A stretch of 63,957 nucleotides of DNA, filler included, from Reticulomyxa filosa (Eukaryota; Protista; Foraminifera), in assembly GCA_000512085.1 (NCBI GenBank). It is 15 parts of 15 records of this genome, joined end to end, with 100 filler letters (N's around TTAATTAATTAA, not from the genome) between each part and the next. Parts side by side here need not be neighbours in the genome. Positions count along the whole stretch, not along the records: positions 56,968 to 60,555 come from ASPP01025384.1; 14 more parts are not named here. One strand, written 5' to 3'. This document shows, in pieces, positions 1 to 63,957 of the stretch. A model generated the notes under the pieces. It ran no database searches and was not told where the DNA came from. It was given only the letters and a program-made list of their open reading frames with translations. The stretch's first letter is position 1, and the number at the start of each line of letters is the position of its first letter. Made by a program: the position numbers and the translations under genes.

Positions 1-16
1 AAAAAAAAAAATTTTG

Positions 17-48
<32 letters not shown>

Positions 49-3000
49 TTTTATTAATTGCCTCACCTGTAACATAGCATAATGATTGTCTTGGTTTGCA
101 TTTTTCCAGAGGCGTCCTTCACACTCTTGGAATACGTGGATAGCGCTTTTTCGATCAGGTATTGACCATGGGCGTGATGCATAAGCATGTCCTGGTCCAA
201 TAATGGATCACATGCAATTACCAATACATTTGAAATGAAAGTAGATTGACAACGCAAGAAATCACACACATAGCCAAAGAAATCGCTTTCTTTCAAAAAA
301 TCGCGCATATCTTTAAATCGCACTTCAGTCGTTCGATCCTCGGTAAATACCCTATCATGTTTTTCCTGCAGCTCGTCTTTCGTCATTGGGACATATTTGC
401 TTTGATACAAAGCGTGTTCTCTGGTTATCACATAATCTCGATGGTCCGTTTTAAGCACACAAGTATCAACAAATTGAAAGTCATGTGTGATCACTTTCAT
501 TAACACGTGAGTATTGGTCTGGTTTGCTCCTTCCCTCTCCAAAACATCCAGCTATTGTGTTTTTGTTTGTTCAACAAGTCTACATTGATTTTTTTTATTT
601 GGAAAAAAAAAAAAGTCCTTAACAATGTCAGCGTACGGCACAAAATTCGTTTTTTGTCTTCTGTTATTAATGAAATACTCCAAATTGGTGTTTTGATACA
701 ACATGTGAATACAGTTCTCACAAGACTGCTGGATATTCAAATCTGATATACTTCCAGCTACAGGTTCCATTTTTTTAGATGTATTTTCATTCAACAGCAA
801 ACTAATATAAGTATAGCGTTCAAATCCAACAAATGGAATGTCTTTCAATTTTCCACCGTCGGAAAAGTTTTCTTTGATCATCTCTTGCAATTTGTCCCAT
901 TTCGGCTTCCATGATTTGTCCAAACTAGATTTTTCCAACAAATCGGGGTCCAAAAGGAACTTTTCAAATCGGCTCAAAAATGCAACTGGAGTATGAAGTT
1001 TCGCATCTTTGGCCTGTTTGCAAGTGCATCAACATTTATGTGCAGTTGTTGTTTTTTCAAAAAAAAACCCCCTTTTCTATCTTCTATGTCTATCTAAACT
1101 TCATGATGTGCCTCGGATTTGGAAACCACTACAACACACCGAAATGTCTTTGCGATTCGACAACGGATAGATTCACCTCCAACACAAATTCGGCAAAACC
1201 TGTCCAACAAACGAGATTACACTTTATATAATATGTACTATACATATTATGTATGTACATATATTTATTTATGTATTTATTTACTCAACATTTGATTATC
1301 AATGGTCTCATATCTCTGATTAAGGACGTCATACAAAGAGTCATACAACTGATCCAATTGCAAGAGTATGCATAACCTCCCATTTTTCATGGAATTGCGG
1401 ACATGCTCGATGGTTTGGTGTAAATACATATTTGATCTTTGATCTTCCAGAAATCGACTTCCAAAAATAACATCGGTCGAGTCCATAGTGGCAATGCCAC
1501 TATCCAACAAAATTTTCCACATAGTTGGAAACTCGGTAATCAACATAATGTTTCGCATGCACGGACTATTTGGTTCTTTGATCTGTTCGATGTTGTTTCG
1601 AATCAAATGCAATGACGAAAACTCGGAAGTCGTCGGAATCTTTAAATGTTTCGAAATTTTCGGAAACAAGAAGGTCTCCGTTTGTTGTTTTGTCAATCCG
1701 CCAAAGTTTCTTAAAACGCCTTCCAACAATTGCGAGGACACACGACGAGATTTTTGAATGATGAAAATCAAATAACTGACCAAAGAATAGAAATCACGAC
1801 AGCCATAGAATGAGAAAGAAAAGGGCGAGGGTGTGTCTTCGCTTACGAGCTCTTGAAACAGCGATGCAATTTTGGGAACAAAGTCGAGCACTTGCTGTTG
1901 CAATGCGTCCTCCTCACTTCCTTCCCAACGTTCTTTCATTATCGCATCCGCGGTTTTCACCAGCTCTACTTCGTCAGGTTCCACCGCCCGATGCAACACC
2001 ACTCGATTCATTTTTGCAGCGTCTAATTTCCAGTTGCTTTTGTTTTTGCATTTCATGTGGTGTATGTATACGTAATGTAGATGTTTTGCAAATAATACGA
2101 ATACATTAGTTTTTTTTTTTTCTTAAAAAAAAAAAAAAAGACAAAAAAAAAACCTGAGGCCTATAAATGCAATTTCATTGGATTGATCTTCCAGTAATTT
2201 ATGCAACACCTTGAGTGGTCGGTACGGACTCCATTCTGCCAATGCAACTTCATCCAGCCAGAATACGACATTTATCTTTACCTTTGACTTTAGACTTTTT
2301 CATACAATTTCAATTTTTTCTTTTGTTGTGTCTTCGTGTTCAAACGAGAAAAGAGAGAAAGAGAGAAAGAAAGAAGAGAATAGAGGAAAGACAAACAAAA
2401 ATAAACCAAAGAAATTACCAAACTTGACGTCGTTTTTGTAGTCAACTGCTTTTTTCCATTGCTTTTGCAGGAGCTCGGGAGTTGTAAGCTTGGAACACTG
2501 GAAGGAAATGACATAAAAGTTATCAAAGCCTAATTCCGTGAGTTTGGGATTTTTTGTGGAGGGAGACAAGTTGCTTTGAACCACATTCATGGCCAACGTT
2601 TTCGAAGTGCCTGGCTTGCCGACAATAATTGTTGGCGTGTTTGTTGCTAACCCCACTAACATTACAAATAAATTTTCGCAAAAGGCGCGGTTATGCGCAA
2701 TTCCGGGAGGAGTATTCAGAACACTTGTATATCTGTTTCACAGGATCCGTTCTCTTTTCAGATATTTTTTTTTTTTCCTTCCCCCCTACCCCTCTCTCTC
2801 TTCCAAACAAACAGATTCTTCTTTTTTTTAAAAAAAAAAAGAAATGAACCTTCTTTTTTCAGTTTCAATCACTTTGGCAAAAGATTCTTGAAGGGAAGAC
2901 TTGGCAAGATGGTCATCTACGAGAGCGGTATACTTGATTCGATTATTATGAGTAAGTCGATAGTAATAGCAATGTGCCAACGATAATAAAATGGCTTGGA

Positions 3001-6000
3001 CAATGCAGTAGCTGCCATTGAATTCACTTCGGTTTTTGAAAAACCACAAGAATAGTGTATTAGCACGACGTACATCACGTAGTGAGCAGACGCTTCGATC
3101 CTTCAATATTTCTCTGTGATTCATACACACACACACATATATACATACATATGTAAATATACAATTATTACCGCATTGTCAAGCAACCTTACCTAACAAG
3201 TTTTTGCGATTTGGATATTAGTGCAATGAAAACAAGTTTTAAAGTGGTTACGTCTTCAATTGATATTTCTTTTTTGGTGACTGCTTTTGTGAAATTTTCA
3301 TTTGACCTTTTGTATGCACGTTAGCGGATGCATGTTTATAGATTTTCAATGTAAAGAGAGAGAGAGGGGGGAGGGAGGGAGTGATTTTGTGACATACCAA
3401 GTGGTGGTGGTCATAACAGCAATGTATTGCTGTTCATCCGTTTCAGCTAATGAACCAAAGTTCCATACATATGTCTGCAAAGATCTGGGTAATGGAAAGA
3501 CTCGATAGGCCAATCCTGCCATTTCCTTTTCCAAAGTGTTCAAAAAATGTCTCGGTACGTTTCTCGCTTCGTTCTTTTCCTCCTCTCGTTCTTCCTCGGT
3601 TTGGTGGCGAGATCGATACGGATTTAATGCGGCAATGATGACCATATTGCTAGGAAACTCGTCGCCTTTTAGGCTGTGATCACATACCACCTCTTTGAAC
3701 GCCCCAATTTCCGGAGACGTGTTAATTTCATCCAAAAATACTAATTGTGTCTTTTCTGGATGTTCGCGGGCTTCCTTCGAGGGCTGTTTCAAATCCTGCT
3801 GCAAATTTTCCACTGTGTATCCACCATGCACATCAATTGTGGTCATGTTGATATCTAATGCACTGGCCATGAATTCCAATAACTTCGTTTTTCCGCAGAC
3901 CCTTTTTTTTTTTTTTTTTTTTTTTAAAAAAAAAAGCTATTCGTGTGTATTTCATATACATATTTGTATGATATATGTAGAAAAGAGAAGCCTGCTTTCT
4001 TAACTGTTTCGCCCATAATAAGGACGGGAATGCCTGCTTTGATTCGAAAAAAGATTGCCACGATTTTTAAGATGTTATCAAATGTAAGAGCATAATTGCT
4101 GTGCCTTTTCAATAAATTCTCTACTTCTCTTTGTCTCACTTGTGGACTACAGTTGTTTTTTTTTTAAAAAAAATGCGGTGTTGTGATGTTTGCATACTTT
4201 TAATTCTCTTTTTTTTAACGCAAACAAACAGTAATGACTCTCATGTTGTGTGCATATGTATATATGGTGTGTATTGTAATAAACTCAGCCGATTTAAAGC
4301 CGCCACAAATATCCAGCAGCAACCGCAATTTCTTAAATTGATCATCCTGATTTTCATGATAGACTCCCTGCAATTGGACCATGGCTTCTTTTTTGTTCAC
4401 GTCTTCTTCAAAATTATGTAAGTCCCAGTGGTATATGCTACGAAGCAAACGCCATTCCTTGGCGTGAGCATGTTTATTCTTGTCCAAGTTCATTGCGAGC
4501 AGGGATAAGGTTTGGTCACTCGTAATTTTCAGATCATCTTCAATAGGTTTATCCCATTGGATTTGTCCTTTTGATTGTATTTTTCCATTATTTTTTTATT
4601 CCACGCACGCACACACACAGACAAAAAGGTGTTTTTTTTTTTGTTTTTTTTTTTTTACGGTATTTGATTATGTTGTGTGAAAGAGAAAGAGAAAAAGAAA
4701 AAAGCAGCATACCGATGCAGAGATAGAGCTTTGATTTAATAACACCATTGGAGGATCAGCTTCTCTCCATGCTTTGACTAAAAAGAATTCTTCAGTTCCA
4801 GAGGACTCCTCAATGGTTTTGCTCTCTTTGCTCTCGGTTGCAATATCGTGCATATGGCAAGCAATTTGTTGACCTGATTTGACCAGGGACGACACGATCA
4901 TAGAATGCAATTGTATTACATGATCAAATTCGGTTTGCGGCACATTAATATTCTTAATGTAAATAAAATTGTATACTTGGAGCAGTTGTCGATACATAAA
5001 TTGCAAAAAGGACTTCACTTGTACCAACGATCCTTTGACTGTCTCATTCAATCAAACATTTAATTACAATTGTGTACGTAAGATATGTAATGTTTCAATT
5101 ATCAGTCAATCAATCAATCATTTTTTTTTTTGTGAAAGTATATGCACACCTCTGGACGCATATTTATTCAATAGCTCCCACATTCGTGCGCTGTCGGCGT
5201 CGGGGTGGGTGATATAATTCCAGTCTTCTTTTTCTTCTGCGTTGACGAGATCACCCTTGTCAAGTGCATCCAAGTACTTGAACACAAACTTTTCTTTTTC
5301 CTTCAAAGTTAGCTTGTTTTGAAATGATTTCGGATAAATCGGACGAGTTGTACCGACGTCATCGTATATCTCAAGAAAAGAGATGGCCGCGTCATTAATG
5401 CGATCTCCAAAAAAGCCAAACCATTTCAAAACGTCGCTCAAGCGTGTTGGTTCGTGGGTATTGGACAATTGCGTTGGCAATTCCACTAAAAACGCGTGAT
5501 TTTTACGCACCGTGAAGCATTCTCCGTTTTCTTTGCTCAAATGTCGTAATATTAGCAATTGAAACATTAGTGCATTTACATCCTTTCCAGCTTGGCTTGA
5601 TATATTGATATGATACACCTATATGTATGTATATACGTACGTCGTCGTTGTCATTAATGCAATACGTTTTTTTTTTGTTTTTTTTTTTTTAAAAAAAAAA
5701 AAAAAAAGGGGTTACCAGTGGCTCATCTGTTGCTGGAACATTACAAAAACGATCAACCAAAAAATTGATATCCACAGTACATGTGTTGATAGGTACGTGT
5801 ACAAAGTGTCCCTTCTTTAAATTCAATTTGTGGACCATTTGGTTAATAACATAGGATTTGCCAACACATTCGTTCTGAGATAAAAACACTTGAACAAAGG
5901 GAGTGGTGTTTGTTTGGTTTTGGAAGGCCTCCCAATTGCTGGATAGCATTTTTTGATAAAATTGTCTACTTTCATCTTGACGCAGTGCCAATGGGTCGTT

Positions 6001-9000
6001 GTCCCGATACACGTGAAAGCCCTGCGCAATCACCGACTGACTCTCCACACAGATGATTCGCAGCAGATAGTCCATCTTATTCTTCAACTGTCGTCTCAAC
6101 ATATTCACGAATTCACATTGGACACTATAGGAAAGTAACTCTGGCAGCACTAAACAATGCAAGCAAGGATCGACTCCAGTGTCCGCAAGACATCGCAGCA
6201 TAAAGCACTCCAACTGCTCAATGGTCGTCGATTGGTCACAGAACAGCACTCGGCAGGCCGTTGGTGTTTGTCCCTCCATCAGATATAGCTTGAGAACGTG
6301 CGACAATACTTGCGTCTCTTGGCAAATGTGCAAATAAGGCTTCCCTTTGCGAAGAGGCGATCGAGGGGATTCATAAGGAAGATTCAGCGATTTTACTAAA
6401 TACGATGCAAATGAATCCTGCAAGAATCTTCCTAATCGATCCAACAGGCCTTCTTCGGAGTCTCCTTTCCACGCCCTTTTTTTTTTTTTTTTTTGTTGTC
6501 CCCAAGCAATATACCACAAAGATGATAATAGATTTTTTTTTTGGTATGAATACACGTATATATTAAAGTCAGACCTTTTGTAAAGCGTTCTTTGTGGCTT
6601 CGATTGTAATGTTCGGATCGATAAACGAAATTTTGGAGGCGACAGTAGCAATAAGGCCAGAGTTATTGTCGTTGATACATCGTCCTAAGTTTTCACAGAG
6701 GAAGCGCATATCTTTGACAGTGTAAAATGACAAAACGGAGAATTGTGTCCGAAGCTATAAGAAAAAACAAAATCAATCTTTTTTTCCCACTCTTTCTTTT
6801 TTTTTTTTTTTAAAAAAAAAAAGTCGTTACATTTTTGATAGTATCTTTCCATTTTTTCAATTGGTCGTCCCATGCTTGTTCAATGTTCGCAAAGAATCTG
6901 ATTGATTGATCGAAACTGATCTCTTTGTCCGACTCCAAATGTGTCTTTCCTCCCAAGTCATAGTATTGCAGTCTCTTCATTGCGATACTTTTGCACTTTT
7001 CAAATTTGGGAACAAAGTCGTATTTCACCTAATAGACAATGTTTCAACAACAATCACGGAGATATGTTCAAGTACATTTGCAACGACAACAACAACAAAA
7101 CAAACTTTTTCTTTCAACACTTCAAATTGAATGATTTTATTCACGAGTTGATCCGATTCTTCACTCAAGGACGAAGACCTCAGTAACGTTTGCCCGGTAT
7201 AATTATTTCGCTTAATCACGTTGAGTACCTTGCTTAGGGCACCTAAACTAATTTTCGCAAACTGCTTTTCATGAGATTGAAACAATTGCTCGAGATCTTG
7301 TGAGGTCATTGTGCTGATGCCTTGTTGTAGCGGTAGCTCTTCGCCGTCTTCGCTGCCTGTCAGAGACATTAACAGTCGATCTATCAACTGTTCCACCTCT
7401 GTTTGTTTCAATGTGGTTGGCACTTCGAATTGCTGCTCCATCATTTTGCTCTCCTTATTTGAATCAATGGTTCCCACTGTCAAATAATTTTCTCGCTCCA
7501 AACTTTTTTTCATCTCCGAAATTGACCTTTTTGAGCAATGTTTCATACATTACAAAAAAAAAAAAAAAAAAACAGATTGAATCTCAATGTAATCATAATA
7601 TATTCAATATATGCAAAAAAAAAAAAAAAAAAAAAACAATGAAAGTTTTACATGTCCTATTTTGTAAAGTAAATTTTTATCTTGTTGGAATAACCACCCT
7701 TGCGGATCGGTGACATCACTTAGAATGGATTTGTGCGATTGTAAAACGATCGAAAATGATTCCAGTGTTTCTTTGTGAACGTCTGCAGCAAATTTTTCCA
7801 AATACCTTTGCACTTCACTAATCGTTTTGAACTTACGCTTCAACATGTCCACCAAAAAGGTGCGAACCTCACGTAAACTGCTAGCACGTGAGTGCAAATA
7901 TTGGTCGTTTTCCGCAAATGCTTGCATGTGGTGTTCAAATTTTTCGTCAGTCGGAAATGTACTTAAACATTCCTTGAAAAAATTACGATTACCTGCGATC
8001 AAGTGCAGCCAATCCATTCCGGTGCTTGATGTTCTGGGCATCTTCCTTTTTTTAACAGACAAAGACTTTACTTAAAAAAAGAAAAATGTGTTGATATTCA
8101 TCAAGAGGGGAAAAAACTTGTTATTGTTCCAAAAGGCTAAAATATCTTTCATGGGCATTGAATCAAAGGATATCAATAATTTTTTATTCTCTTGCCATTC
8201 TTTGTCTTCCCAGTTCATTGAATACTTTTGCTCGTCTTTGTGGAAAAGCGAACTCAAGACAGTGGCTGAATCTCTAAGCAATTGCAGGGCCTCTCTACAA
8301 TTAAAACAGTGAAAAACTTCTCTCAAATCATTTGCAATTGTCTCATACTTTTTGAAATCGTTTTTAGTCATTGGGAACAATAACACATTGAACATCATAA
8401 ATTGAGCCCAATTCTCTAAGTTTGGTGAGATGTCACACGCATTAATAATTCTTCGAAACGAAATGTTACTGCCCAGTGCCGGGCTTGATCTAGCCTCATT
8501 GCAAACAAGTTCCACTTCACTCTTGCAAGCACAAATGAAATTGACAATACTTAATATTCCACTTCCATCCATTAAGTCAGGCATGCCAAAATTGAGTTCT
8601 GTTTGAATGGTGTGCATCAAATTTGTTTCATTGTTTTTTGCATCTTTTGACTCAAATTTCGAAAGTGTCATTTTTTGCAACTTTTTTATTTCATCTTCTG
8701 TCAAGCGAAGCGTTTCCATACTGCAAGTGTAAGGTTTATACAAAAGTCGAATTTGTGTTTTTATTTGACCGGTCGACATTGATCGAAGAAATCCAAAATT
8801 GGCATTGATCTGCTCACCAGGAATTGTTTTTTGGGACAATGCGTTATATGTTGATTGCCATTGAAACTTGAGTTTGCCGAGCATTTCTGTAATTTTATGA
8901 ATTGAAAATGTTCGGTGACTTGGTGGATAATTCCTCAATAAATCGAAATACGCTTCTTTCTATAAAAAACAAAAACAAAAAAAATGCTAAGTGTAATACG

Positions 9001-12000
9001 AAAAAAAAACATTGTTTTTGTTTTCTTTTTTTTTAAAACTCGTTTTTGAATTAAATCCCACAAATGATAAGTGATAGATTTGGCTTCATCAGGAATTTTG
9101 TCAAGAGGTTGATGAGGATACAAAGAAGTCAATAACTTTTCTTTACTGTCTTCCCAGCGCACAGTAATTTCTTGTTCGACCCATGTGTGAATATATTTTT
9201 CGAAATCAAATTTTGAATGATGGGCAAGCAACTCTTTTTCATTTTCGCGAATCCATGCACACAATTGATAGGTATTCATCTCCGCGACAGGTAACAGCTT
9301 CCATTGGGCTTCTTCCTTTGCTACTAATGCTCTCCACATGGACATGGAAATTTCTGACTGTGAAATCTTCGCAAAAGCATCCAAAATTTTCTTTACCTTC
9401 TCGACAGATCTCCAGTCAAATTGAAGTGCTGTTTTCAATGTCCATTCCGACCACTTTTCCAGTTGTTTTTTTTGTTCTTCCAGCTCATTGAGCTCATCGC
9501 CAAACCATTGTTTGTTGATATTGCAATATTCAAAAAATTTGTCAAGTTCGTTTTTGTACTGGTTACCAATCGTGAATTTTGTGAGAATGTGATCCAAGTC
9601 TGTTTTTTTCACGAAATATGCGTTATTGCCAATTTTATCTTGAAGAATTAGTAATTTCGACCATTTTTGTTTCTCTACCAATTCTATCATTGTCGGCACA
9701 TCAATGGTTTGTTCAAGAATCGACCCGGACAATTGCGCAAACCATGAGCAATAGTTGTCTAATATTTCCAAGCATTGTAAAGCGTTTGATTTTATCTTGG
9801 CTTTCAATTCGATCAACAGACTGTTATTCACATGCACACAGATGTACGGATAACAAAAAAAAAAAAAAAAAAAAAAAGAACTATGGCATCTTTGTTTTCT
9901 CTCTCTCTCTCCATCCTAACTTGATTAATTGTCCCCCTTCTGCAGAAGAGAAATAGCAAATGATTTTGTCCCAATGTTTGGAGTTGAAAGGTTTAAACCC
10001 TTCCAACAGTCGGTCCATCATTTGACATGTGATCGTTCTTTGCGACTCAATGTCTACCCATCCGTGGACCACTTTCACACATTCACATCGGTCTTTTTTG
10101 TCCAAATGATTTGTATTTTCACCAAAGAATTCCTTTGTCCATTTAAACTTGATCAAGCCTACCAGTTGCTTTTTGACTGTATGTGTGGTGTGCAAAAAAA
10201 AAAAAAAAGTTTGCTTCAAGTCAGTGGAACAAGTAAAAAAAAATAAAAATAAAAAAATAAAAACTTACATGATATGTCGACTTGATCTTTGGACAGCACT
10301 TCCAAGAGTTTGCGAAATGTCGGATCGTTTTTGTGTTCGGATTGTTTGTAAACAGTTTGGAAAGTACTCCAATCCAAGGAAAACTCAATGATACGTTCGA
10401 TACATTCTATTACACCATTCTCTTGACGTAGCCATGCGTTGAATACCTTGGTCAAATGTTCAACTTGATTGTTGTCATTATTGCGCAGCTATTTTAACGA
10501 AAAAGTGCATATATGTGTATATTTGCATATACGTATATGTTTCACATATGTTGGCAATAAAGAAAACAGCACAAGTGAGATAACTTGGAGCAGGTGTAGA
10601 TAATAAGGAACAAATCGCTTTTCACGCAATAAAAGCGGATTGCCCATGACTTCATGACAAGATTGGTCGTTTTTGCACAATTCGGGAAATTCGCGCAATA
10701 GTTGAAACAAGAGATCAGCTTGTTCGGGCGTTCGCACGTTTGGTATCCACGAGTTCATGAAACATGCCAAAGGGACAAAGGATTTGGAGGGTTTATGCTT
10801 GGTGGACATGGTGCTAATGAAGACATGAATTAAATCTACTCCATGTTTGCATTTCATTCGATTTCCAAAAGACTCCAATTTCGTTCGATGAATATTTATA
10901 AAATCTTCCAACTGTGGTCCGCAATTTGGAACGTGTTTTTCCATTAGTTTCAACACTAAGAAATAATTGTTCATTTGTGTATTTATTTGAATTGGAAAAT
11001 GTAAGCAATGTTCAAAACAAAAAGGAATACAATATAAACATATACATATAAATATGTGTATTACCTTTGATAGCCAGATCAACTTCATCAGTGACAAATG
11101 AAAATAAAGTCAGTAAAAGCATTTCCTCGGAGGGAAATATACGAGTGTAAGAGTGATAAAAGCGCATTTCCATTTCGATCATGGCGAGTATTTCATTTTC
11201 AGAACTGAGCTGACCCAAATTCTTTGTCATATCGATCACGTGTGCGTCTTTGTCGACATGAGCCTGGACAGAGGAAAGCAGGTTGTACCACAATAAGTAC
11301 TTGAACTTGTCGCAGCCCTTGCTGGACTTTACCCTCTCATGCAAAGACTGTTGCAAATCGGCGGAAGAAGAGCCGATCATTTCCGTCAGCCGTGTGGTTA
11401 CGGCCTTTGATTCAAGCATCGTTTGTTTGATTGTAAGTGCACAACACATAATTATTAAATGAACGAGAAAAGGGAGAAAAAAAAAAAAAAAAAAAACTAA
11501 CTTTGAAATTGCCAACGTTGTCATTACAAATGAGTTTGTAACATGGACTCAATGTGTCCGAAAGCACGTTGGTGTCTTTGACATGGGACAACAGCAAGGC
11601 AATAGAGAAGATGACCGATTGAATTTGTTCCCAGAACACGTCTGGATCAGAACTAACCTGATTCAATACACTGTACAGATTTGTAGAGCAAGATTGAAGA
11701 ATGCAGTCTTTCCAGTTGCCACTTGATTGAGAGAATCTGTCGGAACAATATTTGACATAGCACTTGACAATCTTGAGAGCCAATGGCAGCGAAATGGTCT
11801 TGCACAGATTGGAATGCAGGTTTTTCAAGAGATGTTGCAAGTATGCTTTGGCCACTTCTACATTGGGGATGCTGTGATCGGAAGCGACCACGATCTTAAC
11901 TATGCACTGGCTCGGCAAAACGGAGGAAATAGCGACAGGCTGTTGGCAGGGCTTAATTAGAATGGGCGTTTTCATCGCGACATTAGAGATGTCACATTGA

Positions 12001-14287
12001 CACAAATACAACTTGTTGTCCCATTTCGTGCATTCAAATGGAATGGACTTGTTGTTTTCCAAAAGATCAATCTCTTGTTCATTGTTGGCACCAATGAACA
12101 TAATTGTAAGCATGTTTGTCTCTTCCTCGAATGTGCGCTCCAAAGTATGGAGGTTGCAGCAGTGGCGACTGTCTTCACCACACCATTGGAAAGCTCTCCG
12201 TGGGCTTTGAACGATAGTTTTGACTTTGCCATTGACACACTGTTCGCACACACAATGTGGAGTTACTGTTCTTTTTTGTCAACAGGTGCTTGACTGCCGA
12301 TGACACTGGCATCCATGTCGACCCGATCTGAACTTCGTAACTGATTTCACCCAAACTTTGAAACGGCGATCTCCAACACACCCAAGTCATTGGAGTGGTG
12401 GGACTTGTGCTGTCATCGAAAATGCACACAAACGAGGGTGGCGATGGCATCGTCTGTGTTCCGAACGTCTTCGCTTGTTCCGCGGAAAGCACCTGGAACA
12501 TCACCGGAGGACTCTCCTTCGTTATTTCGTTCGTCGCCTTGTTCTTTGCGCTCACTGTTACGAGGTAGTCACTGCCTGGGTGCAATTTCAATTGCGCTGA
12601 GTGTGTATCGATGGCTTTCGCAATTATCCTGCCTTTGTTGTGGTAGTATTCGCGAATTCCATACACGATTTGGACTGCATTTTTTTCATTACCAGATGAC
12701 GCAAACACCGCAGGTTCCCATTCCAAGTAAACATTGTTTTCGATCAGTTTGGTCACATGGGCAAACAGTGGTTGTCGTGGAATTGATATTGATTGAAACA
12801 AATCTATTTACACACATATGTATATATATATATGTATACATATATGTATGAGTATATTTTATTTACACAGTTAATCAACAAAAAAAAAAAAAAAAAAAAA
12901 AAAAAAGTGACCTTGAGTAGTTTTCAGAGTCGTCACTCGAAGTGGTGGTGTCCATGGTATTAAGTCTTTCACAACGGTCTTGTCAATACAAATTCGCAAA
13001 GTGATTTCGTAGACGGTGTTGGCGTGCAATTTTGTGATAAAATAAAACCTTTTGTCACTAGGAATGTCTATTTCGCTCCGCACCGTCTCTGATTCCGTTT
13101 CACGTCTTCCACATCGGTCGCGTCTTTCCACACGATACGAAGCAAAATTTCCATGATGATTTTTCGTTGAGTCTGTTCACAAAGCTTTCAATCTTCTTTA
13201 ACACAAAATGTTCCACACTCCAACTAATGCCAATGCGAGTTGTATCGATTGAGACGATTTTGAGTTTCGTTGGAGTTATAGTTACTTTTATTATTATTAA
13301 ATTGTGCGAGGAGTGTAAGCAATCATATACATATATATACATATATATAATTGATTTGGTCAAAAACTTATTCTTTTAATCATAAAACTATAAAATCACT
13401 ATCCCATTGCTTGATGCGTCACTTTCGTCATCGCTATTAAACATTTCTTCCTGCAATCCATCGGTGTCCATCACGTCCACATCATTCGAGCACTCTTGCA
13501 ACTGTTTGCTGGCCTCTTTGAATGACACCGGTTTCCATTTCAAATTGGGAGAATAGTTATTGCGCAAAATGTGCGGGACGTCATTTGCAAACTCGAGTTT
13601 TATTCTTTCCATTAATTGATCGTAGTCCAATGTCTTCATGCGGATATCTTTGAATCTGCATTCACTTTTCGTTGTCTTGGTTCCATCATCCACAAACACG
13701 CGTATTGTCTGGTATGTTTTGTCCACTGTTTCATTTTTATTTGTTTATTTATTTGTAATTTATTCATGACCTTTCATTGTCTTCATTTCAAAAGATTATT
13801 TACGAAAAGTATATTCTACAAATCACTCCAAATCTTGCTACCCTCTTTTTTTTTTTTTTTTTTTTTAAATCCAACCTATCTTTTTAACCAACAGATGAAG
13901 CGTTTCTTCATTGTCCATAAACTCAATTTGCAAATCTTCGTCGTTCCCGATATCGTTTGCCTCGCCGTACGTGACGAGTTTCCATTGCACTCCGGACGAG
14001 TCGTCATTGTTCATGATATTTGGAAACTTCTGACTCAATTGTCCTTGAATACTTGATATTAACTCACTATAGTTCCGACTTTTTAACACAATATCCGTAG
14101 CGTAGTATTCTTCCTTTCTTTTTGTTCCATCATCCACATGCACTCGCACAGTTACGCCGTCACTTCCTTCATTTTTAGTTTTTTCAGTGTTTTGCTTTTT
14201 TGAGATTATCGATCTTTATATTGCGTTTAAAGTTTACGTGGAAAGTAAAGAGAGAATAATACCTGGCTCAATTTCAGCGGACGACAT
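1..14287 (-). CDS. RNF213/mysterin-like giant multi-AAA+ ATPase, many exons, 3' end runs off the window; N-terminal pair of PB1/ubiquitin-like domains followed by FN3-like domains. Start is uncertain (~14150-14290).
   Basis: Exon translations carry RNF213-type motifs in the expected order: LIMGET/CGKT Walker A split by an intron (~4010/3890), FLDEINT, IAALNPYR, YRVFPLP, CSLRDVRR, GKPGTSKT, FWLDEVGLAEWSPYRPLKVLHKLLED (~2190-2270), SNWKLDAAKMNR, FYGCRDFYSL, LRNFGG, IFGSRF, LYDSLYDVLNQRY. FN3-like patterns at 12175-13363 (LEWEP..., LHPGSDYLVTVSAKN, LHANTVYEITLR). Confidence 0.85.
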
Positions 14288-14616
14288 TACAGATTTTGGA
14301 GTTAAATCTACTTTCTCCCCCTGCTTTTCTCACTACAAGAAAGAGTTTGTCAAGTTTTAACGATCACTCTACCCTAAAGCAAAGCAGTGCAGTTAGGAAA
14401 AAAAGAGGAATTGAAAAAAATAATGTCTCATTTGGAAACGCCCGAAACCGTGTTCTTTTCCTGTCTTCAATTTCTAAATAGCAGACGAAATGACCAACCT
14501 ACGTACAGAAATGCAATGAATATGATTCATAAAAAAATTTGAAGCACTTTTGTTGTACAAACAAAAAAAACAGTAGGAGGGTTTAAAAGATTTTTTAAAA
14601 AAAGTTCTTGAATAAG

Positions 14617-15876
14617 ATGAACGTAGATGAAAAAATCGATTCATATGAAGATGAAGAAATTACAAAGGATAGAAGTATTGTTGAAAAAACGGATTGTGTG
14701 CTGTTCTTAGATAATGATAAAAACTGGAATAGCATAAAAATGCGAGAGCGAGAAGCACCAGTAAAGCCGAAGCTGGGAAAGAATCGACTCGAGCATCCGA
14801 GTTCGTTGATCGGTGAAAAATGGGGAACAGTGTTTGAAGTGAGAGGACCGACATTGAAAAAAATACCGACATTGGCATGGGATGTGGAGAGACAAATAAC
14901 GTTGGATAATTTGGATGAGACATCAAGAACCGGAAAAGACAATCGAGAGCTGGTGGACGATAATAAATCGCAAAAGTTGACACAAAAGGAAATTGTGTCT
15001 ATCCGTGATCAGTCTGAGGTGTCTGCAGAAATATTGATAGATAAGCTATGTGAGAACAGTACGACATTTAATACGAAGCATGAGTTAACCCAAAAAAAAT
15101 ATCGAGGTAAAAAGACAAAGAAGCATGTGCAAAGATATTTAATGCTAAGTGCCGACGGATGGAATACAAACGAGTTGTATTTTACAAAGAAATCCGAAAA
15201 GATTATGCACATGCGAATGGAGGCATTGTCACAAATTTTGACATTGGCAAATCTGTGTCCGCATAATGACACGCAAGTATTGATCGTCGAAAACTGCTCC
15301 GGTTTGGTGACTGGCGCAGTGGTGGAGCGACTGGGAGGACTCGGCAGGGTGTTCAATGGCTACAGTGAAAAACATCCTTGCATTAGTATCGCCTATGATA
15401 TGCTCGACTTGACTGCCTGGGCAAAAACGTCGATCATCAATTTCCATTTGGCTCTGTTGACAGACACCAAACTCACTAAGAAAGAACTAAATGAAAGCTG
15501 GGATTCTTCTGCCGTGTGTGGCGAACGCAAGGTCACTTTGGCCAATGTCAAAAAATGGATTTGTGATGATCTGTGCGACTCACTCATCATTTGCTGCGAA
15601 TATGATTGTCTCTCTTTGTTACAATACTTGTGGCCCTATTTGGCTCCTGGCAATCCCTTCGTCGTTTGGTCTCAACATTTACAACCTTTGATACAAGTTT
15701 TCCAATATTTGAAAACTACCAACTCTGGCTTGGCTGTCAATATAAGGTTGTACGATAATTGGTTTCGCGAATATCAGGTCTTGCCCAATCGAACACGGCC
15801 GATACTGGATATGCCTCAAATGGGAGGGTATATCGTCACTGGAATTAAAATCATCGATTTGCAGGAGAATAAATAG
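14617..15876 (+). CDS. TRM6: tRNA (adenine-58-N1)-methyltransferase non-catalytic subunit (Gcd10/TRM6)
   Basis: Intronless ORF with DNRELVDDNKSQKLTQKEI, LCENSTTFNTKHELTQKKY, MRMEALSQILTLAN, NCSGLVTGAVVERLGG and WFREYQVLPNRTRP, all typical of Gcd10p. Confidence 0.92.
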   Translation: MNVDEKIDSYEDEEITKDRSIVEKTDCVLFLDNDKNWNSIKMREREAPVKPKLGKNRLEHPSSLIGEKWGTVFEVRGPTLKKIPTLAWDVERQITLDNLDETSRTGKDNRELVDDNKSQKLTQKEIVSIRDQSEVSAEILIDKLCENSTTFNTKHELTQKKYRGKKTKKHVQRYLMLSADGWNTNELYFTKKSEKIMHMRMEALSQILTLANLCPHNDTQVLIVENCSGLVTGAVVERLGGLGRVFNGYSEKHPCISIAYDMLDLTAWAKTSIINFHLALLTDTKLTKKELNESWDSSAVCGERKVTLANVKKWICDDLCDSLIICCEYDCLSLLQYLWPYLAPGNPFVVWSQHLQPLIQVFQYLKTTNSGLAVNIRLYDNWFREYQVLPNRTRPILDMPQMGGYIVTGIKIIDLQENK

Positions 15877-16202
15877 TTGTCACGTTTTTTTTTTTTTTTT
15901 TTGCTTTTGCTATTATTGTCATTATCATTGCATCCTATTCTTTGCAAAACTTTTTGATTACAGCTTCCCTTTCTTCAATTCCCACAGCTTTTCCGTCTTG
16001 ATTGCAATATTGTCAATGCAACACCTCATTCTTTTTTCGAAATTACTTTAATCAATCAATTATCTTTCAACACCTTTTTTTTTGGTAATGCAAAAACGAA
16101 AAAATACAATCATATACGGCACAATTATTTTTTTGTAAGTCTGTCTTTGCATACTACCAACTGAACTTAAACCAAAAGCTGCGCTTTCCCCGGAATTGGT
16201 AC

Positions 16203-18564
16203 ATGGAAATCTGGGCAAAAACATTTCCAGTGATTTCGAAACGTTTTTTGCATTTCAGAAATAGCAAGCAGTGGTTAAACAAGCCTTTGTGTGTATCTAG
16301 ACTATTTCATTCCCAACTAGCAGCAGTATACCCAAAAGACATGTCAAATCCAAAATGGCCCAGCCCAAAAGAGCGTTTATTAAGATTGCGAGAACAAATG
16401 AAAAAAGACAGCATTGATGCATTTCTTCAAGGAAGCGAGGATGCTCATCAAGTGCGTTTTTTGTAACTCGATGGTTTATGCTTGGAAATGTCGCGTTTTT
16501 CCGTTGTTGTTTTTTTTTTTAAGATGAAAACGATGAAAAAAAACGAATAAAACATAAAAAAAACAGAGCGAATACGTGGCAGACCGAGACAAACGTGTGG
16601 CGTTTATATCAACATTCACAGGTAGTGCAGGTACAGTAGTGGTAACTCAAAAAGAGGCACTGCTATGGACTGATGGCAGATACTTTATTCAAGCAAAGCA
16701 ACAATTGTCCGATGAATGGACGTTAATGAAAGCAGGATTGCCCGAGACTCCAAGCACTACCTCGTGGATTGCACAAGTTAATTCGTACATGTGAACGCAT
16801 GCACACAGCATTGCAAACTTAATATTCACTGTATATGTGCGTGCATAAGTCAGGATTATATACTCACACCCAAACATTAACACAAAAAAAAAAAAAAAAA
16901 AGAACGTGAAAGGAACACTGGGGATTGATCCTTATTTAACAAGCGTCAGTGGATATGACTCATTGGCGCAAAGTTGTAACGAAAAGCAAACGAAAATCAA
17001 ACTGTTGGATAACAATCCAATTGACACAGTTTGGAATGACAATCAACCTGAATATCCACAGGAGAAGGTTCGTATACATAGCTTGGAATACGCAGGTGAA
17101 ACCGCGAAGAGCAAAATTGAAAAGATTGTGACAGAGATAAAAAAAAACAAGGCCAGCGCTTTGATTGTGACATCGTTGGACAGCATTGCCTGGTTGTTGA
17201 ATCTTCGTGGAAATGACATTCGTTACAACCCGGTATTCTTTTCCTATGTATTGATCACGGAGGATGGGGAATGCAAGCTTTTCATTGATTCGAAGAAAGT
17301 CAAAGCCGAGACTGGTGACAAAGAAAAAAAATCAGAGGACGGTAATGAAGAGGTGAAACAAGAGTCAGTGGAGTTGTATTTGAAAGAGCAATGTCATGTC
17401 AGTATCCATGGTTATGACGAATTAATTTCTCATATCAAACAAATACTTTCCAATAAACCTTTGCAAAAAATTATGTGTAGTAGCCATTGCTGTAATGTTG
17501 CCATTTGGAATACTTTGCCTTTGGAAAATCGCTGTGATAAAGACAGCCCCATTGAGTTTCTTAAGGCTATCAAAAATAAACACGAATTAAATGGAATGCG
17601 AGACTGCCATTTGCGTGATGGAGTCGCAAAGACCAAATTCTTGGCTTGGATCGATACTGTCAAATCCTCCAATTCGTTGCATAAACATACGGAGTGCACA
17701 TTTGCCGAGAAATTGTTGTCTTTTCGCAAGTTTTGTGTTTTTTTTTTTTGTAATAATAATAACAATTGTTGCTATCATTTGTTATCTTCTTGTGCTTACT
17801 TTTAAAGAGATCAAAAGACGTTCTTGGATTTGTCATTTGAAACAATATCCTCTGTTGGAGCAAATGGTGCTATAATTCATTATGCTCCGACACCAGACAC
17901 ATGTGCAAAAATCAGTGAAGGCATGTATTTGGTTGATAGTGGTGGTCAATATGTCAATGGCACCACTGATGTGACTCGGACTACTCATTTGGGGAAACCA
18001 ACACCTCATGAAAAAGAATGCTTTACTCGGGTGTTGAAAGGTGTAATTGCTTTGAGCAGAGTTGTCTTTCCTTATGACACTAAGGGCCCTTTTCTAGATA
18101 CTTTGGCGAGAATGCATTTGTGGCAAAGTGGCTTGGATTATCGACATGGAACTGGACATGGAGTCGGTGCTGGATTGAATGTTCATGAAGGGCCTATCGG
18201 ATTCAGTGCATCCATTGCCCGAAAAAAATTATTTGAATATGGCTTAAGAGAAGGCATTTGTATCACCAACGAGCCTGGTTATTACGAAGAAGGCAAATTT
18301 GGTATTCGCATTGAAAATGTCATGGTTGTTGTTCCAATAGCTACTAAATATCAGTTTCAAGATATTCAGTTTTATGGATTCGAAACCATTACATTAGTTC
18401 CAATTGATAGACAACTCATTGATATCAGTTTGATGAACCAAGATGAAATTCTTTGGTTGGATCAATATCATTCACTTGTTTTTGAGAAATTAGCACCTTT
18501 CATGGACGAAGATTATCAACTTCGATTTTTGAAACAAGCTACTGCGCCTTTGCTCAACAAGTAA
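16203..18564 (+). CDS. Xaa-Pro aminopeptidase P (M24B, XPNPEP1-like); exons 16203-16451, 16567-16776, 16903-17729, 17808-18564
   Basis: Splicing at GT-AG sites restores EDAHQ|SEYV. Motifs: FTGSAG, WTDGRY, AWLLNLRGNDI, DSGGQY..GTTDVTRT, HGTGHGVG..LNVHEGP, NEPGYY, GIRIEN. Confidence 0.93.
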
Positions 18565-19490
18565 ACTCCTTCCACCTGAAGAAAACTCTGTTAGTATGCT
18601 GTTCTTTGAATTTGTTGTGCAGTTGGTGTTTCTTTTGTGACACAATAATCGTGTATTTGTAATCTTACTTCGGAATCATTCTCACGAACAAAAACGCTGT
18701 TTTTACAACTACATTTTTGATGTTTCTTGATCAAAATGTTCCCAATTTTTTATCATTGACGAACATTGCAACTTTTTTTCTCCAAATATGTCGAAAATTG
18801 AAGCACCTACCTTAACATGAAAACGTACCTGCTTCTCATAAGTTGTTGAATAAATGCAGTAAGTTTGAAGACAAGACCAACAGGGGAAAAAGGTGTTAAA
18901 AGTTCAGAAACATTAGTAGCAAAATAAGATAATCCGTGGAATTTACGAACTTTACTGTATGAGCAAGCGAGCCCTTGAGCTTGTATGTTCGAGTGATGTT
19001 TTTTGTTGATCTACAATTTTCATTGGCTTAGAGAGGCACACTGGCCCGGCTCATTAGCAAGTTGCTCATTTTATGATATTTTCTTATGAACATGATAAAT
19101 TTGAAAGGCGGTTGCTTAAAACAACAAACGGATTAAAAAATTAACGTGCTTTGCAATTTTTATACGTTTTTAAAAATGAAAACAAAAAAATATCGGCGAC
19201 AATACACCGCGAAACCCTTTCATTTCGTTCATTGTTTTGTAATGATGAGAGCGAACGAGCAAAACCTCGATTTTATTGAAGAGAATACGCATTAACAACA
19301 CAACCCAATGAATAACATCAGTAGAGAAAACAATAAGAGAAAAAAAAGATTGACAACAGAACTAACACTACAAAAATGCTTGAGACTTTTCAAGCACAAG
19401 ACCAACTTACTGACAAACACGTCTTCCAAAACACTCACAAAACGTTTAGTACAAAAATTCTTCTCAAGGGTTTATAAACTACATAATGAT

Positions 19491-21639
<2,149 letters not shown>

Positions 21640-22148
21640 ATTTTATTTTTGTTTTAGTAATTATATTGCTTTTGTGGAAGTTACCTTCAACTGCTCGCAT
21701 TAAAAAGTGAGTACAATAAACTCAAAAATAGTCTCAATATTTCAAATGAAAATGTTTGATCAAAGCAAAAAAATATATCGTTGCAGCTATTTAATAAAGA
21801 AAAAAGCGATAAATTAATACACTTAAAATATGTATCATCTAACAGTTACATACGAGGATTGACCAACTCATATTTTCTTTTGTCTACTAATGTTTTTGAT
21901 CGATCTTTTTGCATTAACGTGCACAAGTAAGTTTTTAAAAAATTAGTTGCAGACTTTAAAACAAAAAAACCAAAGACAGTACTTAAGCATTTTATATTCT
22001 TGAAGCAATTCAATTTAAAATCGAAAAGCTTGTAACTTTTTTGAGAATAATGATAAGAGTTTGGAGACACTCTTTAATTATTTTTTTCCCTCATTTTAAT
22101 TTCTATACATCATAAGAAATAATGGCTATCTGAAGCAAGTGAAAACTA

Positions 22149-22740
22149 ATGGAGTTTGTGGGAGAACACAAAAGAGCTGACGTTTTAGAAGAAAACGTTG
22201 ACAATGAGGAAGAAAACGATGACGAACTCCCTCGAGGCAAGCCAATGCGCGGATACTTTGGAAACGAGCAACCGCGAGAAAAAGAGGTGAAGACAAGAGC
22301 AAGTGTGCTTTCGCCAAAGGGAAAGACGTCAAAAAAAATGATGAGTAGTGGGCGTGTAAGTAAAAGTAGGGAGTCACAAATGCAGAAGCGAGACGTGCCT
22401 GAAATGAAGCAAAGCCAGACACTGGCATCACCTCCAATAACACCACGCAAGCGTGAGGAATCGAAAGCGAAGATATTTGATAGCGATAGTTTATCATTGT
22501 CATTGTTAGACCACGAGACAACGATTTCACCAAAGGCAAAAGCGCAAGCAAAAGCAAAAGCAAAGGCAAAGAAGAAGTTAAAATTGAAGCAAAGCCCGAA
22601 ATCGCGATCCGGATTGGTTTCGAAAGCAAAGGACACGGAGCAGCCAATTGCAAGAGCAATGGGTTCGATGGCAAAGTTAATTAAGCAAGCGACAATGACA
22701 TCAATATCAGCAACAGCAGTCGCACTGGAGACAGCGACAG
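22149..22740 (+). CDS. Hypothetical Lys/Ala/Ser-rich low-complexity protein, truncated by contig end
   Basis: About 197 open codons from an ATG, with an AKAKAK tract and no recognisable domain. Confidence 0.4.
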
Positions 22741-22840
22741 NNNNNNNNNNNNNNNNNNNNNNNNNNNNNNNNNNNNNNNNNNNNTTAATTAATTAANNNN
22801 NNNNNNNNNNNNNNNNNNNNNNNNNNNNNNNNNNNNNNNN
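22741..22840. other. Artificial contig spacer N-TTAATTAATTAA-N, first of 14. Others at ~26846, 35627, 39468, 40933, 43460, 44928, 49475, 52076, 53281, 55324, 56868, 60556, 62186.
   Basis: Near-identical ~100-nt blocks whose central 12-mer has stops in all six frames. Confidence 0.97.
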
Positions 22841-24359
22841 CCCCTTTTTTTTTGGTGCTGCTGAAGATTTACATGTTTTGATAATGTATCATCGGATTGA
22901 TTGTGTTGTACACCTACCTGTGGCTTTTCCTCTGTTTGCTCGTTTTTGTATCAGACATTTTTCCAACTGATGATAATTCCGAAAAAAGAGGAGCTTTTCA
23001 GCTTCGTCCCGAACTGAATCGTCTAACTTTGTTATTCTTTGTTTTTCAGAATCCTTTTTATAAGATAGTAAGTGTTCTGATAATCAAATATTAAAATATT
23101 AGACTGAAATGTTTTGAAGTAAGTTTTAGCTTGTTTGGTCATAATAAAATGATAAAAACATGACCCCGTTAAACAGATGAATGTAACAATAAAAAAAATT
23201 TACGTAAACAAGTCTCACAAAAAAAAAAAAACTAAAGCGTACAGAAATATTGAGAAGCTTCATTGTAACAATCGATCCCACTGTTGTGGTGATTTTTTGT
23301 AATTCTACACGCTGAGTATTATACACCATCAATTTCGATCGATGAAGAAAAAGTAATATTGTAAACTTTATTTTGATGTTGAAAGTAGTATACGATCGAA
23401 TATCTGATTTATTTATTTATTTATTAACAATTTCATGTATTATGCACTTTCGGCAAATAGCAAAAAAAATGGTACACTCGCTTGACTGTGAAGATAGATA
23501 CACAGCGTCAACCTGAATGTTGCCAATGTCAGTAGAAACCACAATAGAAAAACGTATTTGTTTAGGCCGTGATGACAGCACCTTTTTTTCGAATGGTGTT
23601 GTCGTTTTGAGTGTCTTGGGTTTACATTGACTTTCTTCTTTTTAGGTAACTGTTGCGGTTTTGCAGAGGATTGCATTGGAGAAGGAGTCCTCGAGAAGCG
23701 AGTTCCATGTTGAATACTTTTGGATTGTTAGATTGTTTGAAGAGAAGAGCCAAACCACATTCGTAATGTTCAAGAGAACTTTTTCGAAAAGGAGAAACTT
23801 TTTCTCTTCCAGAGAAAAGTCATTACTTAAGAAAAAGTAAGTGTTCATTCAAAAAAATAATTTTAATTCAATTATCTGTAATTAATCCGTTTTTTAGAAT
23901 CACAAATGTAGAACCAAAAATGAAATAATATGCAAAAATTTTAACAATTCTTTTTTTCAAGTTATTTTATCAAAATGTGAAAATATTTTTAAAAAATTGC
24001 AAATTTGCATCTTTTTTATAAACATTTATTAGTTTTGCATTTATGTCTTACTTAAGAAAAAAGGTCTTTTTTGTTGTTGTGTCTCTCGTACCAGTTCGTA
24101 ATTATGGTGATATATGCCTTCTTCGCAAAACACTGGTACGTCTTTATTCTGTTTTTTAAACAATTTTGCAACTTAAAAGAGTGTGTTTGTTTTTTTTAAC
24201 AGACTCAGCACTTTAATAAAAAAATAATAATTTTTCTATGTGGATGCTTTGCATCCTTCAGCAAAAGAAAAATAATATATTGAATATGGGGTAAGGCCCC
24301 CCGTCTCCGCAAGGAGTACTAAAGGTTTGTTATATTTATTTATTTATATTTTTTTGACA

Positions 24360-26845
24360 TAATTGACTGTGTTTGTTTTTCATTAACAGCCGCAACCCGT
24401 CTATCCAAAAAAAAACATTGTATACGTCCAACTCCCAACTCCCTACAAAGAACAATTTCAGGGTTGAAGCAACCAGGCGTTGAAAAAAAAATGATAGAGT
24501 TTGTATCTTTTATTTTTTTATTTTTATTTTTTTTATATTAAGTGTTTGTATGTTGTCAATAGGCATGCCCCCATCAAAAAAATTTATTTGCCCCTCCCTG
24601 TCACAAAAGAAAAAAAAAATAGGTGATGGACTTAGAGCTTTAAGCTCCAATGCAAAAAGTATGTTTTTGTTTTTTTTAAAAAAATGAAAAAATTATTTCA
24701 ATTTGAATGTCTGTTTAATAGGACTCAATGCAAAAAAAAGTTGGAAAGTTTTTATTTTTTTATTTCATTTTTTATTTTTCATTTCTGTTGAGGTGGGAGG
24801 GTAGTTCAAATGTGGAGGGAAAATAATGGAAAAAAAGGGAGAGAAAAAGTTGGTAAAAAAAGATATTGAAAAAATGAATTGGAAAGGGGAAAAAGAATGC
24901 CAAAAGGGGGTGAAAAGAAAGTAGAAAAAGGGGGAAAAGGAAATATAGAAAGGGGGGAAAGAAAGTATAGAAGTGGCGGGGAGGGGTGTGCAATTTTATT
25001 TAAGAAAAATGAAAAAAAAAGAAAAATAAAATGAAGAATGAAAAATAAAAAAAAATGAAAAAATGTTGAAAAATAAAGAGAAAAATAAAATAAAAAAAAG
25101 AAGACAATGTGAAAAAAAAGAATAAAAGATTAAAAAGATAAAAAAAAGAAAGAAAAAAGAAAAAAAGATAAAGAAAATTTAAAAAAAATTTCAACAATCA
25201 ACGAGCGGATACTGGTCGTTTACGTGATCGTTTTCGCACTTTGGATTTTATCGTGAGTTTGTCTGATCGCAAATGCAACAAGGTCTGATGAACTTCGTAT
25301 TTGGAAGACGTTCGTTATGTGGTGGCAATGGAACATTGTGGCAAAATTTTCACAGACAAATCGCAAACAATCTGGACATTGTTGCCTATCGATACGAAAG
25401 CAAGCGCGCAAGAAGAAGAAAAAGAAGACTCAAAGTGAAAACGATATCGACATGGCGATATCAGCAACGGCTGCAGCGACTGGACTTACGAAGGAGTGGA
25501 GACGAAGGAGTGGAGACGATGAAGAAAATATTGTGACGTTGTTAAAAAATATATAGATTAAGCAAACAACTACATAGGGAGAATCGTTCAGTGTGAAAGT
25601 GGATAGATTCGGCGGAGGAGTTGTGCGAAATTCGCATCAAGACATAAAGAGTTGGCCGGCTTTATTGAAATTGGTAATAATTTGCTCTTTACGCCTCGAA
25701 ACACGCAAAATCGCTACTCTTGGACGTATACTAACTTCAAATAGAGCACCCTAATGGAAAGTATTAAACAAATATGGCATGTCTAGCAGTGATGCCACGA
25801 AGTATTTCAAAGAACTTGTTTACCATCAACGTAAACAGAAACAAGTCTCTGGTGCTGTGTCACGACAACAATTAGCCGCAAAGTTGGTGTCGAACTTTGA
25901 GCTACTGGTACCAACGAACAATGGAAACTTGGTTGTAATGGAAATGGATTGCTAATTTTATAAACACAGGACAATAACCGAAACTGATTGTGTGTGTGCG
26001 CATATGCGCAAATGTTGGTTTTTGAATTATGCGCGTGTTGATGAGATAAATGATAAGCTCTCAGGCGACACTAATTATTGATAATTAGTGAATATATAGA
26101 ACTTGTTGCATTTTTTAACTCCATCACCGCAAGAGCTGTTTGTCTTGCATTTGTGGAACAAACACATAATATCTTTATCAAACTGCCTATTGGATCGACT
26201 ATTGACCACGGGCGACGTGTTGGATGGGTTCGAGAAAGCAAGAAAGAAGAATGGTATTGAATACGCCGAAAATAAAAAAATACAAATGGTATCCTCCATC
26301 ATCGTATCTCCAATACAAAAATTGTTGAATATACGTATGTTAATGGATGCGAAAATTTCCAACCACGACCATTAGCAATGCCAAAGTATGTTTCACACCA
26401 CAAGAGCGATGAGAACGAATGAATCTGGTATGCTATTGAAACCATCACAGAGAATTCTCACAGTTCAATCGCCAACGATCTGGATCTTGGCCCTGTTCGA
26501 CTACGAAGGCAAGTTTGTCAAGAATAAAGGAAAAAAAAAGACGTGATAATATCGCGCAAAATGAAAACGACGAAATGATATCGATATTGCAGTATCGCAA
26601 TAACAGCAGCGACTAGATTGGCCGAAGAAACGCAAGGTAAAGAAGAAGCGGACGTTTATGAAATACATAACCACACATAGAGGTCGGGTGAGCACACTCT
26701 CACATGGAGTATTCTTCCGATATCGTGATTCAATTTGGTATGATTTTTGTGAAACTCCAAGCAAACAAGAGGAGGGGGATGATGATCATGATGATAAATA
26801 GAAAGAAGATTTCGAGAATACCGCGTTGGATTTGTTTTTTTTTTT
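24360..26845 (+). repeat. Copy of a degenerate dispersed repeat or pseudogene family
   Basis: Collinear similarity to 49594-52075: ATTGACT...TGTATACGTCCAACTCCCAACTC...GGGTTGAAGC...AATAGGCATGCC, a long purine tract, GTTTTCGCACTTTG, GTTGTGCGAAA. Confidence 0.75.
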
Positions 26846-26945
26846 NNNNNNNNNNNNNNNNNNNNNNNNNNNNNNNNNNNNNNNNNNNNTTAATTAATTA
26901 ANNNNNNNNNNNNNNNNNNNNNNNNNNNNNNNNNNNNNNNNNNNN

Positions 26946-26985
<40 letters not shown>

Positions 26986-27601
26986 AACCCAAGTTTGACA
27001 TATTTTTCTTCTTTGGTATCGAAAGCATAAATATCAGGAGGGACAGGTGTGGCCGAGTTGTCTTTGACACCGCCCAAGATGAATAACTTTTTTTCATCGT
27101 CGACAAAGCACGTGTGATATGCCCTCGGTGGTGGGGGCACGTTTTTGGGTACAATGGCATGCCAGCATTGCTTGTGCAAATCGACTTTCCACAAGTCATT
27201 GAGAAACGTGTTTCCGCGTTGTCCACCAAACAACAGAAATTGGTTGTCGCCGAAATAGGTAATGTGACTCCCTCTGCGTCCACAGGGTCCTCCGACAAAG
27301 GGCAGCGACTCCATTCGCAGCGGTCTTTTGCACAGCAGCGACTCCACTTGTTCCATGCTGTCGTCGTAGCTCACGTCGGTCGTCGTCTTGTATTTCGTCT
27401 CTCCAAAGCTTCGCAGCGACGACTTCAGAATCGCTGTGGGCAGGTTCTTGCAGAGCAGTAGGTCGTCCAAATACGTGTCTTGACACTTTCCTCCAAACAA
27501 CAACACGTGCTCCGCGTTTGCTCCAAACGCCGTTGCTGCATGATCTGCTCGAGGCATCGGAGAAAAGTGATTCGTTAAACCAATGTATTCACACGGATAA
27601 C

Positions 27602-27638
<37 letters not shown>

Positions 27639-28046
27639 GATACTGCTCCTCTTCATATACTCCTCCTTTTCCATTTCGCTTTCATCTACATAATTGTAAT
27701 TACTACTGTTACTATTCTCCTTCACACTATCATTCCAATCTCTTACAACTCGCGTTCCCGTTTTTGCGCTGTCATTCTTCCTCATTGTCCGGCGTTTTCC
27801 TAAAATCTGAATCCACTGTCGAGATTCCAAATCCAATAAATACATGTCGTCGTAGTATCTTCGATTCTGGTGCAGCGATGACTCCCCAAACGCCACCAAC
27901 AACATCGTGTCGCAGTGCGAACCATAGTCCCCATGCACCGTCAAACTATGACCACAACGTGGCAACGGCCCGTTGCTTGCTGTTTCCAGGATCTCCCATT
28001 GTCCGGCAAACGCTGTTTGCTGATTGTGGCAATCTGTGCTTTTCAT
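26946..28046 (-). CDS. Kelch-repeat beta-propeller protein with poly-Asn insert, 3' partial
   Basis: PRCGHSLT, PRADHAAT..LLFGG..YLDDL, RRGSHIT..LLFGG..FLNDLW, PRAYHTC..LFILGG. Confidence 0.85.
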
Positions 28047-29541
28047 CTTACTTCTTTTTTTCCTAATACTTTTGTCTGATTTTATCCTTTTTTTTTTTTG
28101 ATACAACAATGAGGCTCGAGATATATTTAAAAAATTAGACAATTTCAAAATAGATAAAAATAATCGAAATGGAAAAAAATATTATCCCCTTCTCTTTTCT
28201 CCGTCTGCAAAGCACGCGAAGAAATGCACAAAAACAAAAAATATCACCTCGTACAAAAGTAAGCCGTTTACTGGAGTTGCGTTTTAATTAATTCGCACAA
28301 ATATCACTACCTTCAAACACGAATGCTAAATTAATTTTGGATGAATCGTACTCTTATAGTATTCATACATTTATCTTTTTCTACTGTACACCGAATTTTT
28401 CTCATCCATTTCAATGAATTATGCAGTAAATGTCACTTTATGATAACATGCCCAAGCTAAATTAGTACAAAATAACACTGAAGATTGCGACATTGCGAGC
28501 GAAACAAAGTGCAAAAATTATAAGTTAGTAAATTATTTGTGAAGTGTGCATACGCCGCTTGATTAAGATTATCATATTATAACAATGGACTTAAAACTTT
28601 CAGTAGAAAAAAGGTTCAGATAAGTGAAACGTGATACATTGAGAATGCACAGTCATTCAACAGTGCCTTACGTTTTTTAACATACATTTGTGAACAAATT
28701 ATTTTGACTTGTGCTTGTAAGTGGTAACATTAGGATTATCTACATGTATTATAAAAAATATCCTTTTAACTTAACGTTTTTAAATAATTTGAATATAAAA
28801 AATTTCAACTTTGTGAATTGCTACAATCCATTTCGACAAACAAATCAAAAAGAATAAAACCTTTTTTTTAGTTTTTTTAAAACTTTAAAAAAAATTTTCA
28901 TATATCTTCTCACACAGCTTCAAAGGCTAGTTGCTTGAGAAACACAACAGAACTGACAAGAATCTTAGTATTAAAACGTTCTGTTTTTGGAACTTTTCGA
29001 ACAACACTCAAACTGGCTTCAGTAACGTGCACATTACATTTCTCAATTTGTTCAGCAGCACTCTACAAGTACAAGTAATTGAATTGTTTGTTGTTGTTGA
29101 ATTTTGCTATCGCTATTTAAAAATTGCGCTTTTGCTTGGCTACCAATTGTTTAAAGTTTGAAACACAAGACAATTGTTTCATAGTAACTTTTTGTCATTA
29201 AATGTGCATTCAATTAGACTATTTAATAGAAACTACCTTATGAATATGACTATTGATATTTCGTTTAGATTTTAGCACAGACTAGCTGTGCGGAGTGTTT
29301 TTTTTAGATACAAAAGTTGCAAAGAAGACAACCTTCAAAGAAGCAAACAATTTTTTTAGAAAAATCAGAACATAACAGAAAAGCAATTAATTTTGACAAC
29401 TAGTCCCAAATTAACCAAACAAAGTGCGGACAAACGAGCACAAGCCAGAAAGACCTTCCCGCCTGAGCTTCGCGCACAAAGTAATTGACAACTCACATTT
29501 GTTCCTCACAAAGTGTTGTGGGGTAGTGTTATGTTTAACTC

Positions 29542-31900
29542 GTGCAGTGTTTCGTGCGTCACTTGCGAAAGGAGATTTTTGCTACATCAAAAAAAATGAT
29601 CAACTATGGAACAAGTATTGAAAGTCACATAAGCAGACTTGTGTATCTTTTTGTGAGAAGGAGACGTAATACTGGAGAATGTGGGATTGCGTTTGAATGT
29701 ATTGAACAAGGAGCTGAAAACTTTGACAACCCATGGCAAATACAAAGAGTTTTTTCGTGCATTAGAAATCTCGACCCATTGGCCGCGAACCATATCAAGA
29801 CCAGTGGAGTCCAATCTCAACAGCCTGGAGTTTGCGTTCGTCGTATTACTTGTAGTGTTGGAATTGATAGCGTGAGCGTTGCAAAGCCGTACAAAGTCGC
29901 AACGACGGCATACTCAAAAAGGTGCCAAGTCCGCGGACAGCACAAAACACATGGAAATAAATACGGGAAGACAGATGACATGGACAGAAAGGACCACGAC
30001 CAAGACGATGAGCCTAAAAATTCGTGGGAACGCGCAAGTGATGTCGTTGTGCGTAACCGGATCGATCACAGACAAAGCATGAGTGTATTGAAGCGTGCAT
30101 CGGGTGATATTCGAGGACATCTGCAGTCGATGGACGTGGTGTGGAACTCGATGCTGCAAGACATGGGCGAATACTTTGTGACGATATGCACGCAAATCCG
30201 GGAAAGAAATAATGAGCCAAAAACAAGTGTGTATTTCACGCTAATCAGGGCTCCGATGCAATTGCTTTCAATCGTCACAATGAGGAGGCCATGGCGAGTC
30301 AATCACCAATACACTTTTGTTGGCAGATTGTCAAGCGCTTTCAATTTCGCGCAACGACGATGGAACTACGATAGTCTTCTCGAGACAAAAGTGAATTGGT
30401 ATTTCAAAAAAAAAAAAAGGTGTATAAAAAAAAACAACAACAAAAAAAAAAAAAACATTTAGATAAAGATATGGTCTCAACGAAATGCCGTTTATTGATA
30501 GTATGTTGATTGAAGTCAATGCTGTCGTTGAGGTGCATATGATGCTAACAGACAACGATGTGCAGATAATCACCTTGAATGATAGCACACCAACTTGGGA
30601 CTCGATGAACTGGAAAGGACCATTGTACAAAACAAGGTGAAAATATTTGGACTTGGAGACCAAGTGTATGTGATGCACATCCAGTCATGTCATGTTGGGA
30701 CAAACCATATATCGTCTGCGTTTTTGTCTGCACGAGTCATTGTCCGTTGATTGGCTCGGACAGCACAAATGTTTCATACAAATGTCGGATTCAAACTTGA
30801 CATTGATATCATTCTGCAAGGTGCTCGGACATTGTGTGCCTCATACAGCTTATGCATATCATTTGACGACAAGAAGCATATATATGAGTATATACTTGCG
30901 ACGTAACACGAATTACTGTGCATTTGGACGAATTCGGGTACAGTGTCATTTACCAAAAAAACAAAACTGAACTGCAGTTGGAGTTGGAATTGAAATTAAA
31001 TGTGAAAAGTAGTTGTATTGTTGGTGAAATGTATGTCGAATAAAAACTTGTGACTTGTTGAATGTGAACTAAATTCAGATATATCACGTTACAAATTCTA
31101 ATGATATTGTAGTCGCAGCATGTACAGAAGTTCCTGCACTCGAAAGGCCATCATCATCGACATCAATTGCAATTGGCCGAGGAAAATTTGCAGAAGGTCA
31201 GCGAATTACATTCCAAGGACCTTGCGAACAAGTAGGAATCGCACATGATCAAGCAGACGATGTTTCAATGTCACGCATGTATGGACGTGGACATGGATAT
31301 GGTGTCCACATACGCATGTCCAACTTTCAGTAATATCATATGAGTCTAGTTTTCAAAGATGTTGTCGCGCTAGACAGTTCAACTGGTGGTGCTACTATCG
31401 TACTCGTGCGACGAACTATCAGCAGCTTGTCAATGTGTCGCATGTGTATATACATACACTTTATGTTTCTTTGAGTCACACTTGATGACTTCATCATTCA
31501 GAATAGTAGTCGAATATACGCTATATCGAGTTGTGTGAGTATAGATGTAGCTGTTTGAGTACATGTAATTATCATGTACGATTTGATTCAAAGTTTCAAG
31601 GCCAAGGAAACGCGAGAATCCATACATTTGCTAAGTCTGCAAATTATCAACGTCCAGTCAATGTGTTTGTTCGTCGACATACAGTGGGAGGGCCAGGCGT
31701 ATGCACGAAAAACATTTGAGGAACACATAATCGACAAACGTATGCTCTATTGCATGACGCTGTCGCTTTGAGACTATAGCAGGCACAAATACCAAGATTT
31801 GTCTTTGCGTCCTGCCATCCGGGGTCAATTATTACAACTCGAAACATAAACATAAAGAAGCTATCCACTGCACCTGCTTCGCATGTGGTCAATTTACGAC
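29542..31900 (+). pseudogene. Probable decayed gene of unknown family
   Basis: Coding-like composition, with protein-like stretches hopping between frames and interrupted by stops; one intron-like A-run at ~30405-30460. Confidence 0.3.
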
Positions 31901-32207
31901 TAGTTAGTAAGTGTCGAAATGGTCATATTCGACAATCTAATAATGTTAAATATGTTGGAATGACTCAGTTAGTATGTAGCAAAATGACGTGTTTTGTCTA
32001 TATACAAATATTTTGAATTATGATATAGATTTAATCAGAAAAGCTATTTTTCATTGAAAAAAAAATCACAGGCGTTGCTTCAATTATATTTTTCCTGTTA
32101 TCGACTTTTTTTGACTAAGCAAAAGTATTTAATTGAATCCAGTATAATGCACAAACATTTGATCTTACAAGAAAGCAAAAATAATGCATTGCAAAAAAAC
32201 CAAAGTC

Positions 32208-34988
32208 TCAAATGAGCGACCCACAAGGATTTTGTTCAGATTCTCTTTGCTTAAAAATGATGTCATAATCTGTTGTGTCTTGACTCTCAACACAATACCA
32301 TTCACTACATTTCTTCTTGCGAATTTCTGTCCTAATGTCATGCAACATTTGCTTGAATGGATAACTGTTCTTATATTTTGTCGTAACAGTATTTTTCATA
32401 CATTCACTGAACAATGACAAGTCGGCCACTCTGTGTCCTTTTGTGGTTGACCAAATTATTAAAAACCCATCATCATTGTGACCATAAGATATCTCATTTC
32501 CTCGCATAGCAATTTCATGAGCTTTTGGAATATTTTCACCACGACAAATATCAATAATAAAAATTTTAGGAAAATCTTTGAATGATTCCATTTCATGACA
32601 ATTGAATGATGAACGTATTTTATCAATTGATACATATTTTCCATCACTTGCCACTAGCATATTTCCACTATCTCCATGTCCACAAATAATCACAATTAAC
32701 CCATCATATTTATTATTATTTGTGCGAAGTTTGAAACTGATTTTTATTTGATCCATGAACTCGTCAACATCACTTTTCGTCATTTTTGAAGATGGAGTGC
32801 ATACAATTTCATAATTTAATTCTTGTCCGAACAATTGTTTGAAATTTTGTATGTCCTTTTCTTTCACATTTTTAAGATTTTTCCATTCATTGTTGCCGTA
32901 TTCACTGATAGCAATTATTATCACAAACGCATTTTTTATAGTTTTTGTTTTCCCAAGTATTACTGGCTGTTGACATGATGTCCAAATAATTTTAAATGTA
33001 GGCTCATTACTTTCAAATTCTTTTTTCACAGCTTCATCTGATTCAATAATGTTATCTTTCATATCAGTTAATTCAATCTTTAAATTGTCATTTCTCATCT
33101 TTTGGAAGTCTTTCCATTCCAAACAGCTATGACTCTGCCGAAGGAGTTCTTCAAATGTCAATTCTTTCATTTTTATCGATTTTTTTCTTTCGTCCAGTAT
33201 CACGTATGCCTTTAACTATTCACGTTTGTCATTCGATTCCAATCCAAAAAAAAACATAAAACAATGACAATTGATTAACTTCCTTTTCTTTGTTGTTTTG
33301 ATTAATTGCGGTCAAGTTAAGAAAAGCTTCAATGGAAACAATGTCATTTTTTGTGATTTCATATTTGCATTTGCACTCATTCAATAACCATACTCGAAAT
33401 TGTTCATTTGACATTGTTTTAAACTTTTCAATGATCTCTGTTTTATCTTTTTGTTCTCTTTCATCCCACCATTTCATCCATTTTTTAATTTTTTCCTATT
33501 TTGTGTTTGACTTTTTGCAATTGAGTCTTTTTACTTTTAAAAAAAAAAAAACAAAACTTTATCAGTTGAGTGATAGTCAATATAAGATTCAATTGCGGCA
33601 TAAATTGCAACAATATTTTCATTGTTTAAATCATGTTTCCATTTACTTTGAAGCAACAACCACGATTCAAAATCATTAGTTGATAGTTGTTCAAATTTTG
33701 AAATTATCTCTTCTTTGTCTATTTCACTTCTCTCTTTCCACCATTTCGTCCATTTCCTCTTTTCTTCTTTTTTCTATTTTCATTTTACACTATTATAATT
33801 CAACTATCATTACATATAGCTCCAATTCAAATTCAATACTTAACACTGACGTCCTCTTTTTTACTGTTTTGTCTGTTTCATTCTCCTTTTCTTCTTTTAC
33901 TTTCAATTCAATTCCTTTGTTCATTTCTGCATTCAACCACTTACTCACTTTAGTTTTCATATGTGTTGACATATGTTCTTGTCCATTCGAGCCTCCAATA
34001 ATATATACATATTTGCTGTCTTCACTCAGTATTGCAGTGCATGTACACAATGGACTGGGCAAAGCGTTTTGAAATGTCATCCATTTGTTTTCTCGAATTG
34101 AATACTTGTGCACTGATTTTGAAACAGTGCCATAGCCATTCGATCCACCAAAGAACAAGATGACATCATTGATGTATACATATGCATAATGGTGAAATGA
34201 TGCAATATCGTCACAAACAGGTAGTTGATGAAATTGAAAAGTGTTATTATCTTCATCATATTCAATTGATAATCCAGTCTTAAAAGAAAACAGAAACATT
34301 TCACACTTTTTATTCTTTTTACTTTTTTTTTTTTTTCTTCATTTATTTCTTGTCCATTTTCTGGCTTTGATACAAAACAATGATACTGTATCCAACTGTC
34401 AGTTAATAAAGTATCATGTTTAATAAATTGAAATTTATTTAAATCAAACACGCTAATATTATTTTGAAGATAAGTGATAAATAACAAATTATTGCCACTT
34501 CCACCAATCACTGCACGCACTCCCCAATAATTATCTTCATCTCGTCCAATATTAATTGGATCATTGTGATTGTCTGTAAAAGGAATCCATTTGTTGTAAT
34601 CATTTGATTTCTGTACTTGCTTTGATTTATTCATTTCACTGTCATTATTATTCTCATTGTCATTACTCCAAACACTCACATATTTCATCATCAGCGTATG
34701 TTTAGAATATCCACCAAAAGACAACAATGTGATTTCATTCTTGTCTTTGTTGTTGTTGTTGTTGTCATTTACCAGTTTCACTACACAGTGTCCAAATACT
34801 TTGACATTACTTGGATACTTACAGATAAACTTGTATTCTTTTTTGATTGTATGATAAGAATAACAATTTCTTTGAAGATATCCTCCACAAACGAGTAATT
34901 CGTATTTATGTAGCATGCATTGAGATTCAGAAAATTGATTGGGCAAATTCATCAAACTTTGAAAGGGAATTGTGTTTTGATTACCCAT
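32208..34988 (-). CDS. Multi-exon protein: kelch-like propeller + two tandem small helical repeats + PB1-like domain + caspase-like (peptidase C14) domain; apparent frameshift at a homopolymer near 34325
   Basis: MGNQN start, then LLVCGG / LLSFGG / ILFFGG / YIIGG kelch blades. Repeats KWWKERSEIDKEEIISKF and KWWDEREQKDKTEIIEKF. C14 motifs IIIAISEY, IICGHG (His), PKIFIIDICRG (Cys), WSTTKG. Joining into one gene is inferred from shared strand and intron-sized gaps. Confidence 0.8.
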
Positions 34989-35416
34989 AGTGTTAAGATG
35001 AAGAACTATTAAGTCTTTCTGTTTTTTTTAAAAATAAGGGAGAGCACGAGCGTTTTTTTTTTCAATTCAATTATTATTAAAATATAACTGTAACCTTATC
35101 ATTATTTTCAACTCACACTGCAATCATTTTCTAAAGAAAATCAAAAACTTTGAAGTCTTTTTGCAGCTTGCTTTTTCAAATCCAACAAGTCAGAGCAAAT
35201 ATCCAAGCAACCTCCAATGATCACGTTTTTCTAAATAAATTGAAGTAAAGAGCAAACTCCAAATAAGTAGATTTAAATTATTTTAAAAATTAGTTAATAA
35301 AAAAAAGCAAGTACGAAAGTGTCTGACGGAAGAAAAGGGGGCTTTTTGCGTCAGCAATATCAAAAAAAGCATTAAAAAAAAAGGAAGCGGAAGATGTTGA
35401 TTATCTTAACCTTTTT

Positions 35417-35626
35417 TTGTTATGTTCGCGACAGTTTTGTCTTGGAGCAGAGGATGTTGAAATAGTTACAGCGGAAGTGAGTAGTGATGGAAGACAAGCA
35501 CAAGTAAAAGCGAAAGACATTGTTCCGCCAAGTATAGAGTCGTTCGAAGTGATGTTTGAGAACCAATCTCCAGAAAAGTTGGCCTCCACCCCTTTGCAAA
35601 CACAAACATATACCAAAAAAAAAAAA
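35417..35626 (+). CDS. Possible 5' fragment of a hypothetical gene at contig end
   Basis: Short protein-like ORF running into the spacer. Confidence 0.2.
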
Positions 35627-36360
35627 NNNNNNNNNNNNNNNNNNNNNNNNNNNNNNNNNNNNNNNNNNNNTTAATTAATTAANNNNNNNNNNNNNNNNNN
35701 NNNNNNNNNNNNNNNNNNNNNNNNNNTAAACAACATGTGCACAATCAATAATAAAAAAAAAAAAATGTTTAATAAAAAAACAGGACACGATTTTTAGAAG
35801 AACCAAACGCTTTCTTACTTTCACTGCCTAGTACAACAACTTTTGCTTTAATGTAGTTATCATCATCATCGATCGTGCTTCGTGACATTGGCCGCTTTTT
35901 TTCCTAGAGTTTCTCTATTTTGTCCCCTCCACTGTTGTCTTTTTGCAGACCGACACATCATCAACGCTACATTTTAAAAGTTTGATCAAGGAAAAAGGTA
36001 AGATAGATAAAGCTTACAAATCTATTGAAAATCTATATAAGAATTACAAGTGCTATCATTAGACAGAAGCTACAGCACAAAGAATATCAAAATTTGCGTC
36101 AATTTCTTGCACAACACTTATCAGAGCACTAAAAAATAACGCTTGAATAGAATAACTTTGAAAAAAACTAGCTCTAACTATGAAAACAAAAGTTAATGTT
36201 TAATTGTAAAACAGATGGTGAGATTTTCATTAAAACTTGTGAAAAAAAATAGTAAATATGGTCGGGCACCACTAACAAAGGGTGTAGTTTTTTTCGGAGA
36301 TTCTAATTTTGAAATTTTGACAAGAGAGTTTGTGTCACGCTCAATTGGGCTTGTGAACAA

Positions 36361-38780
36361 ATGGCAGACAATTACCCTCAAAAGGATGGCAATGAAGAGA
36401 GGGGACCAGGAGGTGCAGGAGTGGTCGAAGAAAAAAAAAACAGAAAAGGGGAAAAAGAAAGAGAAGAAGAGCCAAAAGGAGAAGACACGATAAACGCCGA
36501 AATTGAATGGAGTGAAGAGAATAACAACAACGAAGAAGAAGGCTGGGACGATAGCGTAATCGATTCCAAAGAGATTATCATTTTCAACAAGAAAGAGGAA
36601 GAAAGTGATAGTGAAGATGACAAAGCATGCACTTTCGATGACGAAGATACTAAAATAGCTCCAGATTATTCTAAGGACGCTCATCTAATCCCACCAGATT
36701 CGCGTTGCTGGATTTGCATCGAGTGTGGGACGTATATTAGTTAATTGGAAAAAAAAAAAAAAAAAAAAAAAATTGTATCTTTTTCTAACGTGCAAGGTGT
36801 ATGTATATACGTATAAATATAACAAATTGACTAAATAAACAAAAAAAAAAAAAAAAAAAGATGTTCTGCAATCAACATGTTGGAGTTGCAAAAATGAACG
36901 TTCAATGTCGGACATGTTGATATTTGCCAAACCGGATGAACAGCAGACGCTGCAAGAGCACATGAAACAGCACGAAAATTCTGAACCTTGCACATTGGCT
37001 CATGAATTCCCCAAACAGACGGGAGATATCACATTTCAAGAAAGTGTGATCAATATGTTTGAAAACCCTTATTCCAATTACTTTTGGATGGCCAACATAC
37101 CCCATCAGCGGCATTGGAGGTCTTCCTTCTCGTCCCATTTCCCTTGCTGTGATCTTCCTCCCATCAGCCTCGGTTGTTCCAAGTTGTCGCTCCATTGCAA
37201 TTTACAGTTTGTGCCTCCTTTTACATACATATATAAGTACATGTATACGTGTGGATATATTTATTTACTTTTTGCTTTGCTCATTTTTTTTTTTTGTCTT
37301 ATCGCAATGATTCAAAAAGGTCCTGTTCTGTATTAAGTTGTGTAAAAAAAAAAAAAAAATGTTCATTTGTAAAAATTCCATTTCGTCGTCCAAAATACAT
37401 TCATACAAAAAAAAAAAAAAGGAGCAAATAAGAATTGGAGTCAAATCATCCACCCAATTGCAAAGCGTGGATTGGACATCGATTCCGTGACAGGAATGTT
37501 AGCGACAACAAATGGAGCTTTCATATGTGTGTGGGAAGTCGCAGGGATGCATTGGCAATTGGCAGCGGAGCCATTGGATCTTGCACCATTCTCCCCCTCT
37601 TCACAGCTTAAACTTCGTTGTTATAACAATTCCATCTATATTTTATCTCGTTTTGACATTCTGGAGTTCCAAGTTAAAAAAAGTACTTTACAATTACAGA
37701 TGCAACGTATACCATAAATATGTACATATTGCATTTGCAACAACAACAAAAAAAAAAGATTGTGACTGAGACAAGATCGTTGACGCATGTTCATACGAAA
37801 AAAGACCAATATTTTAAGGAAGCACAAATTGTCGATTTCCAGATAGTGGACGATTTACTGTTGGTACAATTTTCAAGATGGCTTGGTATTTATAAATTGT
37901 TTGACGATCATTGTGTTTGGATTCTTGTTAAGTGTTGTGACATTTTATGTACTCGATTCTTTTTTTTTTACTTTTTTTTGTTTTTGCGTTTGAAAAGGCC
38001 ATAGCGTATACAGAAAAAGCAGCCACTCCGCGAACATTCCGATTGATAGACAGTGACTATTACGTATTAGAAAAACACGAAACTCAGATCCCGAGGAAGC
38101 CTAGGATAGATCCTCCAAAGAAAAGTCACAAACATTTTTTTTATGCCGCGTTTGGCACCAACATTATATGTGAGCATCCTTCCTTACCTTCGTTCGAATA
38201 TATTCATGTCTGTGACGATATCTCCACGCTGGTGCTTGCACCGTCCTTGCAATATGGAGTCTTTTATCTATGCAATGACCATTGCATCATGCAAAGTGCC
38301 GACTTAAACAATGACAGCAAAACTCCTCTTTTCTTCACTACTGGTTTCCCTAATATAAACAATCAGCCTGCCACCTATTTCAAGTACCTTCTTTCGACTG
38401 GCTCCAACACACTTACGTTGGATCAACTCTTTCTTTCTGGTTCTCTTTTTGTTTGTTTATTAAAAAAGTACTTTTCAAATAGAACATGCACTGGTGGCCA
38501 ACAAATGATAATATTGATGACAATGATACAGTACAAAATTTGTTTTATGATGATTCCTATGGAATTTCGGGTCGGTTGCTGGTATATGGCAAAACTCTCG
38601 AAAAAAGTTATACGTTTGTGCAAATGCTCAATTTAAATGAGCTGAAACCATTGCATGATGCTTTGTTGAAAGTTCAGTACATACTTTTTTTTTGTATTTA
38701 TAATGCTTGACTTTTTTTTTCCTTTTCTTTTTGTTTTTGCTTCAACCGATGTAATTTCAACAGAACCCAAAGTTGCTGAA
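36361..38780 (+). CDS. Multi-exon protein: acidic N-terminus, RanBP2-type zinc finger, probable beta-propeller region
   Basis: Splicing ~36739 to 36861 gives WICIECGTYINVLQSTCWSC. Downstream exons are WD-like (LDIDSVTGMLATTNGAFICVWEV). Confidence 0.55.
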
Positions 38781-39331
38781 AAGTTTGTTGCAATCCCAGC
38801 CACATTTAAGAATCTTCGATCTCACTGTCGATGTGTTTGAGTATTTGTACGGAAGCGATTTCATTGCTATGTATGTCACTCAAGACTGCTTTCCAGTCAC
38901 TTAGATCAATATGTGGTATAGTATTTTTATACAAAATCTTTGCGTTTTCACTTAATTAAGCAAACGTGACATTATATTGAACAGTGCCAGAATTAAAAAA
39001 TTATGTTTGCCATAATTTACATGTAGATACAAAAGTCATGACACACCAAAGCAAAAAAACTTTCATACATAATTGGCACCTTTATGAAGAGACGATTTTC
39101 TCAATGAAAAATAAACATTTAACTTAATTTTTTAAAAAATATTACTAATCTTGTAATTTTTAAATATATAATTTTTTTTATGTGTTTGTTATTTGAAATG
39201 TTTTATTGCATCGGTTAAGAAAAAAGCTAAAGTTAAAAAATAGTTATATTGATACTAGCTTTGAATTTAAAATAGACACAAAGACCATATTTTAAATTAT
39301 TGCAAGAAACGATATTTTTTTGATGAAACTT

Positions 39332-39467
39332 TGGGACGTCTGCTGATAGTATTGGTGCACTAACTGTAATACTAGATGTGTTTACTTATAAGAGAATCGG
39401 AGTTTCGTAAAACGAAAGTAATTTAAATAATAAAACAAGATAACAAAAGAAAGTAAAGAAAAGTAAT
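39332..39467 (+). repeat. Terminus of an interspersed repeat; homologous copy at 56620-56752 on the opposite strand
   Basis: TGGGACGTCTGCTGATAGT...CACTAACTGTAATAC...TTTCGTAAAACGAAAG...AAATAATAAAACAAGATAACAAAAGAAA is shared by both loci. Confidence 0.8.
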
Positions 39468-39949
39468 NNNNNNNNNNNNNNNNNNNNNNNNNNNNNNNNN
39501 NNNNNNNNNNNTTAATTAATTAANNNNNNNNNNNNNNNNNNNNNNNNNNNNNNNNNNNNNNNNNNNNATTTGTAATATATTCTGGATCAATTCGATTAAA
39601 TAAAAAAAGAAATATGTTGTCTTAAATTTATAAAGTTAAGAAAATAAAGATATTGAATCTAATTCATATTTGGATTATTTTTTTTTTCAGTAGTTTTATG
39701 TAAATACATTATATATCTTCATAAATTATATAAAGTAATTGTTCATCCATCCACACTTTGAATAAAAATGTCATGACTAAGGAAATTTTTTAAAAAATTA
39801 GGCTTTTGATTTTACCAGGAATTAAAAAAAAAATCTTTGAGTACTGTTTTTATCTTTTTTCTTATTTTAAAAAATATAATAAAAAGTTCATTATATCAAA
39901 TTCAAGAAAATTTGATCATTTATTTGTCATTATGTTTTCAATTTTTCTT

Positions 39950-40932
39950 TTAATTTTTTTTCCTGTTTTTTACTTTTAATGTATCTTCATGTGATTCTCC
40001 TAATATCTTACTGTAGATTCTATATGCCTCTTCGTAATATTTCAAAGCTGTTTTCAATTCTTTTTTGTATTCTAATAATAATCCCAAATTCCAATTGGAA
40101 TTACCAACTGATTCATTTGTGTTTCCAAATAACTCCTTCCTTATTTTCAATGATTTTTCATGATATTCAATGGCGTTATCATATTGTTTATTATTACGAT
40201 AGGAATACCTAAATTATTGTACGAATCAGCAACCTTTGAATGACTTATCCCAAAAATGTCTAATCTTATTTTTAATGATTTTTCATAACATTCAATGGCT
40301 TTATCATATTGTTTTTTATTATTATAGGAAATTCCTAAATTATTGTACAAATCAGTGACAATTGAATGGTTTGCCCCAGAAATGTCCAATCTTATTTTCA
40401 ATGCCTTTTCATAGCATTCAATGGCGTTGTCATATTGTTTATTATCGTCATAGGAATTACCTAAATTATTGTACGAATCAGCGACATCTGAATGGCTTGT
40501 TCCAGAAATGTTCAATCTTATTTTTAGTGCCTTTTCATTACATTCAATGGCCTTGTCAAGTTGTTTATTACTGCGATATGAAAATCCTAAATTATGATAT
40601 AAACTAGCAACATCTAAATTGTCTGTCCCAAAAATATCTAATCTTATTTTTAATGATTTTTCATGACATTCAATGGCTTTATCATATTGTTTATTATCAC
40701 GATAGGAATTACCTAAATTATTGTACGAATCAGCGACATCTGAATGATTTGTCCCAAAAATTTCTAACCTTATTTTTAATGATTTTTCATGGCATTCAAT
40801 GGCTTTATCATATTGTTTTTTTTTATTATAGGAAATTCCTAAATTATTGTACAAATCAGCGATATCTGAATGACTTGTCCCAAAAATTTCTAATCTTATT
40901 TTTAATGATTTTTCATAACATTCAATGGCTTT
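39950..40932 (-). CDS. TPR-repeat protein C-terminus (42-aa / 126-bp tandem units), 5' partial, 1-nt frameshift near 40205
   Basis: About 7 units of VADSYNNLGNSYxxNKQYDKAIECHEKSLKIRLxIFGxxHSD. The frame resumes in the 39950-40150 ORF. Confidence 0.9.
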
Positions 40933-41032
40933 NNNNNNNNNNNNNNNNNNNNNNNNNNNNNNNNNNNNNNNNNNNNTTAATTAATTAANNNNNNNNNNNN
41001 NNNNNNNNNNNNNNNNNNNNNNNNNNNNNNNN

Positions 41033-43066
41033 AAAAAAAAAAAAAAACAAGTGAATAAATGGAATAATAATAATGTCTCAAACCAAACTCGTTTGTCTTT
41101 GATTCCTTTCCAAAATTCTTCAGTCAACCATTTGATTGCAATGACTCGCGGGTCCGACATAAAGGATAAGTCTTCTTGATGGAACAGCGCACTTGCGAAT
41201 GCGTTGGTACCACGCTTGTGGTTGTGGTGGTGGTGGTGATTATGATGATGTGTTGTGTTTTCAACATTGCATGTGAATGGCATGTTTATGTGTGTATGCA
41301 ACATGAAACAAAACTTCGTCTTGCAAGTTCCATACATCGAGATTCTCCTTTGGCAAATGGGAGATAATGGCAGCAAAACTTCCAGGTTGGATATTTTCGC
41401 AGCCCAACAGGAGAGGTGTTCTGTTGAAGTCATTTGTGGTCAACGTCCACAGCGACTCGCCGCGGTCGGCATAGCACGACAAGTGTTCGCAGAACAAGTG
41501 GATGTTCTTTGCGCTTTGATAGCGACACACACAGTGGAATGCCGTCCAATTCATCTGGCACAACAAGTTTTCCCTTCCATTTAATTATCAAACAAGGAAA
41601 GAGAGAGAGAGAGAGGAAAGGGAAAAAAAAAACAAAAACAAAACAATGTCAGCCATTCGAAAGGCATTGGGCAAAAGTCTTTGCGGAATGAAGTTGATGA
41701 TTTGACGTAATAAGTCTGTATTCAAGTTGGGTTGCTTGAGTATTCGAAAGATAAAATTATCTGGCAACTAGTTGTTTATTATTATTATTATTAAAGTAGC
41801 TTTTTAAATATACGTAAAACAAATCCTAAACTTGTTCCTCAACCTCCAAATATACGTACGAGTGAACCTCCTTCGGTTCAAGAGGGGCCCCAAACATAAT
41901 TTCCGGCGTAAACCGCTGGGGATAGTTGACCAGCAAGGGCGCCAAGAGTAAGGCGCTGTCTCCTGCTTGTTTGAGCTTTTCACCAAAGGTGGTTTTTGTT
42001 TGAAATTGAAGGACGTGTGGTAAAACGATTCCATGCGTTCAATGTTGTACAGATCGTGGCTGCGTTTGTTCCAATCTGATATTGTTCGATGTAACATTTG
42101 AACCTGTTTTTTTCCAATTAAAAAAAAAAGTAAAGTTATGATAATTTTATGGGGGGGGTGGGGGTGGGGTATGGTTTATAATACTTTATATACATATACA
42201 TATATACATACGATAATAATGCATTATATTATATGTATATAAAAAAAAAAAAAAAAAGTTTGCAAAACTTCTCCAACAAGACTCAATTTCTGACTTTCGT
42301 CTTCGGCATTGGTCATGATGATGTTGAACTTGATATCACAAAAGGACTCTGGGATGGGTACAACGTCCTCCTTTCTTTTGGGTGCGGTGGCGGGGTCGCT
42401 TGTTTTCTGCAGTTTGTCCCAGGCCTTTTGTCGCAAGGAGCTGAAGCTATTTTTGCAGCGCATGATTTCCAAGCGCACGGGTGCTCGTTGATTGGCATCG
42501 CTGTGACAGTAGTTTGTAAGCAGCTCAATACCTTGGTACATTTCGGCAAAGGAATCGAAAGTGAGAGAGCATCTGACCAGATCGATGACTTGGGCGGTGG
42601 TGGGAAATGGAAAGTCTTTGTAGTCAATTTGCGCTTTGGCCTTGGAGCGATCCTTCCATTTAACGGGTCCGAACTGCACAATAACGTGCTCCTGAGTCGA
42701 GTAAATCGATGTCATCACTTGCTGAAATGGCTTATTCAGCAGATGCGCACGTATGGTTAGGTTGCTCAAATACGCCTCAAAGTCGTACATGTGCGATGCA
42801 TTGAAGAACAAGTCGTCGCTGAACAGCGAAATCACTGCCAATTGCGTCTCCGTCACGTCGCTATCTAGTCCGTGGTCGATCGCGTCCTGTCTTTGGTGAG
42901 TCTGGTCTTTGTACTTTGGATTTACGTATGAAAAGTTCATTATGCGCTCGTAGCTCGATCCGTCCTTTTTGATCAGTGGTGACATCTCCTCCATTAGTTT
43001 CACTTTCGCAACTTGGTTTTGCTCCACGACAATGGGCATCATTATATCTTTGAATAAACATATTTC

Positions 43067-43122
<56 letters not shown>

Positions 43123-43345
43123 CTGTCTTTTGCTCCTCTTTGGATGCAACTAGAGGTTGGCTCAATAACCACAACACATTCCTTGACCAATAGCTATCGA
43201 ACCATGTCACGTCACAACGATGCGCGTAATACGTATTGATGTCGAGCATCTCCTTCAACTTCGTTCGGATCACTGTCTGCAACAAGTCGTTTGTCTTCTT
43301 CTTCTCCTTTCGCATTTCGCATCCATTGTCCACTTCACATTTCAA
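41033..43345 (-). CDS. Protein with RelA/SpoT-like nucleotidyltransferase domain followed by ankyrin-like repeats; partial, multi-exon
   Basis: GPVKWKDRSKAK, VIDLVRCSLTF, RCKNSF, FCDIKFN and spliced LVGE|VQMLH...SHDLYNIER. Later exon has WTAFHCVCRY and RTPLLLGC. Confidence 0.65.
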
Positions 43346-45648
43346 ACATAAAAATAACAGATCATTGAATAATGGCTTTTGATTCTATATTCATTTTTTT
43401 TTTTTCAAACTTATTACACGCACAAAATACGTATACATATATGTATACGTATTCGTTTTNNNNNNNNNNNNNNNNNNNNNNNNNNNNNNNNNNNNNNNNN
43501 NNNTTAATTAATTAANNNNNNNNNNNNNNNNNNNNNNNNNNNNNNNNNNNNNNNNNNNNGCGGGGCTTGGATTTTTTCTTTGATTCCAAAGCTGGAGTGT
43601 GTCCCAAAGACTACCAATTGCTCCTCATTCTCGTCGATATTGTCTCCGGTGTGTGTCGAGTGGTATACGTTTTTCAACTGTGGAATACTGGCCAATTTCA
43701 CTATCGACATGAATACACAGCACATTGTCTGCAATCGAATGTTGGGTGGTGTGTGCCAAACGACACTACTGTAGCGTTTCAAAGACACTTGTTCTTGTAG
43801 TGTTATAGTGGCTGTTTGGCCATACTCGATTATGGACGAGTATTGGATTCGCACACATGTAATAATTCCCATCAACTTGTATATTCCCCTTTTCTTCTTT
43901 TTCCTCTTCTGGCTGTATTCGTCGTTTCCTTTGCGTCTTCACAAATGCCAATCACACAAGTAACCCCATTCTCATCGTGCATATTCCATTAGCTTGCGCA
44001 TATACCAGTCCGGTTCCAGCTCTGGTAGTAATTTCTTTCGTTGTTGGGGCCAAACCTATTTGCCATGTCTCTCACTTTATATGATTAGAAAAAATAATAC
44101 CACAAAGACAAACAATGTAATATGGTCATCGTTGTTTAAGAAAGAGGTTGGTTTAGATTTGCACTGGATATTAACTCAATGTTGAAACAAGGCTTGAAAA
44201 CAACAACTACACATCGAAGCAGCTGCATTGGACGAGGCAATAGTACCATTGGTCTGATCTTTAGCAAGTCACTGCCTCCGGACGAAGGCCGCATATCGTT
44301 GTGAGTAGCACAAAGGGGACGCTGCTATATCGCTCATTATGCAAAGTAACAACAATAATAGTTATTATGACAAAGAATGATATTGCAGACACGTTGTCAG
44401 ATGTCGCTTCCGAACGACTAATTATATATACTCATAAAAACAAAAGTTGATATATAGTTAAGTGAAAAATAAATAGAAGAAAAAAGTGATTTTAAAGTAT
44501 TGTAATCAATTAGATCTCCTACAAAATATATTTTTGATTATGATGTAATTGTGATTATTTATTAAAAGTACATATGTAGAAATAAACTTATAAAAGCTAT
44601 TCATTTAAAAACATATTACATGATATTAAAATAAGTATCAATATCAAAAGTAGCAAACTGTATTATTTAGTAGAAAAAAAAAGGATATTTGACATATTGT
44701 AAAGTATTTCTTTTGACGTTAATTATTCTTCAATCTGTCGCTTTCTTAATGTCATAGTCTTTGTGTCAATAACACATTTTGAAATAGACATTTTTGATAT
44801 TTGAAGCATGTCAAAAAGATTTAACATTTTTATTGAATTCATAATCACTAATTGATGTTTTTTTAACCAACAAACACTTATTTTTTTTGTTTTACAAAAC
44901 TCTTTTATTTTTTTGAAAGCTATAACCNNNNNNNNNNNNNNNNNNNNNNNNNNNNNNNNNNNNNNNNNNNNTTAATTAATTAANNNNNNNNNNNNNNNNN
45001 NNNNNNNNNNNNNNNNNNNNNNNNNNNAATAATTGAAATCCATCTTCTGGTGCACGAACTCTTTTCGCACCTTGTAATAATGATGTCAACAAAAACTTAC
45101 AAAATAAACCTGCCGTACATAACACCACCACTTTACGAGTTCTTTCAAGATCGCTCATTCCTTAAGAAGAAAGAGTTTTCGAGTTTGTCACGTCTTAGTC
45201 AAACAAAAAAATCCAAGATATTACAAAACTAGTTCTTGTTTTATTGTCCCTTTTTTCCCTCTTTAAGGATTTTTTTGTGACGACTATTTACTATGGTTGA
45301 TAGGAAAGTTTCCTTTAAAAAATGTAAATTTTTCTGTTGAATTACGCAAACGTATCAACTTTATTCCAAAAAAGTTTTAAAGATTTGAAATTTTGAAAGC
45401 TTGTTGCATAACATTCCCCGCAAAACTATTCCAAACAACAACTAACCGCGAACAGAACAACAAAAAAAAACTCACGTCCAAATGGTGACATTATTTTTCT
45501 CTAGCCCCAAGGGTTGAGAGAAGCACCATATCCACCCAAAAAAAAATGCAAAAAAAAAAAAAAAAGGAAAGAAAACCAGGAAAAAAAAGATAAAAAAGCT
45601 ATTCACATTCGAGCAAATACAAAAAAAAAAATTGTATTTTTTTTTCTT

Positions 45649-46272
45649 TTAAAAAAGTGAGAGAGTGTTTTCGATTTCTTCTTTCCAAAACCATTTGAAA
45701 TGATTACACTTGACTCCATGTCTGTTTTGTTCTTCAAAGGATTCGACACACTGATAAAGCAAATCTTCATTCAAAATTTTGCCAAAGGTATGAACGGCAC
45801 GGAGATACTTTTTGTACGCTTTCCAGACCGAGGTCAAGACCAAGCGTAATTCGCAAATCATGCGTGTCCGCTTCTCTTTGTCAGTGTTGCTGCCGTCACG
45901 AGCGGAGGGAGTGGAAGCAGCGGCATCCACAATGACGTATACGGAGATGTAACGAAAATTGGCGATATGATTGGGATGCAACTTTTTGATGACCGCATTG
46001 AATTCACCGCAGCGGTAATAAGTAGGATGAGCATCATCGATGGCATGCATGTGAGAATATTCATTGTTGAGTTTGGCTTCCATGTCAGTCGCGCCCGTTG
46101 TTGCGTCGTTACCAGCCATTTGCTTTTTTGTCTTCACCTCGGCGACTAACTGCTTAATGTGTTTCACTTTGTTTCTCTTTGGTAATACTTTGTTCGTTTC
46201 GTGATTATCCGTCGTATGATTTTTTTCGTCTCCGTTGGACGACAATGACGATGACATTAATAATGTTGATGT

Positions 46273-46305
<33 letters not shown>

Positions 46306-47070
46306 TGAGGCTAATGACGCTGCATTCTTCTCTTGATAAGTCTTTTCCAAATCGTTGGTGTAGTAGCTATGAATATGGTTCTCCACTCCGCAAATTCGAA
46401 ACAGCTTATCAATCAACTTGACGCACTTTACAATGGCGTTTGTGTCTGGCAACACAATGTACGCCCGACACGTGTCCAACATAAATCCTGCTTCAATGCG
46501 CTCCTCACTTCCAATCGATACACTCGGACCTGTGTTGATCGACGTGTTGCCACTGTTACCAGAAATGGACGTCGCTGCAGTTGCCACATCTGAGGATTCA
46601 CTTGAGCCATTACCAGCACTTGTTGTTGTTGTTATTGTCGTTGCTGTGGTAGCAGCGACAGCAGTGGTGACAATGCTTGTGGACGCTGCAGCTGACACAT
46701 TTGTGGAAGCAGTGGCAGTCAAAGACAACGGCACTCCATCGCGTGGCGAATCGAGATCGTCTTGCATCACGTGCTCCAGCATTTCACAAGCGACGGAAAA
46801 GTCTCGAATAGGCGCGATCCAAAATCGATCGTGTTCAATGTCGTTGTCTTGAAAAATGTGTTGCAGTTTCGTCTCCAGTCTTTTGTACACGTGCTGGCGA
46901 TTAATCGACAGCATAAAATGCAAGTACGTTTTATTCAAACTGGCATGGACATTTTCGTCAGTGCACGTCTCCACTCCAATTTTGTTACATGTCTCTTTGT
47001 AGATATCCCAATCGATGGGATGATATTTCGATTTCCCTTTGATTTTTTTTTTTTTTGTTATCAACATGCA

Positions 47071-47104
<34 letters not shown>

Positions 47105-49419
47105 CCTTTGAATGGACATGGACCCAACACCGAATCACTCTCTTGTGTGACAATTTGCTCTCGATTAAATATCTGGCGATGCAATTCGAGCAACTTTTCA
47201 CACAATTTGGTCCATTTTTTGGCTTCGAGCTGCTTTTGCTTTGACAAGGACGATGAAGCGGCTCCTGCGTTGTGGTTGTCAGCGTCTTTGACGGCGGTCG
47301 ACGAGGACGCGTTTTCATTGTCATTAGAGGGACAGTGGTACAATTGATAGTAGGTCTCGTCCAGCTGCTTATTGATCCGCTTCAACTCCTGATACAAACA
47401 CGCGCTCATCGTGTCGTACAACACAGTGCGACTCTCGTCGTTTTTCAGCGAACTCAACCACTGATGTTGATGGATGAAATCGATAATGGCACGCTTTTCC
47501 GCAAATGGAATATGAGGCGCACTTAGCAAACTGATTATCGTTGCGATCAAGCTATGTTGGATTTCGTAAGGATCTTTTCCGAGCTTTGACCGTTCGTTCA
47601 TCTTCCCCAACTGGTAAATGGTCAGTATGCGATCACGATTGTCTTGGATTTTCTTGTTTTTCTTTGTGTCTTTGTTACCCGTTATTGCATTTGTCTTGGC
47701 GCTCATTGACAGCAATTGAGGCGCTATACATATCCATACATATACATATATAAATATATATATATACATATATAAATATATATATATACATATATATATT
47801 TATATATGTATATGTATGGATATGTATACATATACAGATATGTTTGTTTTGCGTGCGAACCATAGGCTCGAAAACATCCATAGACGTATCCATAAAGCAA
47901 CGTGAGTGACTTGATCACGACGTATTTGTGGTTCAACGACTCGAAGCTTTCAGAAACCAACAGTGAAGCTCCTTCATTCAACGCATTTGGTTTCGCGTCA
48001 TCGCTGCCTTTGCTGTCCGTGCTCATGTCACGAGGCCGAAGTGGGACTTCGTTATTTTGCAACGGGATGTATATCCTCCCCGACGCCGAAGGCCGTTTTT
48101 CCAAGGTCGTTTTCATCACTTGGTGTTGTTTTGCCTAAAAGCAAGAAACACACACATACACACACATGCAAGAAAATGTATATGCATATTCTATTAATAT
48201 AAACGCATACACAAATATACATATACATATACATATATGTATGCATATGCAAACTGTATATAACTTCATCTGCAATGGTTGGAAGAACCAGTTTGGGCTG
48301 AGTGAATTTTTTAGTCGATTTTTTGTCTTCCTCTTTGAGTCGCTTTTTCGCATCGCGTTTTTTTTTCTGCTTCCGAGCAAGTTCTTTGACACTAACACGT
48401 TTTTCGTCGAGGCCGTCGGACCAATACTGTTGATCATCGTCGCTGCTACTGCTGCTACTACTGCTACTACTGCTGCTGTTGTAGTCGTCCACATCGGTCT
48501 CGTGATTGCGACCAGCGGTGCTCTTCTTTTTCAAGGAAGCTCTCTTTTTCTTGCTTTTGCTTTTGCTTTTTCGTCGCTTTTCTTTTTTGAGAACCTTTCC
48601 GTTGGAAGGAGTGAAAGAGTTGTTGTCAAACTGCTCGACCCATTCCTGAGGGATGTCCGTGTTCAATCGGATGGCCTCCTGTTTCACCTTGGCACTAATG
48701 TCCATCAGCGACGAGGGCACACAAATCTTGCAATGGTAGTGCTCTTCGGAAGAGACAATGTGTCTTAACTCGTCCCTTCGTAATTTGACTAGCAACAGCA
48801 ACAGGGAATATACATCCAAGTGCGAGTCAAACTCAGTGTCCTTTTTGTTGAAAATGTTTTCCAAACATCGGAAATACGATTGCTCCAAGTCGTCGAGCAC
48901 TTGATTCACCATGTGCGAGGATATTCGATCAATTGATGGCGTTTTAGGTTCCTCTTGATGCAGCTCAGGCTCTTGCTCTTCTGTTTCTTCTGTTTCTTCT
49001 TCTGTCTTTGTGGACTCGTCCGTGCTGGAGAGCATCCCACTATCATTGCGTGTTGGCAACGGCTTGGTGCTGATCTTGTCCACATCTTGCTCGTCAATGT
49101 CTTTCATGACGCTGTCGAGAATGTCCTCGACGACGTTCAGCGATAGACGCTTCGTACCAAACTGCAGCACTGGCAGCGTGCTGATGGAACCCGACGCTCT
49201 ACTTGCCATCATCTTTATCGAATTCGAAACGCCAATCATGTCAATTTCCTCGCCGTCGCTCATTTGCAAGTATAGCGTTCGCAGCACATCGCTGTCTCCC
49301 ATTCCCACGCACTTGTCAAACACCTGCGACAGCACTTGTTCCAGTTCTTCCAAAGTGTATTCCGTGCGACCTTTTTTTTTAATTAAAAAAAATGGGGGCA
49401 CAACTTTTGATACAAACAA
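45649..49419 (-). CDS. Large multi-exon hypothetical protein with low-complexity inserts and a divergent C-terminal RelA/SpoT-like fold; 5' partial
   Basis: Long ORFs 48052-49419 and 45649-47769 linked by (TA)n-containing introns. Motifs APIRD, LDTCRAYIV, VENHI, FRYISVYVIV, ICELRL occur in the same order as in the 41033-43345 protein. Confidence 0.6.
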
Positions 49420-49593
49420 ATATGGTAACTAAAAAAAAAAAAAAAAAAAAAGGCTATTGTTGCAACGTATCTATNNNNNNNNNNNNNNNNNNNNNNNNNN
49501 NNNNNNNNNNNNNNNNNNTTAATTAATTAANNNNNNNNNNNNNNNNNNNNNNNNNNNNNNNNNNNNNNNNNNNNTTATTATTTTTTTTAAATA

Positions 49594-52075
49594 ATTGACT
49601 TGTTTTTTGTCAACAGCCTCAACCCATCTGTTCAAAAAAAAAAATGTATACGTCCAACTCCCAACTCAGCAAAGAAAAATTTCGGGGTTGAAGCCACCCC
49701 GCATTGCAAAAAAAATGAAATGGTTTGTTTCTTTTATTTTTTTATTTGTTATTTTTTTTAATCAAATGTTTGTGCGTTTCAATAGGCATGCCACCCATCA
49801 ACAATAAATTTTGTTTGCTCCATCACCGTACAAAGAAAAAAATAATATAGATTGTAATTGGAGCTTTTAGCTCAACGACAAAAATATGTTTTTGTTTGTT
49901 TATGTTAAAAATAAAAAAGTATTGCAATTTGTGATGTGTATAGTGTTCAATGTTAAAAAAAATATTGGAAAGTTTTTATTTGTTTTATTTTTTATTTTTC
50001 ATTTTATTTGAGATAGGGAAATTGTGGGGAAAAGAAAACTAAAGGGAAAAAAAGTGAAAAGAAAATAATGGTAAGAGTGGGGGAAATAAATGGGAAAATG
50101 AGAAAAAGAAAGTATAAAAATATGTGAAAAATTTATTAAAAATGGAAAAAAGAAAAAAGAAATTAGTTGAAAAATGAAAAAGAAAAAAATAAAAAAAGAA
50201 GACAATGTGGAAAAAATAAAAAAGATTAAAAAGATAAAGAAAAAAAGATTAAAAAGATATCAAAAGAAAAAAAAAGAAAAAAACGTTGGATAATTGAGTA
50301 GCGAAGACTGATCGCTAATATCGAATTAATTGTGTACGTGCGCGTTTTCGCACTTTGAAAGTAGTTGTTAGTTTGCTGATGATATTTTGAATTTTAAGAC
50401 AATTGACAATCGGTGAATATATATAGCTGTCCGCATTTTCTGTCCCAATTTGTGTTCGATTGATTGGATTCAAGTCGTCAGTTTGAATATGAATCCGTAG
50501 GGACCTGACGTACTCAAAGATCACGCTGGACAATGGAACGCAATAAATGAAGAACAAGCACCCAATGTGAAAAAGAAAGAAAAATTGGATCAAATCAAAC
50601 TTTTGAATGTCTTGAGATAAAGTTCGTTATTGGAAACGTTCGCATACGCCATGCACCAAAGTGTGTCCTTCATTGCAAGTGGTGACTGAACTAACGAAGA
50701 AGTGGAAAGCGATGAAGAAAATAGTGTGTAAGATGTCAGGAAATATTCATTTATGGCGATCGAGCAAACAACTGCATCGTGATAATTGTTCCATGTGAAA
50801 GTGGCCCAATTCGATGGTAGTTGTGCGAAACTCGTATCAAGATATCATAAAGCAAGAAGATGGATATGTGAATGAGGACGAATAGAAGAAAAAGAATTCC
50901 GGTCCAATATTGCGTTCGATTAGTTAAAAAAAAAAAGTCGGCTGGCTTTGTTGAGTCTATTATAGAATCGTTTTTCATGTCCAGAAACACGCAAAGTCGC
51001 CGTTCCCAAGTCTAAACCAACTTCTAGTATCGCCAATGAAAAATTCTAAACGAGCGATGAAATTTCAAGCAGTGGCAGCCCGATGCATTATAAAGAACGT
51101 CTACACTCAGCATAGGCGCATAAAAGTCTTTGCGGAAAATTGTTGACGCTGCAGACCACCAAGGAGGGTGTCAAATACAATTGATAGGTGCCAACGAACA
51201 ATGGACAATCGGTCGTTATGAAAAGTGAGCTAATTTCAAAGATTGAGCACTTATACCAAAACTGGTTGTGTGCGTACGCACATGCGCAACTTGTATTTTG
51301 AATAGTTAGCTCGCGAGACATTGGATATTGTTGGTCGGTGAAGAAAGAGATAAAGCTGGTTGCATCTTCCAATTCCATCGCCGTAAGAGTGGTGTGACTT
51401 GCGTTTATCATATTATCTTTGCCGAATTGCCTCCGGGAACTATGGACGACGCGTTGGGCGCAAATCAAGAAAGCATGGAAGCGAATACGACTAATAGTGG
51501 GAAATAGAACATGCAAATGCTAACTTCCATTTGGTCAGGCCAAAGCATATTTCTTCATCATAACGGCGACGAGAGCAGATAAACTTGCAGTTGGAAAACA
51601 TTGCCATATGTAGTTGGAACAGTTGTCAAGATTCTATCGCAGACAATATCTCCACCTTGGTGCCGCCAAATATGAAAGCACGTTCGCCAATAAGAAAAAA
51701 GAAGACTGCAATATCGCGCAAAGTATAAACGATTTGGACATTATGATGTAAGATGGTTCCATCTGGTCGTTCAAAACGCACAGGACATTGACCAATAAGA
51801 AGAGAAAGAGGAGGATGGCTTGTTTAAAAGAAAAAAAAAAAAACCCCAATCGGCCCGGCTTTATTGACTTTGATTATGAAATCTCTTTTCATGTTTGGAA
51901 ATACGCAAAGCCTCCACTTATGGATGTATGCTAACTTCACATATTGCTCTGCAATCAAAAATGTTGAACGAACATGTCAATATCTCGCAGCGGTAACATG
52001 AAGTATTGCAAAGAATTTGTTTGTCATCAACGTAGGTTGACACAAGCTTCTGACACTCAAAGATTGTGCTTAACT
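49594..52075 (+). repeat. Second copy of the degenerate repeat or pseudogene family
   Basis: Collinear similarity to 24360-26845; no intact ORF. Confidence 0.75.
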
Positions 52076-52284
52076 NNNNNNNNNNNNNNNNNNNNNNNNN
52101 NNNNNNNNNNNNNNNNNNNTTAATTAATTAANNNNNNNNNNNNNNNNNNNNNNNNNNNNNNNNNNNNNNNNNNNNGGGGGGTGCTTTTGAACGTTGTTCT
52201 ACTTGTTGGCAAGATATTATATAAATCCCTTCTGGTTGACATTCTCAATCTTTTATATAGTGATATTGATTACAAGTGTTCGTC

Positions 52285-53214
52285 ATGTCCAAACAACCAA
52301 CTATTTTGAGTGTTGAAAACTTTAGGACACATATTGTTGAGATTCTGGCAAAAAGCGACCCGTCAAAAGTTAACAAAGTGGATGAATTATTGAAAAAATG
52401 GAAAGGCCATGAGAATGAATTTCTTGAGCTTGTGTGCAAGAAATATAGCCAACCTTGTAAGTCTGGCACATTCACTGTTGTGACGCATAAAGTGTTGTGC
52501 CTACATTTTTTTTTGAGAAGGAACAAGAAGGAAGGAAAAAGGAAAGGGATGAATAAGAGATCTCTTATTTTTTTATTTTTTTATTTTTTTTGTTTGGCTC
52601 ATTTCATAAAGTTACCCCACTGAAAGCAATCGGAATAAAAGAGCAGTACACCATTGGTTCAAAACTTGGCACGTTAAGTGAGCAAAAAAAAATTAAGCGC
52701 AAGTCAATTTTGAAAATGAGTCTTTAAAATCGGGAACAAAATAAATAAACCAAAAAATAATGATAATCAGTGGTGGATTTGCTATTGTACGCAAATGCAA
52801 GGATAAGACCACAAAAGAATTCTATGCCCTAAAAATAATCAATAAAAAGAACTTAGACAAAGCTGGTCTGACTTTGTTGGATAGAGAAGTGAACATCATG
52901 CGCCAAGTTACTTTTTTTTTTTAAAAAAAAAAAAAAGAAATTTCTCACATTCATCGACGTCCAAATTTTCACCTCTGAAATAATTTTTTTAAAATAAATA
53001 GGTGACTCATGAAAATATCGTAAAATTGCATAATGTGTTTGATAGCAGGACGAAAATGTGTTTGGTGTTGGATTTGTTAGAAGGTGGAGAATTGTTTGAT
53101 CGGATCATCGAACAAGGGCATTTCAGTGAAAACAATGCTGCTCACTGTTTTGGCCAACTGGTTACCGCTTTGAATTACTTGCATCAAAAGCAGATTGTTC
53201 ACAGAGACTTAAAA
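52285..53214 (+). CDS. CaMK-group Ser/Thr kinase with small N-terminal helical domain; four exons visible, 3' partial
   Basis: Spliced KLGT/GGFAIVRKC, YALKII, HENIVKL, LEGGELFDRI, HRDLK. Confidence 0.88.
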
Positions 53215-53242
53215 GTATCCAAAAAATAACACGTACACATTT

Positions 53243-53280
<38 letters not shown>

Positions 53281-53380
53281 NNNNNNNNNNNNNNNNNNNN
53301 NNNNNNNNNNNNNNNNNNNNNNNNTTAATTAATTAANNNNNNNNNNNNNNNNNNNNNNNNNNNNNNNNNNNNNNNNNNNN

Positions 53381-55323
53381 CTTCCAGCCAGCCAAACAAG
53401 AATGAAAAATAAATAAATAAAAATGTTATTCAATCTCCTTTAGATTGCCAGTAGAAATGTATATGTACAGGAAATGACCGCGCAAATTATAAAGATGCTG
53501 ACATGACGATGTCGCAACGGCGGCAGAAAAGAATTGGAAGGCAATGGGGAAAAAACGTGGAATTTGTTATTAAATACTTATTCATGGCGATCGAGAAAAC
53601 CACCACATTGCGAGAATTGTCCCATATTAGAGTGCTTCAATTTGGTGGAGAAGTTGTGCGAAGCAAGAAGATGGATATGATAAAGATGAAAAGAAGAAGA
53701 ATATCGAAAGAACATCGCATTTGATCTGGGTTTAAAAAAAAGAAAAAAACATTTGTGTGCCAGCTTTATTGATTATGGTTCTTCGCGTTCGCGAGTATAG
53801 ACTTTGTGTGTTTTCACACATGAACTACCTTCCCATCAACGAATGAGTGTGGTAACTCGAACAATAGAAAAGAAATGGTTTGCCATCAACTTAGGCAATT
53901 GTTGAATTGATACATCGCCAAAGATAGCATCAAAACTTGCTCTACCTGCGTCAACGAATAAGTGGAACTCGGTCGTCATGAAAATTGCTTTAGATGTTGT
54001 AGTGTGTTGATAAAGTTAGCGCCGACATTGGGAACTCGTATAAAAACTGCGTGCGTACGCACATTCGCAAATTTGATTTCTCGATTGTGAATATGCCGAT
54101 AGTAAGAATCTTTGCAACAAATACGCCCAAGAATGAAAAATAAAATAAGAATATTACTTCATTACTATTTTGATTGCCAATAGAAACGTTGAATGTACTT
54201 GAAAATGTCCGCGCAAAGTAGAAACCATACTTACATTGTGGTGTCGCAACGATGGCAGAGAATTGGAAGGCAATTAAGAAATGAGCGTGGAAGTTGTTAA
54301 AAAGTGCCCATATATGGCGATCGAGAAAACCACTACTTGGTAGAACATTTTATGTTAGGTGGTTCAACTTGGTGGAGGAGTTGTGCGAAACTCCGTCAAT
54401 ACATCGTCAACCAAGAAGAAAAAGATGATAATGATGAGAATGATGATGAATAGAAGAAAGAGACCTCAAAGTCGTATCACGTTGGATCTTTTTAAAAAAA
54501 AAAAACTAGTCTACCAGTTTGGTTATGCACTGGCTCTTCTCACGCATGCAAGTAGCACTTTGAGTGTTTCCATAGAGAGCGCCGATCAAAAGACAATGAA
54601 CAAGTGTGTGTGTGTAGGAAATGTCCAGAAGCGGTAACCCGAACCATTTGAAAGAAGTTGTTCGTCATCAGCGTAGGCTTATACAAGTCTCTGCGCGGAT
54701 AATTATTGACTTGCACCAGTGCCAAAGATAGCATGGAACTGCGATTTACCGGCTCCAACAAATAAGGTTGCTATAAAAATTGCGCTAACTACTCGTATCA
54801 AAACTGATGGTGTGAGCTCGCACATTCACAATTTTGGATTCTTAATTGTGAGTGTGCTACTGATTGGATGAATGATGGGCTTGCAAATGACACTGAGCAT
54901 TGATAGTCGGTGAAGAGAGAAAGAGATAGAGCCGGTTTGCATTTTCTGACTCCATCACTGTAAGAGTCACGTGCCTTGCGTTAGTTTGGCAAAGAAAATC
55001 ACGCTTGTTCGATAGTCTCCGGAATCGGCTATGCACTACAGACGGCGCGTTGGATGTGGAGCAATACTTTGTATTCGTGACATTATCTCAGTATCTGGAG
55101 GACAATGGAGTCACAGGTCGCCAATTTGTATTTTTTTTTTTAGTTAGATTTGAGACGGCGTGAGTTTTAAATTATAAATCTCGTAATGATATCAAAAATT
55201 GTTGAACCATGGCAATCAAGGACGTCGTCAAGGACCAATACCTCCAATAATAAAAAAGGAAATACGAATTGTATCACCTCATCCATCATTGAATCTCCAA
55301 TCCAAACATTATCGAATGGATGG
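53381..55323 (+). repeat. Two tandem partial copies (~53400-54120 and ~54130-55320) of the same degenerate family
   Basis: Repeated CAAGAATGAAAAATAAA, ATGGCGATCGAGAAAACCAC, GGTGGAG.AGTTGTGCGAA, CATCA.C.TAGGC, GCCAAAGATAGCAT. Confidence 0.75.
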
Positions 55324-56619
55324 NNNNNNNNNNNNNNNNNNNNNNNNNNNNNNNNNNNNNNNNNNNNTTAATTAATTAANNNNNNNNNNNNNNNNNNNNN
55401 NNNNNNNNNNNNNNNNNNNNNNNAAATTTTCACATTGCGCATGGTCAGGTGATGCTAAAAAACAATTCAAAATTGTTTGGCCAGAAACCACCTGGAGCTT
55501 GTAGTCAATGTGGGGATATCAAATTTTTATCTGATTCATTTTTTTTTCTTTTTTATCTTTTTTTTGTGTACTGTCAAACAATTTGTTTGTTTTTTGTTTT
55601 TGTCAATAGATCGCAAATCAGAAAATGTGACGAATTGGAAAGAAAATTTGATTGGAAAATCTGAAAAGCGCAAGACATTGTCACAATAAAAAAAACTAAT
55701 TTCATTTTCGAAATGCGAAAGTTCGCAACAATTATTTTGCACTTTTTAAATCTTGTTTATTTTTTTTTCTTCGACAATGTTTGCAAATTTCACATTATTT
55801 TGCGAGTAATACTCATGAGTGTGGAACACTAGGATTTGATAGTTTACGGATGTGATAGTCTTGAAATCAAATTAATAAAAAAAAAATAGTTTTGAAGTAA
55901 AACAATATGAATATTTTTGGAAGATGATAAGATTGTGCATTTTTCTTCAGATGCCACATTACCACAAAAAAATTCATATAACAAAAAATCGGAATAGATA
56001 AACTAATAAAAGCGCTGCTAGAATTCAAATAGCTCTTTTTCCCTGATAACTTGCATAATTTCATGCTCCAATGGATTAACATTAAGCTTGTGCACATTGT
56101 TTTAAATAAAACTGGCGAGTAAAAAAGAACAAGCTGTAAATTTGGTAATTTTAAAGAGGGTTAAAGGAAGAGTTGGTAAAACAGGTTTTATGTTCTCATT
56201 CTCCGAAAAATATGTCAAATGAAAAAACGTCAATCATTCGTTAATTTAAAAATAATAATTTCAAAAAGGTAAATATGCAAAATTTGTTTAAAAAGTTTTG
56301 TCAATGTAAAGATACCAACATCTTCCTAACACAACTCCAATAAATGCTCCGATCAATGTCACCTCAATCGTTGGAACCATTAAACAAGTCACTTCCACCG
56401 TTGGAACCATTGAATAATGTGGAAGAAGTGGTGGTAGTCATAGAACGTAAAAAGATAATGAACAAAATAAACAAACACATTATCGACATATGCAATGTAA
56501 CAGACGATCAAGCATACTTATGTTGTCCAGATGGGACAAAGAGGGGGGGAATGTAGAGCAAGTCCCTATTATAAATATCTGAACGTCAAGGTAGGTTAAA
56601 CTTACTCAAAAAACTTACT

Positions 56620-56752
56620 TCTTACTTTCTTGCTTTTCTTTTGTTATCTTGTTTTATTATTTCAATTTCTTTCGTTTTACGAAATCACTATTCTTTTCTT
56701 AGTAAACACCTCTCGTATTACAGTTAGTGTACCACTATCAGCAGACGTCCCA
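56620..56752 (-). repeat. Interspersed repeat terminus matching 39332-39467
   Basis: Reverse complement aligns over ~135 nt. Confidence 0.8.
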
Positions 56753-57444
56753 CAATGATTAATTTAAATTATTGTAAAATGAATTATATGTCTATAAATA
56801 GTTTACACAAAAGTATGCTTGTTTTTATTAAATATTTTGAAAATATGAAAAAAATTACGATCTTCATNNNNNNNNNNNNNNNNNNNNNNNNNNNNNNNNN
56901 NNNNNNNNNNNTTAATTAATTAANNNNNNNNNNNNNNNNNNNNNNNNNNNNNNNNNNNNNNNNNNNNTTTTAAATATCAAAATTTTGAAATATCAATTAA
57001 AAAAAGTAACAATAAAGAAAATTAGCAAAAAAAAAAATTTTAATATTTAAAAACAAGATTAATAGATATTTTTTAAAAAAAAAATTATGTTTAAATGTTT
57101 ATTTTTCATGGAAAAAATCGATTATCTTCGTATAGTGCCATTTAGGTATGTCAGTTTTTTTTGCAATCTATTGTATTGCCCATTCAGTTGTAATCTCTAA
57201 AGTTGTGATCATTTAAACTGGTACAACAGTACAATAACATATCGCTTAATGCCTTTTGCGAAAATTATATTTAAGCAAAATATTTAGCTAATGACAGTAA
57301 ACGCTTTTTAATTTTGTCTTTACAGTCCTTTCTTTTTCCGCAGAGGCAGTAAAAGATATATAACAAAAAAGTAATTTTATACAAACTAACAAATTAATTT
57401 CAAATTTAAATATTTAATTTTCTTCATATAAGACTATTTAGGAT

Positions 57445-57637
57445 TGCGGTTTCGCCCTACCGTTGGGCTCATCAGTGCTGTCAGGTTGCAGAAGGACCGG
57501 TCACAATATGCCGACCAACTACTAGCCGCTTATCGTTGTTCCTCTTATTCAGAGATCGCTAGCGGCCCTCATATACCAAGTCTCCTGATTCACAGAATAA
57601 AAAACAGTTGCTTGAAATATGAAAACAGCATACCGCA
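57445..57637 (-). ncRNA. Hammerhead ribozyme HH1, type III topology with a ~143-nt insert in loop I; predicted cleavage GUA between 57631 and 57630
   Basis: Minus strand: UGCGGU-A|UGCUGU-(insert)-ACAGCA-CUGAUGA-GCCC AACGGUA GGGC-GAA-ACCGCA. Helix I is 6 bp, helix II 4 bp, helix III 6 bp, all Watson-Crick. Confidence 0.85.
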
Positions 57638-59115
57638 GATTGACTATCCGCCGCTTAGAGTCTGTTTCCGCATTACTTAGATAAGAACTCCAAACCCTTA
57701 GCTATCCATAATTGTACTATGGTGCACGGGACTTAACCCATGGTACATACCTAATACAACTATGGACCACCCGGCCTTTACGCATGCATATGTATGCACC
57801 TGTCCAAAATTCGGCACAGGGTCCTGTCCGCACAACCAGATAGACCCCCCATAACCGGGATATTGGACAACCTCAAAGGTCTATGAATGTCCTGTAGAGC
57901 CCCCTCTACAGGCCCCATCCATAGTGCTTTGGGCCGTAAGTGTCGACGGCATAATCAATCTACTAGGGACCTATGTTTAATAGGCCCACTCTATCTCGAG
58001 AAGTAGAATGGTGGAGATTATACTCATGGGAGTTAATCTCCAATAAACTTGACCCCCTAGCCTTATGAGGTAGAATACCTCAAGGAATCCATTTTCCATG
58101 CTCGGGTTACAAGTTCTCCTATTTAAGCATAGGGCTTTATGTTTAATAGGCCCGTTCTACCATTTACATATAACGGATCAATCTAGCCCGCGCAGTAAGC
58201 AGTAGAAGGTGGAAATTATACTCATGGGAGTTAATCTCCAATAAACTTGCCCCCCTAGCCATTATGAGGTAGAACACCTCAAGGAAACCATTTCCCAGGC
58301 TAGTGTTACAAGTTCTCCCTATTTAAACATATCCCTTCCCGTATCCCAAAGTCTGCGAGGTCAACAATAGATCGTAAATTGACCATCCGCCGCTTAGAGT
58401 CTGTCTCCGCATTACTTAGATAAGAATCTCCAAACCCTTAGCTATCCATATTCTTCTATGGTGTCTGCTGACTTAACAGCAGCCATACCGATGTATGGGA
58501 CCACGACCATAGCCGATATATGGACCACCCGGCCTTTACGCATGCATATGTATGCACCTGTCCAAAATTCGGCACAGGGTCCTGTCCGCACAACCAGATA
58601 GACCCCCCATAACCGGGATATTGGACAACCCCAAAGGTCTATGGATGTCCTGTAGAGCCCCCTCTACAGGCCCCATCCATAGTGCTTTGGGCCGTAAGTG
58701 TCGACGGCATAATCAATTTACTAGGGACCTATGTTTAATAGGCCCACTCTACCTCGAAATAGAATGGTGGAGATTATACTCATGGGAGTTAATCTCCAAT
58801 AAACTTGACCCCCTAGCCTTATGAGGTAGAATACCTCAAGGAATCCATTTTCCATGCTCTGGTTACAAGTTCTCCTATTTAAGCATAGGGCTTTATGTTT
58901 AATATGCCCGTTCTACCATGTACATATAACGGATCAATCTAGCCCGCGCAGTAAGCAAAGTAGAAGGTGGAAATTATACTCATGGGAGTTAATCTCCAAT
59001 AAACTTACACCCCTAGCTGTTATGAGGTAGAACACCTCAAGGAAACCATTCCCCAGGCTAGTGTTACAAGTTCTCCATATTTAAACATATCCCATCTCGC
59101 TTTCTAAAGTCTACG
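57634..59115 (-). repeat. Two tandem structured units: A 57634-58357 and B 58373-59115
   Basis: Near-identical over most of their length (e.g. ATCCGCCGCTTAGAGTCTGT, TATGGACCACCCGGCCTTTACGCATGC). Several differences fall in loops or are compensatory. Confidence 0.93.
57972..59089. repeat. Four copies of a 160-195-nt multibranch module (57972-58131, 58138-58331, 58730-58887, 58894-59089)
   Basis: Each is bounded by inverted repeats TATGTTTAATA(G/T)G ... C(C/A)TATTTAA(G/A)CATA and contains GGA(G/A)ATTATACTCATGGGAGTTAATCTCC and TGAGGTAGAA(T/C)ACCTCA hairpins. Confidence 0.9.
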
Positions 59116-59117
59116 GG

Positions 59118-59179
59118 GGCAGCATACCTTACTTTAATTAGAAAGGTTTCGCCCCGCCATTGGGCTCATCAGTGCTGCC
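59118..59179 (-). ncRNA. Hammerhead ribozyme HH2, canonical type I; predicted cleavage GUA between 59125 and 59124
   Basis: Minus strand: GGCAGCA-CUGAUGA-GCCC AAUGGCG GGGC-GAA-ACCUU UCUAAUUAAAGU AAGGU-A|UGCUGCC. Helix I is 7 bp, helix II 4 bp, helix III 5 bp. Confidence 0.93.
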
Positions 59180-59323
59180 AGGCGTATTATAGCCTTTTTA
59201 AGACTTTTGATAGTTTATTTTACTCGTATTGTTATAGCTACTGAAGTTGCTCGCACCCTCCTGTCTCTGCAAAGCTCCCCAAAGGGTTTTGCTGAGTAGG
59301 TTGCGGACCGACTGGGCTTCAGT

Positions 59324-59367
59324 AGCGCATACGGTTTCGCCCTACCTTTGGGCTCATCAGTGCTCTC
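59324..59367 (-). ncRNA. Hammerhead ribozyme HH3, intact core; local fold is a minimal type I with vestigial helix III
   Basis: Minus strand: GAGAGCA-CUGAUGA-GCCC AAAGGUA GGGC-GAA-AC C GU-A|UGCGCU. Helix I has one mismatch. Confidence 0.7.
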
Positions 59368-60655
59368 AGGTCGAGATGTGCTTTCCACTAGCCATCCCCT
59401 ATGGGCTTCCTAGCGACAAAGTCTTCACTAGTCTCCATATACCTCTGGAGGTCCTAGTACGACTATGCTAGGCATAGGGTGCAATTAGTGGCATCTCTAT
59501 TGGGGAACGGTAACCTTCGGCTAGACAACCATGGGCAGAGTGTGGCCGCCTAGTCCATCTTCGACTAGGTTGACCTATCTCCACGTCTCAGGTGGAGTAT
59601 AGGAGCGTCCTATTCTACCAGTTGTAAAGCTATCGTCAGTTGGCAGCCTATCAGTGTCTCTTCGAACACGAGACTTATAGAAAGGCGTGCAGAGCTGTCC
59701 GGACAGTTACACTAGACCCAATCCCCTTAGACCTTCTGTGCGGCGCCCCCGTGAAGTATAAGGCAGCTCTACGATTACTTTCGGAAGGAGTAGAGCTTAT
59801 TAATAGTCCGGGCACCACAAGGCATGAATGCTCCCACCTCTCACGAGGTGGCTTGTGTCGGCGTACTTGGCCAATTCCCGTTGGTCTTTGCAAATGGGCC
59901 GGAACTATGTTACTATCACTCCCCCCGATCTTTTGTAGCTAAGTCCTAAGACATCGCTACGCTGATATCGGTTCGGTTCACCCACCCCGGGCAAACAGGA
60001 GTAACGTCCTCCCAGGAGTAATAAGGTTGTTTTCGCCATCCTACAGGCACCATAAGGTCCTTCTGTAGTAGGCTACTTACTAGCTGCAACGTTTATTACC
60101 CCCTTTATCAATGAAGAGGGCCAACTATTAATAAGATACTCGGTCCTTAGCAATTAGGAACGCGTACCTTATAACAGCACGAAGAGTCGCTGGTCCCTTA
60201 GGGAAGATCAGACCGTGAACCACCCCAATCCTATTTGTCCACCGCCGGTGAGCTGCAGAACAGCAAACACCGGAGGGCCCTACTTCTCCGTCTCTCGGGA
60301 CAAGCCCGCGGAGTGGAGTAGGGTAGGAGAGCAAGTGGTAATATTCGGTGTATTGTTATTGATAAGCCATGCTTTCAATAACAAGCGCGAATATTGATAT
60401 GATGTTTTTAGGCATCATATGTTCACCTACATACAACCCAGTATGCAGACTGAATACTTGATATGATCGCATATCCAGTTTTTACCTGAGCTTAAGGCGG
60501 GTATTGAGTTATCCTCAATACGGGCTTTCGCACTAACTTGCATTACTTGTCCCCCNNNNNNNNNNNNNNNNNNNNNNNNNNNNNNNNNNNNNNNNNNNNT
60601 TAATTAATTAANNNNNNNNNNNNNNNNNNNNNNNNNNNNNNNNNNNNNNNNNNNN

Positions 60656-60658
60656 TAA

Positions 60659-60696
<38 letters not shown>

Positions 60697-60760
60697 ATAT
60701 TAATAATAATGATATTAATACTAATACTAATAATAACAATGATAATGATAATAATAATAA
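60656..60760 (+). repeat. Imperfect (AAT)n microsatellite
   Basis: Directly visible. Similar poly-Asn-coding tracts at ~27603-27638 and ~43068-43120. Confidence 0.9.
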
Positions 60761-60767
60761 AGCAAAG

Positions 60768-61220
60768 TTGATACCGAGAACAGATCCAAACTTTTGGCTG
60801 AATCCTTTAAATCGTGATTCACTGCGACAAATAGCTTGCCCCAGTTTGAATGCGGCTGAAGAAGACCAAAGTGAGGAATATGTGTTGGTGCACTTGCCTT
60901 TGCGGTTGATTCAGGCCAACAAGATTCAATGGAGTGACAACTTTGACTATTCGTATCCTTGTTCCATCATAAATAATCAATTAGAGGTCACCATTGCTGA
61001 TGAAAAGCTCACCGGCCTTCTAACCACAACTCCTAATACATCTATGTTGTTTCAACAAACCATCCTCTCAGAAGAAGAAGAGAAAGAGAAAGAGAAGGAA
61101 AAGGAAAAAGAAAAGAAAAAGAGGATGTTACATTTGTTGGAATCTGCTCCACTCAAGCCGTGCTTCGTTAGTTTGTGTAAGAGAAAGAAATTCATTGTCC
61201 GTCATTTTATTAATTTTTAA
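60768..61220 (+). CDS. Fragment of a hypothetical protein
   Basis: 150-codon protein-like ORF with an EK tract; no domain recognised. Confidence 0.35.
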   Translation: MIPRTDPNFWLNPLNRDSLRQIACPSLNAAEEDQSEEYVLVHLPLRLIQANKIQWSDNFDYSYPCSIINNQLEVTIADEKLTGLLTTTPNTSMLFQQTILSEEEEKEKEKEKEKEKKKRMLHLLESAPLKPCFVSLCKRKKFIVRHFINF

Positions 61221-61487
61221 TTTTTTTTTTTTTGTTTGCTTTCTCATTTTCTTGAAAGACAACGTTTTATCACTCATGTTATTTCACGCACACATTAACG
61301 AAGTTTGTCCATTAATGTCATGACCCTGTTTCATCAAGCAAAATGTATGTTGTCTTCTTGTCTTTATCTGAAGATCACATAATCGAAAATTAAAAAAATT
61401 TCAAACTGTCAGGCTCTGATTTTTTGGGTAACTTATTCAATTGAATTTTTAGGCAAAATAGAATCTCTTGCCATTATTATTAATAAT

Positions 61488-62185
61488 ATGAAGTCCTGTT
61501 TGTATCTATGTCAGCATTTGGAAGATCTTGTGAAAAATGTGAACAGCGTACAAGATATATTGACACTCTTGGGTGAATTGTGCGAGATGAAGGACTTGAA
61601 AGAATTCCTAGAGGAAAGGATGATCAAGATGAAGAAAGTGATTGAAAAAGGTGGTACGGATGACAACAATCAAGAGCACGCGTTGCTCAAAGACAAGCTG
61701 TACCGTTTATATTTACAAAAGTCTTCCATTGATGAAATTCTGCCTACCAATATCATTACGCATATTTTCTCGCATTTAGAATCATCATCATTTAAGTATT
61801 TACCTTTGCTTTCACATTCATTTAATCGTATGTTAACATTTAGTACTTTCTTGTACAAACAAGTTAAGTGTGAGAATTCAACAAATAATTTCAAAAAAAA
61901 AAAAAAGTACACGTTACAATTGAAAGAACCGCGTCAATTCGATTGGATGGACAAACGCAAGGAAACATTGAATCTGGTTATTGATCATACAAAGAAAGAA
62001 GTTATAATTTCTGTCAATAACGAATGTGGTAAAAGCAATATGAGCGAATTTTTTAATGACAAAAGCTCTTCTTCTATTGGGAAATTTCCTTGGCATAGCA
62101 TTCGAAAATGGGAAATTACAGGCTATGATGATCTGAAGAATACTTGGCAACCCTTTTTTAGGAAAAAACCTTACTTTTATATCGA
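61488..62185 (+). CDS. F-box-like domain protein, 3' partial
   Basis: SIDEILPTNIITHIFSHL...LPLLSHSFNRML fits the F-box pattern. Confidence 0.55.
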
Positions 62186-62399
62186 NNNNNNNNNNNNNNN
62201 NNNNNNNNNNNNNNNNNNNNNNNNNNNNNTTAATTAATTAANNNNNNNNNNNNNNNNNNNNNNNNNNNNNNNNNNNNNNNNNNNNTACATATATATGTTT
62301 ATATATTGTATATGTATTTGTATATATATTTTTTTTGTAAAATCTAATGGCTCACAAAAAAAAAAAATTTATGCTGTTAAAAAAAGAGTATTTGGAAAA

Positions 62400-63300
62400 G
62401 ATAGAGTCATTCACTCAGAGTTGTCAGAACAAAAATTGCAACTTGGTTGTACCGCTATAATGTCGACCTTAACAAGCACTCGGATTGCGTCGATAATAAA
62501 TGGCTGGGCAGATGAGCAGACACAAGGTAAAATATATCGAAAATAATAGATATCTCCGACATTGACGAAAGAGTGCGCATGATCATTACAAATGCAATCT
62601 ATTTTAAAGGTGAGTTTGTTCAAATGTTTGATGCAACACCACGTTTTTCGAAAATCACAAAGGGAAAAAGTGCTGAGGGAACTCACTATGAACAATGTGT
62701 TGTCAATCCCTCCATTAAAAATTGTATTTCTGCGATATCGCAAATCAATGTTAAATCTTGTGCTTGTGAAGAAGAAGTCTGATGATAACCACTCTTCTTT
62801 GAGGTAATTTTTTTTCTCTACTTTTTCTTTTTCAATTTAAAAAAAGTAATTTTTTTATCTTCAAAAGCAAACTTTTTTTTTTTTGACAACATAATAAAAT
62901 GGCAAAAAAAGTTTGGAACAGTTAACTACGTATGAACAAAAATCTTATCCACGACTTGTGAACTTGAGCGTGCCTAAGTTCGAATGTGAAACGTCAATAA
63001 AAGCGATAGAAACCTATCAAGCGATGAGAATATCTAAAGCTTTCAGCGCATCAGCAGACTTCAATGACATGTTTGACGATAAGGCAATTACGTATATCAA
63101 AGAAATTTATCATAAAGCGCTTATTGAATTAGATGAAAAAGGACTGTAGCTACTGCCATAACCGCTGTTGTGGCAAGGTCTTGTTGTATGAAAACAGAAA
63201 CAGAACCGAAATCTCTGGAAATAATTTTTGACTCTCCTTTTGACTTTTATATCTATGACTCTGAAAACCATATTATCCTTTTTTTGGGCTATTTCGTTAA
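62400..63300 (+). pseudogene. Serpin, frameshifted (pseudogene or assembly errors), 5' partial
   Basis: INGWADEQTQGKI, IITNAIYFKGEF, LSVPKFECE, AFSASADF, IYHKALIELDEKG; after a frameshift TVATAITAVVARSCCM, then FDSPFDFYIYD...ILFLG. Confidence 0.85.
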
Positions 63301-63397
63301 ACAAAATTATAATGTCTCGATTAAAGAACTACAACTGAAATGTGATTAGTTTAATGAAAGTCAAACGCATGAAAAAAGCATATTTTTCATTTTTCCA

Positions 63398-63640
63398 TCA
63401 AAATGACAACAATGTAATTTCATCAGCATCGTTATTATTTAGAACCTTTACCCGTCTAACAAAACTTGGTTTGGATCCGTTTAATTTGTTTCCTGGGATA
63501 TAACAGGAGTAATAGCCTATATGGCCTTTACCTCCGCAAACGAGGATGTCGTACTTGTGAACGGTACATTGACTTTGAAAAAAGTTGCCTGACAAAGGAG
63601 CTAAGATTTGAAATGAAGATGATATCAGCATGTTTGTTTT
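63398..63640 (-). pseudogene. Truncated paralogue of the kelch-like family at 34077-34988
   Basis: FQILAPLSGNFFQSQCTVHKYDILVCGG...EITLLSF followed by a stop; aligns with FQSLMNLPNQFSESQCMLHKYELLVCGG...EITLLSFGG. Confidence 0.7.
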
Positions 63641-63957
63641 TTGTTTTACTTTATTTTAGTTGAATATAAGGAAACAATGTTCGTTCGAAATTGCTTCGAA
63701 AATAGAAAAGGGGTACACCTTCAGCTGTTGCCTTTGGTGTAAGAGTTAGCACTTGCAAGCTATATTCTTAAAAATAAATATTCAATGAAAAGAAAAATTT
63801 GAAAATGAGTCAATAACAAGCAGCGCTGAAGAAGAAAATTCGATGTTGCATGATGAAGCAAAATATCAATCAATTGAAACCTAAAAAGAGGAATTTTGAA
63901 TTAAATGATATTTTCAATAGAAAGCTTTTTCAATCTTTTTGCTTCCGATGATTAAAA

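Follow-up and report, generated by a model that had tools for sequence, protein, structure and literature searches.

The DNA examined here holds a real and unusual non-coding cassette of three hammerhead ribozymes, whose activity is predicted from this one locus, and which is best read, with a probability that we put at about 45%, as a self-processing non-coding transcript whose core-free 1494-nt segment would be circularized by a host RtcB-type ligase, a natural Tornado-like cassette. The window as a whole (63,957 nucleotides, filler included) joins 15 parts of the Reticulomyxa filosa assembly GCA_000512085.1; the analysis covers positions 56968-60555 only, the part from ASPP01025384.1, and a single locus. 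Every hammerhead core in this interval lies on the minus strand, and no core or ribozyme was found on its plus strand. The two-ribozyme layout of the initial annotation holds as regards HH1 and HH2, but a third intact core, at 59360, had been overlooked. In minus-strand order the three are HH3 (type III, discontinuous), HH2 (type I) and HH1 (type III), and the core motif CUGANGA, the GAAA and the NUH cleavage triplet are perfect in each (GUA in HH1 and HH2, GUC in HH3). The layout is III-I-III, with three ribozymes and four segments, and the substrate given to HH3 within it is a probable assignment. The predicted products are, in order, the end of an upstream RNA (A), a 1086-nt spacer that would keep both the HH3 and the HH2 cores (S), the 1494-nt core-free cargo (B), and a tail.

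The element is sharply bounded on one side, where an AT-rich flank (56968-57444, assigned to neither strand) begins directly past HH1 helix III; GC content, 45-49% in the element, falls there from approximately 47% to 22% in a step at 57444. Across 56968-60555 there is no ORF longer than 100 aa, Pfam match, telomeric array, reverse transcriptase (RT) ORF or poly(A) tail, the ORF search of the AT-rich flank being one of stop-free pieces only, and the region beyond the contig edge lying outside the piece. The cargo has no coding signal, linear or circular, and a protein-coding reading, including one that runs around the circle, is ruled out by a longest sense-strand stop-free run of 73 codons and by the lack of a Pfam match. 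As folded RNA, the minus strand of the cargo is the more stable of the two (-589 vs -474 kcal/mol).

Both of the ribozymes reported initially, a type I hammerhead cutting at 59125/59124 and a type III cutting at 57631/57630, have all their expected parts and are predicted to be active in MFE folds. HH2 (59118-59184, minus strand) has its core CUGAUGA at 59172-59166 and GAAA at 59150-59147, a 4-bp helix II, a closed helix III of 5 bp, and a 7-bp helix I (59179-59173 with 59124-59118); the last nucleotide of its GUA triplet is 59125. HH1 (57445-57637, minus strand) has its core at 57475-57469, a 7-bp helix I (57630-57624 with 57482-57476) closed by a structured loop I of 141 nt, a 4-bp helix II, a 6-bp helix III (57637-57632 with 57450-57445), and a GUA triplet that ends at 57631. 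A site fitting the arms of HH1 arose by chance in 2 of 5000 shuffles, and one fitting those of HH2 in 24 of 5000. Loop I of HH1 contains runs of four and six U, at 57625 and 57604, ahead of the HH1 core, which is evidence against transcription by Pol III.

When 59200-57430 is folded as one piece, the MFE structure has both HH2 and HH1 in their active forms, at a cost of 0 and 0.3 kcal/mol, respectively. Helix III of HH1 competes with the last helix of the cargo, and its probability drops to 0.02-0.17 in shorter contexts; since it can be out-competed to this degree (P 0.02), the active fold of HH1 depends on context. The arms of the two ribozymes differ, and each change is matched within the ribozyme's own site, and across all three ribozymes of the locus the arms covary with cognate sites in helix I (G-C/A-U and C-G/G-C) and in helix III (C-G/U-A). 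HH2 and HH1 also differ in a matched way in a predicted pseudoknot, in which loop II pairs with nucleotides immediately 5' of helix I (GCC with GGC for HH2, ACC with GGU for HH1); a pseudoknot of 3-4 bp could form in all three ribozymes, judging by sequence complementarity, and in approximately 40% of hammerheads a pseudoknot joining stems I and II is a known activating feature (PMC3088659). Similarity among the ribozymes is confined to their enzyme strands of 38-40 nt. The Rfam check proposed with the initial annotation did return hammerhead matches (E 0.056-0.57), but all fell below threshold, the best scoring 24 bits against gathering cutoffs of 48-56; the long inserts fall outside the Rfam models.

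The HH3 enzyme strand (59331-59371, minus strand) comprises, as a discontinuous type III hammerhead, a tertiary strand, helix I arm, core, helix II and helix III arm, and differs from HH1 at 3 places in 40 nt. Its probable substrate strand (60204-60216, minus strand), found by a mismatch-tolerant search, lies some 840 nt upstream of the core and carries a GUC triplet, with a predicted cut at 60211/60210. The pairing would consist of five Watson-Crick pairs in helix III, six of seven pairs in helix I, where there is one G.A mismatch, and 4 bp in helix II. Both of the arm differences from HH1 are compensated in this substrate, C-G becoming U-A at position 5 of helix III and G-C at position 5 of helix I. 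Sites of this type occurred in 17 of 5000 shuffles when helix III was restricted to Watson-Crick pairs, and in 111 of 5000 when G-U was allowed (p 0.003-0.02). Further, the anatomy of HH3 repeats that of HH1, in that the tertiary strand is directly preceded by a helix, and the last helix of the upstream RNA stops 4 nt before the predicted HH3 cut to leave a GGUC tail, the counterpart of a GGUA tail in B. What counts against the assignment is that the active fold, with its one helix I mismatch, costs 7-12 kcal/mol (ViennaRNA). On balance, HH3 probably does pair with 60216-60204; if that assignment is right, an insert of approximately 840 nt would divide HH3, making it a discontinuous hammerhead. 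Two other roles for HH3 were tried and rejected, namely a compact type I ribozyme cutting a GUC about 25 nt past the core, where a mismatch opens helix I and a 9-bp helix competes, and a trans-acting ligase of the circle joint, for which its helix III arm is mostly paired and the active fold is not adopted on that joint. A likeness between the sequence upstream of HH1 and that downstream of HH3 was equalled in 39% of shuffles, and was likewise set aside.

The 831-nt loop I insert of HH3 (59373-60203, minus strand) is structured, folding at -304 kcal/mol against -261 +/- 8 kcal/mol in 12 mononucleotide shuffles, and has no Rfam match and no ORF with a Pfam match. It makes up much of segment S (59125-60210, minus strand), the predicted structured product that retains the HH3 and HH2 cores. 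Segment A (60211-60555, minus strand) is the 3' part of an upstream structured RNA, at least 345 nt of which are present before the contig edge; the helix closing it, which ends 4 nt before the predicted HH3 cut, has a probability of about 0.5, and the 956-nt region has a folding z of -3.8. Beyond that edge, upstream of A, a further hammerhead of type I is predicted.

Segment B (57631-59124, minus strand) is a dimer, and the predicted cuts coincide with the borders of that dimer. As first claimed, the product between the cuts consists almost exactly of two tandem structured units: exactly 1494 nt separate the cuts, and the units, of approximately 750 nt each, are 91% identical. Unit 1 occupies 58370-59124 and unit 2 occupies 57631-58366 (both minus strand; folding z -7.1 for unit 2), with identity rising to approximately 97% in the middle 550 nt and dropping sharply in the leaders and one variable arm. 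A 134-nt module occurs twice per unit, alongside a second domain of approximately 340 nt, so B as a whole contains four near-identical modules on the minus strand, at 58956-59089 and 58755-58887 in unit 1, and at 58198-58331 and 57999-58131 in unit 2; a fifth copy was sought upstream, and rejected. Differences between the units preserve base pairs, with two double-sided changes, eight single-sided changes that mostly yield G-U, and no broken pair, as counted from two sequences on a structure derived from those same sequences. Within the variable arm both units retain the loop UUAAGU, although the 6-bp stem that carries it differs in sequence between them (58465-58482 in unit 1, and 57725-57742 in unit 2, both minus strand), the stem of unit 2 still pairing. 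Since the differences between units are thus structured and pair-preserving rather than random, B is not a collapsed repeat. We found no Rfam family and no tRNA match in the cargo, and discarded tRNA or tmRNA, group I and II introns and other Rfam families; for the module, twister, twister-sister, pistol, hatchet, hairpin and HDV-like ribozymes were discarded in a by-eye comparison, as the required motifs are absent or misordered. B is predicted, from its modelled fold, to be a pseudo-two-fold dumbbell, each half of which would hold two module copies and a domain of approximately 340 nt; a contact between loops, AUGG with CCAU, is also proposed for it.

How the ends of B would meet differs from what was first proposed. 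The 7-bp end helix put forward initially can be drawn from the sequence but does not survive in the modelled ensembles, where it has a probability of 0.00 in both linear and circular forms and costs 7.7-8.7 kcal/mol to force, because its 3' arm is taken up by the closing helix of the second domain of unit 2 (57963-57945 with 57652-57635, P 0.9-1.0), a helix supported by an A-U/G-C compensation in unit 1 (58718/58377). Pairing of each unit's start with its own end was also tried, and has a probability of 0. Instead, the leaders of the two units (59096-59117 in unit 1, and 58338-58359 in unit 2, both minus strand) are predicted to pair with each other as a central rod (59117-59112 with 58338-58343, and 59100-59096 with 58355-58359; P approximately 0.74). 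The cross duplex is worth -20.1 kcal/mol against -6.4 and -11.8 kcal/mol for the self pairs, but 8 of 128 allele swaps match the native leader duplex, so that covariation in the modelled rod is no more than suggestive. If the leaders do form this rod, then the dimer, and not the monomer, is the folded entity. The 5' and 3' ends of B may still pair over 3-4 bp, in another register (59120-59118 with 57632-57634, predicted P approximately 0.7). One loop of the dumbbell is then closed by the covalent joint between units, a linker of 14 nt, and the other by the two free termini of B, 5' and 3', which together amount to 11 nt; in this predicted fold the free ends occupy the place equivalent to the internal joint, and their ligation would complete the symmetry.

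The internal joint between unit 1 and unit 2 (58360-58376, minus strand) is a disabled homolog of a type III cut site followed by the HH2-side leader, and exceeds an exact ligation joint by 3 nt. Of its 14 positions, 5 depart from the HH1 site, the divergence elsewhere being 3-10% (P 4e-5 to 8e-3). Two of the five differences are variants found in the HH3 site, and another two disrupt pairs that do not vary among the three real sites. In our models the joint binds the cores 9-13 kcal/mol less well than do the cores' own sites, and hence the dimer should stay uncut. Its origin could lie in copying of a monomer circle followed by slippage of UGC repeats, or in a DNA crossover within the 9 nt common to both cut sites. 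It had also been proposed that released cores could re-cut the joint made by ligation, for which they now appear to be poor candidates, presumably because each released core keeps one of its arms occupied in cis; for full enzyme strands, binding to the circle joint is weaker by 1.6-2.4 kcal/mol than binding to their own site.

The idea that two hammerhead topologies leave both catalytic cores outside the cargo gains from these results, given that the arms covary, both ribozymes are predicted to fold into active forms, the internal site appears disabled, and the modelled ends meet. The upstream ribozyme cleaves on its own 3' side and the downstream one on its own 5' side, which is the orientation used in Tornado. 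We envisage that the minus strand would yield a long non-coding precursor that processes itself; that cuts by HH3 and HH2 would enclose S, and those by HH2 and HH1 would enclose B; and that HH3 would set the 3' end of the upstream product A likewise. After its cut, the last helix of B may retake 3 nt from HH1 helix III and so aid release. Hammerhead cleavage produces a 5'-OH and a 2',3'-cyclic phosphate, ends that RtcB joins (PMC7229834; bioRxiv 2023.07.11.548538), and RtcB circularizes up to 80% of retrozyme monomers in vitro (PMC7229834), as well as the RNA in the Tornado system; a host tRNA ligase of this type might close B into a stable circle without a ribozyme. Because B lacks a core, a copied circle could not rebuild the cassette, and B is thus more likely to be a product than a transposition intermediate. 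As to what such a product does, the occurrence of near-identical modules in four copies on a symmetric frame is suggestive of multivalent binding, and B may most plausibly be a protein-binding or assembly RNA of that kind. A broader proposal, which we regard as somewhat unlikely, is that the locus represents a natural array in which hammerheads of types III and I alternate, two being discontinuous, and divide one transcript into core-free cargoes and core-bearing spacers; the 1494-nt cargo would then belong to an undescribed class of large, self-similar structured RNA and function in covalently closed form, perhaps as a multivalent scaffold.

Alternative readings accept much of the same evidence. 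The same cuts could release B as a linear RNA, the ribozymes serving only to set homogeneous ends on structural RNAs within a polycistronic non-coding transcript, as happens to phage mRNAs with hammerhead clusters. Everything described above about the cuts fits this equally well, the end stem of B is weak (3-4 bp, where that of Tornado has 18 bp), closing the circle brings no gain in folding stability (-583.6 kcal/mol circular vs -589.1 kcal/mol linear), and phage hammerhead clusters are cut into linear pieces (PMC3088659); yet the ends of B lie where symmetry would put the counterpart of the covalent unit joint, and hammerhead-cut monomers in animals are mostly circular, and are ligated by RtcB in vitro (PMC7229834), so we consider a linear product unlikely. 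Similarly improbable, in our estimation, is a selfish non-autonomous retroelement of retrozyme or Penelope type, of which the precursor or S would be copied while B is a passenger or an RT-binding scaffold, its dimeric form arising from circle copying. The fall in GC from 47% to 22% past HH1 does resemble an insertion edge, such elements contain most of the hammerheads in eukaryote genomes (PMC7761336, PMC8557442), the junction of the units looks like a ligation joint, and S is structured and retains two cores. Against this, there are no LTRs or ribozyme-bearing repeats, similarity being limited to the 40-nt enzyme strands; the repeated unit is without a core; the piece has no poly(A) tail, telomeric repeat or RT ORF, and no plus-strand ribozyme; and the joint, 3 nt longer than exact ligation would leave, is explained equally by DNA crossover in the shared 9 nt of identity.

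A type III ribozyme followed by a type I around S is exactly the order that would leave a cyclic phosphate on A and a 5'-OH on B, and S could therefore be a self-excising intron in a form of hammerhead-driven splicing, a ligase joining A to B while HH1 forms the 3' end or closes a circle of A and B. Trans-ligation of ribozyme-cut ends by RtcB works in cells (PMC13685140), and A and B each end in a helix with a 4-nt GGUH tail. Nevertheless, there is no specific scaffold between A and B near the joint: folding the two as one molecule stabilizes them by just 9 kcal/mol, spread over scattered helices, whereas the ends of B are predicted to meet without A. Of the three ribozymes, HH3 is the one least well established, and A is incomplete at the contig edge; splicing seems to us decidedly improbable. 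Least probable of all, and by our reckoning only a slight chance, is a silent relic, contaminant, engineered construct or assembly artefact. The contig is short, neither relatives nor listed sequencing runs were found, the GC content is unlike that of the flank and HH3 has one mismatch, but three perfect cores with compensated arms and pseudoknots speak against this reading, as do the pair-preserving differences between the units, the direct joint to natural AT-rich DNA and the lack of a plasmid match (blastn); contamination from another organism would alter the host, and not the finding. The reading of B as a circularized, core-free product remains the one that we prefer.

By the features tested, the locus is not an LTR or non-LTR retrozyme, a Penelope-like element, a viroid-like replicon or a self-splicing intron. 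It resembles plant LTR retrozymes (PMC4918200) in being genomic and non-coding, with type III hammerheads and a predicted circular RNA on the scale of 1 kb, but differs in lacking LTRs of 300-400 bp, in using two topologies and in releasing a core-free RNA; a PBS, a PPT and a 4-bp target-site duplication are not evident in the part of the locus present, the 5' edge of which is beyond the contig end at 60555. With metazoan non-LTR retrozymes and the hammerheads of Penelope pLTRs (PMC7229834, bioRxiv 2026.07.22.740005, PMC8557442) it shares tandem units, a type I hammerhead and a product suited to RtcB. Those elements, however, have units of 150-400 nt rather than 750 nt, whereas here there is no ribozyme inside the units, the internal site is disabled and no RT ORF is present; a type I hammerhead in every tandem unit, the mark of a non-LTR retrozyme, is absent, as neither unit has a core, and the piece contains none of the features of Penelope-like elements or Terminons (RT ORF, pLTR, telomeric repeats by the hammerhead). 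Viroid-like replicons carry ribozymes within the monomer, usually in both polarities, unlike this locus with its core-free cargo and coreless plus strand. Nor were domains of group I or group II introns (the P7 core, domains V-VI), including circularly permuted group II introns, recovered among Rfam hits with E up to 10.

The nearest natural case is that of the hammerhead clusters of prophages (PMC3088659), which, unlike the present array, flank protein genes; spliced or circular products were proposed for those clusters, but neither was detected, circles having been sought (PMC3088659). Among 38 phage loci with several hammerheads, a small sample picked by one helix II sequence and scanned to 250 nt from each core, which is blind to long-range substrates, a type I followed by a type III occurred in none, and a type III followed by a type I in three. 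A generic core pattern retrieved 120 phage loci that share only the core with this locus. Division of a hammerhead into two parts separated by hundreds of nucleotides is known from mammalian Clec2 genes (PMC6765202), and is paralleled here by the 141 nt in HH1 and the approximately 840 nt in HH3, although the Clec2 hammerhead is a single ribozyme in an mRNA 3' UTR, where it removes the poly(A) signal, and not part of a three-ribozyme non-coding array.

Closer analogs come from engineering. As in Tornado (bioRxiv 2023.07.11.548538), two self-cleaving ribozymes that are discarded flank a cargo and would leave RtcB-type ends, which pairing holds close in Tornado and is predicted to hold here; the locus differs in being natural, in using hammerheads of types I and III rather than twisters, in having a third ribozyme upstream, and in that its ends would be held by the symmetric fold of the cargo and a predicted stem of 3-4 bp rather than by a designed stem of 18 bp. 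As with StitchR (PMC13685140), the type III and type I pair around S would give exons A and B the ends that RtcB joins; the locus, by contrast, is natural, non-coding and arranged in cis, and compatible ends are what speaks for A-B joining. The initial annotation knew of no described system with this layout in Rhizaria, and the literature that we searched, with incomplete coverage, agrees, containing neither this layout nor hammerheads in Rhizaria; a layout with the cutting cores outside the cargo was found there only in engineered constructs. Relatives of the enzyme strand and module were absent from viral contigs, metagenomes and bacterial genomes when searched with exact and relaxed patterns, and from plasmids and phages by blastn, the collections searched being viral, metagenome, bacterial, phage and plasmid, with eukaryote genomes outside them; four pattern matches to the enzyme strand or module were dismissed as chance, being without helix II.

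Genomic hammerheads are usually regarded as parts of selfish repeats, in which the released RNA still carries a ribozyme and is open to copying. At this locus the cores are left behind, and the released RNA therefore looks like a product, which is the logic engineered into Tornado and StitchR. If true, the cassette would provide a third natural route to large circular RNAs, beside back-splicing and retrozymes, and would add a large structured RNA of a new kind with four repeated modules. It would further imply that hammerheads with inserts of 140-840 nt escape searches designed for compact forms, in keeping with Rfam having scored all three of the present ribozymes below threshold.

The 1494-nt cargo between the two predicted cuts (57631-59124) holds two units of about 750 nt, each with two copies, a and b, of a 134-nt module (1a, 58956-59089; 1b, 58755-58887; 2a, 58198-58331; 2b, 57999-58131; all minus strand). 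The AUGG and CCAU loops of the module are unchanged in all four copies and are mutually complementary, and at the level of sequence a kissing contact between them is possible. Partner exchange is also possible between the strands flanking copies a and b; such a strand swap can provide a second level of symmetry. Where the cargo's 3' and 5' ends would be ligated, the sequence around the predicted circle joint (57636-57631 plus 59124-59119) could fold into a hairpin of 4 bp whose 4-nt loop contains the joint, and the same fold is possible around the middle joint, at the border of units 1 and 2 (58375-58364). The two hairpins differ by two G-C to A-U changes, which may reflect AT drift rather than selection.

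Among phage loci bearing several hammerheads, L028, L076 and L099 have a type III followed by a type I hammerhead. In L105, L002, L035 and other contigs, one strand carries between 5 and 11 hammerheads of type I within 5-8 kb. One phage type III hammerhead (L038:185-211) shares its helix II and loop II with HH3, the probable discontinuous type III hammerhead with its core at 59360, and has a complementary loop I sequence, but no further similarity; these features support the putative pseudoknot geometry. The predicted segment S (59125-60210), which holds the HH3 and HH2 cores, also contains a structured insert of 831 nt (59373-60203, minus), which had no match in Rfam and could be a separate functional RNA. 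The minus-strand linker between HH3 and HH2 (59190-59240) is A-rich and weakly folded, and has a 15-nt stretch in common with 60350-60364 (repeat family D11).

In the AT-rich flank adjoining HH1, two frames lack TGA over 158 codons (57083-57413, minus; one plus frame of 56968-57444), so that a coding exon with TAA and TAG read as sense is possible. The absence is within chance expectation at 22% GC, and stop-free pieces of the flank (56968-57444) had no match in Pfam. The contig's sense strand starts with five G (60551-60555, minus). They may have arisen by chance, be left over from a library adaptor or mark a genuine 5' end of the RNA, and they are predicted to pair with 57965-57970 in a joined fold.

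Follow-up and report, generated by a model that had tools for sequence, protein, structure and literature searches.

What kind of RNA is encoded by a tandemly duplicated, strongly folding DNA segment in the foraminiferan Reticulomyxa filosa, from which strand is it read, and what sets its ends? A preliminary description had regarded the segment as a structured RNA domain of about 730 nt that could not be assigned to a known family. To our knowledge, genome-encoded hammerhead ribozymes are best understood in the LTR retrozymes of plants and the tandem-repeat retrozymes of animals, where every excised circle contains a ribozyme of its own, and we know of hardly any description of retrozyme-like elements in unicellular eukaryotes. 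We analyzed a window of 63,957 nt, composed of 15 joined parts of the genome assembly GCA_000512085.1 including filler letters, and found in it every sequence feature named in that description. The duplicated segment lies in a 3.6-kb piece derived from record ASPP01025384.1.

Hammerhead ribozyme cores flanking the duplicated segment

Three hammerhead ribozyme cores, missed in the preliminary description, are located on the minus strand at positions 57450-57475 (HHR1), 59147-59172 (HHR2) and 59335-59360 (HHR3). The 40-nt CUGAUGA...GAAA core occurs three times on this strand and not at all on the plus strand, with spacings of 188 and 1697 nt. It is the sole direct repeat flanking the intervening sequence (85% identity), and the invariant hammerhead nucleotides C3-U4-G5-A6-N7-G8-A9 and G12-A13-A14 are present in all three copies. 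Within the two tandem units, termed A and B below, the core is absent from either strand. Two of the hammerhead cores bracket the A+B pair to the nucleotide.

For each core, every UH dinucleotide of the 3.6-kb piece was scored as a candidate cleavage site and significance was determined by shuffles. HHR1 and HHR2 form all three helices in unconstrained minimum free energy (MFE) predictions, locally as well as within a 1965-nt transcript, whereas HHR3 does not. In both complete hammerheads U16.1 is paired to A15.1 and A17 is unpaired (GUA↓, the arrow marking the predicted cut). Scores remained below the gathering thresholds of the Rfam hammerhead clan (CL00010), with 18.9 bits for HHR1 and 24.2 bits for HHR2 against 48.5 for Hammerhead_3, 24.4 bits for HHR2 against 56.3 for RAGATH-1-hammerhead and 14 against 52 for HH9. 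The models penalize long insertions in helices I and III; the 18.9 bits of the HHR1 core are due to its insertion.

HHR2 is a complete type I hammerhead at 59118-59179, recognized by the sub-threshold Rfam match, MFE folding and the site scan, with a predicted cut GUA↓U between 59125 and 59124. Its helix I is formed by GGCAGCA (59179-59173) and UGCUGCC (59124-59118), followed by CUGAUGA (59172-59166), helix II (59165-59151) and GAAA (59150-59147). The helix III hairpin (59146-59127) leads to U16.1 at 59126 and to the cleavage nucleotide A59125. Helices I, II and III comprise 7, 4 and 4+2 bp in the unconstrained MFE fold, and the three-way junction appears both locally and in the 1965-nt transcript. 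A59125 was the top-ranked site of the scan with 7+5 bp (shuffle P 0.029), and unit B, read in minus sense, begins with position 59124.

The second complete hammerhead, HHR1 (57441-57649), has type III topology and is supported by MFE folding and the site scan; its predicted cut, GUA↓U, lies between 57631 and 57630. Helix III pairs UGCGGU (57637-57632) with ACCGCA (57450-57445) and can be extended by GGAU (57649-57646) and AUCC (57444-57441). Helix I pairs UGCUGUU (57630-57624) with GACAGCA (57482-57476), and A57631 is the cleavage nucleotide. The strands of helix I are separated by a closing insertion of 141 nt (57623-57483), which makes this a discontinuous hammerhead; in the Clec2 hammerhead of rodents the corresponding insertion spans hundreds of nucleotides. 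CUGAUGA (57475-57469), helix II (57468-57454) and GAAA (57453-57450) complete the core. Helices I, II and III comprise 7, 4 and 6 bp, and the fold was reproduced by the unconstrained MFE of the minus strand from 57650 to 57436. In the 1965-nt transcript both helix I and helix III were retained, as was the unpaired A57631; the 4-bp extension of helix III is seen in the local fold only, because in the full transcript 57646-57649 pair inside the cargo. The site scan ranked A57631 highest with 7+6 bp (shuffle P 0.003), and this position is the last base of unit A. We also considered HHR1 as a truncated type I or a compact type III hammerhead using a nearby CCGGUC site, as the Rfam alignment suggests, and rejected this assignment, as that helix I does not form and the distant 57631 provides 7+6 bp.

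Between HHR1 and HHR2 helix I shows compensatory changes (G-C to A-U and G-C to G-U), and CCUU/AAGG of helix III gives way to CCGCA/UGCGG. Fast hammerhead cleavage in vivo depends on tertiary contacts of helix I with loop II.

HHR3 consists of the conserved core and helix II (59335-59371), and a matching helix I substrate strand is lacking in cis. Its best partner in the site scan was the distant 57631 with 4+6 bp (P 0.11). We rejected it as an active ribozyme, since a helix I partner is absent for both a GUC near 59306 and a GUA at 59221. HHR3 looks orphaned or decayed.

Organization of the tandem units

Read in minus sense, the cargo between the two predicted cuts consists of unit B (58370-59124, 755 nt) as its 5' half and unit A (57631-58369, 739 nt) as its 3' half. 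BLAST and MAFFT confirmed A and B, the duplicated domain of the preliminary description, as tandem direct copies with 91% identity over 754 aligned columns (BLAST) and 93% mean column identity (MAFFT). Long stretches are 98% identical and one segment, 57722-57760 against 58460-58518, is strongly diverged; unit B contains a 24-nt local tandem duplication at 58483-58528. The pair is mainly the product of a recent DNA duplication, and the original cargo was roughly 740 nt long. We additionally detected an older duplication that had not been described. In unit A it extends over 57999-58331 with sub-repeats at about 58001-58131 and 58203-58331, as seen by self-BLAST, alignment and consensus fold; the counterparts in unit B are found by self-BLAST at 58757-58887 and 58958-59089. 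The sub-repeats are 86-90% identical, and the duplicated core measures about 133 nt, or about 200 nt when flanks are counted.

GGUA↓UGCUG is common to both predicted cleavage sites, which match the ends of the tandem units exactly to the base. The exact 9-mer GGUAUGCUG occurs at 57634-57626 and 59128-59120 and nowhere else. When the three joints were aligned, a decayed copy of the cleavage site became apparent where B meets A (58362-58376), reading ACGAUC↓UAUUGUUGACC in place of the GGUA↓UGCUG of the putatively live sites. Since HHR3 has no substrate and the site at the A/B joint has decayed, part of the locus is therefore degenerating.

The predicted cuts of HHR2 and HHR1 define a cargo of 1494 nt (57631-59124, minus strand), a dimer of the unit. 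Since the domain of the preliminary description is flanked exactly by two predicted ribozyme cuts, it corresponds to this minus-strand RNA. The cargo contains the substrate strands only (5' UGCUGCC..., ...UGCGGUA 3') and no ribozyme core. Its MFE is -589 kcal/mol, 72-74% of its bases are paired (72-73% in each unit), its GC content is 45%, and base pairing joins its 5' end to its 3' end in the predicted fold.

GC content steps up from 16-30% to 45-53% at position 57441, just past HHR1. The element forms a GC-richer island within AT-rich DNA. Comparison of the flanks for a target-site duplication gave a non-significant result (P 0.5), and a TAAGACT motif found on both sides was dismissed as such a duplication for the same reason; the right-hand end of the element is undefined within the piece.

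Strand assignment and fold

We compared the fold strength of both strands. Unit A has an MFE of -290.4 kcal/mol on the minus strand (z -8.6) and -227.1 kcal/mol on the plus strand (z -5.8), so that folding is far beyond chance on both, with the minus strand better by 63 kcal/mol per unit. In several stems A·C mismatches of the plus strand correspond to G·U pairs on the minus strand. Taking the first sub-repeat as reference, changes at Watson-Crick pairs lead to G·U three to five times on the minus strand and never on the plus strand. A strand-symmetric test for wobble bias between A and B was uninformative (5 vs 3 and 8 vs 5). The domain had been read on the plus strand; all three hammerhead cores, the better MFE and the G·U asymmetry point to the minus strand instead, which is most likely the functional one.

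The structural features described for the two units are all present. The hairpin with the ACTTAA loop (plus sense) is present in both, its stem being GGG/CCC in A and CTGCTG/CAGCAG in B. In minus sense this variable segment (57722-57760 in A, 58460-58518 in B) reads CAUGGG-UUAAGU-CCCGUG in A and CUGCUG-UUAAGU-CAGCAG in B; the 6-nt loop is kept while four of the six stem pairs are exchanged. The stem of unit A is contiguous in minus sense only, because it includes a U·G pair there. As described, the loop closed by CCATA/TATGG differs between the units (57707-57723 and 58446-58461). The nested long stems CCTGTAGAG/CTCTACAGG and CTATGRATG/CATCCATAG exist in both, and a long stem within the units shows one clean double change from G-C to A-U. 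In the terminal stem, CGCAGA pairs with TCTGCG in unit A and CGTAAA with TCTACG in unit B; one pair shows a double compensatory change and another an A·C mismatch, which would be a U·G wobble on the minus strand.

Predicted pairs are broken by 8 of 31 substitutions between A and B, compared to about 13 expected (permutation test, P about 0.02). On the plus strand the permutation test was non-significant for one of two references (P 0.25). The claim that selection has acted on the fold thus stands in part: a few differences do preserve structure, but the case for covariation is statistically weak because only two units, or four sub-repeats, can be compared. The evidence from compensatory changes is real but thin, with two to four comparable copies.

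Coding potential and sequence searches

The absence of a convincing ORF was borne out: 21 short ORFs are present, the longest encoding 100 amino acids and none more, and the six tested had no Pfam match. Homologues of two translated ORFs were not found among 5.8 billion proteins. No Rfam family covers the 740-nt unit and the hammerhead matches were sub-threshold only, in agreement with the statement that the unit could not be assigned to a family. No relative of the 740-nt unit was found when viral contigs, metagenome contigs and prokaryote genomes were scanned with exact patterns, and BLASTN against phages and plasmids gave no match to the locus. All matches to the hammerhead-core pattern were unrelated: hammerheads of bacteria or phages and a single one of type I. 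No tRNA or tmRNA origin was found, and sigma-70-like promoters and intrinsic terminators did not occur above chance. The preliminary proposal of a large functional non-coding RNA is retained as far as the lack of coding capacity and the very strong fold are concerned; the RNA is, however, not a free-standing ribozyme or scaffold and forms the cargo between two hammerheads.

Proposed processing and alternative explanations

The units lie exactly between two hammerheads on the strand opposite to the one first described, and the locus therefore looks like a retrozyme-like cassette excising a 1.5-kb RNA. We consider it probable that the locus is a retrozyme-like cassette, read from the minus strand, whose non-coding RNA is processed by ribozymes and possibly circular. 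The motifs, pairings, exact boundaries and strand bias described above are direct observations. From these we infer cleavage, circularization, mobility and any cellular role.

A transcript starting upstream of 59180 would fold the compact type I HHR2 first, which would cut at its own 3' edge, after A59125. Transcription would continue through the two highly structured tandem 740-nt units and end with HHR1, for which the 3' end of the cargo serves as substrate strand. As the catalytic strand of HHR1 lies 141 nt beyond its substrate strand, this ribozyme would cut at its own 5' edge, after A57631. The two cuts would free a 1494-nt RNA with a 5'-OH, a 2',3'-cyclic phosphate and no ribozyme core. 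Paired ends are the geometry used by host RtcB or tRNA ligases for circle formation, and those predicted for the released RNA would suit ligation into a circle by the host. The viroid-like product may form a circle and might act as an intermediate of retrotransposition.

It is possible, though we put this forward tentatively, that the locus represents a new architecture among hammerhead-associated circular RNA genes or retrozyme-like elements: a natural ribozyme-flanked cassette in which hammerheads of type I (upstream) and discontinuous type III (downstream) are oriented inwards, and whose released RNA of about 1.5 kb (ancestrally about 0.74 kb) is ribozyme-free and is closed at its paired ends into a stable circle by a host ligase. 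The inward orientation of the hammerheads is the reason why the released structured RNA would lack a ribozyme.

The locus might alternatively be decaying repeat DNA, that is, a satellite-like or tandem repeat with relic hammerheads of an old retrozyme or Penelope-like insertion. Neither transcription nor cleavage would then take place any more, and the strong fold would be a leftover of the element's past or of internal inverted repeats. Decay would agree with HHR3 lacking a substrate in cis, the degenerate site copy at the A/B joint, the sub-threshold Rfam scores and a single known locus with no homologue in the collections searched, and the indels and 24-nt local duplication distinguishing A and B are what neutral drift predicts. 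However, HHR1 and HHR2 have kept all invariant core nucleotides as well as 7-bp helices I and 5-6-bp helices III, the latter two through compensatory differences, and substitutions between A and B disrupt fewer pairs than expected (P about 0.02); we regard decay as unlikely on balance. A head-to-tail dimer joined at a cleavage-site sequence, with a viroid-like fold (72-74% paired) and no ORF, could also result from the endogenized cDNA of a circular RNA replicon, either viroid-like or satellite, if a dimer of a rolling-circle RNA of about 740 nt had been captured beside hammerhead sequences. The monomer, though, has no ribozyme core on either strand and would therefore be unable to process its own multimers. 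In addition, the 7-9% divergence of the units exceeds that of copies from one template and no related RNA was present in the viral or metagenome collections scanned, leaving this origin a slim chance.

Slimmer still is the chance of the model proposed originally, an autonomous large structured non-coding RNA of the plus strand (scaffold, ribozyme or replication signal) that was duplicated and is unrelated to the adjoining ribozymes. The plus strand does fold beyond chance (z -5.8), the unit matches no Rfam family, and the listed stems exist on both strands, the last because Watson-Crick stems are strand-symmetric. Against this model, the unit ends are, to the base, the cleavage sites of two minus-strand hammerheads, the minus fold is better by 63 kcal/mol, several A·C mismatches of the plus strand, including one in the unit A hairpin, are G·U on the minus strand, and one of two references gave P 0.25 in the plus-strand permutation test.

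If the cassette reading is true, two inward-facing hammerheads of different topology freeing a ribozyme-free viroid-like RNA would broaden the range of ribozyme-processed RNAs, and hammerhead-processed RNA biology would reach a lineage outside plants and animals. A vaguely defined structured RNA is thereby turned into a directly testable prediction of two exact cleavage sites and one back-joined junction.

Comparison with known ribozyme-processed RNAs

As the RNA is a cargo between two hammerheads, the locus is placed beside hammerhead-bearing retrozyme or circular RNA elements. The hammerheads of Penelope-like elements are minimal type I motifs with a helix III of 1-2 bp, which are active as dimers and lie beside an RT/GIY-YIG ORF. 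In contrast, helix III at this locus is a 4+2-bp hairpin in HHR2 and comprises 6 bp in HHR1, and there is no ORF above 100 amino acids and no Pfam match.

Neither retrozyme family matches the locus in its defining traits. In plants, LTR retrozymes (Cervera, Urbina and de la Peña 2016, PMC4918200; review PMC5680766) likewise give rise to non-coding, strongly branched RNAs that are more than 70% self-paired. Each unit of the cargo is 72-73% paired, and its 739-755 nt fall within the 600-1000 nt of their circular RNAs (PMC5680766), but the segment between the two putatively live sites is the 1494-nt dimer. Two bounding hammerhead cleavage sites, with expected 5'-OH and 2',3'-cyclic phosphate ends suited to circle ligation, are a further likeness. 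However, each of the two LTRs of a plant retrozyme is about 350 bp long and contains a type III hammerhead, whereas here LTRs are absent, only a 40-nt core is repeated and the upstream ribozyme is of type I. Their circles always rebuild a hammerhead, and the RNA predicted to be released here contains no complete one. Their GC content is about 55% compared to 45%, and no counterpart of their PBS, PPT and 4-bp target-site duplication was identified at the locus. Metazoan non-LTR retrozymes (Cervera and de la Peña 2020, PMC7229834; bioRxiv 10.64898/2026.07.22.740005) share with the locus a type I hammerhead whose helix III is properly formed, as in HHR2, a GC content below 50%, the lack of LTRs, and hammerhead copies in tandem on one strand (here spaced by 188 and 1697 nt); PBS and PPT, which they also lack, were not identified here. 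Such retrozymes are present in many genomic copies and are expressed as monomeric RNAs, both linear and circular. They differ in consisting of 150-450-bp monomers with one type I hammerhead each, while the units of 739 and 755 nt are core-free, HHR2 alone is of type I and the downstream ribozyme has type III topology.

The discontinuous hammerhead in the 3' UTR of rodent Clec2 (Martick et al. 2008), as cited in PMC3088659 and PMC7761336, resembles HHR1 in that a long insertion closing helix I splits the substrate and catalytic strands; it acts alone in an mRNA 3' UTR, whereas HHR1 is paired with a second hammerhead for the predicted excision of a non-coding RNA. Clustered hammerheads of prophages (Perreault et al. 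2011, PMC3088659) also bracket a transcript segment in several same-strand copies and would excise it, but they flank bacterial protein-coding genes; the cargo described here is non-coding and the locus has no match in the phage, plasmid and prokaryote genome collections searched. Engineered twister-based circular RNA cassettes, mentioned in PMC7229834, have the same layout of a 5' ribozyme cutting at its 3' edge, a 3' ribozyme cutting at its 5' edge, and a ribozyme-free cargo whose paired ends can be ligated by RtcB. They are synthetic constructs based on twister ribozymes; if our reading is true, the locus would be their natural counterpart, built from hammerheads.

Tandem units in a GC-richer segment

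We analysed positions 56968–60555 of the window, hereafter the piece. GC content is 16–30% in its left part up to about 57440 and 40–53% for the remainder. The AT-rich left flank contains an A-rich low-complexity stretch with a 16-nt period (56994–57039) and a 19-nt inverted repeat (56968–56986 with 57034–57052). Inside the GC-richer part lie two tandem direct copies, unit A (57631–58369) and unit B (58370–59124), which are 91% identical over 754 aligned positions by BLAST and show a mean column identity of 93% in a MAFFT alignment, with long stretches reaching 98%. Differences cluster at the unit ends and in one segment (57722–57760 in A, 58460–58518 in B), and the length difference is mostly explained by a tandem duplication of the 24-nt sequence CCATACCGATATATGGGACCACGA, repeated 1.9 times at 58483–58528 in unit B only. 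Each unit also carries an older internal duplication with a 133-nt core that is 86–90% identical. The piece holds no tRNA and no ORF longer than 100 aa, and the six longest ORFs gave no Pfam match. The preliminary description, a reading of the sequence alone, had proposed a duplicated, structured and non-coding RNA domain of about 730 nt at 57634–59115; this observation was confirmed, and all stems listed there are present.

Predicted hammerhead ribozymes on the opposite strand

The feature overlooked in that description is a set of three hammerhead cores on the opposite strand. A repeat search of the piece detected a 40-nt direct repeat in three copies (57447–57486, 59144–59183 and 59332–59371). 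On the minus strand each copy comprises CUGAUGA, helix II (4 bp, 7-nt loop) and GAAA, i.e. the hammerhead catalytic core, and this CUGAUGA...GAAA core is absent from the plus strand of the piece. Rfam matches to the three copies are to the hammerhead, at sub-threshold scores of 18.9–24.4 bits against thresholds of 48.5–56.3. The cores are referred to as HHR1 (57450–57475), HHR2 (59147–59172) and HHR3 (59335–59360).

The unconstrained MFE structure of the minus strand from 59215 to 59095 shows HHR2 as a complete hammerhead of type I. Helix I is formed by GGCAGCA (59179–59173) and UGCUGCC (59124–59118), helix III is a hairpin (59146–59127), helix II is formed and the core is unpaired, with U59126 pairing to A15.1 and A59125 remaining unpaired. 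Cleavage at GUA|U is predicted between 59125 and 59124; read in the minus sense, unit B starts at 59124.

HHR1 is also complete, with a topology unlike that of HHR2. Truncation by the AT-rich flank was ruled out, as the substrate strand was found at the extreme end of unit A, 141 nt upstream in the minus sense. In the unconstrained MFE structure of the minus strand from 57650 to 57436, helix III pairs UGCGGU (57637–57632) with ACCGCA (57450–57445) and helix I pairs UGCUGUU (57630–57624) with GACAGCA (57482–57476); the local fold adds a GGAU/AUCC extension to helix III. A57631, the predicted cleavage nucleotide, is unpaired. The topology is type III with helix I closed by a branched 141-nt insertion, an arrangement called a discontinuous hammerhead and resembling that of Clec2. 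From 59124 down to 57631, the predicted cuts bound a segment of 1494 nt (hereafter the cargo), which coincides almost exactly with the domain originally proposed.

Both junctions persist when the full 1965-nt minus-strand transcript (59400 to 57436) is folded to its MFE structure. When every UH dinucleotide of the piece was scored for uninterrupted pairing with the arms of each core, A57631 ranked top for core 1 (7+6 bp) and A59125 for core 2 (7+5 bp). In 1000 shuffles of the piece, with the site allowed at any distance from the core, scores this high occurred with P of 0.003, 0.029 and 0.11 for cores 1, 2 and 3. The 9-mer GGUA|UGCUG is common to both live sites and is found nowhere else in the piece. 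Between HHR1 and HHR2, helix I shows the compensatory changes G-C to A-U and G-C to G-U, and the CCUU/AAGG of helix III gives way to CCGCA/UGCGG; these differences are internal covariation support for the predicted hammerhead fold. A site-like sequence, GGUGUU|UGCUGUUCU, at 60258–60274 on the minus strand could pair with cores 1 and 2 over 7 bp in helix I and only 2 bp in helix III, and may be a relic cleavage site.

The scan of every UH dinucleotide in the piece revealed no cis partner site for HHR3. In the full-transcript fold the minus strand 3' of its GAAA (59222–59335) forms a long hairpin that contains a 10-bp stem, GCUACUGAAG/CUUCAGUAGC, and terminates with a GUA triplet (59223–59221). 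It represents an alternative, very long helix III, with helix I still missing. The HHR2 and HHR3 blocks are separated by about 50 nt of AT-rich sequence (59184–59235, 20–35% GC) similar in composition to the left flank, which may be the joint of two adjacent insertions or contain a promoter of the cassette. Upstream of HHR3 in the minus sense, 59372–60555 folds strongly on either strand (MFE -440 minus, -409 plus) and has several perfect hairpins, e.g. near 60341–60396 and 60495–60520; no Pfam or protein homologues were found for this region, which could be another cargo starting beyond the end of the piece.

Structure of the cargo RNA and possible selection on its fold

No ribozyme core is present in the cargo, only the two short substrate strands. 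Its GC content is 45%, 72–74% of its bases are paired, and in the MFE structure the extreme 5' end is base-paired with the extreme 3' end. The B/A joint holds a decayed copy of the cleavage-site sequence, suggesting that the cargo was ancestrally about 740 nt long and doubled through DNA duplication.

Unit A folds with an MFE of -290.4 kcal/mol (z -8.6) in the minus sense versus -227.1 (z -5.8) in the plus sense, and its variable hairpin has a contiguous 6-bp stem in the minus sense only, because of a U·G pair. With stems taken from a strand-neutral fold restricted to Watson-Crick pairs, changes in sub-repeat 2 at paired positions yield G·U 3–5 times in the minus sense and never in the plus sense (reference sub-repeat 1). 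A strand-symmetric wobble test between A and B was uninformative on the strand.

Outside the variable hairpin, the 31 A/B substitutions break 8 predicted pairs on the minus strand versus about 13 expected by permutation (P about 0.02); the same test on the plus strand gave P of 0.02 or 0.25, depending on which of the two references was used. A single clean, compensatory double change from G-C to A-U affects alignment columns 412/754, within a long stem that connects the middle of each unit with its 3' end. In the variable hairpin the loop UUAAGU is kept while 4 of 6 stem pairs are exchanged. The signal of selection on the fold appears real but thin, coming from two units and four sub-repeats and lying below the standard of an R-scape test. 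The earlier interpretation is partly supported, and the locus is recast as a retrozyme-like cassette bounded by hammerheads on the opposite strand.

Search for relatives

No match to the unit was obtained in viral contigs, metagenome contigs or prokaryote genomes, nor in phage or plasmid records, and the translated spurious ORFs had no relatives. A hammerhead-core pattern search returned only unrelated bacterial or phage hammerheads, plus metagenome contigs without similarity to the cargo. Among the latter, JACCDG010278727.1 contains a pair of nearly identical type III hammerheads on the same strand, spaced by 590 nt (4149–4767), its sequence being unrelated to the window outside the core. MKWU01031771.1 contains a well-formed type I hammerhead (1150–1260; helix I CACUGCA/UGCAGU, GUC| site), likewise with no similarity to the cargo.

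Proposed mechanism and comparison with known systems

The locus is probably a retrozyme-like RNA cassette, its behavior beyond the sequence anatomy being predicted. In the best-supported mechanism a minus-strand transcript would be processed by two inward-facing hammerheads. The RNA set free would be non-coding and highly structured, with 5'-OH and 2',3'-cyclic phosphate termini, and its paired ends would suit circularization by ligation. The main rival explanation, a decaying relic, draws on the orphaned HHR3, the degenerate joint site and the single known locus; we consider it unlikely.

The proposed retrozyme-like cassette would work in the manner of retrozymes (PMC4918200, PMC7229834, PMC5680766), and its units match plant retrozyme circRNAs in size and in extent of base-pairing. 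For algae and oomycetes, putative elements with tandem hammerheads have been reported before (PMC5680766). The cassette belongs to neither described retrozyme family: it is devoid of LTRs and of a hammerhead in each repeat, and it combines mixed ribozyme topologies with a ribozyme-free predicted product. The overall logic of the locus resembles that of engineered ribozyme-flanked circRNA cassettes.
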